Made by a program: the position numbers and the translations under genes
Shown: one piece after another, positions 1 through 64,000 of the stretch
Position numbering within the stretch: position 1 is the first letter of the stretch
How the letters are laid out: each line of letters opens with the position of its first letter
Source of the DNA: an uncultured archaeon
GTDB lineage: Archaea; Thermoproteota; EX4484-205; JAAOZP01
DNA length: 64,000 nt
Assembly: GCA_938045545.1 (NCBI GenBank)
Contig: CALIBN010000012.1
Location: forward strand, 32,001-96,000
Direction of reading: 5' to 3'
The notes under the pieces: model-generated
Database searches by the model: none
What the model saw: the letters and a program-made list of their open reading frames with translations, nothing else
What the model was told of the DNA's origin: nothing

Positions 1-382
1 CAACCTCTTTGCCTTTAGCCACGCTACTTACTCTCGGATCGTTAATGAACCTGCTGGCAATAGCCTCTTCACGTTTCTTAAACTCTTCCTCTATTTCCTC
101 GATGGGCTTGTGGTGCTGCACGGCTTGCGACACGACATCATCATGCAGCGCGATTGTGACGAAGTCAACCTTAGTTTCTCTTCAGCTAAGTGCTACTTGA
201 AATAGGCCCTCAGCCAAGCTTCCAACGCTTTTAGGGTCGCTCGTATATGCATCGATGAAATAAAAAATCCACTTATTTCTCTCTCGCGCCATGACTCCAA
301 TACAGCACTCTTTCGTATTCTCCGTCCACCTTCTGGCTACATATTTTTTCGCAATTAGTCCTAACGTCTTCAATTTTTTCAC
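1..382 (-). pseudogene. Conserved hypothetical protein with in-frame TGA, partial at window edge
   Basis: Frame continues past TGA 182-184 (RETKVDFVTIALHDD...EFKKREEAIASRFINDPRV). Aligns with ORF 45803-46162 (RW..TKEC..G, Y.S.PK.V, KKRE....F.N.P.V). Confidence 0.75.
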
Positions 383-442
383 CCCAACCCCATACCCTTG
401 CCGATTTGCTCATTTCCTATATCTTCCCTCTCTGCTTCCCTT

Positions 443-1108
443 TTAATCTTCCCTCTCCTTCTTCTTTCTTTTCTCTTCATAAATTTGTTTCATAAGCTCA
501 AACTTTTCCTGATGGCTTGGCTTTTCAGATCCTATCTCCTCTAGGAATCTTAAGTGTTCCTCTTCAGGGATTCTAAAATAGTAATAGGTTCTATCATCCT
601 TATGATACTCGTGGATTTCAAGGGGATGAAAACCTAAATCTTCGAGAAGGTTCCTTATCTCCTCTAATCCCTCCTTGTACTTAGAGTCAAAACGTATCCT
701 ATTCTGAGTCCTATCATACTCCATAGCAACACCATCATCTCCCGTGAAAAAGCCCCTGAGATAGGCCCTCGCGCCCTTTAAGTCCAAGTGTTCTTTTTGC
801 ACATGGAACTCATAAGGTGACGGTCCCTTAATTCCGAGACTCCATAGGTCAAAATATATACTCCTGTCCTCTATTTCTTCAGAGTAGTGAGGGATTAGGG
901 TGGTTCATACCTGTATCCATGTGGTCTCATGATAAATTTCCTCAAATAGTTCTTCATAATGCTTGGCCACTTCTTCGTCTGCTGAGGAGAGATATACACG
1001 GTAGTGGCGGTAGTTTTCATTCATATGGAGACCACCATCCGACGCTATTAAGCCACAGAGTTCCGCTTTTTCAGGAGCAAGTATTTCTCTAATGCCCCCT
1101 TCGGATAC
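443..1108 (-). pseudogene. Free-standing double-motif LAGLIDADG endonuclease, interrupted by TGA
   Basis: Motif 1 AELCGLIASDG lies upstream of an in-frame TGA at 905-907. Motif 2 AYLRGFFTGDDG lies in ORF 443-802. No intein splice residues seen. Start approximate. Confidence 0.75.
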
Positions 1109-1110
1109 CT

Positions 1111-1383
1111 CTAGATATATCTCCTGCTTAACTCAAAGAGGATTCTGTCATCTTGAATTATGGATTCCTTAAATACTCCTATAACTTCCTCCCCTGTAAG
1201 CAGCTCACGTCCTTTCTCTGTTCCTTGTACTTCATATTCTTCAAAGGTTGCAATAATGTGAGAAACATCATTTTCATCTTCTCTGCATTGAAGTTCAGCT
1301 CCCTCTTCAAATGCTCCTTCATACTCTATCTCGCCCACGAAAAACCTTTCTTTCCATTGCCCTACTCTTGTTCCACCGCCCAT
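1111..1383 (-). CDS. Small acidic hypothetical protein
   Basis: 90-aa ORF whose start overlaps the stop of the upstream TGT-like gene. Confidence 0.55.
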   Translation of the reverse strand: MGGGTRVGQWKERFFVGEIEYEGAFEEGAELQCREDENDVSHIIATFEEYEVQGTEKGRELLTGEEVIGVFKESIIQDDRILFELSRRYI

Positions 1384-2501
1384 TACTTTCTCTTCAACCT
1401 CTCTTTTTGAAAGGTCCTCTGCATATCTAACAGGTTGTGAAGGACCAGTATCCTAAAACCTGCTTCCTTATGGTTGAACATAAGATCAATAATCTCCTGA
1501 GGCATCATCCCCTTACAGACTTCACAATTGCATTCTTCAAACCTAACCTCTGAATCATTAAGCATTAATGGTATCCCGTTCCTAAAATAGAGCCCGTGCT
1601 TTGCGTCTAGAAACCATGAAAGATTACTGTAACTCAATGGTTCATATTTTAGCTTCCTACTCACTCCGTATATGATTAGCTCAAAATTAGTCCTAAGCCT
1701 TCTTGAAGCCCTCTTTAGACTCCATAGGGCGTTCTCAACGGGATTGTTGGAAAAGAAGAGCTTAGTTGACCTTCTCTAAAAAGCTCCCTCGCGGGCATGG
1801 CGAATGAAACATAACCCATTTCCATCTGCTTCCTAACTACTAAATCTATTTGCAGAGCATTAGCACCCTTAACCAGACCTATTAGAGGTATATCCAGTTT
1901 AAGGAAGTCGTTTGCAAAGGATATGAGACGGAAGGTTTGCGACCAAGATAGGAACAAGGGGTCGTCACTATAAGTATAGTTGTCCGGGATCATGGTAGCA
2001 TCGGGCCTAAGATCCTCGATTAGCTTAAGGTAATCTTTAGTGGATAGCTTATCGATGAGCTCGTCAGGCATAACCAAGGATAGAAAGATTCTTCCATTGA
2101 ACCCTAACTAATCATGTAGCCCCCTTAAAGCCTCATTCGATACCTTTTTGTGAAGTAGAATCTCTCCAAAAGAGACGAAAATCGCTGGGAATTCAATACC
2201 GTGCTTCCAGAACCAAGATCTGGAATCGGTAATATCAATTCTTGGAACAAACTCTCGAAAGCCAACTATAGTCATGGGTTTTCTACCCAGATGCGGAAGC
2301 TGAACCGGAGTCCTATCACTGGTCCTAAACGGACAGTAGGTCTTAAGCCTACAGAAGATCTTGGAGAAGTTATTCCACTATAACATATGCCTCTTTTTAC
2401 ACGAGAGCGCAAGACAACCGGCTGAGACCGTGACAAAGATCCTTAGCGAAGTAGAAACAGTTTTTACAGTCGAGCCCGCATGGCGCCCTCCTCTTCATCA
2501 T
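1383..2501 (-). pseudogene. TGT/DpdA-like (tRNA-guanine transglycosylase fold) protein with N-terminal Cys-rich domain, disrupted
   Basis: Reconstructed from ATG 2501 (MMKRRAPCGLDCKNCFYF...) through frameshifts, TAG 2108-2110 (GLHD*LGFNG), ORF 1715-2077 (IPD, IGLVKG) and ORF 1383-1664, which has the TGT-type Zn motif CNCEVC...LHNL. Confidence 0.65.
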
Positions 2502-2561
2502 CTTCCTTCTGAAATAATGCTCGTCTTGCTTTAAAAGATGAACTGTAATTCTGTGACAGGC

Positions 2562-3416
2562 TCATTTTCTCATTTTGGACACAAGGTACTTGAGAATCTT
2601 CTCTGGAATGTTAATGCCGGTGGCCTCCATGCTTCCCCTGAACTCAGGCGTAGGATTAACCTCGTTAACAACATAGCCCTCTTTAGGGCTTTCCATCACG
2701 TCGATCCCTACTATTTCTCCACCTACCGCTTTGGATGCTTTAAGCACTACTTCGGAAAGCTCGTCGGTGACCTCTGCCTTCTCGCTTTTTCCGCCTATAG
2801 CTATGTTTGTCTTCCACTGGTCTGGTGGGGAAACCCTGTATATTGCGGAAACAACCTCGTCCCCTATTACCGTGGCCCTAATATCTCGGCCAGGCTTCTC
2901 AACATACTCCTGGACGTAGAACACCTGGTAGAGCGGAAACATGTATAAACGGTCTTCAAGCACTGCTTCAGCAGTATACCTGTCCTTTATAAGGGAGATT
3001 AGTCTTCCCCAGCTTCCTATGACGGGTTTCAACACCGCCGGGTAGCCTGTCTTGCTGAAGGAGTCTAGGGCAGACTGGTAGGAGAAGGAAACTACCGTGA
3101 AAGGGGTTTTCACGTTGTTCTTAATGAGCTCAACCGTTGTGAAGAGCTTGTTGCCAGCTATCTGCAGTGTTTTGAAGGAGCTTACCGACGTTATTCCAAT
3201 CCCTTCAAGGTAGCTTGAGAAATGGAGCGATTTAAAGTAGGATACGCATCTCAGGAGGGCCGTGTCAACATCCTGGAGCTCAGGAACCCTCCTGCCGAGT
3301 GTGAATGAATACTCGTCGACGTTTAGCTTTTTGAATGGTATTGAAAGGTTTTCAGCGACTTTGAAAAGCTCCTTCTCTTCAAACCTTATCTGGTCATAAA
3401 AAATGCTTAAAGGCAA
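2562..3416 (-). CDS. lysX: LysW-amino acid ligase LysX/ArgX (RimK-like ATP-grasp)
   Basis: KPVIGSWGRL, QEYVEKPGRDIR and EVN motifs; adjacent to lysW and argG. Confidence 0.92.
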   Translation of the reverse strand: MPLSIFYDQIRFEEKELFKVAENLSIPFKKLNVDEYSFTLGRRVPELQDVDTALLRCVSYFKSLHFSSYLEGIGITSVSSFKTLQIAGNKLFTTVELIKNNVKTPFTVVSFSYQSALDSFSKTGYPAVLKPVIGSWGRLISLIKDRYTAEAVLEDRLYMFPLYQVFYVQEYVEKPGRDIRATVIGDEVVSAIYRVSPPDQWKTNIAIGGKSEKAEVTDELSEVVLKASKAVGGEIVGIDVMESPKEGYVVNEVNPTPEFRGSMEATGINIPEKILKYLVSKMRK

Positions 3417-3425
3417 TTTCTACGC

Positions 3426-3617
3426 CTACTCGCCCCAGTCTTCGCCTGAGAGCTGAATCTTCCTCGTCTTAACCGTGCCGCCGCTTATCTCTATTATCTC
3501 AAGGTCTGACCCGCACTCTGGGCAGGTCACTACTTCACCCACTATCGCGTCATCAGGGACTTCGAACACCGCTAAGCATTCCTCGCATTCCGTCTTCATG
3601 AGTGTTGAAGATTCCAC
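3426..3617 (-). CDS. lysW: Amino-group carrier protein LysW
   Basis: CxxC...CPECG Zn ribbon and C-terminal EDWGE. True start may be ATG 3599. Confidence 0.95.
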   Translation of the reverse strand: MESSTLMKTECEECLAVFEVPDDAIVGEVVTCPECGSDLEIIEISGGTVKTRKIQLSGEDWGE

Positions 3618-3635
3618 ATGTTCCTGCTTATAAAT

Positions 3636-4835
3636 TTAGCTTTTACGATAACGCACCTCGTTCGCCCTCACGGTTGAAAGACCCCAGAGCTGTATGAAAC
3701 CGTCCGCCAAGGTCTGGTCGAACCTTGACAGTGACGAGTAGGTTGCTCTCTTCTCATCGTAGAGCGATTTCGCAGAGCGTCTCCCAACGATTAACGCCTC
3801 ACCTTTAAACAGTTTAACCCTAACCTCGCCATCAACATTCTCCTGCGTGAAGTCTATGAATGCTTCAATAGCCCTTCTTAAAGGCTCGAACCACAGCCCT
3901 GAGTAGACGAGCCAAGCCCATGTCGCTTCAAGCCTCCTCTTCTCCTCCAGCTCAAGCCTTGTTAACACGAGTTTCTCAAGATCCTGATGCGCCCTTATTA
4001 TGGTTAACGCTGCAGGAGCCTCATAGACTTCTCTGGACTTTATTCCAACCACGCGATCCTCCATGTGGTCTATCCTGCCGAAGCCGTGTGACCCAGCCAC
4101 CCTGTTAACCCGGAGTATTAATTCAACAGGGTCAAGCTTCTCCCCGTTCAGTCTTGTCGGAACACCCTTGTTGAACTCAAGAATCAAGTACTCCGGCTCA
4201 CCCGGGGCCTCAGATACCGGTCTGCTCCAGACGAATGCCTCCTCAGGGGGCTCAACCCACGGGTCCTCAAGCTCACCGCCCTCAATGGACCTGCTCCAAA
4301 GATTGTCGTCTATGCTGAACCTGCTTTTCCCACGGTCCATTTTAACACCCTTCTTCTCCAAGTATTCAACCTCTCCATCTCTGCTTAATCCCCATTCCCT
4401 GACGGGCGCGAGGATTCTAAGCCTAGGGTTCAGCGACCTTATTGACACTTCGAACCTAACCTGGTCGTTACCCTTCCCGGTGCAGCCGTGGGCAACTGTT
4501 GAAGCACCTTTTTTCTCAGCCACCTCGACGATCTTTGATGCTATCAGGGGTCTTGAAAGAGAAGTGCCCATTGGATAAACACCCTCGTATAGGCCGTTAG
4601 CCTTAATAGCTCTTAAAACATATTGTTCAACAAACTCTCTCCTAGCGTCTATTTTAACAACCTCTGCTGCGCCAAGCCTCTCAGCCCTTTCAACAGCGGC
4701 CTCAAAATCCTCTTTCTGGCCGACGTCGACGAGGACGGCGATAACATCCATGCCGTATTTCTCCCCTATCCAAGGTATCATGACTGAAGTGTCTAAACCT
4801 CCTGAATACGCCAGCACGCATGTCTCTTTCAACAC
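3636..4835 (-). CDS. argG: Argininosuccinate synthase
   Basis: AYSGGLDTS, HGCTGKGNDQVRFE and GIKSREVYEAP motifs. Confidence 0.97.
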   Translation of the reverse strand: MLKETCVLAYSGGLDTSVMIPWIGEKYGMDVIAVLVDVGQKEDFEAAVERAERLGAAEVVKIDARREFVEQYVLRAIKANGLYEGVYPMGTSLSRPLIASKIVEVAEKKGASTVAHGCTGKGNDQVRFEVSIRSLNPRLRILAPVREWGLSRDGEVEYLEKKGVKMDRGKSRFSIDDNLWSRSIEGGELEDPWVEPPEEAFVWSRPVSEAPGEPEYLILEFNKGVPTRLNGEKLDPVELILRVNRVAGSHGFGRIDHMEDRVVGIKSREVYEAPAALTIIRAHQDLEKLVLTRLELEEKRRLEATWAWLVYSGLWFEPLRRAIEAFIDFTQENVDGEVRVKLFKGEALIVGRRSAKSLYDEKRATYSSLSRFDQTLADGFIQLWGLSTVRANEVRYRKS

Positions 4836-4895
4836 GAACCACTGTTTTCCGGCTGCAAAAAAATCTTTTTAAGAGTTTCCCTACGCGTAGGAGTT

Positions 4896-6716
4896 ATGAA
4901 GAGGCTTAGGGGAGCAGTTGCAAGCAGCGCGACGATACTGCTTATAATCATGCTTGTTGCAGCTGTATACTTGCCTCTACGGGTTTCAGCCGAGCCGGAG
5001 CTAAGCATCCCGCTTTACAGGAGCCCGAGGATAGACGGGGTTGTTTCAGCAGGCGAGTATCCTGTTGAACAGCTCAGCCTACCATGGGGGAAGGCGTATA
5101 CTGTCCATAATGAAAGCTACCTGTTTTTCGCACTAGTTTTGAACAACGCTTGCAGGACGGTTGACCTCCTTTTTAACGCTGGTGTTTTAAACAGCACTGT
5201 CCTCACGGTCAGCACGACGAGATATGCTGTGAACAGGTCGGGCGTGTTAAGATACTTCTACGGGCACGGGGAGGATTGGCTTGAGGAGGCTGCGGGCAAC
5301 ATAGTCCTAAGGGTTGTTAACGGAACTGTTTCCTGGACTATTGAACTGGCCATACCGTTATCGAAGCTGGACGTTTATCCTAACACGCCTAGAACACTAG
5401 GGTTCGCCCTGATCGCCTCCGGAGTAGGGGTTAACTATTCTTGGCCTGCTGGCGCTCTTCTCAGCAACCCGTCCAGCTGGGGCGTTGCCTCCTCTCCTGA
5501 CAACTGGGCGACTAGGTGCGACGTCGCGCTTGAAGGAGTCTACCTGGATAAGAAGAGCCTCATCGCAGGCTCCAACTTGACTCTCATCCTGGTTTTAAGA
5601 AACAAGGGGGACGCGGCTATTCCGGACTATTTGATAACCATCATGCTTGACGATGCTTTGATCGCAAACAATACTGGCAGCCAGCTTGGGCTCAAAACCC
5701 CTATGGTTGAATCAGACTGGGTGCGCTTTGAGAGGATTATCTCCAACGTTACCGAGGGCAGCCACGTTGTAAAAGTATGGGTTAAAGCGCTTAACGTGTT
5801 TCACGACTCGGATGAAGATAATAATTTCGACCAGGCTAGTTTCACAGCCAGGCTTGCCAAGATAAGCGTGTTCAGCACGCCCGGTGTGACGGTTGAGCTG
5901 GATGGTGAAAGCCAGATAATAACAGATGAAAACGGGGTGGTTTTCTACACTACGTATGGCGTCAAGACCCTTAGGGCACAGGAAATACATCGTCCTACTG
6001 AAGGTGTTAGATACGTGTTCACCGGATGGAAGCAGGAAGGCTCAAAAACTTTTTCTCCACAGCTAGCATTGACTGTTGAAGGAGACCTTAAGCTGACAGC
6101 AGAGTATAGGAAGGAATACCTGGTTAACCTGAGCTTCGTTGATAAGGATAATGCTCCGCTACAACCATCATTCTACCTTTGCACGCTTCCTAACAACACT
6201 GTTTACAACGGGACTTTAAGAGGCTTCTGGGTAACAGGGGGAGACCTTAGGCTGACGATGGTTAAATACGCAGGGTTGAACGTTCTCGACGAGGCTATGA
6301 TAGTCTATGTTAATGAGCCTAAGGAGATCAGGGTTTCGTGCAATGTTGTAAGCGGATCCGTGAAAGTGGTCGACCCCTTTTCAATGCCCATAGAGGGTGC
6401 TGAGGTGAAGGTGGTCTTCACGAATAATACTCAGGCCAAGTATGTCACCGGGTCGGGCGGCACCGTTAACATAAGCAGGGTTGCCGGTGGGGAGCTGACG
6501 CTCACAGTAACCAACCTGGGATACTCGGCGACTGTTAAGGTAAGCTTCCTGACGGAGAGAGAGGTAACCATAAGGATACCCATGTCGCTGAACGTGGTTC
6601 TCATAATAATCGGAGCCTTTTTAATAGTGGTTATAATCATAGTGTTTAAAATTCTTCGCACGAGAGAAAGGCTGGCTCCGAGGAAGCCTGAAGAATACGA
6701 GTTTGAAGAACTATAG
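4896..6716 (+). CDS. Membrane-anchored extracellular protein (CBM9/DOMON-like plus CARDB-like beta domains)
   Basis: N-terminal signal/TM segment, PRIDG...EY and WTIELAIPL patterns, many NxS/T sequons, C-terminal TM and charged tail. Confidence 0.7.
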   Translation: MKRLRGAVASSATILLIIMLVAAVYLPLRVSAEPELSIPLYRSPRIDGVVSAGEYPVEQLSLPWGKAYTVHNESYLFFALVLNNACRTVDLLFNAGVLNSTVLTVSTTRYAVNRSGVLRYFYGHGEDWLEEAAGNIVLRVVNGTVSWTIELAIPLSKLDVYPNTPRTLGFALIASGVGVNYSWPAGALLSNPSSWGVASSPDNWATRCDVALEGVYLDKKSLIAGSNLTLILVLRNKGDAAIPDYLITIMLDDALIANNTGSQLGLKTPMVESDWVRFERIISNVTEGSHVVKVWVKALNVFHDSDEDNNFDQASFTARLAKISVFSTPGVTVELDGESQIITDENGVVFYTTYGVKTLRAQEIHRPTEGVRYVFTGWKQEGSKTFSPQLALTVEGDLKLTAEYRKEYLVNLSFVDKDNAPLQPSFYLCTLPNNTVYNGTLRGFWVTGGDLRLTMVKYAGLNVLDEAMIVYVNEPKEIRVSCNVVSGSVKVVDPFSMPIEGAEVKVVFTNNTQAKYVTGSGGTVNISRVAGGELTLTVTNLGYSATVKVSFLTEREVTIRIPMSLNVVLIIIGAFLIVVIIIVFKILRTRERLAPRKPEEYEFEEL

Positions 6717-6732
6717 TGTCAAGCCGCTGTCT

Positions 6733-6993
6733 TCACTCCTCCTTCAAACCATCGGAGGAGCCTAGCGTCTCTTCGAAGAACCTGCGGAGGTCTTCAAGCG
6801 GCGTCAGCTCAAGCGAGCCTTCAAGGGGAGGCTCGCCGGTAATAATCTGGCCCCCAGCTTGGTCATACGTTAGCCTAAGGGTTTCAAGGTTTTTCAGATC
6901 TGTTTCACCCGTAATAGTCAGGTATGCGAGCCTCACCAGGACCTCGGCGTCTAGAAGTATGCGAGACTGCTTACGCGGCAACCTGTTTTTCAA
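6733..6993 (-). CDS. Hypothetical protein (start uncertain, possibly frameshifted from upstream MGELENKRF...)
   Basis: Plausible 86-aa ORF filling the gap; no motif recognised. Confidence 0.35.
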   Translation of the reverse strand: MKNRLPRKQSRILLDAEVLVRLAYLTITGETDLKNLETLRLTYDQAGGQIITGEPPLEGSLELTPLEDLRRFFEETLGSSDGLKEE

Positions 6994-7168
6994 AGCTCCT
7001 GAAAACGTATAAAAATCTTTTATTCTCCAGTTCTCCCATCTCGCCTTTCAAGTATGAAGGGTTTAAAGTAGTTATTACGAGTATAAAATACGATTGCAGA
7101 GAAGTACTATTCATGTCGCGAAGAGTTATTAAGAAGAGTTTGAAAACAATAAGAGACAGCATATAAAA

Positions 7169-8680
7169 ATGAGTTTAGTTCTCACGATCGATGTCGGCAG
7201 TACTAATATGAAAGGCCTTGTTATAAATAATGATGGAAAAGTTGTTGAGAGGAGAATTCATGAGTTAACGCTTCACTTGGAAAACAGGTTTGCCGGGCAC
7301 GAGCCGAAAGAACTTTTAGAGTCTTTCACCTACATGCTGGATTATTTTGGCAAAAAGTATGGGAGAAGCATTGAAGCAATATCAGTTACGACTTACAATC
7401 ATAGCATGCTGCTCGCAGACAAGGATGGGACACCCTTAACTAAAGTGATAACGCACCACGATACTAGGGCAGCAGAGGTTGAAAAAGAGATACTGGAAAA
7501 AGCTAATCCTTATGAACTATACGAGGAAACCGGGGCTCCTCCAATATTTGTATTCATGCCGTACAAGCTTTATTGGTTCATCAAAAAGGAACCTAGTGTT
7601 TTTAAAGAAGCCAAATATCTTTTGTTTTGCAAGGATTACTTATTATGGAAGACTGGTTTAATAACGGAGCCGTATATAGATCTTGCCACAGCCAGTGGGG
7701 GCGGGGTCGTTAACCTCAGGAAACTTAAGTACAGTGAGAAAGTGCTTAACTTACTCGGTATAGATGAAAACAGGTTTCCAAGGCTTTGCGAAGGTGGAAG
7801 AATCTTCGACACCATCCCGTCTAAAGTTTGTGGAGAATACGGGTTTAATCCGGATGTGAAAATCGTCTTTGCAACGTTTGACGGCGCAGCACAGAATTTC
7901 GGCCTAGGCTTAACTGAAAAAGGCACTGTTTTAAACATCGGGAGCACTGGCGTTATTAGAAAGCTTTCTAGTAAAGTGGTTCTAGACAAGAGTTTGGAAA
8001 TGCGGCTCTTTACTTATTATGCGGCAAATGGGCTCTACGCCGTGGGAGGCGCTTCGAATAGTGGCGGAGACTGTTTAAGATGGTTCAGAGACAATTTCGG
8101 TCAGATGGAAACTCTAATCGGCAGCAGCATTGGCAAAGACCCTTACAGTATTCTCGACTTAGAAGCAGAAAAAGCATTTCCCGGTTCAGAGGGCCTTATC
8201 TTTCTACCTTTTCTCACTGGTGAAAGGTTTCCCTATAGAGACCCAAATTTAACAGGTGCTTTCCTCGGCATCTCCAGAAGATGCAGTAGAGCTCATTTTA
8301 TAAGGGCGATAATGGAGGGAGTAGGGTATGTCATTAGAGCGATCGCCGATGCGCTTTCGGAAAACTCGATATGCCTAGATGAAGTATACTTGGTGGGGGG
8401 AGGTTCAAAATCTAAATTGTGGGCGCAAATCCTTTCAGATGTTCTCGGTTGCGAGATTAACGTTGTAGCGACAGGCGAAGACGCTACCAATTACGGTGCA
8501 GCAGCATTAGCCTTTAACGCTTTAACTCTCTCCAGCATAGAGGAGTTTTCAAATAAATGGGTTAAAGTTAGGGAAAAAGTTGTGCCCATAGAGAAGAATA
8601 GAATTGTTTATGAAGAAAACTATGCTACTTTCCTTAAACTAGTTAAGCTGTTGAGAAGCGTTGGAAGAAAAGACTCTTGA
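7169..8680 (+). CDS. FGGY-family carbohydrate kinase (gluconokinase/xylulokinase-like)
   Basis: IDVGSTNMK, FLPFLTGERFP, RAIMEGV and GGGSKS motifs. Confidence 0.9.
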   Translation: MSLVLTIDVGSTNMKGLVINNDGKVVERRIHELTLHLENRFAGHEPKELLESFTYMLDYFGKKYGRSIEAISVTTYNHSMLLADKDGTPLTKVITHHDTRAAEVEKEILEKANPYELYEETGAPPIFVFMPYKLYWFIKKEPSVFKEAKYLLFCKDYLLWKTGLITEPYIDLATASGGGVVNLRKLKYSEKVLNLLGIDENRFPRLCEGGRIFDTIPSKVCGEYGFNPDVKIVFATFDGAAQNFGLGLTEKGTVLNIGSTGVIRKLSSKVVLDKSLEMRLFTYYAANGLYAVGGASNSGGDCLRWFRDNFGQMETLIGSSIGKDPYSILDLEAEKAFPGSEGLIFLPFLTGERFPYRDPNLTGAFLGISRRCSRAHFIRAIMEGVGYVIRAIADALSENSICLDEVYLVGGGSKSKLWAQILSDVLGCEINVVATGEDATNYGAAALAFNALTLSSIEEFSNKWVKVREKVVPIEKNRIVYEENYATFLKLVKLLRSVGRKDS

Positions 8681-8734
8681 AAAATAAAGATAAAACTTAT
8701 ATAGTTTAGATTTTTACTTGGTAAGGGCATAATC

Positions 8735-9643
8735 ATGCATCCTGAGGGCATTGTTACAGCGATAATAACTCCACTTAAAGATGGTGTTGAAGTCGACGAA
8801 GATGGGGTCTCCTCACTAATAAACTTTCTGATTGAGAAAGGGGTTAAAGGCTTTTTTGTCCTTGGGACTTACGGTGAAGGAATACTCGTAAGCAAAGATG
8901 AACGTGAAAGAATGCTTGAAAAAGTAGTTGAAACCGTTCCAGATAAAACCAGCGTGATTGCTCACGTTGGCGCGACAGACGTAAAGACTGCTCTTGAGCT
9001 GGCGAAGCATGCGGCAAACCTGGGAATCGGAGCAATCAGTTCCGTAGGCCCAATCTATCATAAACCAGGCAAGGAGGGGTTGATTTCATACTACAGCTAT
9101 CTTTCAAAGGCTGGCGCTCCATTAATGGTGTACAACAATAAGGGTAGACAGGGATATAATATTTCGCCGAACGATTTTGAATCTATAGTTAGAGAGGTCC
9201 CAAGTGTAATAGGTATAAAGGATACGAGTTACGATGTTGAACAGCTTCAAAATTACATTGATACGTTTGGGAAGACTCATTATGTCGCAGGAGCCGGGGA
9301 CTCGCTAATAGCGGTGACCTTTTTAATTGGAGCTAAAGCCCATGTTTGCGGTATAGCCAACGCGTTTCCAGAAATTCCTTTATCGATTTACTCCGCCGTG
9401 AAAAACGGGGATGTTAAAAAAGCTTTCGAGCTTCAAGGCGTTGTAAACAGAATTAGGAGAGAATTAAGTAAATTTGGGGTTGAAACCCAGGTTGTCCTAA
9501 GGGAAATACTTAGGCTCAGGGGGGTTGACGTCGGTTCGTCACCAATACAGTTGAGGAGGCTCACCGAGGAGGAAAAGTTAGAGGTTAAAAGGTTCTCCGA
9601 GCCTTATATCGAATATGCGGAAAGCTTAGGGTTAGAAAGATGA
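8735..9643 (+). CDS. DHDPS/NAL-family aldolase (KDG-aldolase-like)
   Basis: GTYGEG, YN and GIKDTS Schiff-base Lys motifs. Confidence 0.88.
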   Translation: MHPEGIVTAIITPLKDGVEVDEDGVSSLINFLIEKGVKGFFVLGTYGEGILVSKDERERMLEKVVETVPDKTSVIAHVGATDVKTALELAKHAANLGIGAISSVGPIYHKPGKEGLISYYSYLSKAGAPLMVYNNKGRQGYNISPNDFESIVREVPSVIGIKDTSYDVEQLQNYIDTFGKTHYVAGAGDSLIAVTFLIGAKAHVCGIANAFPEIPLSIYSAVKNGDVKKAFELQGVVNRIRRELSKFGVETQVVLREILRLRGVDVGSSPIQLRRLTEEEKLEVKRFSEPYIEYAESLGLER

Positions 9644-10647
9644 GGCCCCGCGTAGCGATTGTGAACTCTAAATCTTTCGGGAGATTTACTGACGCTATAA
9701 GTAGGCTCGCATCAAGATGCATTGTGGATCAAATCGAAGTCTCGAAGAATGTGTCGGGGAAGGAATTGGCTGAGAAGCTCTCCGGATACCATTTTGTTGT
9801 AGCAAGCGTGACACCACGATATGGGGAAGAGTTCTTTAAAAGTAACGCAGACGTTGTCATGATTTTGAGGCATGGCATAGGCCTCGACAATGTTGATTTA
9901 AAGGCTGCGGAAGAGAATGGTGTGAAAATCGTTGCCGTACCTGGATATAAAGAAAGAGAGGCTGTTGCGGAACATACTGTAGCTTTAATGCTTTCCGCAC
10001 TGAGACGCGTCGCAGAAGCGAACGACGCCGTGAGAAAAGGCGGATGGCAAGAGCGCGCTAAATTCGTAAGTAGGAATATAAGTAGCCTCACAGTCGGTAT
10101 TGTAGGCTTCGGTAATATTGGCTCCAAGGTAGCTGAGATCCTTAGAAAAGGATTCGGCTCCAAAGTAATCGCCTACGATCCCTATGTGCAACAGGAGAAG
10201 ATGATGACTCTCGGGGTTGCACAGGTTAGCAGCATGATTGAACTTATGGCTAAAAGCGATATAGTTACTCTCCATACGAATCTCACTCCTGAAACATATC
10301 ATATCATTAGCAGGGAAACGCTAATGGGTGCGAGGAGAGGAATTATAGTGGTTAATACTGCGAGAGGAGAACTCATAGACCAAGATGCTCTCGTTGAAGC
10401 CATAGAGAAAGGCATTGTGGGTGCAGCAGCGTTGGATGTTGTTGAGAATGAGCCTATAGGTCTTGAGCACCCGCTTCTGAAATATAGTAATGTCGTGATC
10501 ACACCCCATATAGCAGCATATACTCGGGAATCGCTGGCAGCCATGGATGAGACGATTGTTGAAGCGATCTTCAACTATTTAGAAAAGAAACCGATTGAGG
10601 GTATTGTTGTAGACCCTATGAAATGCAGAAACTTAACACTTAGATAG
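9640..10647 (+). CDS. D-isomer-specific 2-hydroxyacid dehydrogenase
   Basis: GFGNIG, NTARG, LDVVENEP and TPHIAAYT motifs; ATGA overlap with the aldolase. Confidence 0.92.
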   Translation: MRPRVAIVNSKSFGRFTDAISRLASRCIVDQIEVSKNVSGKELAEKLSGYHFVVASVTPRYGEEFFKSNADVVMILRHGIGLDNVDLKAAEENGVKIVAVPGYKEREAVAEHTVALMLSALRRVAEANDAVRKGGWQERAKFVSRNISSLTVGIVGFGNIGSKVAEILRKGFGSKVIAYDPYVQQEKMMTLGVAQVSSMIELMAKSDIVTLHTNLTPETYHIISRETLMGARRGIIVVNTARGELIDQDALVEAIEKGIVGAAALDVVENEPIGLEHPLLKYSNVVITPHIAAYTRESLAAMDETIVEAIFNYLEKKPIEGIVVDPMKCRNLTLR

Positions 10648-10798
10648 TTTCGTTGCCTAGCGGTGGGACAGTATTATTACTAAAGCGCGAATTTCGGGTA
10701 ACGAATATGTTTGAAACCAGTAAATGTATTAACATAGGTATGCACATTGCACAAGTAATTTTAAGGACGAAAAGCTTTTAAATTTCAACTGGTCTTTC

Positions 10799-11383
10799 TT
10801 GTACATGAGTCTTATGGGAAAGAACGTAGTTATAATTGTAGCCAACGAGTTTGAGGATGTTGAGTTGCTATATCCTTTACTGCGTTTGAGCGAAGAAGGA
10901 GCTAAGATCACAGTTGTGCCAGTTAAGAGCGGGCTGCATCCAAGGCCTTCCGCTGAGAAGCCTGTATCCGGCAGATATGGAACGCCGGTGCCCCTTGAAG
11001 TCATGGCTCCAGGTAAGCGTTACATTATAAAAACGCTTGAAGAGATAAAACCCGAGGAAGTGGATTGCCTTCTTTTCCCCGGCGGATTCTCCCCAGATGC
11101 CTTGCGGACCAATGGGAAGGTCATTGAGCTGGTTAAGAGAGCGAATCAGCTTGGAAAGCTGATAGCAGCCATCTGCCACGGTCCTCAAGTGCTGATTTCG
11201 GCGGACATAGTTAGGGGCAAGAGGGTCACAGCATACAAGGCTGTTCGAGACGACCTGATTAACGCGGGCGCGGTTTTCGAAGATGTTCCAGCCATTAGGG
11301 ATGGGAACATAATAACGGGAAGGGTTCCAGATGATCTTCCCGAGTTCTGCCGGGAAATAATCTCCTTCCTCTCTAAACAGTGA
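10799..11383 (+). CDS. pfpI: PfpI/DJ-1 family protein
   Basis: FEDVEL, PGG and AICHGP motifs. Confidence 0.9.
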   Translation: MYMSLMGKNVVIIVANEFEDVELLYPLLRLSEEGAKITVVPVKSGLHPRPSAEKPVSGRYGTPVPLEVMAPGKRYIIKTLEEIKPEEVDCLLFPGGFSPDALRTNGKVIELVKRANQLGKLIAAICHGPQVLISADIVRGKRVTAYKAVRDDLINAGAVFEDVPAIRDGNIITGRVPDDLPEFCREIISFLSKQ

Positions 11384-11455
11384 AGCCGCGACTAAACGTC
11401 ATGATGGAAAGACAGTACGCTTCCAACCTTTAGACTAGCCTAAATCAAGCCGCCA

Positions 11456-12295
11456 TTATTTAAACCGGGTCAGCATCCTCTTCATTTTCAACGCGTCAAC
11501 CTCTAACAGGGGGGATTCACATATTATGATGAACGAGTATCCTTTTTCAACTATTATTTCTGCGAGCTTTCTGAAGTCAGGCCCGTAGTCGCTTCCAAGA
11601 GGATGATGCCGCTTCTCCCCGTAACCCTTCGAAGTCGTCTCAACCTCTGAGAAATGAACCACCAAGTTTCTCATTCTCTCGCTTCCAAGCGTTTTCTCCA
11701 CCGTGTCGAGAATCTTCTCGTAGTCTCCGCGGCTTTTAATAGAGCCTCCCGTCCTAGCGTGAACATGGGCAAAATCAAGAGTAAGCCTAACGTTTTCAAA
11801 GGTGTTTGAAAGCTCGATCAATTCTTCAAGCGTTCCAAACTGGTCCGGCTTGCCCGTTGTCTCAGGCCCCAGCTCCACACTAATCCTTTTCTCATCCATC
11901 TTCTCCAACACATTTTTAAAAGCCTCCTTCTGCGCCTGCATCGCAAGCTCCCTAGGAAGCCCGCTGTAGTAGCCCGGGTGGAAAGTCACATGGAAGGCTC
12001 CCATCCACGAGGCTATTTCAGCGGACTTGACTAGTCTCCGGATGCTCTGCCTTCTAACAAGCTTCCTGTCTGAGGAAAGGTTTATCGCATAGGGGCCGTG
12101 GAGAGTCAGGAGAATATCGTTCTCCGACGCGGTTGAGCCGAGCTCGACGGCAGGCTTCCTGCTTATCCTAAGGCTTCTCACAGCCTGGTATTCCATCGCG
12201 TTGAGCCCTATCTTCCTCAGGTAGGGCATCGCGTCTGTCCCATGCGGACCTTTTAACGGGAACCCGGCTGGCCCGATTCTACACTGGGGCGGCAA
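11456..12295 (-). CDS. nfo: Endonuclease IV family AP endonuclease
   Basis: HGPYAINL, FHPG, PETTGK, DFAHVHAR and ICESP motifs. Confidence 0.88.
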   Translation of the reverse strand: MPPQCRIGPAGFPLKGPHGTDAMPYLRKIGLNAMEYQAVRSLRISRKPAVELGSTASENDILLTLHGPYAINLSSDRKLVRRQSIRRLVKSAEIASWMGAFHVTFHPGYYSGLPRELAMQAQKEAFKNVLEKMDEKRISVELGPETTGKPDQFGTLEELIELSNTFENVRLTLDFAHVHARTGGSIKSRGDYEKILDTVEKTLGSERMRNLVVHFSEVETTSKGYGEKRHHPLGSDYGPDFRKLAEIIVEKGYSFIIICESPLLEVDALKMKRMLTRFK

Positions 12296-12384
12296 TGCTG
12301 AAGAAAGTGTAGAAGTGTTTTTTAAACATTAAGCCGAGCGGATTCAACCCTAGGGGAAGATTCCTACCGCAGTTAACCCATAGA

Positions 12385-12852
12385 CTAGGTTTGCGCAGTC
12401 CTAGCCTTCTTTTCCGCAAGCAGCTTCCCGTAGTATTCAACCCAGCTGTCGTCGACTGGTCTAAACTTGAAGCCGTAGCTTATTATCCCTCCATCTTCCT
12501 GCTCGAAAAGCTTTCGGAAGCAGACTTCAACCTCCATCCCTATGTGCACGTCTTCAGGCTTGCAGTCCACTATTTGCGAGAGGACCCTTGGACCCTCCTG
12601 AAGCTCGATCAGCCCTATGACGTATGGGGCATACTCGTCGAATGTTTTAGAGCCGACATGGATCACCGTGTAGCTGAAAACCCTGCCTCTGCCTGAGAAC
12701 TCGACCTCCCTAGTCCTGCCTTTTCTCCGGCACTTCGGGCAGATCTTCCTACGTGGGAAGAAGCTTGTCCCACAGTTCTCGCAGTATGTGCCGAGAAGCC
12801 TGTATCTTTCCCTTTGACTCCTCCAGTGTCTAGGCACTCCGGAGACACTCAC
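12385..12852 (-). CDS. DUF35 Zn-ribbon/OB-fold protein (scaffold of thiolase-HMG-CoA synthase complex)
   Basis: CENCG..FFPRRKICPKC and GFKFRP; in operon with thiolase and HMG-CoA synthase. Confidence 0.92.
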   Translation of the reverse strand: MSVSGVPRHWRSQRERYRLLGTYCENCGTSFFPRRKICPKCRRKGRTREVEFSGRGRVFSYTVIHVGSKTFDEYAPYVIGLIELQEGPRVLSQIVDCKPEDVHIGMEVEVCFRKLFEQEDGGIISYGFKFRPVDDSWVEYYGKLLAEKKARTAQT

Positions 12853-12858
12853 GCTGTT

Positions 12859-14025
12859 TCACCTCCTTGAAAGTATGGTTACGACAGCGGTGGCGCCCGA
12901 CCCGCCTACGTTGTGCGCTAAGCCGATCTCAGCCTCGTCTACCTGCCTGCCCCCCTCCGCCTCTCCCCTCAGCTGCTTCACGATCTCAACTAGCTGTTTT
13001 ACTCCGGTTGCGCCGACCGCGTGTCCGCCTGCCTTCAGCCCCCCGTCGGTGTTCACCGGCAACCTGCCTCCAACATAGGTCTCCCCCTCCTCGTAAAGCT
13101 TGAACGCCTCCCCCTTGGCGCAGAAGCCAAGGTCCTCTAGAGCCAGTATCTCCGCTATCGTGAAACAGTCATGCACCTCAACCAAGTCGACATCCCTCCT
13201 GGCGAGCTTAGCCATCGCGAAAGCCTTCTCCGCAGCTTGCACCGTCGCGTTCAGGGTGCATATGTCCCTCCTTTCAAGGAGGCTGAGCGTGTCTGATGCT
13301 TGCGCCACACCCTTAACGATTATCGGCGTGTCCGTGTATTTATGCGCCTCATCCAGCGGTGCAAGCAGCACGCAGGCAGCACCGTCTGAAACAGGGCAGC
13401 AGTCATTCCTCCTTAACGGATGGGCTACGATGGGGGAGGAGAGCACGTCCTCCACAGTCATCCTGTTCCTGAAGTGTGCAAGCGGGTTCATGCTTCCATG
13501 GTAATGGTTTTTAACAGCTACTTTGGCAAGCGTCTCCGGCTTAAGGCCGTAATCATGCATATATCTGGTTGCCATCAGCGCGTAAACACCTGGGAAAGTG
13601 GCACCGAAGTATGCTTCCCACTCATAGTCCATTGCTGCTGAAAGAATCTCAGTAGCCTGTCCTGGTTCAACGTCAGTCATCTTCTCAACCCCGCCGACAG
13701 CCACAAGGTCATACATGCCTGACGCTACAGCCAAGTAGCCTTGGAAGAAAGCCACCCCGCCGGAGGCACATGCAGCCTCAACCCTTGTAGCTGGCACAGG
13801 GTTCAACCCCAGGAAGTCCGCCACAAGGGCTCCAACATGCTCCTGCCCTTCGAACATTCCTCCAGACATGTTTCCGAAGACGATGTACTGAATATCTTTT
13901 CCGCTTATGCCTGCTTCTTCAACAGCCTGGACCCCTGCTTCCCACGCCAAGTCCTTAAGACCCTTGCTCCAGTGTTCCCCGAACCTTGTTGCGCCAACAG
14001 CCACTATCGCAACCTCTCTCTTCAA
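12859..14025 (-). CDS. Acetoacetyl-CoA thiolase
   Basis: EAACASG, VEVHDCF and GHAVGATG motifs. Start set at TTG 14025 after a GGTGA SD. Confidence 0.93.
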
Positions 14026-14032
14026 ACCATGG

Positions 14033-15094
14033 TCACCTCTCTTTGAAAAGCCTCCTGTACCTCGCATAGGTCGAGTAATCTATGTATTCACGCTTATCCA
14101 GGTAGTATATCACAGGCGGGGCCAGCTTCCTCTTGGAATCTATGGCTGCCGTCACCCTTATGCTGAAAGAGTCTGAGCCGGCTCCAGAACCATATGAGGT
14201 TAGCAGAATCCTTTCCCCGGGGCTTGCAACATCCAAGACTGCTGCCAGGCCGAGTAGAGAGGAGCCTGAGTAAGTGTTTCCGAGGCGGTTGACCAGGAGA
14301 CCAGGATGGAGCTTCTTATCCTCGAAGCCGAGCTCCCTGGCGGCTTTCAACGGGAACTTCGAGTTAGGCTGGTGGAACACTACGTAATCGTAATCCCGAG
14401 GTGTTGTCCCAGTTTTCTCCAACAGGATCCTCGTGCAGTTTATAACGTGCTCGAAGTACGCGGGCTCGCCTGTGAATCTTCCAGCGTGTCTAGGGTAGCT
14501 GTCGCCATCCCTCCTCCAGAAGTCAGGGACATCCTGCGTGTAGGAATATGTTGCCTCAACCTCGGCGATCACACCTTCTCCCGCGCCTATTACGTAAGCG
14601 GCTCCGCCTGCTGCAGCAGTATACTCGAGCGCATCCCTAGGTGCTCCCTGAGCTGTGTCAGCCCCTATCGAGATACCGTACCTTATGTATCCTGCCTTAA
14701 CCATCCCTAAGCATGCTTGGATTGCTGTTGTAGCAGCCTTGCAGGCGAACTCTGTGTCTGCCGCGGTTAGGCTTGGCGTTAAGCCCAGGGCTTCTGCGAC
14801 GGTTGCTGCCGTCGGCTTAACAACATACGGGTGGGATTCTGAGCCCACGAACAGGGCGCCGACCTCGCTCGGCTTAACCTCCCGCGCCCGCCTCATAGCG
14901 TTTCTCGCAGCCTCAACGGCTATCGTCGCGGTATCCTCGTCTAGCGACGGAACAGACTTCTCCTCTATTCCAAGCCCCTCCCTGTAGGAGTTGGCATCAT
15001 GCCCCCAGACTCTCGCTATCTCTTCAACCCTGATTCTCAGCCTAGGCACGTATGCTCCGTAGCCAACTATCCCAACCCTCATGCTTGAATCCAA
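14033..15094 (-). CDS. Hydroxymethylglutaryl-CoA synthase
   Basis: GSESHPY, EFACKA, FHQPN, GNTYSG and SYGSGAG motifs. Confidence 0.95.
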
Positions 15095-15233
15095 TGTTTG
15101 CGCTTCTTCGGGAAACCGGTATTTAACCTTACCATTAGATGTTCAGAAAACATCCGTCTAAAGTCGACTGATTTTCAACCGTAAAAACGTGTTCGCAGGT
15201 TACATCAACCGGAACATAGAAAAGGAGTGAGCT

Positions 15234-16868
15234 TCATCGATAAGGCTTTTGGAGAAGAGTGTTAAGCCGGGTTACTACATGTTCCCTGCCCAGTGTCGCA
15301 AGCAGGTAGCCGAGCCTTGGGCCACTTCCTCTTCCTGTGAAAACCATGTAAAGCTTCTCGAAGAAGCTTGACGAGGGGATGCCGTGCCTACGGGCAGTGG
15401 AGTAAATAATGTTCTGTATTTCCTCGCCGTTAAACTCTTTAAGCGACGACAACTCTTCCACAAGCTCCTTTAAGGCCTGTTTGAAGCCGCTTAAATCCAC
15501 TTCCACGGGTTCCCTCTTCAAAACGTACTTGCTGGCATCCGCGAACGTCGAAAGCCAGTTTCCAGCAAGCCTAAGTCTCCGGAGCACCCTCTCCCTGTCT
15601 TCTTCACACGCCTCCTCTTTTACGACGCCTGCCCTAACCAGGCTTCTGTAAGCCTCCTCAACCGGGTAGAACTGGACGACGTAGCTTGCAAGCAGGTAGC
15701 TTACTCTCAACGGCTTTTTCGCAGGGACTTTTCCAACTATCGCAGGATATATTCTCGCAGCCTCCTCCGAGTCCCCTTTGAAAAAGCTCTCCTCAAACCT
15801 GTCGAACTCCTCAACTAGGAGGTGTAGATTCTTCAAGTCGATATTCCTCTGCATCATTGGCCTCTTAGTGTAGAGGTACTTTATCACCTCGGGCTCAAGA
15901 ACCTTCAGCAGGTCGTGCAGTATGTACGCGTTACCCTTTCTACTCGACATTTTCTCGCCGTTAACAAGGAAGAACTCGTAGACGAGGCTTGCCGGCGGCT
16001 CTATCCCGTAGACTTCCCTGGCCAATGCTTGACCAGACTTCCAGGAGCCCTCGTAATGATCCTTTCCGAAGGGCTCCGCGTTAACCTGGAAAACCCTCCA
16101 CTGTGCAACCCATTCTAGACGCCAGGGAAGCTTACCCTCTTTAAGCGTTGAAAAACCCCTGTGTCCACAGCCCTTTATCACGTATTTCCCGGCTAGAACC
16201 CTCCCTTTACACTCGTACTCAACAGTCTCGCTGCCAAGGTCGAAGCTTAGAGCCGTCGTCGTTATTTTCCCACAGTTGTCGCAGACAGGGTGGAAAGGTA
16301 TCCAGTTTTTCTCAACGTTTCTCTGAAACCTGCTTAAAACCTCCCTTACGAGCATCGTCTTAGAGAGGGTCAGCCTAGTGGCTTCGAGAAACCTTCCGCT
16401 CGCGTAAGACTCGCTGTTATCATAGTTCTCCACGACTATTCCTATTCTGCTCAACCCGTCTTGAATCACGGAGTTGAAATGCTCCCCCCAAGACCTGTGG
16501 CATCCGAAGACATCCGGTATACGGCTGTACGGCCAGCCTAAGTGTTTTTCAAGCGTCGCAAGCTCCTGCTCCGTGAAAACGTGCCACTCCCCGTCCCCGT
16601 CGGGCGCGGAAGGCGGAATAGTTCTGAGAGGATCCATGTCGTCGTTAGTGTAGAGCAGCCTTGCGCGAACACCCTTCCTGGTTAAAGCATCATGTATGAA
16701 GAAGGCGCGTATCTGGTCGTTCAGATTGCCTATGTGTTTCCCTCCTGAAGGAGAGCCGCCGCTCTTAACGGTCACGATGGACATGTTGTTTCTCCTAGCA
16801 TGCTCAATCGCCGCATCGGCCACCGCATCAGCCCAGAACACGAACCTGCCCTTATTCCTGTTCTCCAT
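15234..16868 (-). CDS. lysS: Lysyl-tRNA synthetase, class I
   Basis: PSGGKHIGN (HIGH-like), KMSSRKGN, EPFGKDH and GPRLG motifs. Confidence 0.95.
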   Translation of the reverse strand: MENRNKGRFVFWADAVADAAIEHARRNNMSIVTVKSGGSPSGGKHIGNLNDQIRAFFIHDALTRKGVRARLLYTNDDMDPLRTIPPSAPDGDGEWHVFTEQELATLEKHLGWPYSRIPDVFGCHRSWGEHFNSVIQDGLSRIGIVVENYDNSESYASGRFLEATRLTLSKTMLVREVLSRFQRNVEKNWIPFHPVCDNCGKITTTALSFDLGSETVEYECKGRVLAGKYVIKGCGHRGFSTLKEGKLPWRLEWVAQWRVFQVNAEPFGKDHYEGSWKSGQALAREVYGIEPPASLVYEFFLVNGEKMSSRKGNAYILHDLLKVLEPEVIKYLYTKRPMMQRNIDLKNLHLLVEEFDRFEESFFKGDSEEAARIYPAIVGKVPAKKPLRVSYLLASYVVQFYPVEEAYRSLVRAGVVKEEACEEDRERVLRRLRLAGNWLSTFADASKYVLKREPVEVDLSGFKQALKELVEELSSLKEFNGEEIQNIIYSTARRHGIPSSSFFEKLYMVFTGRGSGPRLGYLLATLGREHVVTRLNTLLQKPYR

Positions 16869-16919
16869 GCTTGGTTGAGGCGAATTAGGTTTAAAAGCCT
16901 ATGTAAATAAAGTTTAACA

Positions 16920-17013
16920 GGGCCCGTGGCCAAGCCAGGATAAAGGCGTCGAGAGGATTGCTCGCGCAGGCCTCCGGAGCCGGAGAACCTGGGTTCAAAT
17001 CCCAGCGGGCCCG
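16920..17013 (+). tRNA. tRNA-Arg(CCG) with an 18-nt non-canonical intron at 29/30 (16952-16969)
   Basis: Acceptor GGGCCCG/CGGGCCC, T-arm CTGGG-TTCAAAT-CCCAG, anticodon CCG 16974-16976. BHB: GCGT/GCGC helix, bulges CG|A and AG|G, inner helix GAG/CTC. Confidence 0.9.
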
Positions 17014-17119
17014 CTGCCCCAGGTTTGACGCGTTAAAAGGGTACGAACATGCTCGGGGAAAGTTTGTGTTTTTGTCCTGGAAAAAAGGTTTCCAGACGAT
17101 GCTGGTTAACGGCTTAGCT

Positions 17120-18172
17120 TTAAACTCTTCTAGGCCTCCTGTCCAGCGCCTTCGGCAGGGGTGGGAATTTCTTATGGGGCTCAGACTGATACCAGTATGC
17201 TACGCTCGAATAATCGTTACCCTGGTCGTTAGCATGCCCGTGTTCAATAGTCACCCTGATTGACTTCGTGAACCGAACCGGGTCTTCTATGTGAAACCTG
17301 TAGACGCTCCATTTTCCAGACCACTCTACAGTGTCTCCGGCAAGTGAGACGCCGTGATACGGCCCCGAGTACTCCCCGCATGGGAAGCCCCACGCAGCTA
17401 AGAAGTAGTCCTCAGTGCCGGTGCCATGGATGCTGGGAGGCCATTTTTCCCCGTCTACGAAAATCATGTCGTCACCCTCTCCGAACCACGTGTACTTCTG
17501 GTGGAAAGCGTTGAAATTGTCCACGTGGAGAACGCATCCCACATAGTGGCCTACGCCCTCCGCGTAAAGTATTAAATAGTTGTCTTCACCAGTAGTGTTT
17601 AAGCCCTCCCCGCTGTGTTCAACCGGGGTGCACGGATTCTCCCTGTTCCACCAGCAGTGGAACCTGCCGTAGTCGTCAGGTATTTCGTCAAACTGCTCGT
17701 AGTCTATGTGGAAGTAAAGTATAACCTCGTCGTCCTTCTCGTTCTCAACCTCTATCCTAGCCCCGTTTGAGAACGGCATTGGAAAGTAGCAGTTCATCCC
17801 CGCGTTGACCCCTCTGCCGGGTCCCCTCACCATGCTTAACGGAAGCGAAACGAAATGATTTGCAACACCGTGACCGACCCCAAAAAAGTCTCCGAGAGGT
17901 GTTTCAACGCTAGCATCCTGCTCACCATCCCAGTACATTCTCAACACGGCGTCTCTAAGGCAGAGCTTGTTGAGGGAGCTCACCGTGAACCATATGTGTC
18001 TTATTATTCCCGCGCCCTTGATTCCAGCAATATTAACTTTTTCACGTGAACCTATAATCCAGTAATCCTTGTTGCCACCAGTCTTGTCGAAGGAGGAGAG
18101 CCTTCTGGTTTTAGCGTGAACTATCCTAGGCAGGTTTGAAAGCGGCCCGTTTAGAAAGTTTAACCCGTTCAT
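17120..18172 (-). CDS. DUF2961 / GH172 glycoside hydrolase (furanosidase-type)
   Basis: PLGDFFG, NCYFPMPF, WFGEGDD, HGTGTEDYF and SSVAYWYQ motifs. Confidence 0.9.
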   Translation of the reverse strand: MNGLNFLNGPLSNLPRIVHAKTRRLSSFDKTGGNKDYWIIGSREKVNIAGIKGAGIIRHIWFTVSSLNKLCLRDAVLRMYWDGEQDASVETPLGDFFGVGHGVANHFVSLPLSMVRGPGRGVNAGMNCYFPMPFSNGARIEVENEKDDEVILYFHIDYEQFDEIPDDYGRFHCWWNRENPCTPVEHSGEGLNTTGEDNYLILYAEGVGHYVGCVLHVDNFNAFHQKYTWFGEGDDMIFVDGEKWPPSIHGTGTEDYFLAAWGFPCGEYSGPYHGVSLAGDTVEWSGKWSVYRFHIEDPVRFTKSIRVTIEHGHANDQGNDYSSVAYWYQSEPHKKFPPLPKALDRRPRRV

Positions 18173-18232
18173 GAAGCGGGTGGGAACGTTTGCTTTTTAA
18201 AGGTTTCCCAGTGAAACCTGTTTTTAAGGCTT

Positions 18233-19099
18233 TTAGAAAACCACTTCCTCGAAAAGCCTTAGAAACCTGTCGACGTCAACATTCAAACACACAGATGAAT
18301 TAGGAGTGCCGTTGGTTGGAACGGTGAAGCCGCGCGTATACTCTCCTTTAAGCTCAACCTCAACCCTGGTTTTCTCAGCATTAACAACCTTGCCGTCCAC
18401 CAGCGTGGCTAAAGCCAGAGGGTCGTGTAAAACCGGCTGCCTGAGACCGGTGCTCCCAGTCCAAGCGTCAAGCATTGCTGAAACAAGCCTGTGCTCAGGC
18501 TTCCCGCTGGACTTTAATTTCTCAACCATGTTCACAGGCATTACGCATTTCATCGTGACATCCAACCCGACTAGAAGAGGATTCAAACCTGACTTCAGAA
18601 CAAGGCTTAAAGCCTCAGGGTCGCATTTAACATTGTATTCAGCGCCAGAACCCTTGAAGACCCCTGCCATCGAGGTTAGTCTAACCCTCTTCTCGATACC
18701 GTGGTTAAAGAGTAGTGTTAAAGCAATGTTCGTCATCGGGCCTATGCTGACAAGGTTAAGCCCATCAACTTCACAGGCTTTCTCAGAAATAATTTTCCAA
18801 GCCGGCGTCTCCAGAATGTTTGGAAAAGCCTCACCCTCCTTTAAAACCTCTGCTTGACAGGGCTTCCATCCGGGTTTAAACCCAAGGAGGCTCTGGGGTG
18901 AGCCTTGGGCCACGGGTGTTTTCAAGCCTAGTGTTGATATGAGCTTGGAGGCCAGCCTGGCCCTCGTCTCAACGTCGCCCCAGACGACAGTAACCGCCTC
19001 AAGCTCCAGCTCGCTGCACTTCAGCGCGAACAACAGTGCAAAAGCATCATCTATGTCGTCACCTATATCAGTATCCAGAATTATCGGCTTAACCGTCAT
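18233..19099 (-). CDS. Inosine-uridine preferring nucleoside hydrolase family
   Basis: DTDIGDDIDDA, GPMTN, EYN and LHDPL motifs. Confidence 0.9.
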   Translation of the reverse strand: MTVKPIILDTDIGDDIDDAFALLFALKCSELELEAVTVVWGDVETRARLASKLISTLGLKTPVAQGSPQSLLGFKPGWKPCQAEVLKEGEAFPNILETPAWKIISEKACEVDGLNLVSIGPMTNIALTLLFNHGIEKRVRLTSMAGVFKGSGAEYNVKCDPEALSLVLKSGLNPLLVGLDVTMKCVMPVNMVEKLKSSGKPEHRLVSAMLDAWTGSTGLRQPVLHDPLALATLVDGKVVNAEKTRVEVELKGEYTRGFTVPTNGTPNSSVCLNVDVDRFLRLFEEVVF

Positions 19100-19189
19100 G
19101 CTAAGCCTAGAGAAATGTTTTCTCGGGTTAATAAAGAATGCTTTTCAAAGTTGGATGGATTAAAAATCTTAAAAACGGGTAATGTTTAA

Positions 19190-20082
19190 ATGAAACAGCC
19201 GTTTAATGCTAACTGCATGCATAGATCAAAAGCCGTTTTAATATTAGGTTACGTAAAGTTAACCCGCCCTTTGGGCTCTTTTCTAATAGGCTTAGCTGCC
19301 TTTCTGGGCCAAGTGGTTGCCCTGGAGGGTTTACCATCTTTGCCCCTTGCTGTTTTCCCGTTTTTAGCCTCATTTTTCATTACCGCTTCATCTTTTGCTT
19401 TCAACGACTATTTTTGACTTTGAGATTGACAGGATCAACAGGCCGAGTCGGCCGATTCCATCGGGAATTGTTTCAAGAGGATCCGCGCTTGTTTCAAGTT
19501 TAATATTTGCTTTACTAGGTTTTTCATCGCTTTAACGACGAATATTCAAGCATTTGTAGTATTTTCAATCGCATTCTTCCTATCGGTTGTTTACAGCATA
19601 TATGGTAAGGCTTACGGCCTTCTAGGGAACATGATGGTTGCCTTCTGCGTCTCCACGCCCTTCGTATTTGGAGCTCTTTCAGCCACTGCTTCCATAAGTT
19701 ATGTTGTTTTTTCGTTTTTCATACTCAGCTTCTTTTCTAACCTTGGCAGGGAAATAGTTCAAAGCATTCATGACATGGAGGGAGACAGTTGAAGAAAATA
19801 AGGAGTGTTGCAATTGTTCACGGCCCTCTGGTTGCCGCCATCCTAGGATCAGCGTGCTACGCCGTAACGGTTTTTCTAGGACCATTATTGTTTCTAAACA
19901 TATTTGAAAAAACAGAGCTTTTTCCCCTACTAATCGTTATTGCTTCGGAAATAGGTTTCCTTGTCTCAATATTTTACCTTTTAAAGAATCCCTCGAAAGA
20001 AAGGGCGTTAAAAACCATAAGGCAAGTAAACCTCTGGATGTTTTTAATTCTAATCGGTTCCATCATGGCTGCCAGTCTTTGA
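19190..20082 (+). pseudogene. UbiA-family prenyltransferase (DGGGP-synthase-like), frameshifted
   Basis: An extra T near 19415 splits NDYF/DFEIDRINRPSRPIPSG. A second Asp-rich motif (REIVQSIHDMEGD) lies near 19750-19790. Several frame breaks. Confidence 0.85.
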
Positions 20083-20120
20083 ATAAAGGTTATTGGAAAT
20101 AGATGTGAAAAATCTTGCTG

Positions 20121-21509
20121 CTAGTAAAATTGCAACTTTCGAATATACTTCCCAACATCAAACTTTCTTTTCAAGCCGTTTTCACTCATATATCTGACCT
20201 TTCCGTAAACCGGTCTTTCTTTCCAAGGACGGTCATGTTTGCCGAAGCACCATGCTACTCCGGCGAAACTATTCGGATCCCTGCCGTCAAGCTCATACTT
20301 ATTGTTAAGGTATAGCGCTAACCGGAAGGCCTCCACAGGGCTTTCAACCCATTCAATGAGCTTCTTAGCCCAATACATCCGCATATAGCCGTGCATTTTT
20401 CCAGTTTTGGCCATTTCCTGTTGAGCCGCGTTCCAGACTGGGTCATGGGTTTCTCCGTTCTCAAGCTCCTCCAAACCATACTTGAAGGGCCGCCGGTCCT
20501 TACGATGCGCCATAAGAGTGTTTTTCGCCCATCCGGGTAGACAGTCGAAAGAATCGTATTTCTCGTTGTAGAAAACGAAGTTCATGCTCAACTCTCTTCT
20601 CACAATGAGTTCCTCCAGATAGGCTTCTCTGCCTGGGCTTTCTGTTTTCAAAATCTCTAAAGCTATGTATACTGGAGAAATCTGTCCGAAATGCAAGTAT
20701 GGACTCATATTTGAAACAAAGTCTAACGTAGGGTCGTTTCTAAGCTCGGGATAGTCATCCAGCTTACGCTTTATGAAAACCCTTAGGTGCTTCTTAGCCT
20801 CGCTCGTCCCGCCTCTGAAGCTTTCAACTCTCTTCACAGTCCTATCGACATTAAGCCCGTCGATCAAGCGTTCAGGGTTTTCAAGCTCGACGGATTCAAA
20901 CTCCAGATCCAGAGAATGAACCCTTAGGCTACTCTCTCTTAAAGGAGCCAAGTATTTTTCGAGAACCCTCGTGAGTTTAGGCCTAAGGGTTGCTGCAGAG
21001 TACTCTTCTTTAGAAGATGCTGTTTCAACAGGGACTACAACATTGGTTTCAACCTGAATAAAGGGGCAGGGTGCTTTTTCAGCTACATACTGATACCATT
21101 TCTTCTGAATCCGTAAGTATCCCCTGTCGCCCACTAGGAGCGACGCGTCTCTAGACAACTCCAGAATACCCTTCTCCGGAGACTTGCCCCAAACAACCAA
21201 CTGTATTCCACGTTCCTCAAGGGACTTCTTGGCTTCGAGAAGGCCTTCGAGCATAAACCAGTAGCTCCTTTCATTAGCCTCGGGAAAATTGCCTGTAATT
21301 CCGAAGAAAGCGACGAGAGGCCTGTTTAATTCATTAGCTTTTTCGACAGCGTATTCGAGAGCATGATTATACTCGATTCTTGGGGAGGCCTGCATCCAGT
21401 AGAGCACGTAGCTGCCATTCCTCAGACTCGCCTCATTAAGCTGCTTTATTCTTTCTTTTTGAATAGGCCCGGGTTTAAACCCGTGGCCGGTTGACATACA
21501 GGTATTCAA
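20121..21509 (-). CDS. phr: Class II CPD photolyase
   Basis: VLYWMQ, MSPYLHFGQIS, MHGYMRMYWAKK, YELDGRDPN and HDRPW motifs. Start uncertain. Confidence 0.93.
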   Translation of the reverse strand: MNTCMSTGHGFKPGPIQKERIKQLNEASLRNGSYVLYWMQASPRIEYNHALEYAVEKANELNRPLVAFFGITGNFPEANERSYWFMLEGLLEAKKSLEERGIQLVVWGKSPEKGILELSRDASLLVGDRGYLRIQKKWYQYVAEKAPCPFIQVETNVVVPVETASSKEEYSAATLRPKLTRVLEKYLAPLRESSLRVHSLDLEFESVELENPERLIDGLNVDRTVKRVESFRGGTSEAKKHLRVFIKRKLDDYPELRNDPTLDFVSNMSPYLHFGQISPVYIALEILKTESPGREAYLEELIVRRELSMNFVFYNEKYDSFDCLPGWAKNTLMAHRKDRRPFKYGLEELENGETHDPVWNAAQQEMAKTGKMHGYMRMYWAKKLIEWVESPVEAFRLALYLNNKYELDGRDPNSFAGVAWCFGKHDRPWKERPVYGKVRYMSENGLKRKFDVGKYIRKLQFY

Positions 21510-21877
21510 TAGCTGGAGGAAAAATCATTAAGCTAGATAAAAAACTTCTTCTAATGACATTAGAAATTTATCGGACCTCAGGGAACTTTTTATAAGCAGC
21601 CTCATCCGGTGGCTTTTCATTTCGGAATGAAATACTCCAAGACCAGATCACCCGAGACCGTTTTCGTTATAGGCAGACGGATCAACCTGAATGGAGAACA
21701 GATTCGCTTTCGACGACAACGGTTTAGTAGAGTGGAAAACGGTACTTTATGAGGAGATTTTCTACAGGAGATGGATGGTTCCTCCGTAGGGAATCAGTAG
21801 GATAAACTTGAGCCAGCCTGAATAAGCATGTTGGAAAAACCGTTTAAACGGGTGGGAACAGCCTAATGAAAATTTTT

Positions 21878-23779
21878 TTACAGGCTTTCAGAGGTCTCAG
21901 CCTCCCGGGTCTCAACCGGATGCCTTAGGTCTATCAGAACCTCGTAGACCCCGTCCTCCACCCTGTACCTCATAGTGTAACCGCACTTTCTGAAGAGATG
22001 CATCATCCTAGTGTTTTCAACCAGAACCCAAGCCTTTAAACCAGTAAAGCCCCTTGCCTTAGCCAGCTCAATAAGGTATTTGAGGAGCTCTGTCCCAATC
22101 CCCTTTCCCTGCCAGTCGTCCCTGACTACGAGGGCTACTTCAGCCAGCTCGGTACCGGGTATTCCGGAGTAGCTGCCAATGCCAACCATGCTTTCAAAAC
22201 CTTCTTCGCTCACCACGGCCACTAGAACCATCTCGTTCTGATAGTCAACTATCACGTACGGCCAAACCCTGTCCCAAGGTAGAGACTTCAACGGTCCCAA
22301 GTATCTTTTCATCACGCTATCTTTAGAGAGCGCGTAGAACAAGTGTTGCTTCATGGTTGCGTCTGAAGGCTTTATCGGCCTTATGAGCAGCCTAGTGCCG
22401 TCCTCTAGGGTAACGTATCGCTTCAACTCCTCAGGATACTCCACCTCTGGGAAGGGCAATACTTCCTCCGGCACATACTTGTGAGACTTAGCCCATTCGA
22501 GAAGCTGGTTTCTAAACTTCGGGTGGGCAACGCCTATGAGAGCCAGCGCCCTCTCCTTTATCGTCTTCCCGGTGAGGCGTGCAACACCATACTCCGTCAC
22601 AACATAGTCAACGTCACCTCTGGTTAGCACTACGCCGGCGCCCTCACTGAGCACCGACTTTATCCTTGAGACTGCACCCTCTTTAGCCGTGGAGGGTATG
22701 ACGGTTATGGCCCTGCCTCCTTCGGAGAGCCTCGCACCCCTTACGAAGTCCGCTTGGCCCCCTAAGCCACTGTAGAAAACATATCCAAGCGAGTCTGCGC
22801 AAACCTGCCCCGTAAGATCGACTTCCAGAGCCTGGTTTATCGCAACCATCTTCCTGTTTTGGGCGATTACAAGCGGGTTGTTAACGTAGTTAGACTCGTA
22901 GAACTCCACCATCGGGTTATTGTCTATGAAGTCGTAAAGGCGCCTAGTACCCATTGCGAATGAAGCAATTATCTTCCCCCTGTGAAGGGTCTTCTTAGCG
23001 CATGTTATGACTCCTGCTTCAACAAGGTCAACGACGCTCTCAGTAAGGAGCTCAGTATGGATCCCGAGGTCCTTCTTATCCTCAAGGGAGCTTAGCACCG
23101 CGTCAGGTATGCTTCCTATCCCTATCTGGAGAGTCGACTCGTCCTCAACCAGCTCGGAAACGTATCTCGCTATCCTGTCTGAAACAACATCCCTAGGTGG
23201 CTGCGGTGCCTCGAGAATCGGCTCATCATGCTCAACAATCACGTCTATATCGTTAACATGAATGAAGCTGTCCCCTAGGACGCGCGGCATGAAACGGTTT
23301 ACTTGAGCTATCACGAGCCTAGCCTTCTCCGCAGCAGTCTTAGTTATCTCAACCGAGACACCTAGGCTGCAGAAACCATGCTCATCCGGCGGCGTCACCT
23401 GTATCAGCGCTACGTCTATCGGCACCATTCCCCTTGATATCAGCTTCGGCAGGTCGGAGAGGAAAACAGGAGTGTAGTCCGCCCTTCCCTCGGCAACCGC
23501 CTCCCTGGTGTTCACGCCTACGAAGAAAGCGTTTAGGCGGAACCTGTCCGAGTAGATCGGCTTTGCGTATGGCGCGACGCCAAGCGTGTGAACATGGAGA
23601 ATCTCGTTGTCAGCCAGGTGCTTAGCCTTCTCGACAAGCCCGTGCACAAGGTACTGAGGCTCCCCGCAGGCTGAGCCTATGAAAATATGATCCCCCGTCT
23701 TAATGTAGCTTAAAGCCTCCTCGAGACCAGCCTTCTTCTCATCGTAAGGCCTTTCTCGCAAACTATCTTTCCTAGGCAT
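21878..23779 (-). CDS. Acetyl-CoA hydrolase/4-hydroxybutyrate CoA-transferase fused to a C-terminal GNAT domain
   Basis: TLQIGIG, HTE, GLGGQADFVRGA and VVTEYG, then GNAT WQGKGIGT. Start moved to ATG 23779, 25 nt from the TATA. Confidence 0.9.
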   Translation of the reverse strand: MPRKDSLRERPYDEKKAGLEEALSYIKTGDHIFIGSACGEPQYLVHGLVEKAKHLADNEILHVHTLGVAPYAKPIYSDRFRLNAFFVGVNTREAVAEGRADYTPVFLSDLPKLISRGMVPIDVALIQVTPPDEHGFCSLGVSVEITKTAAEKARLVIAQVNRFMPRVLGDSFIHVNDIDVIVEHDEPILEAPQPPRDVVSDRIARYVSELVEDESTLQIGIGSIPDAVLSSLEDKKDLGIHTELLTESVVDLVEAGVITCAKKTLHRGKIIASFAMGTRRLYDFIDNNPMVEFYESNYVNNPLVIAQNRKMVAINQALEVDLTGQVCADSLGYVFYSGLGGQADFVRGARLSEGGRAITVIPSTAKEGAVSRIKSVLSEGAGVVLTRGDVDYVVTEYGVARLTGKTIKERALALIGVAHPKFRNQLLEWAKSHKYVPEEVLPFPEVEYPEELKRYVTLEDGTRLLIRPIKPSDATMKQHLFYALSKDSVMKRYLGPLKSLPWDRVWPYVIVDYQNEMVLVAVVSEEGFESMVGIGSYSGIPGTELAEVALVVRDDWQGKGIGTELLKYLIELAKARGFTGLKAWVLVENTRMMHLFRKCGYTMRYRVEDGVYEVLIDLRHPVETREAETSESL

Positions 23780-23803
23780 CCGGAGCATTCTTAAGGCCGC
23801 AAG

Positions 23804-23811
23804 TTTATAAA
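23804..23811. promoter_or_regulatory. Palindromic TATA box TTTATAAA between divergent genes
   Basis: The only TATA-like element in the 73-bp spacer; it reads identically on both strands. Confidence 0.5.
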
Positions 23812-23852
23812 CATAGGTGGAGGGCCGTAGGGACAGTCTGAACCGATGATGC

Positions 23853-25976
23853 ATGATGAGGCTTGAGGCGTTCTTTAACCCGAAATCGGTCGCGGTGATA
23901 GGGGCCAGCAGAGAGGCTGGGAAAGTGGGCCATAGAGTATTCCGGAACATGGTTGACTCAGGCTTCAAAGGGAGGCTTTACCCGGTGAACCCGAACGCTC
24001 AGGAAATACTTGGCTACAGGTGTTACCGGAGCATTAGGGATGTTGAAGATGATGTTGACCTGGCTGTTATCGCGGTTCCCGCTAAGGTTGTTCTCAGCGT
24101 TGCTGAAGAATGTGGTAGAAAAGGCGTCAAGGGGTTGATTGTGATATCCGCGGGCTTCAGTGAAACCGGCAGGGAGGGAACTCTGCTCGAAAGAGACCTT
24201 GTCGCCAAATGCAGGGAGTACGGTATGAGGATGCAGGGGCCGAACTGCTTCGGGTTCATAAGCTCTAGAAACGGTATGAACGCCTCCTTCGCCTCAACCA
24301 TGCCGGTGCCCGGAAACGTTTCAATCGTTTCTCAAAGCGGGGCTCTTGGAAGCGCGATACTGAACTGGTCAAGATTCAACGGAATGGGCCTCGCGAACTT
24401 CATAAGCGTCGGCAACGAGGCTGACCTCACTACGGCTGACTTTCTCGAAGCGCTGATCGACGAGGAGAACACTAAGGTCGTCGGGATATATATTGAAGGC
24501 GTGAAGAACGGTGAGCGGTTCATCAACGTTGCCCGGAGGCTCTCGAGGAGGAAGCCGGTGGTCGTGTTGAAAGCCGGCACCACCGAGGTCGGTGTTAGGG
24601 CGGTATCCTCTCACACTGGGTCGCTGGCAGGGTCTGACACTGCTTTCTCCGCTGCTTTCAGGAAGGCAGGGGTCCTGAGGGCAAGCACGATGAAGGAGCT
24701 GTTCGACCTGCTTTCAGCTTTCGAGGGCCAGCCGTTGCCCAGGGGAAGCGGCGTCATGGTTGTTACGAACGGCGGCGGCCCAGGAATCCTTGCCGTAGAC
24801 GCTTGCGAGAAAATGGGTTTAAACCTGCCTCTTCTGGAGCAGGATCTTTGGGAGAAGCTTAGCAGCCTGCTTCCACCTCATGCAAGCATCAACAATCCTC
24901 TGGACGTGCTTGGAGACGCTGATGAGAAGCGCTACAGGATTGCGCTTGAAGCTGCTTTAAGCAGTAGTAACGTGCACAGTGTGATCGTCATACTGACGCC
25001 GCAGGCAATGACCCCTTCCGAAGAGGTTGCGCGCGTCGTTGTGGAGATGGGAAGAAGGTTTGAGAAGCCTGTGGCAGCGGTTTTCATGGGGTTTGACAAC
25101 GAGTCTCCGGCGATAAGGATCCTGAGAGAGGGAAAGATGCCTAACTACGATTTCCCTGAGCCCGCGGCTTTCGCGCTTAGAGGAATGTATGACTACAGCC
25201 TGATGCTCAGCCGGCCTGAGGAGCAGGCTGTAAACCTGACTGACGTTGACGACGACGCTGTGGCAAGGGTGATAGCCAGGGTTGAGGCTGAGGGCAGGAT
25301 CAACCTTTCCTCAGAGGAGGCTTTCGAAATAGCTTCCGCATATGGGATTCCTGTTCCGGAGGCAAGGATAGCCAGGAACGCTGCCGAGGCCCGTGAAATA
25401 GCTGAATCCATAGGCTGCCCAGTTGCGGTGAAAATCGTCTCCCCGGATATTCTGCACAAGACTGATTTGGGCTGCGTAATCCTGAACGTTGAAACGCCTG
25501 AAGAGGCAAGTGGGGCTTACGAGCTGGTAATGAGAAGGGCTAAGGCAGCAATGCCCCAGGCGAAAATACTTGGCGCATTAATCCAGAAAATGGCTCCTCC
25601 CGGTAGGGAAGTCATAGTTGGCTCAGTAAGAGACCCGCAGTTCGGCCCCCTGATAATGTTCGGTCTAGGGGGAATATACGTCAACTTCCTAAAGGATGTT
25701 TCATACAGGCTGGCGCCGCTCACTTTCTCAGAAGCCATGGAGATGATTTCTGAAACTAAAGCGTACACTCTGCTTAAAGGAGTTAGGGGCGAGCCTCCGT
25801 CAGACTTAGAGTCAGTCGTAAACGTGGTGGCGAGGCTTTCCCAGTTAATGTGCCGCTTCAAGAAGCTGGTAGAAATGGAAATAAACCCCCTGTTCGCCTA
25901 CGAGGAGGGGAAGGGGTGCATGGCAGTAGATATAAGAGGAACGCTTTCCAAGCCTAAAGGAGAGACTGAGACATGA
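23853..25976 (+). CDS. ADP-forming acetate-CoA ligase, fused alpha-beta
   Basis: IGASR, GPNC, SQSGA, SHTG phospho-His, NPLD, HKTD, DPQFGP and EINPL motifs. Confidence 0.93.
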   Translation: MMRLEAFFNPKSVAVIGASREAGKVGHRVFRNMVDSGFKGRLYPVNPNAQEILGYRCYRSIRDVEDDVDLAVIAVPAKVVLSVAEECGRKGVKGLIVISAGFSETGREGTLLERDLVAKCREYGMRMQGPNCFGFISSRNGMNASFASTMPVPGNVSIVSQSGALGSAILNWSRFNGMGLANFISVGNEADLTTADFLEALIDEENTKVVGIYIEGVKNGERFINVARRLSRRKPVVVLKAGTTEVGVRAVSSHTGSLAGSDTAFSAAFRKAGVLRASTMKELFDLLSAFEGQPLPRGSGVMVVTNGGGPGILAVDACEKMGLNLPLLEQDLWEKLSSLLPPHASINNPLDVLGDADEKRYRIALEAALSSSNVHSVIVILTPQAMTPSEEVARVVVEMGRRFEKPVAAVFMGFDNESPAIRILREGKMPNYDFPEPAAFALRGMYDYSLMLSRPEEQAVNLTDVDDDAVARVIARVEAEGRINLSSEEAFEIASAYGIPVPEARIARNAAEAREIAESIGCPVAVKIVSPDILHKTDLGCVILNVETPEEASGAYELVMRRAKAAMPQAKILGALIQKMAPPGREVIVGSVRDPQFGPLIMFGLGGIYVNFLKDVSYRLAPLTFSEAMEMISETKAYTLLKGVRGEPPSDLESVVNVVARLSQLMCRFKKLVEMEINPLFAYEEGKGCMAVDIRGTLSKPKGETET

Positions 25977-27043
25977 GGAGACAAGCAGTATACGTGGCTT
26001 CGCCGAGCAGGCTGGCGGGGAAGAGCGTGCTAATAATCTCCCTGGCGCAGCTGGCTGCGGAGAAAGGGATGCGAGTAGGTTATTTCAAGCCGATCAGCGG
26101 TTTCTGCGTGCCGAACCCCAAGGGAGAGCTTGTGGACGAGGATTCTGAAACCATGAGGGAAATCCTTGGGCTTAAGACAAGCCTAGAGGTCTGCCCTTTC
26201 AGAATATGCGGGGGAAGCTTTCTCGACTACTTCTGGGGTGAAGATCCCTCGCGGTTTAGAAATATCATTCTAGAGTCTTATGAGGAGGCCTCTGCTGAAA
26301 AGGATCTGATGCTGATCGAGGGAGCTCAAACGCTTTCAACAGGCTCCTTCCTAGGCTGTCAGGCTCCGCGGCTGGCCTCACTTTTCAACGCGGAACTCAT
26401 CCTAGTTTTAAAATACGAGAGTGATTTCGTCGTCGACGAGGCGCTTCAGGCGAGGGACTACTGCGAACGCTGGGGAGTCAAGGTGTCAGGAGTCGTTCTC
26501 AACCATGTTGAAGAAAACAGGTTCAAGTTTGCAAGGGAGGTTGTGAAACCCATGCTTGAAAAAGAAGGGTTGAGAATACTGGGGATCATGCCTGAGGACC
26601 GGGTGCTCAGCTCCCTCACCTTCAGAGAGGTTTATGAGTCCATAGGTGGAGACCTCATCGCTGGAAAAGGAGGGCTTGAGAAACCGGTTGAGACCGTTCT
26701 AATAGGGGCTATGACTCCTGAAAGCGCCATACAGTACTTCAGAAGGGTTAGGAACGAGCTTATAGTAACCGGGGGCGATAGGACCGACATAGTGCTGGCG
26801 GCGCTTGAAGCAGGAGCCTCCGGCATAATACTGACCGGGAACCTGCGCCCAAGCGTTAAAGTACTGCCCAGGGCGGATGAGCTTAAGATTCCGATGCTTG
26901 TAGTGCCTCAGGATACTTACACAACCCTGCAGATGATTCAGAAGATAGTTGGAAAAATAAGGCCTAGGGACAGGACGCGCATAGCCGCGGCTCGGAAGCT
27001 GGTTCAGGAGAATGTGGACTGGGAGAAGATCCTGAACTTTTAA
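25973..27043 (+). CDS. Phosphotransacetylase N-terminal-like protein (AAA_26 plus DRTGG domains)
   Basis: AGKS, GYFKPI, IEGA, VTGGDRTD and ILTG motifs; no Pta catalytic domain; ATGA overlap with the ligase gene. Confidence 0.88.
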   Translation: MRRQAVYVASPSRLAGKSVLIISLAQLAAEKGMRVGYFKPISGFCVPNPKGELVDEDSETMREILGLKTSLEVCPFRICGGSFLDYFWGEDPSRFRNIILESYEEASAEKDLMLIEGAQTLSTGSFLGCQAPRLASLFNAELILVLKYESDFVVDEALQARDYCERWGVKVSGVVLNHVEENRFKFAREVVKPMLEKEGLRILGIMPEDRVLSSLTFREVYESIGGDLIAGKGGLEKPVETVLIGAMTPESAIQYFRRVRNELIVTGGDRTDIVLAALEAGASGIILTGNLRPSVKVLPRADELKIPMLVVPQDTYTTLQMIQKIVGKIRPRDRTRIAAARKLVQENVDWEKILNF

Positions 27044-27225
27044 CTTCCAGTGGTATTTTTAGGAGGAACTGTTTAAACGGTTTTTAAGCGAAAGTTTTTC
27101 TCCACGGAAATGCTGTTTAAACCGCTGGCTGGGGAAGAAAGGGTTTGGATCAGACGGAACTAGGAGAAAACTCGATGCAAATCGTGGTTATCTCATTAGC
27201 TTTCCTATAACCATATTTCACAACG

Positions 27226-29994
27226 TCATTGCGCTTCTTTCTTCAACTTGCTTCTAACGAGCTTCCTCACTTCGTCAGCTATGAACACTGTGCCCGAAAC
27301 AAGAATTATGATTACCCAGTCCCATACTGTGAGTGGTTTAGTTTGAAGAGCAACTTGAAAGAAAGGCAGTATTGTCGCCAACACCTGCAGGGAGACTGAT
27401 GATACGATAGCGGCGAAAAGATACTTGTTCGTGAAAAACCCTATTTTGAAAACTGACTTGGTTCTAGAACGGCAGTTCAACGCGTTGAAAACCTGAAACA
27501 TTGACATAACTGTGAAGCCTATTGCCCGCGCCCTCGTTAAATCCCCGTTCATCCACTCAGTCTTGAAAATCCAGAGAGTCCCTATAGCCATGAACGTTGA
27601 AACGTAGAGGGTGTTAATCAGAATATCCCTGTTAATTATCTTCTCGTCAGGCTTCCTCGGAGGCTGATCCATAACATCCTCCTCTTTAGGCTCCATGGCT
27701 AGGGTCACGTCCAGCAGCCCGTCGGTTACAAGGTTAACCCAGAGGATTTGGACTGGAGTAAACAGGATGGGCGCATCAGGTAGTAGAAACAGGGCGGCGA
27801 ATATAGTGACTATTTCCCCAAGATTCGTGGAAACCAGGAATTTCACAACCTTCCTAATGTTTTCAAAAACCACCCGGCCCTCCTCCACAGCGTTAACAAT
27901 GCTGGCGAAATTATCATCAGTCAAAACCATGTCGGCGGTCTCCTTCGTAACGTCAGTACCAGTAATGCCCATTGCGACACCAACCTCCGCCGTCTTTAAG
28001 GCTGGGGCATCGTTAACCCCGTCTCCAGTCATAGCCACCACGTGTCCCCTGCGCCTCAGCGCTTGGACAATCCTATGCTTATGCAGGGGTGAAACCCTTG
28101 CGAAAACCGCGACATCCTCAACCACAGCATCCAGCTCCTCGTCACTCATCTGGTCGAGCTCCACGCCAGTCAGGACTTTCAAGCCCGGCTTCAGGATCCC
28201 TAACTCGCTCGCAATAGCCTGTGCCGTAAGCCTGTGGTCCCCAGTTATCATAACGACCTTGATGCCTGCTCTCTGGCAAAGCTGCACCGCGGTTTTCGCC
28301 TCAGGTCTTGGAGGGTCGATCATTCCAACTAGACCGATAAACACCATGCTGGGTTTAACGCGAATACTTGCCTTGAACTCTTTCAACTTTCCATCATCCA
28401 TCTCCCAGTAGGCTACTGCGAGCACCCTCAAGGCTCTGCCGGCCATGCTCCGGGCAACCTCAAGAACCTCCTCCTTTTTCTCCTCCGACAGCTTTTTCTT
28501 CTCCCCGTTCTCCAAGTATTCTGAACACATCTCTAGTATGGTTTCAGGCGCACCCTTAGCGAAAACCGTTACGCCTCCTGACGGCGCCCTGTGGAAAGTA
28601 GCCATATATCTCTCACCGGGGTCGAACGGGATCTCGTCTACACGCGGATAAAGCTCTTCCAACTCCTCCTTTCCCATACCCGCCTTGGCTGCTGCAACAA
28701 CGAGAGCACCCTCAGTCGGGTCGCCGTGGATCTCCCACCTGAACGCGCCGTCAACCTCATGCTGTATTAAACGAGCATCGTTGCAGAGTGCACCGGCTTG
28801 GAGGAGGAGCTTCAGAGGCTCGAAACCCAACGGGTCAACCGGCTTATCCTCCAGCATGAACTGTCCCTCAGGAGTGAAGCCGGACCCAGTAACCCTCACC
28901 GTCCTACTGGCTACGAAGACCTCTTGCACCGTCATCTGGTTTGTTGTAAGCGTTCCAGTCTTGTCTGTGCATATGGCTGTAACTGAGCCGAGAGTGTCAA
29001 CAGCCTGAAGCTTCCTGATTATAGCGTTGCGCTTAGCCATCCTGTTAACCCCAACGGCGAGGGTTATCGTCATCACCGCCGGCAGCCCCTCGGGAATGGC
29101 GGAAACAGCGCTCGCAAGCGCGAAGAGAAACATCTCAAAAAACTCGAAGCCTCTTAAAAGACCTATTACAACCATCAGGCTGCTCGACGCCAAGGCTAGA
29201 AAACCGAGCTTCTTAGAAAGATCAGAGGTACGCCTCTGAATCGGCGTTTCAACCCTCTCGGTCTCTCTAATCAGCCGCGCTATTTTACCGATCTCCGTCC
29301 TCATCCCGGTGGCGAACACAACAGCCTTACCCCTGCCCCTGGTTACGATCGTCCCGGCGAAAGCAATATTCCTACGCTCCGCCACGGGAAGATCCTTCTC
29401 AAGCTTCTCAACAGTCTTCACAACCGGAATAGACTCGCCTGTCAGCATGGACTCATCTATCTCAAGGTTGAAAGCCTCAAAGATCCTAGCGTCCGCAGGA
29501 ACCCTGTCACCAGCCTCAAGGAGAATCACGTCGCCGGGGACAATCTCCCTCGCTTTAACCCGCATCCCCACGCAGCCACCCTCCTCAGGACAGTCACGAA
29601 TAACATCAGCCTCCGGCGCCGCAAGCCTCTTCAAAGCCTGCAGAGCCTTCTCAGCCCTAAACTCCTGCGTGAAACCTATGGCAGTGTTGAAAGCTATAAC
29701 CACGCCTATCACAGCAGTGTCAACAATCTCCCCGATGAAGAGGGAAATCAGCATTGCCGCAACCAGCACCAGTATCAAGGGGCTCCTCAACTGGTCGATG
29801 ACAAGGGTCAGAACACTGATCTTCTCCTCCTCTTCCAGCTCGTTCGGCCCATACTCCCTGAGCCTCCTCTCAGCCTCCCGGCTGCTCAAACCCCTGGCAC
29901 TAGTCTCCAGCCTCTCAAACACTTCCCGCAGCTCAAGAGCATGAAAAGCATTCTCCTTCTCGCTCCCCATTTTCCCCGCCAGTTCAGAAACCAA
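27226..29994 (-). CDS. P-type II cation-transporting ATPase
   Basis: TGES, PEGL, DKTGTLT, KGAPE, MITGD and TGDGVND motifs. Confidence 0.95.
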   Translation of the reverse strand: MVSELAGKMGSEKENAFHALELREVFERLETSARGLSSREAERRLREYGPNELEEEEKISVLTLVIDQLRSPLILVLVAAMLISLFIGEIVDTAVIGVVIAFNTAIGFTQEFRAEKALQALKRLAAPEADVIRDCPEEGGCVGMRVKAREIVPGDVILLEAGDRVPADARIFEAFNLEIDESMLTGESIPVVKTVEKLEKDLPVAERRNIAFAGTIVTRGRGKAVVFATGMRTEIGKIARLIRETERVETPIQRRTSDLSKKLGFLALASSSLMVVIGLLRGFEFFEMFLFALASAVSAIPEGLPAVMTITLAVGVNRMAKRNAIIRKLQAVDTLGSVTAICTDKTGTLTTNQMTVQEVFVASRTVRVTGSGFTPEGQFMLEDKPVDPLGFEPLKLLLQAGALCNDARLIQHEVDGAFRWEIHGDPTEGALVVAAAKAGMGKEELEELYPRVDEIPFDPGERYMATFHRAPSGGVTVFAKGAPETILEMCSEYLENGEKKKLSEEKKEEVLEVARSMAGRALRVLAVAYWEMDDGKLKEFKASIRVKPSMVFIGLVGMIDPPRPEAKTAVQLCQRAGIKVVMITGDHRLTAQAIASELGILKPGLKVLTGVELDQMSDEELDAVVEDVAVFARVSPLHKHRIVQALRRRGHVVAMTGDGVNDAPALKTAEVGVAMGITGTDVTKETADMVLTDDNFASIVNAVEEGRVVFENIRKVVKFLVSTNLGEIVTIFAALFLLPDAPILFTPVQILWVNLVTDGLLDVTLAMEPKEEDVMDQPPRKPDEKIINRDILINTLYVSTFMAIGTLWIFKTEWMNGDLTRARAIGFTVMSMFQVFNALNCRSRTKSVFKIGFFTNKYLFAAIVSSVSLQVLATILPFFQVALQTKPLTVWDWVIIILVSGTVFIADEVRKLVRSKLKKEAQ

Positions 29995-30125
29995 GGTTTA
30001 TAAATCTTCAACTCATATTGAATAAAAACTATCTATTACAATAAACACACTGGAGAATTGAAGAAAACAACTGAACACGCAACCTCGAAAAATTAATATA
30101 GTTCACAACAACCATACGCTCCGGC

Positions 30126-30243
30126 AGCCCGGTCGTCTAGCGGTCAATGGGAGTAAGGCTTAGATCCCGACTAGGGATGGCGGGCTCTGGATCCCGCGTG
30201 GAGAAGAAACCCGTTGACGAGAGTTCGAATCTCTCCCGGGCTA
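30126..30243 (+). tRNA. tRNA-Gln(CTG) with two introns: 27 nt at 21/22 (30148-30174) and 18 nt at 37/38 (30191-30208)
   Basis: Acceptor AGCCCGG/CCGGGCT, T-arm GAGAG-TTCGAAT-CTCTC, anticodon CTG 30187-30189. D-loop BHB has a GGTC/GACT helix and inner GGGA/TCCC. Confidence 0.9.
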
Positions 30244-30316
30244 CTACTTTTTCTCCCGTGTTCCCAAACTTAAAAACATGTTTAGGCTTAAAAGCCTAGT
30301 CTACGTAGCTATAGTG

Positions 30317-30993
30317 ATGAATCCAGAGCTCAGGAAAAGGTTCGTGGATTCCCTTGATTATCTTAGAAAGATGGATTTCTTCAAGGATTACTCCAATTTA
30401 ACATCCGAGGAGATTCTCGAGAAGATCTTTAACGGGTAAATCAATTATGCATATTGGTTGAATGAAAATGAAGGAAAGAGTATAGTAACGTTAGATTCGA
30501 AGCCATACGGATATTATTTAAAGGAATCAATAGAGAAAGATGAAGAGTACAGGATGAAGGAGGGCATTGCTAAAATAGACAATAAAATTTTCGTTTTTGA
30601 TACTAAGAGAGTCATAGTTGAGAAAGTGAGACGATGGTGTATAACGGACTTGGTCAATCCGTCTTAAAAAGATTGGCAAGGATTTCAATAGGGTTTTACA
30701 ACCGCAAACATTAGAGAGGAATGTATAAAGAGTAGAAGAAAAGGAAGAATGCGGAACATATTTAAGGTTTACTTCACTTTTAGAGGGAAAGAGCATTGTA
30801 CGAGATACTTTTAGACGGTGATTACTTTGATAGCCTTGGCATAAGTGAGATAAATAAGCTGATTGAAGATACAGGATACCAATATTATCATATATTTGGT
30901 GAAGACATAGTCATTGTTATGTTGACGGAAAATGAAGTAAATAAATTAGAACGCGAAAGAGGATGGAGGCTGATATTGCCTCAAGGCTCATAG
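30317..30993 (+). pseudogene. AT-rich hypothetical gene in pieces downstream of tRNA-Gln
   Basis: ATG 30317 is in frame with ORF 30458-30667 across TAA 30437-30439, and continues by frameshift into 30796-30993. Confidence 0.55.
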
Positions 30994-31125
30994 TTAGGAT
31001 TCTCAATTATTTTCTTTGGATCTATCACGGGCTCAACTCCACTTGAAAAATTAGATGCAAGAATCTCGTCTAAATCTTTAAGCAGCATGACAATAGGAAT
31101 GCCGTATAGAAGTATTGGGTAAAGA

Positions 31126-31323
31126 ATGGTCGAGTCTTTCCTCGAAAGGATTGAGGTCGATGTGGAGAAGCTGGGTGGAAAACCGGTTATTAAGGGTACC
31201 AGAATCCAGGTGGCCTTAATACTCGAGCTTGTAGCAAACGACATGAAGACTGAGGAAATAGTTAAAGAGTGCCCCGAGCTTCCCCCGAAGGACATTAAGG
31301 CCGCCTTTATGCAGCTAGTCTGA
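31126..31323 (+). pseudogene. DUF433 antitoxin, C-terminus probably frameshifted
   Basis: GGKPVIKGTRI.V..ILE...EEI....PEL...DIKAA pattern. Confidence 0.8.
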
Positions 31324-31341
31324 CGGAGAAAGAGATACTGC

Positions 31342-31557
31342 TTGCACTCGAATAACCCTGCTTTCCTTATTGGCGAAAACCTTCCAGTATCGCTTAGAGA
31401 CGCTATTAGGCTTGCGGGATTTACCGCCTACAGGCCTGGCGACATGGGGCTTAAAGGAGCAAAGGATAGCGTCGTGGCCAAGTATGCATTAAATGAAAAG
31501 CTTATCCTAATTACGCTTGATAAGGCGCACGGCGGTAGCGGCGACGCCACCTCCTGA
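31342..31557 (+). pseudogene. DUF5615 PIN-like toxin, truncated
   Basis: FLIGENLP (family FLxDENL, Asp lost), GAKD and ILITLDK, followed by an early stop; downstream of DUF433. Confidence 0.75.
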
Positions 31558-31771
31558 AGGAACTTTATCAACTCTGACTTGAGCGGAAAGGCATCGTAGA
31601 AATCGCCGGCGCGCGCTTTATAGTTTGTCGGAGAAAGCTATTTATACGATGCTTATGATAAAGACTTAGAGGTGAGGGTGCATTTTAAGCTGGAACTTTG
31701 AAAGTAGTAGACCTAGAGTAAAGTATCCTAAGCTTCTACTGCTTATTTTAAGCTATGTAATAGCGTTTGCC

Positions 31772-32254
31772 TTGTTCGCGGAAAGATCTTATGCTCCTCT
31801 TCACGAGATGTTGATCAGCTTGGGATATTTCGGAACCTTTTTAGCAGGGTTTCTCTATGCTTACGCCTTCACGGCTGCGCCGGCAGCCTCAATACTGCTA
31901 ATACTTGCTGAAGAACACAGCATGTTTTTCGCTGGGCTCACTGCTGGTTTCGGCGCCTTGTTAGGCGACCTCATCATATTTTACTTTGTAAGAAATGTTT
32001 TCAGCGACGAGGTGCAGAAACTGTCGAATGAAAGATTTGTTAAGGCTGCCGGGAAAAAAGTGTCAAGCCGGGTTGGAAAAATCCTTCTCGCGTTCTCAGC
32101 CTGCCTCCTTATTGCTTCTCCTCTCCCAACAGAAATCGGTGTTTCATTACTGGCTTCAATAAGAAATGTTTCTCCGAGAAAATTTTCAGTAATAGCAGGA
32201 ATATTGCATACTGCTGCAATCTTCGTAATCCTGTCGGCCGGAGGTGCTATCTGA
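31772..32254 (+). CDS. Hypothetical multi-pass membrane protein (start uncertain)
   Basis: Several hydrophobic segments; frame is open a little further upstream (KYPKLLLLILSY). Confidence 0.6.
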   Translation: MFAERSYAPLHEMLISLGYFGTFLAGFLYAYAFTAAPAASILLILAEEHSMFFAGLTAGFGALLGDLIIFYFVRNVFSDEVQKLSNERFVKAAGKKVSSRVGKILLAFSACLLIASPLPTEIGVSLLASIRNVSPRKFSVIAGILHTAAIFVILSAGGAI

Positions 32255-32969
32255 GCATGAGCGCCAGTCCAAATATTTGATTTATGCCTAATACATAGGG
32301 ATGTATGGCCAGATGCATGCTATTGCCATATTGCTTTTAGCGAATAGTACGCTGATTTTACTGGCACTTTTAACGAGCAGACGGTTAAAAACCTGAGGGT
32401 TAAGCTTTTCCTAGCGTTAATCTTGCTTCGCCCCCGGGAATTCCATATGAATCAAAAAATCTCTTGATAAGATTTTGTTTTTCTTCAAGCGGTTATGGTT
32501 CTTAGCAGTGCTCAGCACACACTAGTTGCTTCACACCCCCGCCTCGAATGTTTTAAAGGCTAGCCTTACCCCAGGTTTCCGTACACTGGCTTTGAGATAC
32601 TGTTCAGTGCCGGCGTCTATTTTGGCAGGCTTGACGAGACGGCTCCTTGGAAGAAGGGGTAAAAATGGTCTTCACGACGAAGCCCGCTTCACAACTAAAG
32701 CCATCCGCCAGGCCTCTGAAAAAAATGGTGTAAACGGCATGAACACACGCCTCAGGCGAACTGAGTGAAGCAAAACGATCCCCTGAAAACGGCTAAATTT
32801 TTTCAAACGGATAAGGTTGGTTAAAAGAAGACGGTTGAAAACAAGCTGAATCCAGCGGTTTCCACGCTAAAGGCTGAAAAATAAGTAAGCGAAAAGTTTA
32901 AATATCAGTAGGAGAGGGTTGAGTGAAAATGACACCGGCTTTTAAGCTTTTCTGCAGGAGGTTTGAGAG

Positions 32970-33902
32970 ATGAGCCTCCCAACAGATGAGCTGCAGAGAT
33001 GGGCATGTCCCCAGTGCGGCTCCAAGAAAATAGTAGAGGATAAAAGGTCTGGGGAAATCTACTGTTCAGAATGCGGCTTCGTACTCGTGCAAAAGCTGCT
33101 TGATGAAACAAAAGAATGGAGAGAATTCGGAGACGAGGAGTCTGAAAAAAGAGACAGAGTAGGAAGCCCCCTGTCATCAACAATATACGACTACGGTCTC
33201 TCAACCACGCTTGAAACAGGAATCAAGGACGCAACCGGCAAGGTTCTTTCCGAGAAAGCAATGGCAGAAGCACAGAAGCTTAGACTGTGGCAGCAGAGAA
33301 ACAGAGCATACAACTCGGCGGAGAGAAACCTGCAGGTCGCGAGCAAAGTAATCTCGCAAATAGCAGACCAGCTTAAAGCACCCAAAGCAACATACGTGAG
33401 GGCAGTCCAAATCTACCGTGACGCACTTGAAAGAGGCCTCGTGAGAGGAAGGCCGATAAACAGCCTCGCGGCAGCAGCACTATATGCCGCATGCAGAGAC
33501 AGCGGAATACCAAGAACATTGAAAGAGGTTGCAAACGCTTCAGGACTCAAAAGAAAAGAAGTAGCAAGAAGCTACAGACTACTAATCAGATCATTAGAAA
33601 GCAAAATGCCACTGAGTGACCCAGCAATATACGTCGAAAAAGTCGCAAGCAAACTCAAAGTCGGACCAGAAGTAGAAAGAGAAACATTGAAAATTTTAAA
33701 AGAAGCAAAAGATAAAAAGATTACGGCTGGCAAGGATCCCCTTGGGATGGTCGCCGCAGCCATGTATCTTGCTACGCAGAGGCTTGGTTTACAGTTGTTC
33801 ACTCAGAAGCAGATTGCTGAGGCGAGCAACGTTACTGAGGTCACTGTGAGGAACAGGTATAAGGGTCTGCGTGAAGCATTGGAAGGAATTAAAGAAGTAT
33901 AA
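32970..33902 (+). CDS. tfb: Transcription initiation factor IIB
   Basis: CPQCG...CSECG Zn ribbon, EWREF, two cyclin repeats, VTEVTVRNRYK. Confidence 0.97.
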   Translation: MSLPTDELQRWACPQCGSKKIVEDKRSGEIYCSECGFVLVQKLLDETKEWREFGDEESEKRDRVGSPLSSTIYDYGLSTTLETGIKDATGKVLSEKAMAEAQKLRLWQQRNRAYNSAERNLQVASKVISQIADQLKAPKATYVRAVQIYRDALERGLVRGRPINSLAAAALYAACRDSGIPRTLKEVANASGLKRKEVARSYRLLIRSLESKMPLSDPAIYVEKVASKLKVGPEVERETLKILKEAKDKKITAGKDPLGMVAAAMYLATQRLGLQLFTQKQIAEASNVTEVTVRNRYKGLREALEGIKEV

Positions 33903-34039
33903 TCTTATTTAAAACTTTTTTTAATTTATTTTTAATATCCTTACCGTTCTTGATTAATTTAAGTATCTTCAACTCTTAAAAGTTTATGAGCAGGACTAAT
34001 CAACTCCGAAAAACCACAAAGGCTTAAGCGCGCTAGTTA

Positions 34040-34273
34040 TGGAGATATGGATATGAAAGTCAGTAGGAGGAAGAAAGAGATTGTAGTAGGTGTTTTCAGA
34101 AGCCTTATACTGATGCCTCTGAAAGAAGAAATGCTTGGAGACTTGACAACGCTCTTCCTAACCCTTAAAGAAGCAGCAAATCCTCTTGACATCTTGCTTC
34201 AACATAAGATGCTCCAAGCTTCAACGCCTCTTCTAAAGCCTAAGAGCAGGATTTAGACGTGCTACTTATCCAT
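34040..34273 (-). pseudogene. N-terminal fragment of a TldD/PmbA-family protein
   Basis: Broken frames read LEEALKLGASYVEARCQED and SLRVRKSVVKSPSISSFRGISIRLL. Confidence 0.45.
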
Positions 34274-34459
34274 CTCCCCAGTTTTATTTAAAATCGGATG
34301 AGACTCAAAAATTACTTGAAACAAGCACATCTCTTCTAATGATTCGAATCGAAAAACTATCTAATTTAGACAAACCTATATGGTTTCCCCAAGGTATTCT
34401 TGAGACACCCGGAGGATGATGAGGTTTTTAACCGCGTAACGAATCTATCGAGAGAAGCC

Positions 34460-34620
34460 GTTAAACATCTATACTTGCTAAGAATAAAGGGTATTTACGG
34501 CTTGGTTAAGGCTCTAGCATTCTTCAAATGCTTAGGCTCAATCCAGCTTCCGGAAGTGGATTTAACTTCTATTCCGAATTGTTTATTATTCACGAGGACC
34601 ACTATGTCAACTTCAGTTTT
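34460..34620 (-). pseudogene. C-terminal remnant of a DUF4143-type ATPase-associated PD-(D/E)XK domain
   Basis: KTEVDIVVLVNNKQFGIEVKS; overlaps the end of the beta-helix gene. Confidence 0.45.
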
Positions 34621-36590
34621 ATGAAGCCTAGCTTAAAGGCTGGCGAGGCTGGCTTTAAGCAGAAATCATCCTCATCGGGTGCGTTAAACAACGGATCTGC
34701 AATAAGAGAGTTCCTATCCATTCCCAGTTCCCGCCATTCTTCCCACGAGAATTTTCCGAAGAGGATTTCGCCACCTCCTTCCCTCCAATACAGGTTATGG
34801 TCGAAAACAAATCCAAGATCATCTATGTTACCCGCCAGCAAGCTGCCCTCTCGCCAGTAGACGATGTTACGCTCAAAGATGAAACTGACGTGCTGCTCCG
34901 GACGTGTACGCTGAATCTGTGCATCCCGTCCGAAAGCAAAGATGTTGTTGCGGATAATGTTTTCCCTACCGTAATGCTGGTGGAATCCCCCATGAGTTGT
35001 ACGGTAGACGATGTTTCCCTCGGCAATAATGTTGGTGCTCCCCTCGTCGAAATAAATCCCCCAGCCTCCGTAGCGGAGACCTGCGACATCATGAATCCGA
35101 TTTAATCTGATGACTGTTCCCGGTTGAACCCCCAGTGTGTAAACCCCACCCATGTCGCTTAAGATTGGCCCTTCCCCATTCGATAGGACACCGATGTGGT
35201 GAATATGGTTTGATTCAACTGTATTCCCCATTGCAATTGATCTTCCGTAGCCCCAGGTCCAGCCGATGGAAACACCCGTGTAGTAGAAATCATGAATATG
35301 ATTATGAATAATGCGGTTGTTATAACTCTGTCCAATATATATCGCGACAGCACTGTGAAAGAAACGCCCTCCCCCGTGTATGTGGCAATCAATAACCTCA
35401 TTGCCGTAGGTTTGCTCGCTTTCAGATTCACGGATCAGGGTTTCCCCTATTTTAACACCTCCAGCCCCCAGGTCGAAAAACTCACATCCGACGATACGGT
35501 TATTCTGGCAGCCGCGTGCCAGCTCTAAAGCATAGTTTCCAAGATGAGTAAAAGTGCATTCTTCGAAGATACAGTTGCGGACTCCTTCCCCGTAAACAGA
35601 TCCAGGCACGCCTATGGCTGCCTGGGGGAACCCTCCAACGCTGGAGCCCTCTGGAAAATACCATTCAGTATGGGAAAATGTTAAGCCTTGGAAAAACAGG
35701 TTTTCAACAAACATGCCTTCCTCGGGCTTGCCCTCAAATCGGATGAGTTCGCTGATCACTGGTACTACAGCCTCCGCGTTAGACGGCTCCTCGCCAGGAA
35801 ACGGAATATAGTGAAGCATCGCGGTCTTAGGGTCTAGAAACCATTCTCCCTGAGAATCAAGCAGCTCGTAAACATTCTCCACATAATATAGGTCACCAGG
35901 GTCCAGACGGAAAACGCTTCTTTTACTGGAGCACACCATATGCTCCTCCTCTTTCACACCGGCTATTGGCAGGCGTGATTCAACCCAACGGTTCATAACC
36001 ACGATCTCCCCCGCGTCCACAGTGCTCCAAGCCTTAAGGTCTCCATCAAAGAATCGGAAGCAGTTTTGCCCTTCATCCCATTTTGTTTCAGGAGTTACGC
36101 CTGGAGCCTCTGCTACTTTAAAGTAGCCCCTGTTAGGGCTGCGGGCGCGAATGCAAGGGTGCCCGTTGACCCAGAGGTGTCGAAAGAACTGTTTGCCTCC
36201 AAATGTTTCAGGAACCCTTGCCACCCACAGCTTCCTTCCATCTACAACAGTTTGCTCCCAACCCGTTAATAATCTTCCACCGCTGATAACCGGTTTCTCA
36301 CCGGGATATGCTGCGAAGCATATTGGATGGTTGAGGGTTCCAGAATCCTCAGGTTTGAAGACCAGAGGATCAGCCAAAAAGTAGATGCCGCCGCGAACCA
36401 GAACGGTGACAGGCTGCCTAAGCGTTCCTCCCTGCTGATGCTTCAACTCGCGAATCGATTCCAAGGCACGATGAAGCGTGGCAAGAGGCCCGTCTGTTTT
36501 AAACTGGTTTGGCGTAGGCGTCTTTCCCGACCAAGAATCACTACCGTTAGGAGCGACATGGATAAAGACGGCGTCTCCACCGCTATTCAT
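34602..36590 (-). CDS. Right-handed parallel beta-helix protein (GH141-like putative glycoside hydrolase)
   Basis: VAPNGSDSWSG..DGPLAT, GEKPVISGG, repeated NHIHD/NRIHD, SDMGGVYTLG and GIYFDEG; no signal peptide seen. Confidence 0.8.
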   Translation of the reverse strand: MNSGGDAVFIHVAPNGSDSWSGKTPTPNQFKTDGPLATLHRALESIRELKHQQGGTLRQPVTVLVRGGIYFLADPLVFKPEDSGTLNHPICFAAYPGEKPVISGGRLLTGWEQTVVDGRKLWVARVPETFGGKQFFRHLWVNGHPCIRARSPNRGYFKVAEAPGVTPETKWDEGQNCFRFFDGDLKAWSTVDAGEIVVMNRWVESRLPIAGVKEEEHMVCSSKRSVFRLDPGDLYYVENVYELLDSQGEWFLDPKTAMLHYIPFPGEEPSNAEAVVPVISELIRFEGKPEEGMFVENLFFQGLTFSHTEWYFPEGSSVGGFPQAAIGVPGSVYGEGVRNCIFEECTFTHLGNYALELARGCQNNRIVGCEFFDLGAGGVKIGETLIRESESEQTYGNEVIDCHIHGGGRFFHSAVAIYIGQSYNNRIIHNHIHDFYYTGVSIGWTWGYGRSIAMGNTVESNHIHHIGVLSNGEGPILSDMGGVYTLGVQPGTVIRLNRIHDVAGLRYGGWGIYFDEGSTNIIAEGNIVYRTTHGGFHQHYGRENIIRNNIFAFGRDAQIQRTRPEQHVSFIFERNIVYWREGSLLAGNIDDLGFVFDHNLYWREGGGEILFGKFSWEEWRELGMDRNSLIADPLFNAPDEDDFCLKPASPAFKLGFIKLKLT

Positions 36591-36660
36591 TTTAGGTTGG
36601 AAAGATTGGAAACTATTTAAAATTACATTAACCTAGCATTTTCTTCAGTTTCAGCTGGAA

Positions 36661-36957
36661 ACGTGTGCAGGATGTTTGAATCAGGCTTGGCCAGCTAATG
36701 CTTGCTGGAGGATGTTGATGGTGCTCGCCAGAGGGAAAATAGCATCGCCCCGAATATCGGCGAGGCCAACACTTTTTAACAACATGGCCCGCCGCAACTC
36801 CTGTGGAGCATCATGCTGGGCTGCGATGATTCATGGTGGTAAGCAGTTGTTTTCGATAAGCAGGCGAAAAGGAGAATTATATTACCATGCATTATGATCA
36901 TTATAAACTAAGCATGTTTCAGCTTCAAATCAAGATTTTAAAAGTCCTGCGAGAAGC
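36661..36957 (+). repeat. Copy A of a ~290-bp diverged non-coding repeat
   Basis: Aligns by eye with the reverse complement of 50872-51150, e.g. GGAGAATTATATTACCATGCATTATG vs GGAGAAATTATATTACCATACATTATG. Confidence 0.8.
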
Positions 36958-37032
36958 ATGTGCCTGCTCAACGGTACCACTTGGTGTAGTAAGGGATAGA
37001 GAGCCATGCAGATTCTATCTTAACGCTGTCCT

Positions 37033-37527
37033 TCACGAGGTAGTTTTACTACTCCGAATTCCACCATCCTGTTTTCCGCAGGCCTTGAAAACCCTACCGG
37101 CTTTCGTTAAATAGTATAGTTGCAGTATTGATATGGCTAGCAGCGCTATAAGCAGGATGGAATAGACTGTTCTAACACTAGGATCCCTGACGTAAATGTT
37201 TACCAGTAGGAGCGATACGAGCAGTATTCCAACGGTTACTCTTGCTATTCTCATCATGAAAAGGTTTCTCCGGGCGTTCCGGGCCTCCAGCATTTCGCCT
37301 CTCCGCTTCTCCAGCTGCTTTAACCGCTCTTCGGAAAGATAGTACTTGCCCTCTTTCTCAACGAACACTCCCAGCTTCCCCAAACGGCCGCGCATGAGGC
37401 GTCTGAACCATGGCGGGAGGCCGATTTCCTCCGGGGTCATAGCCTTATCGGGGCTTGTAGCCCCCTTCTCGCGAAACTTTTCAACAAGCTCGAGCAGCCT
37501 CCGCCTGGCTTCAGCCTGTTCCATCAC
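37033..37527 (-). CDS. Hypothetical protein with two C-terminal TM helices
   Basis: Basic soluble N-terminus followed by two hydrophobic segments. Confidence 0.65.
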   Translation of the reverse strand: MMEQAEARRRLLELVEKFREKGATSPDKAMTPEEIGLPPWFRRLMRGRLGKLGVFVEKEGKYYLSEERLKQLEKRRGEMLEARNARRNLFMMRIARVTVGILLVSLLLVNIYVRDPSVRTVYSILLIALLAISILQLYYLTKAGRVFKACGKQDGGIRSSKTTS

Positions 37528-37573
37528 ACTCTAAACCAAGCCTAGTGGAAATATAACGCTTACTCTGGAGCAA

Positions 37574-38032
37574 CTATGTTTTACCGTGGGCAGCGGTCGT
37601 GTAGGTTGACCTCAACTCCCTGATGAGGCTCAGAAGAGTCTTAACCCGACTGTCAAGATATGCTTCGAGTTCATGCGGCATCTCGCCCCTGGTTTTCCCA
37701 AGGCTCCGCGGGTCTATGTTTTCAACTATGCCCTCCATTTTCCCGAGAAGAATGCTGATCCACATGTAAGTCAGGCTTAGGCTAGGCTCATTTTTGACTC
37801 CAGGGTTGAATCTTTCAATAAATTCGTCGATTATCTGCTCGATACTGTTAAGCTTATTGATGAAGGCTTCTGCGTCGCCGCATGATAGTGCTGCAGGCCT
37901 GCCGGCTATGCCTGAGGCCTCCGGGGGCTCACCCTCGGAAACAAGTTTTCTCAAGTCTTTAACGTATTTCCGGAGGGCGAGGGCGGCGGAGAAGACGAAT
38001 CTCTCATGCTTCCTATCCAGCTGGTTGCTCAA
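37574..38032 (-). CDS. Hypothetical helical protein, coupled to the upstream gene
   Basis: 152-aa ORF with a 4-nt overlap with the 38029-38877 gene. Confidence 0.7.
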   Translation of the reverse strand: MSNQLDRKHERFVFSAALALRKYVKDLRKLVSEGEPPEASGIAGRPAALSCGDAEAFINKLNSIEQIIDEFIERFNPGVKNEPSLSLTYMWISILLGKMEGIVENIDPRSLGKTRGEMPHELEAYLDSRVKTLLSLIRELRSTYTTAAHGKT

Positions 38033-38877
38033 AACGCCTCCACCTTCAGGCCTAGCATTCTTAGAGAGGAAACTGCTTGAAAAGTATACTCGAAAGAGGA
38101 GATGCCGTGCTCCAGGCTCCTTCTGAAACCACCGTTAGTGTTCTGGCAACCCAGGATGAAGCTCAGGGTCTCGTCGTGGTAAAGAGGCTCCTCGTTAAGC
38201 AGTCGGAGGCACGTTAGCCCCATGAAAGTCGGCTCCATGAATGAGGGTTTGGCGCCGGGTTTAAGGGAGAAGCCTCCCTCAGGGTTCTCGTGCAGCCTCA
38301 CGAAGTGCAGCGTGTCCAGCATCCCCCCGACAGGATGGTTCAGCGTTGAAAGCGTTTTGAGAGCGTAAAAGGTCGTGTTTAGGCTTGATTCCACAGTGCC
38401 GAAGCCACCATCAGGATTCTTCAGAGAAAGGACGAATTCTATTATCTTTTCACGGTGCTGCTCAATGTTGAGCATGCTCATAAGCTCTACGCACATGAAT
38501 GTTGTTTCAACCTCTGAAACCGTTTCCACGTCAACCTCGTATGCTCCAAACCTCCCCGTTGAATCCATCAGTTCAAAAACATGCTTGGAAACGTCTACCA
38601 GAGGCTGGTTGAGAATCATTAGAATCCTGTTGACGAGATAGTAGTCCCTAATGTTCATAGCGTTATATTTTCTAACCCATGTTATAGTGTCGTCAACCCT
38701 GGGGGGACTTACTTTAAGAATCCTCAGGGTCTCGAGGGCAAGATAAGTGTCGTAGAGAGTGGAGTCCGTGTACTGGACGGAGGTATAACCCCCGTCGTCA
38801 TTCTGCCTTGCAGTAATATACTCCACTGTTTTCCGCAGCAGAATCCCCCTCTCTATCCTAGCCGCCTCAGTTCCCAA
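38029..38877 (-). CDS. Prenyltransferase/squalene-oxidase-repeat protein (COG1689-like)
   Basis: Repeats QNDDGGY, KNPDGGF, ENPEGGF and QNTNGGF; GGAGG SD upstream of the TTG start. Confidence 0.85.
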   Translation of the reverse strand: MGTEAARIERGILLRKTVEYITARQNDDGGYTSVQYTDSTLYDTYLALETLRILKVSPPRVDDTITWVRKYNAMNIRDYYLVNRILMILNQPLVDVSKHVFELMDSTGRFGAYEVDVETVSEVETTFMCVELMSMLNIEQHREKIIEFVLSLKNPDGGFGTVESSLNTTFYALKTLSTLNHPVGGMLDTLHFVRLHENPEGGFSLKPGAKPSFMEPTFMGLTCLRLLNEEPLYHDETLSFILGCQNTNGGFRRSLEHGISSFEYTFQAVSSLRMLGLKVEAF

Positions 38878-38902
38878 CCATATCGTCCTCCATGAATACA
38901 GG

Positions 38903-38953
38903 GTAGGAGCTATCAGCCTCGCTTGAGGCGGTTGGAGGAGAGCTCCATCTCCC
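38903..38953 (-). ncRNA. Fluoride riboswitch (crcB motif)
   Basis: GGGAGAUGGAGCUCUCC-UCC-AACCGCCUCAAGCGAGGCUGAUAGCUCCUAC matches the consensus (GGxGAUG...AACCGC...GCUxAUxxCUxCUAC). P1 GGAGA/UCUCC, P2 GCCUC/GAGGC, pseudoknot GGAGC/GCUCC. Confidence 0.9.
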
Positions 38954-39341
38954 AGCCGTCCTTGGGGGCGGCTGGCGAGTTTTCGACCAGCGGCTTTATT
39001 AACTTTTCTCCATCGCTATGTAAAGTATTTAGCCGACCTTTCCCCAACTCTCAACTAGCGAGTAGCAAGGCCAAGCCGGAAAACGAAGCCAAATACTCTG
39101 GCGCAGAGCACCGCTGTGGATAGACCGGCGTCAAGCTTTTTCAACCTCAAGCCGGTAGGAGCCTCACACTGCCGGCTGGTGGTGCTAGACTCAGGAGTTG
39201 AACATTAATCAGAATCAGTAATAAAGAAACACCTATTTCAGAGAAACTTTTTAAACCTCGTCTACACGTGGCGCCGGCAAGCATTGAGTGGAAAACCAGT
39301 TGAAGACACATGGCTAAACACGAGTAGCATGGTTAGGCAGG

Positions 39342-41273
39342 ATGCTTCAATTCTGCAACATTTGGGTGAGAAAAATGCAACAGTATCTTGAAGCGTTGAG
39401 AATGAGAATGAGCAGGCCTGACTACCTGAAGCTCTCAGCCATACCTGTCCCCAGGGTTCACCGCTTTATCTCAGAATCCGTGGAGCTGTGCAACCCTGAT
39501 CGAGTGTTCGTCTGCACTGATTCGCCGGAGGACATAGCGTACGTTAGGCGTCAGGCAGTTGTCTCGGGCGAGGAGAGGCCCTTGGCTACCCCGGGGCACA
39601 CGTATCATTTCGACGGCCCGCGTGACCAGGGTAGGGACCGGGAATTAACCAAATACCTCGTGCCCAAGTGGGATTCTCTGGATAAGGCTCTTAACCAGGT
39701 TGAGCGGGAGGAGGGTTTAACCGAGATAAAGGGCCTGTTGAGGAACATTATGCGGGGGCGCACGATGATAGTTCGTTTTCTCTCGCTGGGCCCAGTCGGC
39801 TCAGTATTCAGCATCCCCTGCATGGAGTGCACCGACTCCTGGTATGTCGCCCACTCCGTGGACCTGCTCTACCGTCAAGCATACGAAGCGTTCCGCCGCA
39901 GCGGGGTTCCAGACGACTTTTTCTGCGTACTCCATTCAGCCGGTAGGCTGGATGAAAGGATGATCAGCATGGAGCCGGATAAGAAGCGCATCTACATAGA
40001 CTACGTTGAAAACACTGTTTACAGCGTTAACACTCAGTACGGTGGTAACAGTATCGGCTTCAAGAAGCTTGCTCTACGCTTAACGATCCGCAGGGCTCAC
40101 CGTGAAGGCTGGCTGGCGGAACACATGATGATAACAGGGGTTCACGGTCCAGGTGGGCGTAAAACCTATTTCGCAGGAGCGTTTCCAAGCGGCTGTGGGA
40201 AAACCTCTACCGCGATGATCCCGGGTAACACTATTCTTGCCGACGACATTGCTTACCTGAGAAACATCGATGGGGTTTGCCGTGCGGTTAACGCTGAAGT
40301 CGGGATCTTCGGAATTCTTAAGGACGTCAATCCTGTCGACGATCCTGTAATCTGGGAGGTGCTTACGAAGCCGGGCGAGGTGATTTTTTCAAACGTGCTC
40401 GTTAAAGACGGTAAGCCCTACTGGCTTGGCATGGGCTGCGAGATTCCGAAGGAGGGGGAGAACTACACCGGCTACTGGTGGGAGGGTAAGAAGGATGAGA
40501 ATGGCGAAGAGATCCCACCCGCTAATAAGAACGCCCGCTACACGGTTTCGCTTAAAGCACTGGGGAACTGCGACCCTGAGCTTGACAACCCGATGGGCGT
40601 GGAACTCGGCGGAATCATATACGGGTGTCGTGACGCACGGGGCTATGTGCCTGTTCAACAGAGCTTCAGCTGGGAGCACGGTATTATCGCTTATGGGGCT
40701 GCGCTCGAGACAGAGACTACTTTCACGCTTGTTGAGGACGAGGGCAAGTATGAGATAAACATTATGAGCATTCAGGACTTCGTCTCAATCCCGCTTGGAG
40801 AGTATGTGCGTAACAATCTTGAATTCGGCAGAAGGCTTAGGAAGCAGCCTCTTGTCTTTGGGGTTAACTATTTCCTTAGGGACTTGAAGACGGGAGAGTT
40901 TCTGAACGATAGGCGGGATAAGCAGGTTTGGATGAAATGGATGGAGCTGAGGGTTAACAGAGACGTGGACGCCATAAAATCCCCCACCGGCTGGATTCCC
41001 AAGTACGAGGACTTGAGAAGGCTTTTCCGGGATGTACGTGGCGTCGAGTATTCTAAGGCGGACTACGTGAAACAGTTTACAACGCGTGTCCGTGAAAACC
41101 TGGCTAAAATAAACCGTGTGGAAAGGTTCTTCAAGGAGAATGCGAAAGACACGCCCCAGGAACTATTTGAAATCCTCGAGGAGCAGAGGGTCCGTTTAAC
41201 AAAAGTACAGAAAAAGTTTGGGAACTATGTTTCTCCTGAAAACCTGGAGAAAGAGGACTGGATGGAAGAATAG
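39342..41273 (+). CDS. pckG: Phosphoenolpyruvate carboxykinase (GTP)
   Basis: YGGNSIG.KKLALR, WLAEHM, AFPSGCGKTS, DDIAY and NARY motifs. Confidence 0.95.
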   Translation: MLQFCNIWVRKMQQYLEALRMRMSRPDYLKLSAIPVPRVHRFISESVELCNPDRVFVCTDSPEDIAYVRRQAVVSGEERPLATPGHTYHFDGPRDQGRDRELTKYLVPKWDSLDKALNQVEREEGLTEIKGLLRNIMRGRTMIVRFLSLGPVGSVFSIPCMECTDSWYVAHSVDLLYRQAYEAFRRSGVPDDFFCVLHSAGRLDERMISMEPDKKRIYIDYVENTVYSVNTQYGGNSIGFKKLALRLTIRRAHREGWLAEHMMITGVHGPGGRKTYFAGAFPSGCGKTSTAMIPGNTILADDIAYLRNIDGVCRAVNAEVGIFGILKDVNPVDDPVIWEVLTKPGEVIFSNVLVKDGKPYWLGMGCEIPKEGENYTGYWWEGKKDENGEEIPPANKNARYTVSLKALGNCDPELDNPMGVELGGIIYGCRDARGYVPVQQSFSWEHGIIAYGAALETETTFTLVEDEGKYEINIMSIQDFVSIPLGEYVRNNLEFGRRLRKQPLVFGVNYFLRDLKTGEFLNDRRDKQVWMKWMELRVNRDVDAIKSPTGWIPKYEDLRRLFRDVRGVEYSKADYVKQFTTRVRENLAKINRVERFFKENAKDTPQELFEILEEQRVRLTKVQKKFGNYVSPENLEKEDWMEE

Positions 41274-41285
41274 GGTTAAACTGTT

Positions 41286-42134
41286 CTAAGCGGTCGCTCC
41301 CTCTAACGACTTGGCACACTCACACTTTTTCTCGTCCGGCGTGTTTTTAACGGCTCTCGCAAGCAGCCTCTTAACGTTGTCTATGTTCCTGTTAAAAATC
41401 TCCTTAACCTCCTCATGCGTGATCTTCACCGGCCCCGTGCCTGCAGCATAGTTGGTGGACATCACTATGCTTGCGTAGCATATTCCGAGCTCTCTCGCCA
41501 AGGCTACCTCGGGGTAGCCTGTCATCCCGACGACGTCAGCGCCCCATGTCCTGTAGGCTGCAATCTCCGCCGGAGACTCGAACCTAGGCCCCTCGGTGCA
41601 TATGTAAGTGCCCCTTGGATGGTGGAATATATTCTCCTCCACGCAGGATTTTATTAAAACCTCTCTAAGCTCTGGGCAATAAGGGTTCGTAAAATCGATG
41701 TGCACCACTCCGCCGACTGGAGGCTTATCCTTGAAGACTTTAACTTTAGTCCTGCCGTTGAAAAAAGTAGGTATTCTCCTCTTAGTCGCGTCTATAACCT
41801 GGTCGACGATGACGAATTCTCCGGGCTTGATATTCGGGTTTATTGAGCCAGCCGCCTGGGTTGTGAATATTCTTTCAACACCCAGCTTCTTAAGGCCATA
41901 AATGTTCGCCCTGTAGTTTATCTCTGACGGTGGAACAGCGTGGGAAACCCTAAGGCTGCCCGGCTTAGCATGTCTCGGCAGGAAGGCAACGGCCTTATCG
42001 CCAATATATCCTAGTTCTACTCTTGGCGTTTTGCCGAAGGGGGTTTCGACAATCCTGTGTCCAACTGCCTCGAGAAGAGTGTAAAGCCCTGATCCGCCTA
42101 TTATCCCTATTCTAACCTCCTTTATCTTAGGCAT
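41286..42134 (-). CDS. mtnP: Methylthioadenosine/methylthioinosine phosphorylase (PNP/MTAP family)
   Basis: GIIGGSG, INYRANI, EGPRFE and VVGMT motifs. Confidence 0.88.
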   Translation of the reverse strand: MPKIKEVRIGIIGGSGLYTLLEAVGHRIVETPFGKTPRVELGYIGDKAVAFLPRHAKPGSLRVSHAVPPSEINYRANIYGLKKLGVERIFTTQAAGSINPNIKPGEFVIVDQVIDATKRRIPTFFNGRTKVKVFKDKPPVGGVVHIDFTNPYCPELREVLIKSCVEENIFHHPRGTYICTEGPRFESPAEIAAYRTWGADVVGMTGYPEVALARELGICYASIVMSTNYAAGTGPVKITHEEVKEIFNRNIDNVKRLLARAVKNTPDEKKCECAKSLEGATA

Positions 42135-42188
42135 GTAAGGTTCTTCAAAGGGGCCCTTAGATAAGTTTTACCGGCTTAACTGCTGCCG

Positions 42189-43880
42189 GTGGAAAAAATA
42201 AATAAGCGTTTAAGCATATACTTAGCCAGCAGGGTCCGCCCAGGGTTGATTAATCCGAGGGAGATAGTGGAGTTCTACCGGCTGAGGCAGCGTGGCTTCA
42301 GCAAGCTATATATAATACTGCTTCTAGTCACGATAAACCTCTTCTCCATCTCAATCCTGCTGGATGTCGCCAAGTTCTTCCTAGCCGTCCCGATGCTTCA
42401 GGCTGGAACAGTTGCCCTAGTCGCGACCCTCGTAGTGGGCGGGGCGGATAAGTTTAGGCTTGAAAGGAGCAGGTCCAATCCTTTCCTAATACTTGTTGAA
42501 AGCCTCCGGGTTACATCCTACACTATTCTGCCTATTCTAATGATTTTCGTTGCAGTTCTGCTCTACCTCGGTAAGCCCAGCTTTCTATACTTTCAGAACC
42601 TTAGGGGTGTGATCTCGATGCTCACAGTCTTCCTAATCCTCTCAGTGCTTGCAAAAATATTCATATTCCAGATCCGGATACTTGTTTCGCCTTTTGAGGA
42701 GAGGAAGAACATAAGATACCTGCTCTACGCGGGAACGCTAGTAATAGGTTTTTCAAGCATAATTTCATTCGTCTTATCCGACGTCCTACTCCCGCGCTAC
42801 CTGACGCAATGGTTCATGTACGAGACCTTCATCTTCTTTCTCGAGCTGATCTTCCTCTACCTGTCCGCCGAGGTGGCTCTAAACTATAGGGCAAGCGTCT
42901 ACGTAATGATGTTTCTAACATATATTGCTGTAGTGTTCTTCTCACTGACCGGTGGTGCTGAAATAATCAGGCTGAGTTACACGGAGTATGACACTGTTTT
43001 CCCTAAGATAGTCACCGGGGTTTTCCTGCTCAGCATAAACACTCAGCTAATGGACTCTAGGGTGAAACAGTTCTCCCTAGGCCAGTTTGAAACCAGAAGC
43101 AGTGAGGAGGCGACGATGGACGATCTACTGAGCATTCTGGAGGGGATTAGGAGGGATGTTGACATAAGCAAGAAGACTATTGAGAAACAGGATAATGCGA
43201 TAAAAGTCTTGACGAGAATAATCGAAAGGATGACTGTTTCAAGCAGCGGGGCGATCGAAGAACTGAGGAAGGAGCTTAAAAGCATCAGGCCATCTCAGAC
43301 AATCAGCAGCCTAAACACTTCCTTCTCGAAAAAGCTCGCTGAAGAAATCCTTAGACTATGGGAGAACCATAAGGAGTTTCCTCTAAGCGACTTAGCAGGG
43401 TTCATCCTCGGCCCCAGGCCGATGCCGGCTGGCAGCAGGAAGGCAGCCGACTTGGAAAACGTCTCGCCCATCCCACTGTTCATAATGGTGTGCATGGCGT
43501 TCCTGGAGCTGCAGAACCCTGGTTCAGCAAGCGGGAAAACCGTTCAACAGAAGAACCTAGCCGAGTTCCTCGTCTCAAACCATCCGCATTTCCGAATGAA
43601 ATGGAGCAGGCGCACAGCGCAGAACTTCGTCAACTCTTTCATACTCAGATACCTCAAGTCCTGCAGGGAGGCGGGACTGTTTTTCTCAATCGGAAACCGT
43701 GGCTCAGTCTCTTTCTCAGCCGACAGCAGTGTGCAGGCACTCTATGAGTCCGTTAGAGAATACGTTTTAGACATTGGCCCGGAAAATATCCCAATAATAC
43801 TTCTCTACATGCCGAAAATAAGAGATTTAACGATAAAAGAGTTGAATATTTCTGAAAATGATTTGAAAAAGATTTTTTAA
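42189..43880 (+). CDS. Hypothetical polytopic membrane protein with coiled-coil and cytoplasmic C-terminal domain
   Basis: About 8 TM segments, then a heptad-rich region; no family recognised. Confidence 0.7.
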   Translation: MEKINKRLSIYLASRVRPGLINPREIVEFYRLRQRGFSKLYIILLLVTINLFSISILLDVAKFFLAVPMLQAGTVALVATLVVGGADKFRLERSRSNPFLILVESLRVTSYTILPILMIFVAVLLYLGKPSFLYFQNLRGVISMLTVFLILSVLAKIFIFQIRILVSPFEERKNIRYLLYAGTLVIGFSSIISFVLSDVLLPRYLTQWFMYETFIFFLELIFLYLSAEVALNYRASVYVMMFLTYIAVVFFSLTGGAEIIRLSYTEYDTVFPKIVTGVFLLSINTQLMDSRVKQFSLGQFETRSSEEATMDDLLSILEGIRRDVDISKKTIEKQDNAIKVLTRIIERMTVSSSGAIEELRKELKSIRPSQTISSLNTSFSKKLAEEILRLWENHKEFPLSDLAGFILGPRPMPAGSRKAADLENVSPIPLFIMVCMAFLELQNPGSASGKTVQQKNLAEFLVSNHPHFRMKWSRRTAQNFVNSFILRYLKSCREAGLFFSIGNRGSVSFSADSSVQALYESVREYVLDIGPENIPIILLYMPKIRDLTIKELNISENDLKKIF

Positions 43881-44012
43881 AGAAATTTTCGTGAAAATGA
43901 ATTGAAAAAAGGGGGGAAAAGATTTTACAATGGTTTTTAAGGAGATTTATAGGCTGGATTTCATCCATGTGGCAAACACATTTCACCCTGTGAAACATAA
44001 AAACATCCTGCG

Positions 44013-44693
44013 GTGCAGGACCATAGCGACGTCTCCATCATCATTCCAACCCTGAACGAGGAGAAATCGATAGGGCTAGTTATAGAGCGCGTTAGGAGAA
44101 GCCTTCCCGGGGCGGAAATCATAATCGTGGATTCAAGCGACGATAAAACTGCCGAGATAGCCTCATCCCTCGGGGTAATCGTAGTTAAGCAGGAGAGAAA
44201 AGGATACGGGGCGGCGATAAGAAAAGGGCTGGAGAAAGCCAAGGGAAGGGTTCTCGCCTTTATGGATGGGGATGGAACCTATGACCCGGCTGACTTAAAG
44301 AGGCTCGTCGACATTGTTAGGAAGGGGGAGACGGATGTGGCCACAGGCTTAAGGTTCAGCAGCAAGCCGGCAGGCATGAGCACCGCAAGATACGTTGGAA
44401 ACTTCATGATGAACACTCTTTTCTCAATACTTTTCATGAAAAGAATTATGGATACTCAGACGGGAATGAAGGTTTTCTCGAGGGAAGCCTACATGAAGAT
44501 GAGGCTTAGGGAGAACGGGATGCCCTTCTCGACAGAAGTTTTAACCGAAGCGTGCAGGAAGGGTCTTAAAATAGTCGAAGTCAGAATAGGATATTACAAC
44601 AGGATAGGCGTTTCAAAACTAAACCCGCTTAAAGACGGTTTGAAAATCCTCCTGTTCATGATTAGGGGGAGAATAGGTTTCTCAAGAGATTAG
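44013..44693 (+). CDS. GT2 glycosyltransferase (Dol-P-sugar synthase-like)
   Basis: IIPTLNEE, GYGAA, MDGDGTY, DTQTG and RIGVSKL motifs. Confidence 0.9.
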   Translation: MQDHSDVSIIIPTLNEEKSIGLVIERVRRSLPGAEIIIVDSSDDKTAEIASSLGVIVVKQERKGYGAAIRKGLEKAKGRVLAFMDGDGTYDPADLKRLVDIVRKGETDVATGLRFSSKPAGMSTARYVGNFMMNTLFSILFMKRIMDTQTGMKVFSREAYMKMRLRENGMPFSTEVLTEACRKGLKIVEVRIGYYNRIGVSKLNPLKDGLKILLFMIRGRIGFSRD

Positions 44694-44993
44694 GTCGAGA
44701 GTTATTATGACGTTCTGCGGTATCCGTATCGTCGTTAGTGCTCTAAGAGCCTTATCGTTAAGCCCAAGGTAGATCAGCCTCCTGTAGAAACGCATTTCAA
44801 ACTTGTCCCAAGTTATCGTGCCCTGTCCACTAGGGTTCTTTTGAGTGGTAACCTTCAAAACTTTTCTCGGAAGCGGAATAGGGCCTGAAACCTTAACATT
44901 GTTCTCCTTGGCTATCTTAAGTATTTGGTCAACTACTGTTTGAAGATCGTTCAGCTCGTTACTCACTATTTTTATCCTCGCCCTGTCCACCAA
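44682..44993 (-). CDS. rpsJ: 30S ribosomal protein S10 (uS10), divergent
   Basis: ARIKI, VSGPIPLP and P.G.G..TWD.FEMR motifs. Confidence 0.85.
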   Translation of the reverse strand: MVDRARIKIVSNELNDLQTVVDQILKIAKENNVKVSGPIPLPRKVLKVTTQKNPSGQGTITWDKFEMRFYRRLIYLGLNDKALRALTTIRIPQNVIITLDLIS

Positions 44994-45467
44994 CTACGGG
45001 TTAAAAGCTTCAAAAGGGTTTTTATGGGTTTTCCTTCTTTGGAAAGCTTAGCAACAACCCATTAAAGATGAGTTTACAGGCCATCTATACAGGGTTAAAG
45101 CAAGGTTAGACACGGCGTCTAGCATGAAATAATTACTGGGTTTCGACCCAATTATTCAATGCTGGTTTGCTCTTTTCATCAGTCGCACGGCTCACGCTGC
45201 TGAACAGTTCGAAAACATTTTGATCATATAAAAGCCCTATAAAAAACAAATCCAGTATACGCATACTTAAATAGGCATCGGATCATCACTTGTTTGAAAC
45301 TTATTTTCATTAAACAGTCGCCTCGTCAACAGATAGAAATTTTTTATCGGTATCTACACTGGCCTTACAGCCAGTCAGGAAAATATGGTTTTCCACATCG
45401 TAGCCTATTCGGATCCATTAAGATTATAGGGAAAGCTTAAATATCATTAGGAAAAAGGTTAACGCTG

Positions 45468-45558
45468 GGGCCGGTAGTTCAGTGGTAGAATACCCGCTTG
45501 GCGACCAGGAAAAAGGCCAGAATGCGGGGGGTCGTGGGTTCGAGTCCCACCCGGTCCA
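45468..45558 (+). tRNA. tRNA-Ala(GGC) with a 19-nt canonical 37/38 intron (45504-45522)
   Basis: Acceptor GGGCCGG/CCGGTCC with G3-U70, anticodon GGC 45500-45502. BHB helix TTGG/CCAG with bulges CG|A and AA|T. Upstream TATA (CTTAAATA). Confidence 0.93.
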
Positions 45559-45564
45559 TTTCTC

Positions 45565-46162
45565 TCAGTGTTTAACCGCCGGAGGACCCAGCCATAAGTA
45601 GACCTTGTCGTTTTCAACGTACACGTCGTCGATTTCTAAATCATCCACATTACCCCATGGGTCGTATCCAAGTATACGTGTAGCAATACCCTGTTCAATT
45701 GCTTTGTTCGCAAGAACATATGGTGAGTTGAGAATGTTTTGAAACTCATAATTGCCAGCATTTATGTTATTTTATTAGCACGTTTAGTCTCGAGTTCACA
45801 GATTATGGTTTTGGAAAAGACAACACGAGCATCCTATTCTCGTTCAGAAGATCCTTGACATTCGGGTGATTACTAAATTTTTGTAAAAAGTACTGCTCAC
45901 GTTTTTTATAAGACTCGCGTAAGGTAGATAAGTCGTTTCTGTATACCCTATTTTCTGAAGCAGTATTATCTTGCAAATCAACAGTAAGAAAGTACAGTTT
46001 GCCTTTCCCCGCTAAGCCCACATCCATTATATCATCAACTATGCCCTCTACTTCTTTAGGCTCACTTAAATACACGGTAATTCCGAAGAACATGTCCTCT
46101 CTATCTTTGCCACTAATTCCAACAGAACATTCTTTCGTCGTAGCACTCCATCGCTTACTCAC
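45565..46162 (-). pseudogene. Conserved hypothetical protein (~200 aa), frameshifted; paralog of 1-382
   Basis: ORF 45803-46162 continues after frameshifts (...GIATRILGYDPWGNVDDLEIDDVYVENDKVYLWLGPPAVKH*) to a stop beside the att site. Confidence 0.7.
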
Positions 46163-46227
46163 ATACTTCTGAACATTTTTTCCAGCCAGCTCTAAGTCCT
46201 CACCTCACCCCCAAACTCTAGCGCCCG

Positions 46228-46560
46228 TCACTTCTTTTCCTCCTCCCGTTTCCTCTTAACACGCACGCTATCCAGGACATTTAGCCAGTAATATCGATCC
46301 CAGGCATAAACCTGGGAAACTTTACCTTCGTCATCTATTTTCCTCCTAAAGATGGTGCCTGCACAGGAGGAGCTGGCCCCCGCCTCCAATCGGGCAATAT
46401 GGCCTAAGTTTGCAGAAACTCCTGGATGCGTTATCCCGGTGTAAGAAGTGGCTTCAATACACCTATCAACTGAGAACGTTTTAATCATGCATCCAATGCA
46501 GGGTTTTCTGAAATAAGGACATTTTTCGCAGTTAGCACTGCATTTCCCCCTCTTCAACAC
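46228..46560 (-). pseudogene. N-terminal remnant of the Cys-rich TGT-like gene
   Basis: KRGKCSANCEKCPYF, YTGITHP, FCKLRPYCP and PVQAPSLGGK*MTKVKFPRFMPGIDIT match KRRAPCGLDCKNCFYF, YSGITSP, FCRLKTYCP and PVQLPHLGRKPMTIVGFREFVPRIDIT at 2200-2501. Confidence 0.75.
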
Positions 46561-46701
46561 TATTTTATCCTATTATTTCTAGGATTTAAGTAGACATTTC
46601 CAGCGAGCCTTAACCGGGCGAGTTAGATTTTACGTCTTGAATTAAGCGCCGGTCCATTTCCTCAGGTTTTAAAGCTTTATAATTTTCGCTACTAATTCAG
46701 G

Positions 46702-47442
46702 TTGAGAAGTGTAGATATGAGTAGCCTCATCTACTATGTTGACAATAGCGATATTGATCCTGATAGCGGGGAGGCGGAGAAACGCTACGAGAACATGCGT
46801 AGAGAGATTTACCGTGTCTACGCGGGTCCGTGTGTTGTGAGGCACTACAGCAGGTGTTCACTGGAGGAGGTCCAAGAGCTGGAGCCGTTGGCAGTCATCC
46901 TGAGCGGCAGCGGCACTCCATGGGAGCGGTTTGTGAATAACGACTGGGCAAGGGAGTTTAAAATAATTAGAGAGGCTCGGGTCCCTGTTCTAGGGATATG
47001 CGGCGGGCACCAGGTGATCGGTATGGCCTACTGGCATCCGCGCCGCGAGCTTGGTTGTTCGCCCATTCGCCGTATAAAACCTGGGGAGGAGGATAGAAAC
47101 GTGGGTACGCATCTTGAAGGATACTTTGTAGAGAAAGGCTTCCTGCCGGTTAGGATTGTTAAGAGAGATCCCCTTTTCAATGGCCTTGGGGACGTTATCT
47201 GCGTTGACGAGCACCATTACTGCGAGGTCAAGGAGCTTCCCTCGGGCTTCGACCTCTTAGCATCTACGGAGGAATGCCGTATTCAGGCGATGAAGCATAG
47301 GATGCGCCCACTATACGGGGTTCAGTTTCACCCGCAAATCTTTGACGAGGAGCATCCTGATGGAAAAAGGATTCTAGAAAACTTCTTTGAAATAGCTCAG
47401 CAGTACTGGAAAAACCGGCAGCATCATTATGCAAACTTTTGA
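46702..47442 (+). CDS. Class I glutamine amidotransferase-like protein
   Basis: ILSGSG, PVLGICGGHQ and YGVQFHPQ motifs. Confidence 0.85.
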   Translation: MRSVDMSSLIYYVDNSDIDPDSGEAEKRYENMRREIYRVYAGPCVVRHYSRCSLEEVQELEPLAVILSGSGTPWERFVNNDWAREFKIIREARVPVLGICGGHQVIGMAYWHPRRELGCSPIRRIKPGEEDRNVGTHLEGYFVEKGFLPVRIVKRDPLFNGLGDVICVDEHHYCEVKELPSGFDLLASTEECRIQAMKHRMRPLYGVQFHPQIFDEEHPDGKRILENFFEIAQQYWKNRQHHYANF

Positions 47443-47583
47443 GCCACTGTTCACGATCGTGAATTAAAACAGCCGAGACATAGAAGGGCGTTCTAGATTC
47501 TTACGGGCACTAAGGGTTCAATGCAGTTGCAAGCATGACATTCTGCAAAGGTTAATCCGTTAAGACAACGCGTATCCCATTCT

Positions 47584-48489
47584 TTATTTCCTGTATCCTA
47601 TTTGCTCTAAAACTGTTATGATGCTTTCAGCAGCCTTCTTTAACATGTTTACTTCGTTCTCACTCAGCTTTTCCTGAACTACTTTGAAGCCTTCTCTCCC
47701 TGCTTTAACAGGCACCCCTAGGCAAACATCCTTTATCCCGTATTCACCGTCTAAGACGGCTGACGCCGGCAGGACTTCTCCCTTATCTGACAGCACTGCT
47801 TTAACCATTCTGGCTATCGACGCGCCCGGTCCGTGGACCGTGGCTCCCTTCATGCTTATTATCTCGGCTGCTGCCTTAACAGTCTCGCTTAAAACCATAT
47901 CTAGGTCTGTGTCGCTCAACCCGTATTCTTCACGCATCCTATCTCTAAGAATCACCATGTTCTCACCGTGCTCCCCCAGGACGAACGAGCATAGGCCGCT
48001 TATCCTGATTCCCCTGCTCACCCACATTATCGTTTTTAAACGGCTCGAATCCAGGATGCCGCTTAAGCCCGCCACCTTATGTCTCTCAACACCGCTTCTC
48101 CTCCAGAAAACGTAGGTTAAAACGTCAACAGGGTTCGTCACGATTATGAATACCGTTTCACGGTCTCTCCCACCACCGTATTCTTTAGCTATCCCCTCGA
48201 TTATTGGAAGATTCCTGTTTAAAAGGTCCATCCTGCTCATCCCCGGGGTTCTTCCAAATCCCGCTGTTACGACAACAATATCTAGGCCGTGGAGAAGGGA
48301 AATATCGTTAGTCCCCTTAACCTCAACGTTTAAACCAAGAGCCTCAGCCGCGTTCTGCAAGTCCAGGGCTTCTCCAAATGACAGCTTGGGGACAATGTCG
48401 TAAAGCACTATTTCGTCAGCCTCAGTTAATAGGAAAGTTGCTGCAGAGCACCCTACTTTTCCAGAGCCTATTATCCCGATTCTCCTCAA
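47584..48489 (-). CDS. mdh: Malate dehydrogenase (LDH-like)
   Basis: GSGKVG, AGFGRTPGMSRMDL, VTNPVD, LDSSR and GEHG motifs. Confidence 0.85.
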   Translation of the reverse strand: MRRIGIIGSGKVGCSAATFLLTEADEIVLYDIVPKLSFGEALDLQNAAEALGLNVEVKGTNDISLLHGLDIVVVTAGFGRTPGMSRMDLLNRNLPIIEGIAKEYGGGRDRETVFIIVTNPVDVLTYVFWRRSGVERHKVAGLSGILDSSRLKTIMWVSRGIRISGLCSFVLGEHGENMVILRDRMREEYGLSDTDLDMVLSETVKAAAEIISMKGATVHGPGASIARMVKAVLSDKGEVLPASAVLDGEYGIKDVCLGVPVKAGREGFKVVQEKLSENEVNMLKKAAESIITVLEQIGYRK

Positions 48490-48559
48490 GTCTGAGTAGC
48501 ATTATCTAAACGGTAAACTTAAAAGTATCAGTTGGGAGGGTTGGGGAAAGGAAGCAGTA

Positions 48560-49942
48560 TTGCATGACGTGATAATAGTGGGAGGGGGCCCGGCTGGAAT
48601 ATTCTGTGCTCTAAGCGTCCTTGAAAAGCATTCGGACGCGTCGATCCTGATTCTTGAAAAGGGGCGTGACATTAGGGATAGAACATGTCCCGCGAGGAGG
48701 CTTAACAAGCTGTGCGTCAGGTGTGGCGTCTGCAACGTTTACAGCGGCTGGGGTGGTGCAGGAGCTTTCTCAGACGGGAAGATTACTCTTGACCCGGACA
48801 TCGGAGGCTGGCTTCCAGAGATCTTGTCGTCTGAGAAGACCCGTCAATACATAAAGAGGGTTGACGATATTTTCCTTAGCTACGGGGCGCCGGAGAAGGT
48901 TTACGGTGAAGACGAGGATTCCTTCGAAGAGTGGAGAAGGAGGGCTAGCCTAGCGGGCTTGAAGCTTCAGAGGAATCCTGTTAGACACATGGGGTCAGAC
49001 CTCTCGTTTAAAATACTGAGCCGGATGAAGGATGATCTTGAAAAGAGCATCGAAGTAAGAGTTATGACTGAAGTTGAAAGCTTCATCGTTGAAAACGGTG
49101 TTGCCAAGGGTGTTAAGACAAAGAATGGTGAAAACATGTTTGGAAGGTTCATCGTAGTCGCCCCAGGTAGGTCTGGAGCAGGATGGCTGAGGAAGGAGTT
49201 TACGAGGCTCAACATTCCTATGAAACGTAACCCTGTGGACCTCGGTGTCAGAGTCGAGGTTCCGGCGGAAATAATGGATGACATTACTCGCGACCTGTAT
49301 GAGCCGAAGCTTAAGTACGTTTCGAAAAGGTTTGACGACAACGTGAGGACTTTCTGCGTCAACCCGCATGGGGAGGTTTTAACTGAGTTCTACGAAGATA
49401 TTGTCACTGTGAATGGCCACAGCTATAACAGTTACAGGACTGACAACACTAATTTTGCGGTGCTTGTTTCAACGGATTTCACAGAGCCTTTTAAAGAGCC
49501 CATTGAATACGGAATGTCGATAGCTAAGCTTGCAAACCTTATTTCAAACGGCGTGGTGGTTCAAAGACTAGGCGATCTCCTGCAGGGGAGAAGGTCTACT
49601 CACGAGCGTCTCAGCAGGAGCCTTATAACCCCGACGCTGCCCGATGCAACGCCCGGAGACCTCAGTTTCATCCTGCCCTACAGGATTCTTTCAAACATTG
49701 TTGAAATGCTCAGGGCCTTGGACACCTTTATCCCGGGGGTTTTCTCGAAGCACGACACGCTTCTCTACGGTGTTGAAGCCAAGTTCTACTCATCTAGGGT
49801 TGAGGTCGACGAGCATGGCGAGACACCTGTCAAAAACCTTTTCGCAGTTGGAGACGGCGCCGGCATCACTAGGGGGTTGTCTCAAGCAGCCGCCTCAGGC
49901 CTCTACGTGGGTCACGTGGTCTCCGAGAGGCTTAAAGCCTGA
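48560..49942 (+). CDS. NAD(P)/FAD-dependent oxidoreductase
   Basis: GGGPAG, GWGGAGAFSDGK, RTFC.NP.G and GDGAGITRG motifs. Confidence 0.88.
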   Translation: MHDVIIVGGGPAGIFCALSVLEKHSDASILILEKGRDIRDRTCPARRLNKLCVRCGVCNVYSGWGGAGAFSDGKITLDPDIGGWLPEILSSEKTRQYIKRVDDIFLSYGAPEKVYGEDEDSFEEWRRRASLAGLKLQRNPVRHMGSDLSFKILSRMKDDLEKSIEVRVMTEVESFIVENGVAKGVKTKNGENMFGRFIVVAPGRSGAGWLRKEFTRLNIPMKRNPVDLGVRVEVPAEIMDDITRDLYEPKLKYVSKRFDDNVRTFCVNPHGEVLTEFYEDIVTVNGHSYNSYRTDNTNFAVLVSTDFTEPFKEPIEYGMSIAKLANLISNGVVVQRLGDLLQGRRSTHERLSRSLITPTLPDATPGDLSFILPYRILSNIVEMLRALDTFIPGVFSKHDTLLYGVEAKFYSSRVEVDEHGETPVKNLFAVGDGAGITRGLSQAAASGLYVGHVVSERLKA

Positions 49943-50005
49943 GCCTGCAGCAAGAGGCTTTCAAGCACCTGCCCTTCAACATTGATTGGGATCCCATCCA
50001 AGATT

Positions 50006-50860
50006 TTAATTGGGAGTGTATTCTCCAAATATGCTTTCTCCGGCTTCGCCTTCCTCCCGGATTTCCCCCTCGCCTTCCAGTCGCCCGGCCTTCTCTAAAG
50101 TTTTCTCCAGCCTCTCAATCCTTTCCTCCAGTTTTTCAAGCCTGCTCTCTATATCTGGCGGCGGCGGGGGGAGCTGCTCACCGCCGGACAGTGGTGTGCC
50201 ACACTGGCTGCAGAACTTGGATCCTCCAGTTGTCTGCCTCCCGCAGACAGGACAAACTACCGCCTCCACAGTCAAAGCCTCCTCAGTCTTCCTAGGCTTC
50301 ACGGGTTTCAGCCTGGCTCCGCATTTGAAGCAGAACTTGTAGCTCGCACTATTTACTGCTCCACACTCCGGGCAGATTATGGATTCCTCAGTTTCACTCA
50401 CCTGCACTTTAGACAAATAGGGTGACGAGGGTAAATGCTTCCTCCTTAATTCAAGCATGGCTCCGGCGACGCAGAGTATAACACCCACTATCCCTATGGT
50501 GGACGGTATAAAGCCTCCTAGAAAATCTATGAGGCCTGACGTGCCTAGGCTGCGGGGCATAAAAATATACGGTACGTATCTTCCAGCGTAAGGCAGGAAA
50601 ACGGGCAGCAGGGAGAAGCAGAAAACAATCGTCGATAGGCCTAGGACTATTGCCGAGCCGGCTACAATCTTCTTCTCGCCCTCTTGGGCGGTTAACAGTG
50701 CTCCCGCTAGAATGATTGCTGCGAGAATCAGAGTGGCTAGGTAAAGAACAGGCTGAAGAGACAAGTAGTGGCTGCTGAAGGCAAGAATAAAGACTCCTGT
50801 AAGAATCAGCACCGCCCCAGTTGTTGAAAGTACGAAAGGGCCGGAATTTTTTCCAGCCAT
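50006..50860 (-). CDS. Membrane protein with double zinc ribbon
   Basis: Four TM segments, CPECG..FCFKCG and CPVCG..FCSQCG, a Pro run and a coiled coil. Confidence 0.8.
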   Translation of the reverse strand: MAGKNSGPFVLSTTGAVLILTGVFILAFSSHYLSLQPVLYLATLILAAIILAGALLTAQEGEKKIVAGSAIVLGLSTIVFCFSLLPVFLPYAGRYVPYIFMPRSLGTSGLIDFLGGFIPSTIGIVGVILCVAGAMLELRRKHLPSSPYLSKVQVSETEESIICPECGAVNSASYKFCFKCGARLKPVKPRKTEEALTVEAVVCPVCGRQTTGGSKFCSQCGTPLSGGEQLPPPPPDIESRLEKLEERIERLEKTLEKAGRLEGEGEIREEGEAGESIFGEYTPN

Positions 50861-50871
50861 TTTTCAACTAC

Positions 50872-51150
50872 GCTCCTCACAGGACTTTTATAAGTTTTGA
50901 TTCGCTGAGACACGCTTAGTTTTACACTGGCATAATGTATGGTAATATAATTTCTCCGTTTTTGCTGCTTCTTGAAACACCCATAGCCCATGATTATTGC
51001 AGCCAAGCATTATGCTTTACAGAAGTATCGCGAGCGTATTATTACGCCGGGTTAGCCTCGTCGAGTGTGCGGCGATGCTTTTCCCTGAGTGCTCATCCCA
51101 CTGTCGAGCGAGCGCTACCAGTCTGGATTTAATCGTCATACACATTTATC
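50872..51150 (-). repeat. Copy B of the ~290-bp non-coding repeat; includes the promoter of the zinc-ribbon gene
   Basis: Ends AAACTAAGCGTGTCTCAGCGAATCAAAACTTATAAAAGTCCTGTGAGGAGC, versus copy A AAACTAAGCATGTTTCAGCTTCAAATCAAGATTTTAAAAGTCCTGCGAGAAGC. Confidence 0.8.
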
Positions 51151-51696
51151 CTATTTTCGGAAAACTTTTTACAACATAGACGCCATCTCTGAGACCGCGA
51201 GACGACATAGCAGGGGATCATGGTTAATGAACTAGGCTCTATAAGTTTGACAGGTAAGTTGCAAATATTGCTGCTGAAGAAGTTTTCCGCCTAGACACCT
51301 TCGGCTTCTAGGCTCCTTTGGATCAACAATTTCTCGCCGTGTTAGCGAAACCCGAAAGCAAACGGGACAGAGTATGTCTCACCTTCTGGAGCACATACTT
51401 TTTCCTTGACCATGCTTGGAACACTGTCCAACTGTCATACCGTGAATTAACGAGAGGACGAGCATGGAAGCCGGTAAGAACATCATGGCTGTAGAATTCT
51501 CTTCGACAGTAGAGTTATAGAGAATTGATGAAGCATCAAGACGCGGGAGATTAAACCGGCCATGTTTACTGCTTAAATATGGCTTCCGGTTTTTCAGCAT
51601 TATTATATGGAAGGATTTAAGCTGGTTGCTATTTTAACCAGTTGTTTGAGGATGCGAGAAAGCTTAATATAACCATGTTATAAATCGCCCTTAGAA

Positions 51697-52608
51697 ATGA
51701 GGGTTGCAAACGACATCACCGGCCTAATAGGGGGAACTCCCATGGTTAGGATAAACAGGCTTACTCAGCCCGGAGACGCAACGGTTTACGCTAAGCTGGA
51801 ATGGTACAACATAGGGGGGTCGGTTAAAGACAGGATGGCGCTCTACCTCATGGAGTATGCAGAGGCTTCAGGAAGGCTCAGCAGGGACAGGACTATTCTT
51901 GAAGCAACATCCGGGAACACTGGGATAGCTCTGGCTATGCTGGCAGCAGCCAAGGGCTATAGGATCACGATAGTAATGCCTGAGTCAGTAAGCGTCGAGA
52001 GGAGGAAGATGATAAGGGCTTACGGCGCTGAGCTCATTCTTTCCCCTGGGGAGAGAGGGACCGGTGGAGCGATAGAGTTGAAACAGAAAATCCTGAAGGA
52101 GAATCCTGACAAGTATGTCGACCTAGACCAGTTTAAGGATCCCGCGAACATTCTGGCGCACTACCAGACGACTGGGAGGGAAATCTTGGAGCAGACTGGT
52201 GGGAAAGTGGACATGATCGTGGTGGGAATAGGGACAGCCGGAACCGGGGTGGGCGTATCGATGCGCGTTAAAAAGTTTAACCCCAGTATTAAGATGGTGG
52301 GCGTAACCCCGAGGCTCGGCGTTAGCATCCAGGGAATAAGGAACCCGGGTGAGCCCTATCCGACCCAGCTTTTCAAAAGAGAATGGTTCGACGAGATAGT
52401 TGAGATCGGCGAGGAGGAGAAGAAGGAGGCTTTCATGGTTGCCAGGGAAGCAGCTAGGAGAGAAGGGCTGCTCATCGGAATGAGCTCCGGCGCGATAATG
52501 CTTGTAACCCTCAGAAAGGCGAGGGAGCTGGGAAAGGATAAGACGATAGTTGCGGTTCTTCCAGATGGCGGTGAGAAGTATCTAAGCACAGATTTGTTCG
52601 AATCTTGA
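51697..52608 (+). CDS. cysK: Cysteine synthase (PLP)
   Basis: GSVKDR, EATSGNTG, GIGTAGT and PDGGEKYLST motifs. Confidence 0.9.
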   Translation: MRVANDITGLIGGTPMVRINRLTQPGDATVYAKLEWYNIGGSVKDRMALYLMEYAEASGRLSRDRTILEATSGNTGIALAMLAAAKGYRITIVMPESVSVERRKMIRAYGAELILSPGERGTGGAIELKQKILKENPDKYVDLDQFKDPANILAHYQTTGREILEQTGGKVDMIVVGIGTAGTGVGVSMRVKKFNPSIKMVGVTPRLGVSIQGIRNPGEPYPTQLFKREWFDEIVEIGEEEKKEAFMVAREAARREGLLIGMSSGAIMLVTLRKARELGKDKTIVAVLPDGGEKYLSTDLFES

Positions 52609-53047
52609 AGCCAACTCTGCGAAACAGTTTAACTTCGTTTACAGGCCTTGCACGAAAATGCTATTAGCTGCTTTTAAAATTATTTTATGTCTTCACTGGG
52701 TCGATGTGAATCATGCAGTGTTAACAACACGTTTCACGGCTAACTCTTTCCCTAACTTCTTCCGCTATTCTGCCTGCTTCCACTATGGGCCGCTCTTCGC
52801 CACAACCATATGGAAGCCTGCGTGAACAACGTTTGGTTTAACAAACTCAGCCTTTAAACAATGTCGTGTTTAGAATGCCTTCTAAGGTTTCGCTATTAAT
52901 TGCTGTCACGAGTGATTCTAAACCTTCCCTGAGGGCCAACAGAAACTACGATCAACAAAAGGCCGTTGATTTTTCACCAATCCCGATTCTGCTGTTCTCA
53001 TAGACTGTGTTTTGCCTATGCACTTTCCCCATCCTGCTTCTTTACTT

Positions 53048-53629
53048 CTAATGCTTCTTCAGTGTTTGTATGTAGGCTCCATGCCAGTTATGATACCAGA
53101 CTTCTCCAGTATATCCGTTAACACTGAGCATGCCGAAGATCCTTCCGTCTTTAATAATGTGGATGGTGTAATATCCATAGAAGGTGTGTGGGTCCTCAGC
53201 AAGGGCTCCAGGGTAGACTCTGTCCAAGAATTTCTGTGCTATGGATACCGCGTACTCTTGGCTAACTGGCATTTCTCCTGAAGGCATACGCGTCCAACCA
53301 TGCATCATTCTTCCGTGACCGTATTTCGTGTTCCACATCATGTTAGGCCCGTATTCCTTGAAGATGCATCCCGTATTTTTGTCTATGAGCATTTCGAAGG
53401 CGCCGACGCCTGTGGTTTTTTCGTAGTAGATTATGTAGAAATTGCGTTCGAATTCCATGATCTCATCAATAGCAATGTTCGCATCGTTTAGGAATGCAAG
53501 GTATCTCTCAGCTATGAGGCTTGCGGCATCAATATTGTATGTGCCAGGGTTAGACAAGGCAAACGTCAACAATCCTGTTACGCCGACTAGGATTAAGACG
53601 AACCCTAGAGCCGAACTTCCCATGTTCAC
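53048..53629 (-). CDS. Secreted or membrane-anchored PepSY-like protein
   Basis: N-terminal TM, EYGPNMMWNTKYG and GMLSVNGYTGEVWYHNWHG. Confidence 0.65.
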   Translation of the reverse strand: MNMGSSALGFVLILVGVTGLLTFALSNPGTYNIDAASLIAERYLAFLNDANIAIDEIMEFERNFYIIYYEKTTGVGAFEMLIDKNTGCIFKEYGPNMMWNTKYGHGRMMHGWTRMPSGEMPVSQEYAVSIAQKFLDRVYPGALAEDPHTFYGYYTIHIIKDGRIFGMLSVNGYTGEVWYHNWHGAYIQTLKKH

Positions 53630-53928
53630 TCCTCTATCCGCCTTCTCATTTCATCATACTGGTCTTTCGTGATTTCACCTCTAGCGTACCGTTCTTTAAG
53701 TATTTGGATCGCGCTTCTATCCCGATCTGCGGATTTGCCTGACACCGTCAGCCCGGCTACCAAATAGTATATCCCTATTCCGATAAGAATTAGAAACGCT
53801 ATCGGCACGAAGATCATATGGCTCCAGCCGAACCCCATCATGCCTCCGCACACCGGCGACCAAACTAGCAAGGGAAGTAAGACCGCTAGAGATGCGACGA
53901 GTATAAGAATCGAGGCCATTTCTCTCAT
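53626..53928 (-). CDS. SHOCT-domain membrane protein
   Basis: GGMMG, TM segment, then ILKERYARGEITKDQY. Confidence 0.88.
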   Translation of the reverse strand: MREMASILILVASLAVLLPLLVWSPVCGGMMGFGWSHMIFVPIAFLILIGIGIYYLVAGLTVSGKSADRDRSAIQILKERYARGEITKDQYDEMRRRIEE

Positions 53929-54338
53929 TTCAATTTACCGTATAACTGGGTTATAACCTGTATTTAAATATTATACGAAAATTTCCGAATTAACATTAGA
54001 ACAATAAAGAAAAATAAACACCTGTACTAGAATCCCCATGATTATTTCCAAGGATTTCGAAGCCTTGACTGTGACATATACGTGGGGCCTTGGTCAGGTT
54101 GCCGTCACGGCAAAGCATGTGCTAAGGGTTGCTACTGTAGCCTCTATTATTTCAACCGTAGCTTAAGCCAGAAAATCGAAGCAAGCAAGAAGTAAATGCG
54201 ATGAAGCTGAAAAACTTAAAGATGCTCTTTCCCATAAGGCTCCTAAATTAGTTAGATTACCTATCCTATTTAAGTTTCACACGTGCCTTAGTCTGGTTTA
54301 AGAAAAACTTGACACAATGATTGCAAAAGAGCATATGG

Positions 54339-55136
54339 CTAAACAAGCATTAAGAATGCTTCTATGATCCATAATTGGATTGCTACTATCGCCCATACAG
54401 TAGTGTTCCACGCCAGAATTTTCCTACCATCTAAACTCCCTAATGGAATCATGTTAAAGGATGCAAGCCACAGGTTTACTTGAAAACCTATTTCGCCAAC
54501 CAGACCAGACAAGCCGCCCAACCCGCTTAAGAGAAAGAATGCAGCAGCCCAGACAACGTTAGATAAAGGACCAGCTAAAGAAATCAGCCCTATCCGCTTT
54601 TTTTCAGAAGCTTCAGTCCATTCAAAAGCATGGTAACGTGGCGCCACGTATGTTGCACCTGGAGCAGCGAAGATGAATGAGCCTAGTGTAAGCAGAGAGG
54701 ATAGTAAAGCCATCGCCAGCCCCCAGGGCCAGAGTCTGAATTCAGACCAGTAGCCGTATCTCTGGGCAGTAAACTTATGCGCCAGCTCGTGAAATATGAA
54801 TCCTGTTCCAACTACGCATAAGTAGATTGCAAACACTAGGAATAGAGTTGAACGCATGCTTAAAAAGTATCCGATAGAAAAGCATAGGCTTAGAACAACC
54901 CACGCGACCAACAGGTGTGTGATCTCAGTCTTACTGGTGATTCTTCCAATCCGAGGCTTACTCTTAGGCCGAGGCGGTGGGATCTCGCTATATACTGGTT
55001 TTTGAATTCTGGCTAAGTGCAGCATTCGACAGTTATGTGCTTCAGGAAGCCTATGGTGGGAGCAGAACGTGCCCTTACAGTAAGAGCAGACGAAGGGCAA
55101 TATTACTTCTGAACCACAGACCTCACATTTAGCCAT
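54339..55136 (-). CDS. AN1-type zinc finger fused to M50 (site-2) intramembrane peptidase
   Basis: CEVCG...FVCSYCKGTFCSHHRLPEAHNC, then HELAH, AGPLSN and NMIPLGSLDG. Confidence 0.9.
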   Translation of the reverse strand: MAKCEVCGSEVILPFVCSYCKGTFCSHHRLPEAHNCRMLHLARIQKPVYSEIPPPRPKSKPRIGRITSKTEITHLLVAWVVLSLCFSIGYFLSMRSTLFLVFAIYLCVVGTGFIFHELAHKFTAQRYGYWSEFRLWPWGLAMALLSSLLTLGSFIFAAPGATYVAPRYHAFEWTEASEKKRIGLISLAGPLSNVVWAAAFFLLSGLGGLSGLVGEIGFQVNLWLASFNMIPLGSLDGRKILAWNTTVWAIVAIQLWIIEAFLMLV

Positions 55137-55379
55137 TTGAATCTCCTCGTTTAAATGCTGAACATGGATTTATGCCGAGTAGTACTGGAGCATAACAAGC
55201 TAAGCAGCGGATTATTATTCTTGTTTTATTGTTCAAGTTTCATTAGTCACGTAAAAACGGTGAAGTATAAAGTTTACTTTAGCGCACGCACTGAGAGAAA
55301 ATTTTAAAACTTATAACGGTTATGGTTGGAACAGGAATTTGGGTAAGAAAAATGAATTGGCTTATCACAGCAGCTTCAA

Positions 55380-58325
55380 CTATCCTTTAACCACGCCTAG
55401 TGGCACTAGCCTAGCAACCTTAAGTGAAATCCCCGCTCTATCTGTGACCTCCACAACCTCGTCAGGATCCTTATACGCACCCGGTGCTTCTTCGGCAACA
55501 AGGTTCATGTCTGCAACCCTAAGGTAGACACCCCTTTCCTCAAGCATCCCCCTTATCTGCCTGCTCGTAAACCTCCGCATCGCCTCATGCCTGCTCAGCA
55601 TCCTTCCGGCACCATGCGCAGTCGAGCCGAAGCTTGCCTCCATCGCAGTCTCAGTCCCAACGAGAACCCAGCTTGCTGAGCCCATTGAACCGGGTATTAG
55701 AACCGGTTGGCCATACTCTCTATATTTTGAGGGGATATGACTGCTTCCGGGCGGGAAAGATCTAGTCGCGCCCTTCCTGTGGACGACAACCCTTTTCTTC
55801 TCCCCGTTAACCCTGTGGTCCTCAATCTTAGCGATGTTGTGTGCAACATCATACAGAATATTCAAGCCGAACTCGGAAGCATCCTTTTTGAAAACCTTCG
55901 CGAAGCTCTCCCTGACCCAGTGGGTGATAACCTGCCTGTTAAGGAAAGCATAGTTTACGGCGCAAGCCATAGCAGCAAAGTAGTCCCTGGCCTCGTGGCT
56001 CTCAACAGGAACGGCTGCTAGCTCCCTATCCGGCAACCAGATGTTATGCTTCCTGCTAGCCACCTCCATTGTTTTAAGATAATCTGAGCAAACCTGATGG
56101 CCGTATCCTCGACTTCCCGTATGTATTAATACCACGATCTGACCGGTTCTCTCGATTCCGAATCCTCTGGCCACTTCCCCGTCGATAATTCTCTCCACGT
56201 AATCTATTTCGAGAAAATGGTTTCCGCTTCCCAGGCTGCCCAACTGGGGAAGGCCACGCCTCTTAGCGGTGACGCTGACCCTGCTCGGGTCCGCTCCCCT
56301 TAGGCAGCCGTTCTCCTCGATGAATTCCGCGTCCTCCTTCCAGCCGTATCCCCGCTTAATAGCCCAATCGACGCCTTCTCTGACAGCACTATCCAGCTCG
56401 TCGAAGCTCATTCTAAGCTTGCCTTCAGAGCCAAGGCCTGAAGGTACATTATGGAATATCTCGTCGAGAAGCTCTCTCAGAACAGGCTTAACGTTGTCAA
56501 CATTCAGATTCGTCAGCAGGAGGCGTACGCCACAGTTTGAAACCACGAAGCCGTTGGCTATGAAATTATGAACGTCTTCTTTAACAGTAAAATCGTAAAC
56601 ATCTTCGTTGAACAGTAGTTCCTCCTTCTTAACAACCCTATCCCAGACGACGCCTGTTTTGCCGAGACCCTTCGTCACTGACTCTAGAAAATCCTCGAAG
56701 GAGGGGAGGTTTAACGGTGCTCTCGGAAGACTTTTCCTGCCCTCATATAGAGATCTTTCAATAAACCTTCTGTTCACGTATTCAGACTCCAGAGCTTCAT
56801 ATATAGTTACATTAGACGAGCCTCCGTTCTTCATAGCGATAGCTACCTGCTGTACGTTTTCTCTAGCTTTTATCACGCGCATCTTCAGCTTCAAGTAGTG
56901 GATGGCGACGTTTGCAAGATGCTTCTTCTCCCTGTTATACTCAAACCCTACTTTACTCCATAGTTTGACCAAATTTTTCGGAGAACCGGATATTATTAGG
57001 CGGAGCCTGGTTGAAACACCTTGTTTCCCTTTAACCGCTTCAGGCTCCATGGTTATTTTCTTAACTTTAACTCCGAATTCTCTTAAAAGGAGGGCGATTT
57101 GCTTAAGGAGCTTTACGCCGGCTTCCTCACGACCCTTTTTCTTGTTAAGGCACAGGACAGGCATATAGAAGTTAAATGGATTTGCTGTGACTGTTTTTGG
57201 CTTAGAAAGCTCTGCTCCGAAGAACGCGGCGAGGAAAAGCCTCTTCTGCCAGAGAGGAAGCCGGAATAGCCATTCAGGCAACGCATAGTTCTGCGAGGTC
57301 TTGTTTCCCAAGGGAACACCCATTGCAGCCATAAGCGAGATAAGGCTCCTTGAACAAACCTTAATGCTGTGCTCAATCGTTGTAAAATCATACTTGCCGT
57401 ATTTAGTTTCAACCCTGTGTCTTCTAGCTCTTGAATAGATTTTAGAAGGTTTGAAGCCTACGCGTAAAATATCACTCCCTATATCCTCTAAGTCCTCAGG
57501 CCCGGCGAAGAACCAAGCTGCATGACTCTTCTCGGTATACAGGAGCACGCCGTCACCGAGTATAAAGCCCATTAGCTTAAGCAGATATGGAAACTTACTG
57601 TTGTCGCTCCTCAATGGGAGAAGCCCTCTTTTCCTAAGTTCAGAGATCACTAGCTCTTTTCGGCCGGGAACCTTAAGACGCTTTATATCTTCCTCAGACA
57701 CTATAGTTATGGGCTCAGCACTTTCATACAATACTCCTTCAAAAGGGTAGACAGCCACATCCTCACATCCTATCTCGCTCAACGGCACCATCCCCCGACG
57801 TGTGAGGAAAGGATGGTCCTCCGTAGCTATTATCTCCCTGCCCGATTCTGTTTCAACCCTGAAAACCCTCCGGTTTGGACGAATCTTAATGAAACGCATT
57901 ATCTCAGTAGGTTTGACACCCTTCTCAAGACTAACGCACGTAACCCGTTCACTGTTCCAACTCTTTAAGAACCCCTTAATGGGAAGCCTATAGCCATGTT
58001 CGTGAAGAATCAGGCTGTCCCCGGATAGGCAGTTAATGTCGTAACCCACTCCACCGGGCGACACAACTCCATCTTTAACGTCGAAAGCACCGACTCCTCC
58101 TATTGGGAAACCGTATCCTTCGTGTCCGTCGGGGAGAATGATTGAACTCTTATATATTCCTGGAAGCGTTGCCACGTTTAAACCTTGTTCAACAGTCTTA
58201 TCCTGGGTCATTTTCTGCAAGAGTGTTTCGTTCGCGAAAATTTTAAGCGGCACCCGCATCCCCTTTTTAGCTCCCACATCTACTCGATACTCTACGTCTG
58301 AAACCTTTTCAAACCTGTAGCTCAT
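55380..58325 (-). CDS. rtcB: tRNA-splicing ligase RtcB containing an intein (482 aa after splicing)
   Basis: PDGHEGYGFPIG, GYDIN|CGVR, GSGNHF, HTGSRG, HRKGAT, PGSMG, HGAGR and EEAPGAYK motifs. Confidence 0.97.
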   Translation of the reverse strand: MSYRFEKVSDVEYRVDVGAKKGMRVPLKIFANETLLQKMTQDKTVEQGLNVATLPGIYKSSIILPDGHEGYGFPIGGVGAFDVKDGVVSPGGVGYDINCLSGDSLILHEHGYRLPIKGFLKSWNSERVTCVSLEKGVKPTEIMRFIKIRPNRRVFRVETESGREIIATEDHPFLTRRGMVPLSEIGCEDVAVYPFEGVLYESAEPITIVSEEDIKRLKVPGRKELVISELRKRGLLPLRSDNSKFPYLLKLMGFILGDGVLLYTEKSHAAWFFAGPEDLEDIGSDILRVGFKPSKIYSRARRHRVETKYGKYDFTTIEHSIKVCSRSLISLMAAMGVPLGNKTSQNYALPEWLFRLPLWQKRLFLAAFFGAELSKPKTVTANPFNFYMPVLCLNKKKGREEAGVKLLKQIALLLREFGVKVKKITMEPEAVKGKQGVSTRLRLIISGSPKNLVKLWSKVGFEYNREKKHLANVAIHYLKLKMRVIKARENVQQVAIAMKNGGSSNVTIYEALESEYVNRRFIERSLYEGRKSLPRAPLNLPSFEDFLESVTKGLGKTGVVWDRVVKKEELLFNEDVYDFTVKEDVHNFIANGFVVSNCGVRLLLTNLNVDNVKPVLRELLDEIFHNVPSGLGSEGKLRMSFDELDSAVREGVDWAIKRGYGWKEDAEFIEENGCLRGADPSRVSVTAKRRGLPQLGSLGSGNHFLEIDYVERIIDGEVARGFGIERTGQIVVLIHTGSRGYGHQVCSDYLKTMEVASRKHNIWLPDRELAAVPVESHEARDYFAAMACAVNYAFLNRQVITHWVRESFAKVFKKDASEFGLNILYDVAHNIAKIEDHRVNGEKKRVVVHRKGATRSFPPGSSHIPSKYREYGQPVLIPGSMGSASWVLVGTETAMEASFGSTAHGAGRMLSRHEAMRRFTSRQIRGMLEERGVYLRVADMNLVAEEAPGAYKDPDEVVEVTDRAGISLKVARLVPLGVVKG
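56535..58031 (-). mobile_element. 499-aa intein with LAGLIDADG homing endonuclease
   Basis: Starts CLSGD, block B ATEDHPF, motifs LMGFILGDG and FLAAFFGAE, ends VYDFTV...HNFIANGFVVSN followed by Cys+1. Confidence 0.95.
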
Positions 58326-58330
58326 TTCTC

Positions 58331-58372
58331 GGGATCACCCTTTAGGGTTTCCAGATTTCCCCGGGTGACCCC
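58331..58372 (-). promoter_or_regulatory. BHB-like RNA hairpin in the rtcB 5' leader, masking the SD
   Basis: GGGGUCACCC-GGGG-AAA-UCUGGAAA-CCCU-AAA-GGGUGAUCCC-GAGAA-AUG. Confidence 0.75.
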
Positions 58373-58415
58373 CAGGGACTCAACCTTAAAACTATGGTCT
58401 TCTTCTGCTTCTGGG

Positions 58416-58430
58416 ATTATTAAAGTTTTC
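58416..58430 (-). promoter_or_regulatory. BRE/TATA promoter of rtcB
   Basis: GAAAACTTTAATAAT. It predicts a TSS near 58393 and a ~70-nt leader. Confidence 0.55.
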
Positions 58431-58657
58431 TACCAAGTCTTGCTGTAGGCTTCCTTGGCCTTTGGAATTCTTAATCTTTAGGTTGAGTTGTGAAAGATAG
58501 AAGTGCAGGAGAGTAGGAAACACCGGTCGTTGGGGCAAGATATATTTTAAGCCTTTTGGCATTTCTAGATTGCGAGCAGTTCAAACGAAATAAAAGGGTG
58601 ATTAAGTTTGAAAGACTTCAACTTTAATAGTAGCCTAGGTGTTTCGTAACCGTAAGC

Positions 58658-60557
58658 ATGCTGAAAATGCGATGCGAAGCACCAGCCAAAAAATCCTTGC
58701 CAATTTCATCAATGCAGCCTAACAAAAACACGAAAGAAAAAATGTGGGTATACTACTTAATTCTTGTGGTTCTCATAGCCGCTTTACTTCTAATCCTCCG
58801 GCAGCTTTATATAGAACAACTACTCTATCTAAAAGAAACTCTGAAAGAACCTATGGAGCCTGCGAAACTCTCTTTCGCTGAAGTTCAATTATCTAACTAG
58901 AATCCTAGGGTTTATGAGCTTGTAGAGGTGAACATCAGACTCGATGGCAACATAAGCGATCCGTTTGATGAAAACGAGGTGAGTATAAAATCTGAGGTAG
59001 TTCTTCCAGATGGTAGGAAATGGAATATTCAAGCCTTCTTTTACCAAGATTATGAGAGAAGCCTCGCGAACGATATGGAGGTCTTGGTTCCCTCAGGAAA
59101 GCCATATTGGAAGTTGAGGTTTACACCCATATTAGAGGGGGAGTATTCTGTGAATTTATACGTCTATTCTAGAGGTAGACCTATGGATTCATATGAACTA
59201 TCTTTAGGCGCGAGTGGTTATTCGCATGACGCGGGTTTTGTAAGGTTAAAAGATAATTACCTAGTTTGTGATAACGGATCCGACCTTTTTCTAATCGGTC
59301 AGAATGTTTGTTAGTATGGCCCATCTAAGAAAACATACGATTATGACATTTGGTTGGAAAAATGGCGGAGAATGGTATGAATTACGCAAGAATATGGATG
59401 GCCCCTTGGGCGTTTGCAGTAGAGTGGAATAATAAGGCAGGCAAGTATGATTTGAAAGAGGCATGGAGACTAGACTATATCCTAAGGCTTGCGGAGGAGA
59501 AGGGAATATACTTGATGCTGTGCCTAGTCAACCATGGGCAACTTAGGGAAAGCGATAACTGGAGTGGGAATCCTTATAATAAGGCTAGGGTAGGACCATT
59601 ATCCTCGCCTGAGAAATTCTTCATGGATTCTACTGCAAAGGACCTTTTCAAGAAAAGGCTTAGATACTTAGTCTCAAGATATGCTTACAGCACCCATCTG
59701 TTAGCCTGGGAGTTTTTCAACGAAGTCGAGTTAACAGACAACTATAACCCTTCCAACGTGGCGAACTGGCATAAAGAGATGGCGGACTACTTGAGAAGCA
59801 TCGACCCATATAAACATTTAATCACTACAAGTTTCGGGGGACCAAGGGAAGGAGATCTAATTCGGAGAACATTCGGTTTAGATTCCACGCAGACGCACAT
59901 GTATGGTCCAGACGTTAAGGATCTTGCAGGAGTGATTTCACGCGAAATAAAAAGGAAGCTATCAACATATGGAAAGCCAACCCTATTCGGAGAATTTGGC
60001 GCCGACTGGAGATGGTTCGACTCCCCATTATATTATAAGGATAAGGAAGGTGTCGAGGTCCATGAGGGTATATGGGCCTCTCTTATGAGCGGATCCTTTG
60101 GAACAGCGATGTTATGGTGGTGGGATGTTTACGTCGACCCATATAACCTATACTATCATTACAATGCTTTGAGAAAATTCGTGGCAAAACATTAGCTTCA
60201 GCAGATCCGGATTTACTGAGCTCAAGTATAGGCTGGTTGACAATAAGAAGATTAATGCGTCGAACATTAATTTCGAGATTTTTGGTCTTAGAAACGAAAC
60301 GTTCGCAATGGGTTGGGTGAGAAACAAAGATTACAACTGGTTTAATGCTATCAGCAACGTTACTCTTAAGCTAGTTGGAGGAATGATGTAGAGTTCGTAG
60401 AATTTAACCCGGGAAGCTACTTATTGGAGGTATGGAATACGTATACTGGGGAAAGAACGGGACTTAGCAAAATAGAATCCGCTAACGGTAAGCTTGTGGT
60501 GGAGATTCCTTCTTTTCTTAAAGACATATCCTTTAAAGTAATCATGGTTGAAAAATA
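58658..60557 (+). pseudogene. Membrane-anchored DUF5060 plus GH5-like glycoside hydrolase, disrupted
   Basis: Fragments with DPFDENEV, AWEFFNE (acid/base), FGEFG (nucleophile) and MLWWWD. TAG at 58898 and 59312, frameshifts near 59345 and 60190. Confidence 0.8.
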
Positions 60558-60610
60558 AGGTGGCCTCTTCATAAGCTTTATAATACTGCTGGAGGTTTCA
60601 TACGCAGAGT

Positions 60611-61093
60611 ATGAAACAGCTTGTCGTCTATTATTCGAGGACAGGGACCACGAGGAGGGTTGCACAGGCCATCGCGGAGGTTTTAAAATGCGATGCTGAG
60701 GAAATACGGGATTTGAAGAATAGGGCTGGTGTCTTTGGCTGGCTGAGTTCAGGCATGGATGCGACCATGAAGAGGCTAACCAAGATAGCGAAGCCTGAGA
60801 AGCCCCCTGAGCTTTACGAATTAATAATAATCGGCACTCCCGTATGGAACAGTACTATGTCAACACCTATCAGAACGTACATAGTGGAATACAGGGATCG
60901 GTTTAAACAAGTCGCGTTCTTCTGCACCCAATACGGTTCCAAGAGCGATGCGTTAAAAGAAATGGAAGCCCTTTGCGGCAGAAAACCGGTTGCAACGCTT
61001 ATGCTGAGGAGAAGACGAGTAGAAACTGGAGAGTATGCTGACTTGGTTAAGCAATTCTGCACCTATATAACTCGGCGACCAGTGATCTCTTGA
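60611..61093 (+). CDS. Flavodoxin
   Basis: YYSRTGTT, IGTPVW and VAFFCT motifs. Confidence 0.9.
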   Translation: MKQLVVYYSRTGTTRRVAQAIAEVLKCDAEEIRDLKNRAGVFGWLSSGMDATMKRLTKIAKPEKPPELYELIIIGTPVWNSTMSTPIRTYIVEYRDRFKQVAFFCTQYGSKSDALKEMEALCGRKPVATLMLRRRRVETGEYADLVKQFCTYITRRPVIS

Positions 61094-61371
61094 TAAAAGT
61101 TTTGCTGAAATCGCTCTCTTAAGAAAAAATTGGGAAGGCTAGCAATTAGGGTACTACTGACAAGTATGACCTAGACGCCCCGAGTTCCAACACCATTTTT
61201 CCGAAACTTCTGTCTCTATCTTATCCCCAGTCATTTTCTGCAGCAGTATTTTCGTTTACGAATATTCAGAAAACACGGCATACTGAGAGATCCTATAAAT
61301 TGCTCTGAAAACCTAGTTTTTCAAAATTTCTTTCCCAAAACCAATTTAAAGCCAGGAGAAGAGTGATAACG

Positions 61372-61691
61372 GTGATACTATTAGAAGAAGTTAACAGTAA
61401 AATTGAAGAAGCAATCGTACACGCATTGGCTCATAAGGCTAGGCGTAACCCTCTGAGGATTGTTCGCTCTAGTGAAGGCGGTGATTCTACATCGAGTTGC
61501 TTAACGAGCCTGGATTACTTGAGAGGAAAATAAACTATCGCCTTAGACAGCTTAAAGGATTGGTTGAGAAGACTGACGAGAAGAAATACGTTTTAACGCC
61601 CCTTGGAGAGAGCAATAAATCTTTTCAATTGTACGAGAGGACGGCGTCTACGAGCCTTATGTCAAAATCCGGAGTTTACTCAAAGAAGTAA
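61372..61691 (+). pseudogene. ArsR-like winged-helix regulator, frameshifted
   Basis: ALAHKARRNPLRIV, a frameshift, then INYRLRQLKGLVEK...YVLTPLG. Confidence 0.6.
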
Positions 61692-61914
61692 TATTCACCC
61701 GTTGTGTGCCGGTTCCTTTATATGAGTGTCGTAAGTATTCCGGTAGTGTACGCCGAAAGAGGTTTCTACAAAACCTCTTTGCGCACGCACTTTGTTTTCC
61801 AGCGTGGAGCCTGAAAAAGAGCCTCTAATACTTGAAGAAGCAGCATAAATTAAATACAAGCGAGGCCCATATCTATTTTGGTTTAAAAACCGCTTTTAGC
61901 CCAAATTAAACATA

Positions 61915-62565
61915 ACCTTGTTACCTGCAGCTCTCATCCTTAGGAATAGGACAACCAGCTCTTTAACATCCCCCTCGTCTAAGAGCGCGATCTCCCTTAG
62001 CGAATGCTTTTCCTCCAAGCTTCTGATGAACTCATTGCCAAGGAAATATCCTGTCTGCTTTATTCCCTTCCCAAGATCCGAAGAAATCTCTCATCTGAGA
62101 CTTAGATTCCGGTTTTTCAACTCCCTCGCCAAACCGCTTCTATGCGCTTTATACCAGTTACTCAGTCATCATCCTGAGCCTGATGCCAACTCTTCCTTCC
62201 TAATGAAACATGTTCACATTTTTTGGCAAAGCCTTCAATTTATGGTAGGACCAGGGATCCCGCTCCATTTCCTTAAAACGCTCCCACTCGTTCCTCCATG
62301 CCATATGAGCGAGGTGCTCGATTTCGTGAACCATAAGGCCTTGAAGCCTATTCATCATCAGTATGTTCTCTGAAAGCCTTGAGAAAACCTTCTCTCTTGC
62401 AATTGTCCTCCAGTCTAAGCCTTCACCCTCATAGTTCTCCAATTGTTTCCTCAGCAACTCAGGGTACTTCTCCATGTACGATGCCTGCCAGAGATGGATT
62501 TGATGCTCCATGTCCATTGAGGAGGCAGTATACCAGTAAGTTAAGGAAGTTTTCATACGTGTCAA
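61915..62565 (-). pseudogene. Fragmented hypothetical gene
   Basis: ORF 62200-62565 plus downstream frames (TGYFLGNEFIRSLEEKHSLREIALL); boundaries approximate. Confidence 0.4.
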
Positions 62566-62718
62566 TCATTTTAACCCTTAGGCTCATCTCATCGTTACCA
62601 GTTAAACGTGGGCCTTCTTATCTTTATTGATCTTTTTAAAAAGCACATGCAAGAAGGCTGTGTTCCCACAGAATTTTTCAAGCTTAATGAAATTGGGAAA
62701 CAGGTGGCAGGGTAACCA

Positions 62719-64000
62719 TTAGGAGAAGAGGCGAAGCCATTTTGCAATCCGTTCCACGAGGAAAATGACTGTTTTCAAAGAGATTTTTACAAAGGGGTTT
62801 GTTTTGTTAAAGTACCATCCTGAGAGATCCTTTATCCAGTGGAGGTCATGCTTCAAGCAAGCCTTCATCACCTCCAGCTGTATCCCGGTAGGCCTAACCC
62901 TGTACCATTCCCCGTTCTTAAGAACACCCATGGGCACGAAATACATCGGTACTATCAGGCTTCTAAACCCTTTAAGCTCGTCTATAAGCTCAAGGGTTTT
63001 AACAAGGTCCTCAGGTTTCTCCTGGGGCATGCCAATTATTATTGTTGCTGCAGGCACTATTCTAGACTCGTGCATTATGGAAAAAGCCTCTTTCACGATG
63101 CCCGGCCAAGACTCCGCTGGGTAGGGAGCAGCTTTCGCAGGCATTGTTTTTTCAGCCAGCCTCGGGGACCCTGTTTCAACACCGACTTCAACCCCTATGT
63201 AGTCATGCTCATCCTGAAGAATTATTTCAGATAGGCGTGTTATGAGGGAATGATTCTCCTGGGCATACTTGATTGCAGAGAGGCTCACGTGGCTCCATCC
63301 GACAACCTTGAAAAGCCGCCTCGCCATCTGATGCAGCCTTATCAACGGTTCAGGCTTCGGCTTGACTCCGTCAGCCCCATATAGCAGAATGTCTTCAGCA
63401 TGCAGGAGACACCTGTCTAGCCCGCAAGCCTTATTCACCTGAAGCTCCTTCTCAATCATTTCAAGGGGGTACTGCCTCAAGGGTCTTAGAGTTACTGAGC
63501 AAAACCTGCATCCCCTTGGGCAGCCCCTCATTATTTCAACCAGCCCGTTTACCGAGGCATTTTTAATCGTAGGGATCTCGTTGAGCGTTGGAGCATCTTG
63601 GATGCCGACGTGCACATACCTCGGAAGAGGCTTGCCTTCAAGCACATGCTGCACGAGTGAAACCATAACCTTCTCAGCCTCTCCCTCAACAACCGTGTCC
63701 ACGCCCCATTTCTCAGCGTACTCGGGCATCCAGAGCCACTGCCACGCGGCGGGCCCGCCAACGATTATCTTAAGCCCGTTTTTCTTAGCCGCCCTTATCT
63801 CAGGCTTCTCCATAAACCTTTTGAAATACTTTGAGTTAACCGGCTCCTTCCCAGTTAGAACCCACCATTCGCTGCTCGGAGGCCCGAGCGCGAAATAATC
63901 ATGGTGACCTATTCCAAGAACCTTAGCGTTTTTCAAGTGTTTCCCAAGATAATCAGGGTCTATCACAGCGGTCTTAATGCCTGCTTCAAGCAGTGCAGCC
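62719..64000 (-). CDS. B12-binding-like radical SAM protein, 5' partial
   Basis: VGGPAAWQ, EIMRGCPRGCRFC and GVETGS motifs; frame open to the window edge. Confidence 0.9.
   Translation of the reverse strand, partial: AALLEAGIKTAVIDPDYLGKHLKNAKVLGIGHHDYFALGPPSSEWWVLTGKEPVNSKYFKRFMEKPEIRAAKKNGLKIIVGGPAAWQWLWMPEYAEKWGVDTVVEGEAEKVMVSLVQHVLEGKPLPRYVHVGIQDAPTLNEIPTIKNASVNGLVEIMRGCPRGCRFCSVTLRPLRQYPLEMIEKELQVNKACGLDRCLLHAEDILLYGADGVKPKPEPLIRLHQMARRLFKVVGWSHVSLSAIKYAQENHSLITRLSEIILQDEHDYIGVEVGVETGSPRLAEKTMPAKAAPYPAESWPGIVKEAFSIMHESRIVPAATIIIGMPQEKPEDLVKTLELIDELKGFRSLIVPMYFVPMGVLKNGEWYRVRPTGIQLEVMKACLKHDLHWIKDLSGWYFNKTNPFVKISLKTVIFLVERIAKWLRLFS

Follow-up and report, generated by a model that had tools for sequence, protein, structure and literature searches.

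Could the hairpin that precedes rtcB in this archaeon control the gene, and could it be operated by the tRNA splicing enzymes themselves? The window (the whole 64,000-nt stretch of DNA analysed here) encodes RtcB on its minus strand; the product is the ligase that joins EndA products. A preliminary description of this DNA had noticed that the leader folds like a pre-tRNA splice site and had interpreted it as a splicing-based feedback of the ligase on its own mRNA. Our analysis partly supports this interpretation. The leader element is real and conserved, and it is almost certainly a functional RNA structure that masks the Shine-Dalgarno sequence (SD). EndA probably cuts this leader in vivo. 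We infer splicing-based control as the best explanation, and we give a probability of about 0.4 to the full negative-feedback circuit, in which EndA would cut the leader and the balance between resealing by RtcB and separation of the halves would set SD exposure. The author of the preliminary description knew of no earlier account of such an element, and our literature search likewise found no description of one in an rtcB leader.

Geometry of the leader hairpin

The predicted protein matches the RtcB family (PF01139, E 2.6e-164) and the intein splicing domain PF14890. Five nucleotides (58330-58326, minus strand) separate the hairpin from the AUG. The 10-bp stem, the GGGG/CCCU helix and the AAA bulges that had been reported ahead of this AUG are all present in the sequence (Table 1); the outer stem contains one G-U pair, and the central helix consists of three G-C pairs and one G-U.

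Table 1. Features of the rtcB locus in the window
Feature	Position	Strand	Basis or remark
rtcB coding sequence	55380..58325	-	981 aa, RtcB with intein; AUG 58325-58323
Outer helix, 3' arm with SD GGUGAUC	58331..58340	-	sequence, RNAfold
3' bulge AAA, between the two helices	58341..58343	-	predicted 3' cut between 58342 and 58341
Predicted 15-nt mini-intron	58342..58356	-	from geometry and cut rule
Central helix, 3' strand CCCU	58344..58347	-	RNAfold, genus alignment
Apical part: possible closing pair U58355-A58348 and 6-nt loop	58348..58355	-	sequence
5' bulge AAA	58356..58358	-	sequence; predicted 5' cut between 58357 and 58356
Central helix, 5' strand GGGG	58359..58362	-	RNAfold, genus alignment
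Outer helix, 5' arm (anti-SD mimic)	58363..58372	-	sequence, RNAfold, genus alignment
Conserved 5' flank UCCCUG	58373..58378	-	genus alignment
Second, weaker AT-rich stretch TTTTAA	58386..58391	-	sequence; partly conserved in genus
BRE/TATA-like promoter box, GAAAAC + TTTAATAA	58417..58430	-	sequence

The hairpin had also been described as having two opposite bulges closed by a U-A pair. The 3' bulge stands: the minimum free energy structure given by RNAfold (-29.5 kcal/mol, z -2.59, with 2 of 200 shuffles of the window leader folding equally well) comprises the stem, this bulge and the 4-bp helix. The lone U-A pair is left open in it, which places the 5' AAA inside an 11-nt loop, and the window motif is therefore a bulge-helix-loop and not a strict bulge-helix-bulge (BHB). 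The strict form, hBHBh', was reportedly defined by Marck and Grosjean in 2003 as having a second 3-nt bulge on the 5' side and, closing it, 2 bp or more of inner helix (h'), where the window offers a single possible U-A.

The SD in the 3' arm is fully paired, as had been claimed. GGUGAUC is complementary to GAUCACC at all three 16S 3' ends of the assembly, and the probability that the SD arm is unpaired in the unspliced window leader is 0.039 at 37 °C.

The topology is also that of the intron in the window's tRNA-Ala, a likeness pointed out earlier that holds in our hands. ARAGORN places a 19-nt intron at position 37/38 of tRNA-Ala(GGC) (45468-45558), and parsing it by hand showed a 4-bp helix, two bulges of 3 nt and an inner helix of 2 bp; both bulges are cut after their second base. 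Applied to the leader, this rule predicts an intron at 58356-58342 and so reproduces the 15-nt intron that had been proposed from the geometry. The leader thus shares topology and cut rule with a canonical 37/38 pre-tRNA intron, and as in a tRNA a 7-nt loop would be left after removal, with a purine at '37' and an A at '38' in 29/29 distinct leaders. It differs from a tRNA in its outer helix (10 bp against 5), in its inner helix (1 bp in the window leader against 2 bp in tRNA-Ala) and in having neither a tRNA body nor a U at '33'.

In a k-turn, a 3-nt bulge is followed by tandem sheared G-A and A-G pairs. We rejected a k-turn or L7Ae-binding leader here, as G58340 and G58339, which follow the bulge, pair with C58363 and C58364. 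Searching Rfam with positions 57800-59000 of the window returned best matches at E 2.5-8, far under the gathering scores, and four other leaders (L215, L267, L268 and L057) gave no match at E ≤ 1.

The promoter box predicts a transcription start near 58394, given the usual archaeal box-to-start spacing of ~25 nt, and a leader of ~70 nt that would include the entire hairpin. A similar box lies 38-55 nt 5' of the hairpin in 15/15 leaders of the genus, with varying sequence in between, and similar boxes occur ~100 nt before the start codon in the two other clades described below. Were TTTTAA a TATA box, transcription could start near 58362, within the hairpin; no counterpart of TTTTAA was seen in the printed leaders of clades 2 and 3.

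Conservation in three clades

The bare shape is frequent. Scanning the 2.03-Mb genome for an outer stem of at least 8 bp, a 3-nt 3' bulge, a 4-bp helix and a loop of 7-25 nt yielded 421 motifs. The single window copy is non-significant on its own, and significance comes from conservation. The comparison of rtcB leaders for a covarying 3-4-3 geometry, proposed in the preliminary description, was carried out and found the geometry throughout the genus, and in two further clades with compensatory changes. The stem pairs are conserved or covarying, the element is confined to rtcB and the 3' arm contains the SD.

Within the genus, the hairpin lies just before the rtcB start in 15/15 rtcB loci. Every one of them keeps all ten outer pairs, the central 4 bp and a 3' bulge of 3 nt, and the loops measure 9-14 nt. 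In three of the ten outer pairs one partner varies (C>U, G>A), and pairing is preserved. All five variable stem pairs change compatibly; none is altered on both sides, every change being a one-sided transition. The genus-level evidence is conservation, not covariation. Model R1 found one match in the window's own genome (E 1.5e-19; next best E 1.4) and one strong match each in 15/17 genomes of the genus, the two misses also being without an rtcB match; among nine genomes from other genera of the same order, it found none.

The same architecture, built from different helix sequences, occurs in two further clades of Thermoproteota. Carriers in clade 2 are six genomes and one metagenome contig, with one further, degenerate copy. 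Here the central helix is CGAG/CUCG, CAGG/CCUG or CGGG/CCUG, the inner helix has 1-3 bp, and both bulges are AAA with a closing A-U pair present (8/8). Model R2 gave one strong match, at rtcB, in 5/5 clade-2 genomes. Clade 3 (4 genomes) has GGCC/GGCC, GAUC/GGUC or GACC/GGUC as its central helix, and its inner helix of 3-4 bp makes it a canonical hBHBh' in the strict form. In every case the SD lies in the 3' arm, whose end is 0-6 nt from the start codon.

It is in these clades that covariation appears. Three pairs (7 cells) changed on both sides in clade 2, where 97.5% of cells are paired, versus 26-47% when the partner is slid; in clade 3, seven pairs (9 cells) did so, with 91% paired versus 33-48%. 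The observed covariation score was reached by 0/500 shuffles in each of the two clades.

Across the 29 distinct leaders, the 3' bulge is always exactly 3 nt long and ends in A, and the first two bases of the 5' bulge are always purines. The central helix has 4 bp, of which L017 and L220 form only three. A closing pair is possible in 23/29, and the predicted intron length is 13-19 nt across carriers. By fixed criteria, 28 of 234 distinct rtcB leaders were positive, a figure that is not a prevalence since the positives came partly from a deliberate search of their relatives, against 0.76 per set expected from dinucleotide shuffles (~37-fold); five false anchor points gave 0-3 positives. Carrier clades are few, namely these three plus single contigs, and 130 other genomes of the Thermoproteota sample held no convincing element. 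The element was not found in the other leaders searched, and rtcB expression in general does not require it.

A further element adjoins the hairpin. UCCCUG is the complement of 58363-58358, which comprises the final 5'-arm base, GGGG and the first bulge A; once the leader is cut, the 5' exon would terminate in this stretch. CCCUG is invariant in 15/15 leaders of the genus and the U is kept in 14/15, despite insertions of 0-4 nt after the element. In the predicted fold of the isolated 5' exon, UCCCUG pairs with 58363-58358. Support for a helper role of the upstream element is modest (shuffle p ≤ 0.05 in 12/29 leaders, none of them in clade 3).

Proposed cleavage, religation and control of translation

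To our knowledge, BHB processing is established for tRNA, rRNA and two mRNAs, and a regulatory circuit has been worked out in none of them. We infer for rtcB that transcription runs through the hairpin, that the leader is cleaved and religated, and that this affects translation. In the transcript as made, the hairpin, which pairs the SD with the upstream anti-SD mimic and is capped by a BHB (in the window, a bulge-helix-loop) of the kind recognised by EndA, would mask the SD, and little RtcB would be produced. EndA would then cut at both bulges and free the 15-nt piece; a BHB substrate of EndA is expected to be left with 2',3'-cyclic phosphate and 5'-OH ends, its exons being joined by RtcB and its intron circularised. 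When RtcB is plentiful, the exons would be resealed to a 10-bp hairpin with a 7-nt loop, which still masks the SD and is no longer a substrate for cutting. When RtcB is scarce, the halves would stay unjoined, held by just 10 intermolecular pairs; the 5' half may fold on itself through the conserved upstream element, and the halves would separate. The freed 3' half, beginning one base before the SD, would be translated. The ligase would in this way silence its own mRNA, a negative feedback on ligation capacity.

Clade 3 has an EndA-family ORF (PF01974 and PF02778) 45-52 nt downstream of rtcB on the same strand, and the same leader would also head this rtcB-endA gene pair.

Calculated folding agrees with the earlier claim: before the cut and again after religation the SD is paired, and it could be freed only from the cut halves. 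In-silico splicing lowers the probability of an unpaired SD arm in the window leader to 0.001 (37 °C), and the religated form is predicted to stay masked in 12 of 14 modelled leaders, the window's included (P unpaired ≤ 0.1, 37 °C). For the cut halves of the window leader, the dimer is calculated at -31.8 kcal/mol versus -22.9 for the separate halves at 37 °C, and at -14.9 versus -9.9 kcal/mol at 65 °C, with a calculated Kd of ~0.5 uM at 37 °C and ~0.6 mM at 65 °C. The G+C content of the tRNAs (0.64 versus 0.48 for the genome) suggests a thermophilic host.

A closing pair is possible in 11/15 leaders of the genus (U-A, U-G or C-G) and absent in 4/15. With only 0-2 pairs closing the 5' bulge, cleavage at the 5' site needs an enzyme of relaxed specificity. 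The window's own genome holds two PF01974 paralogs above the cut-off; as we read the translations, the Tyr/His/Lys pattern is intact in one, and the other is without the catalytic His. Two paralogs also occur in 4/5 other carrier genomes searched, with a single match in G041. The two-paralog, broad-specificity type of EndA is reported, in the part of the source available to us, to cut relaxed motifs (PMC5829648). Judged from its sequence, an endonuclease type able to cut such motifs is encoded in the genome that carries the window.

An uncut translational operator is a rather less probable account. It would mask the SD; temperature, a binding protein or co-transcriptional pairing of the upstream element would open or lock it. 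No feature of the leader is more solid than SD masking, the host is probably thermophilic, and a helix formed by the conserved upstream element can compete with the central helix and exclude it, although this competing helix is much weaker (about -16 to -18 kcal/mol, against -29.5 for the hairpin in the window). Autoregulation through mRNA mimicry of a protein's RNA substrate operates in E. coli thrS. It is likewise established for archaeal L7Ae, which, according to the portions of the reports consulted, uses a k-turn, an RNA motif normally handled by the protein's own pathway (PMC5539422, PMC6298567). But an uncut operator leaves unexplained the exact 3-nt bulges and 4 bp kept across three clades whose helix sequences differ, as well as the full canonical EndA motif of clade 3; and if EndA binds such a motif, cutting is expected. 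An uncut hairpin might be bound by RtcB, by EndA in a non-catalytic role, or by some other tRNA-binding protein to which it looks like an anticodon arm.

We consider it unlikelier still that EndA cuts the leader within another logic, in which splicing switches the mRNA from off to on or the cut marks it for decay. Such schemes share all the structural and comparative evidence for the BHB, and the rtcB-endA pair behind the clade 3 leader suits a co-ordination of both enzymes. In Haloferax, the HVO_1309 mRNA falls on EndA repression, as stated in the consulted part of that report (PMC7714728). For activation in particular, L215 and L267 have a more open SD arm after in-silico intron removal (0.13 and 0.27 at 37 °C; 0.44 and 0.31 at 65 °C), but the other 12 of the 14 modelled leaders keep it paired. 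RtcB would moreover be needed to make RtcB, a positive feedback of no obvious benefit. A pure decay mark gives no reason for the SD to lie within the outer helix, as it does in all three clades. An activating scheme, like that of HAC1/XBP1, would tie rtcB output to EndA activity.

That the hairpin has no function of its own, being a chance fold or a DNA inverted repeat (a transcription-factor operator) that resembles a BHB, is highly improbable: the bare motif is common, the arms form an inverted repeat in DNA too and the changes within the genus are all one-sided transitions, but against this stand the enrichment over shuffles, the single copy per genome at one gene only, the fixed bulge lengths, and the tolerated G-U pairs and compensatory changes in clades 2 and 3, which fit RNA and not DNA pairing.

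Relation to known systems

The closest parallel to the proposed splicing-based control of rtcB is HVO_1309 of Haloferax volcanii, where EndA cuts a BHB in the 5' UTR, as shown by circRNA-seq and in vitro cleavage in the part of the report consulted (PMC7714728). In both, the leader of an mRNA that encodes a protein contains an EndA-type motif, the piece cut out (for rtcB, a predicted one) is short, and expression of the downstream gene is suggested to be affected. HVO_1309 is a peptidase gene of a euryarchaeon with a 192-nt UTR and a circular 46-nt intron, and the same part of the report mentions no link to an SD or to the splicing enzymes (PMC7714728). By comparison, the rtcB element has a predicted intron of 13-19 nt, its outer helix is an SD:anti-SD duplex and its gene encodes the ligase. 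A BHB intron is also known, from the passages available to us, in crenarchaeal cbf5 pre-mRNA (Watanabe 2002, cited in PMC7714728; Yokobori 2009, PMC2738675). There, as predicted for rtcB, the tRNA splicing machinery acts on an mRNA, and in the same phylum; according to those passages the cbf5 intron interrupts the coding sequence and its removal is needed for the protein, whereas the rtcB element is confined to the leader and leaves the codons unchanged.

In its proposed working, the rtcB leader resembles HAC1/XBP1 mRNA as far as the material consulted describes it: a non-spliceosomal endonuclease cuts, a tRNA ligase seals, and translation is tied to processing. In that material, HAC1/XBP1 has stem-loops cut by Ire1, sealing by a tRNA ligase (RtcB in animals) and splicing that activates, whereas ligation of the rtcB leader would silence. 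The rtcB element also differs in targeting the ligase's own mRNA, and the likeness is one of working, not of family membership. Like RNA thermometers and the expression platforms of riboswitches, it hides the SD in a leader helix; unlike riboswitches and L7Ae leaders, the hairpin has no evident ligand pocket and no k-turn signature.

In three lineages, with different sequences, a motif of the EndA type sits exactly over the ribosome-binding site of the ligase that repairs EndA cuts. Even if never cut, the hairpin adds a new conserved structure to the leader of an essential gene of RNA repair, in archaea about which little is known. If the proposed feedback is true, the tRNA splicing enzymes would form a regulatory mRNA switch through which the ligase senses its own spare capacity, a simple answer to how archaea match the supply of ligase to the load of cut tRNA halves. 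BHB processing would then, for the first time, serve regulation and not maturation; the switch would be an archaeal counterpart of HAC1/XBP1 splicing with inverted logic, and control of mRNA by an endonuclease and a tRNA ligase would not be a eukaryotic invention. The leader would also offer a protein-operated translational switch of ~45 nt for the engineering of thermophiles.

The hairpin over the Shine-Dalgarno sequence of rtcB

In the window, rtcB occupies 55380-58325 on the minus strand and encodes 981 aa, comprising RtcB (the tRNA ligase) and an intein. The preliminary description had placed a hairpin in its leader, and we recovered it on the minus strand as the RNAfold minimum-energy structure (-29.5 kcal/mol, z -2.59, equalled by 2 of 200 shuffles), with the AUG 5 bases beyond it. 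The stem, the 3' bulge and the 4-bp helix of the two-bulge topology proposed there are present in this minimum, but the lone U-A pair said to close the 5' AAA is absent from it; strictly, the window motif is a bulge-helix-loop.

Features of the rtcB leader of the window and EndA-family frames of clade 3
Feature	Position	Strand	Description
Outer stem	58372-58363 with 58340-58331	-	10 bp
Central helix	GGGG 58362-58359 with CCCU 58347-58344	-	4 bp
3' bulge AAA	58343-58341	-	3 nt on the 3' strand
Apical part	from AAA 58358-58356	-	11 nt; one U-A pair can close
Upstream element	58373-58378	-	matching flanks in leaders L215-L221, L267, L017
EndA-family ORF	L391 (G076:C9) 1684-2262	+	PF01974 + PF02778, 192 aa
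EndA-family ORF	L392 (G091:C98) 630-1298	-	PF01974 + PF02778, 222 aa

The likeness of the cap to a tRNA intron is borne out. ARAGORN places a 19-nt intron at 37/38 in the tRNA-Ala(GGC) of the window, which we parsed by hand into bulges, a 4-bp helix and a 2-bp inner helix, with both cuts after the second bulge base. The 4-bp helix and bulges agree with the leader, and applying the cut rule there yields, on geometry, the 15-nt piece (58356-58342) that had been predicted. The Shine-Dalgarno (SD) candidate GGUGAUC does lie in the paired 3' arm (predicted probability of being unpaired 0.039) and complements the 16S 3' ends of the assembly. A k-turn was ruled out, the pairs after the bulge being Watson-Crick G-C and not G-A. 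Two pairs that would lengthen the stem beyond a G/G mismatch, C-G and U-A, fail to form in 2 of 15 leaders and were left out of the element.

The assembly holds three differing 16S 3' ends, on contigs C16 (-, near 62097), C20 (+, near 77) and C36 (+, near 1641). The flank of the C20 end looks bacterial; the three ends suggest either that the bin includes some foreign contigs or that there are several rRNA operons.

Scanning the 2.03-Mb genome for the bare shape returned 421 instances, so the single copy is not more than chance would give and the case rests on comparison. Requiring a frame of 100 aa or more to begin within 12 nt was non-discriminating (44 of the 421 passed) and was dropped. Another hairpin of bulge-helix-loop shape from the genome scan, on contig C38 (-, scanner index 37147), has an outer stem of 11 bp, and its 3' arm carries GGAGGAGG, 9 nt ahead of a 314-aa frame.

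Conservation and covariation among rtcB leaders

The element is present in all 14 other genomes of the genus with an rtcB N-terminus, so the geometry is conserved at every rtcB locus found in the genus. Stem, 4-bp helix and 3-nt bulge are constant in length across these leaders, the sequence separating the hairpin from a BRE/TATA-like box varies freely, and the loop ranges from 9 to 14 nt. This loop variation also breaks the frame of a possible upstream ORF (in the window, UUG-started, 13 codons through the hairpin, stop UAA in the 3' bulge), and an in-frame start is absent from other leaders; that reading was rejected. Five stem pairs vary, all compatibly, with zero pairs altered on both sides, so the evidence within the genus is conservation, not covariation.

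The element is confined to rtcB. A covariance model of the genus element, R1, gave a single hit in the genome of the window (E 1.5e-19, the runner-up having E 1.4), one strong hit each in 15 of 17 genus genomes, and none in 9 genomes from other genera of the order. The two genus genomes missed are 70% and 82% complete and are also without an rtcB hit. G016 has a second weak R1 match (C34:16784-16838, +, locus L051; 23.6 bits, E 0.007).

RtcB bears an intein in the window and in G006, G008 and G016 (open frames of 975-985 aa in those three), and 11 genus relatives have the intein-less length of 485-506 aa. The leader element is alike with both forms.

Other lineages were searched with a scanner blind to sequence, which demanded a 4-bp helix with no more than one G-U, a 3'-side bulge of exactly 3 nt and an outer stem of set length. 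Leaders came from a metagenome scan (80 loci), from species-representative genomes (80 loci) and from targeted searches around positives. For 100 short loci the starts were located from known match coordinates, a 30-residue tblastn query having placed just 32 of them. In clade 2 (G041, G042, G043, G044, G045, G048 and contig L057, with a degenerate copy in G047), the RtcB N-terminus is 65-72% identical to that of the window. Its central helix reads CGAG/CUCG, CAGG/CCUG or CGGG/CCUG, each bulge is AAA, the 5' bulge is always closed by A-U, and the SD lies within the 3' arm. Model R2, tested on this clade, matched strongly once in each of the 5 genomes searched, always at rtcB. Clade 3 (G091, G076, G051 and G085; 55-60% identity) has a textbook hBHBh' (a strict bulge-helix-bulge, or BHB, with an inner helix) with unrelated arms, a 5' bulge AGA, an inner helix of 3-4 bp and a central helix GGCC/GGCC, GAUC/GGUC or GACC/GGUC. 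Its 3' arm holds the SD (GAGGUG and similar) and ends 4-6 nt ahead of the start. The element also occurs singly on contig L062 and, in weakened form, in G022, a member of the window's own order, where R2 matches it as well (E 1.7e-6).

Both-sided pair changes, missing in the genus, are found in these two clades. Clade 2 has 3 such pairs with 7 cells changed on both sides (97.5% of cells paired vs 26-47% in slid registers) and clade 3 has 7 pairs with 9 cells (91% vs 33-48%); the observed covariation score was reached by 0 of 500 shuffles in each clade. Under fixed criteria 28 of 234 distinct leaders were positive, against 0.76 per shuffle set, a ratio inflated because relatives of positives were deliberately sought. 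The same criteria at five false anchors gave 0, 1, 0, 3 and 3 positives. The separate lineages are few, namely three clades and single contigs, and an evenly drawn phylum sample of 130 genomes outside the window's class (15+15+100) gave 3 criteria hits, all judged chance. Scanner hits put down to chance were L327, where the "loop" is a TATA box common to relatives without the 5' arm; L338 and L361, AT-rich with a 6-7-bp outer stem and no closing pair; and L072, with a 6-bp outer stem containing G-U pairs, which is nevertheless among the 28 counted positives.

In each of 29 distinct leaders the last base of the 3' bulge is A and the first two 5'-bulge bases are purines; a closing pair is possible in 23. 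The predicted post-excision loop in these leaders is 7 nt, with a purine and A at tRNA positions 37 and 38 and no U at 33. Cross-clade counts come from our own segment table; the MAFFT alignment A3, made by sequence and not by structure, was left out. The 96% pairing given by this table is partly built in, because its rows were selected by a scanner that demands pairing, with the imperfect L017, L220, L269 and L270 added by hand.

Masking of the start region and the proposed feedback

In the scheme of the preliminary description, the leader as made would be transcribed through the hairpin with its SD masked, a cut by the tRNA splicing endonuclease EndA would open it, and RtcB resealing would mask it for good, giving negative feedback on ligation capacity. 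Fourteen leaders were folded intact, with the piece removed in silico, and as cut unjoined halves. That the SD stays hidden when uncut or religated is predicted for the window, where its probability of being unpaired falls to 0.001 after excision, and masking is predicted to persist in 12 of the 14 leaders. For the halves of the window leader the predicted preference for the dimer is small, 8.9 kcal/mol (37 °C) or 5.0 kcal/mol (65 °C), because the 5' half self-folds (-18 kcal/mol); computed dissociation constants are ~0.5 uM and ~0.6 mM. The tRNA G+C (0.64 vs 0.48 for the genome) suggests a thermophile.

Immediately upstream of the hairpin lies a conserved element (genus UCCCUG, clade 2 UUCUUGG, G091 CUGGC) complementary to the last 5'-arm base, the 5' strand of the central helix and the first 1-2 bulge bases. 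The stretch it complements would, after a cut, form the 3' end of the 5' exon, and these bases pair in the predicted self-fold of the 5' half. The element differs among lineages in step with the central helix and defines a helix competing with the hairpin. Statistical support for this helix is modest: 12 leaders out of 29 reach shuffle p <= 0.05, none of them in clade 3, and a control piece of the 5' arm matches the flank nearly as well among genus leaders. Its role is a tentative lead. A pseudoknot of this helix with the SD stem was rejected on our own geometric reasoning (a 0-4 nt loop across a 9-10-bp stem).

The serious rival is an operator that is never cut, opened by heat, protein or the competing helix. 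It would account for SD masking but leaves unexplained the fixed 3-4-3 geometry, kept through sequence change. Cutting might also be real and serve a different end, with splicing activating the mRNA or the cut leading to its decay. A chance hairpin or a DNA-level operator is a further, unlikely rival, to be set beside the covariation in clades 2 and 3. Taken together, the structural, comparative and folding results favour the splicing-based feedback, which they support in part. They establish the RNA structure, its conservation, its position over the SD and its confinement to rtcB, so the comparative prediction is borne out; transcription through the hairpin, cutting, resealing and their effect on translation are what we infer.

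EndA motifs in mRNA are on record for crenarchaeal cbf5 and for the Haloferax HVO_1309 5' UTR, the latter by circRNA-seq and in-vitro cleavage (PMC7714728). Literature searches of article full text found no rtcB BHB, intron or leader structure, term look-ups in PMC3326292 and PMC13149111 gave none either, and Rfam has no family matching the element. We conclude that it is an EndA-type motif in an mRNA leader, a known kind, in a new placement and with a new regulatory logic that is plausible.

Splicing enzymes and gene neighbourhood

The window's genome has two EndA paralogs, on contigs C40 and C42, apart from the rtcB contig. By our reading of the sequences the catalytic His is kept in one and missing in the other, and the pair appears to be of the two-subunit type, which is reported to cut relaxed motifs (PMC5829648). 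Two paralogs were found in 4 of 5 other carrier genomes searched, G041 giving a single match. The lower-scoring clade 3 paralog, which has both EndA domains, follows rtcB on its strand at a distance of 45-52 nt, so the BHB leader there may head an rtcB-endA gene pair.

A 56-aa frame overlapping the rtcB promoter region (58392-58562, -) and a divergent 80-aa frame (58658-58900, +) have no Pfam match; the 333-nt gap from rtcB to the latter looks like a divergent promoter region. Downstream of rtcB are an AN1 zinc finger/M50 peptidase and a PepSY-like ORF, and on its other side a GH5 cellulase-like and a flavodoxin-like ORF.

Transfer RNA calls were taken from the short-intron ARAGORN run only; allowing long introns yielded plainly false tRNAs whose introns measured 1.6-2.4 kb. 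Many of the genome's tRNA genes are interrupted by short introns, some of them outside the canonical position. The 95-nt "tRNA-Asn (att)" called at 16920-17014 (+) suggests, by its length and anticodon, a mis-parsed intron-containing tRNA.
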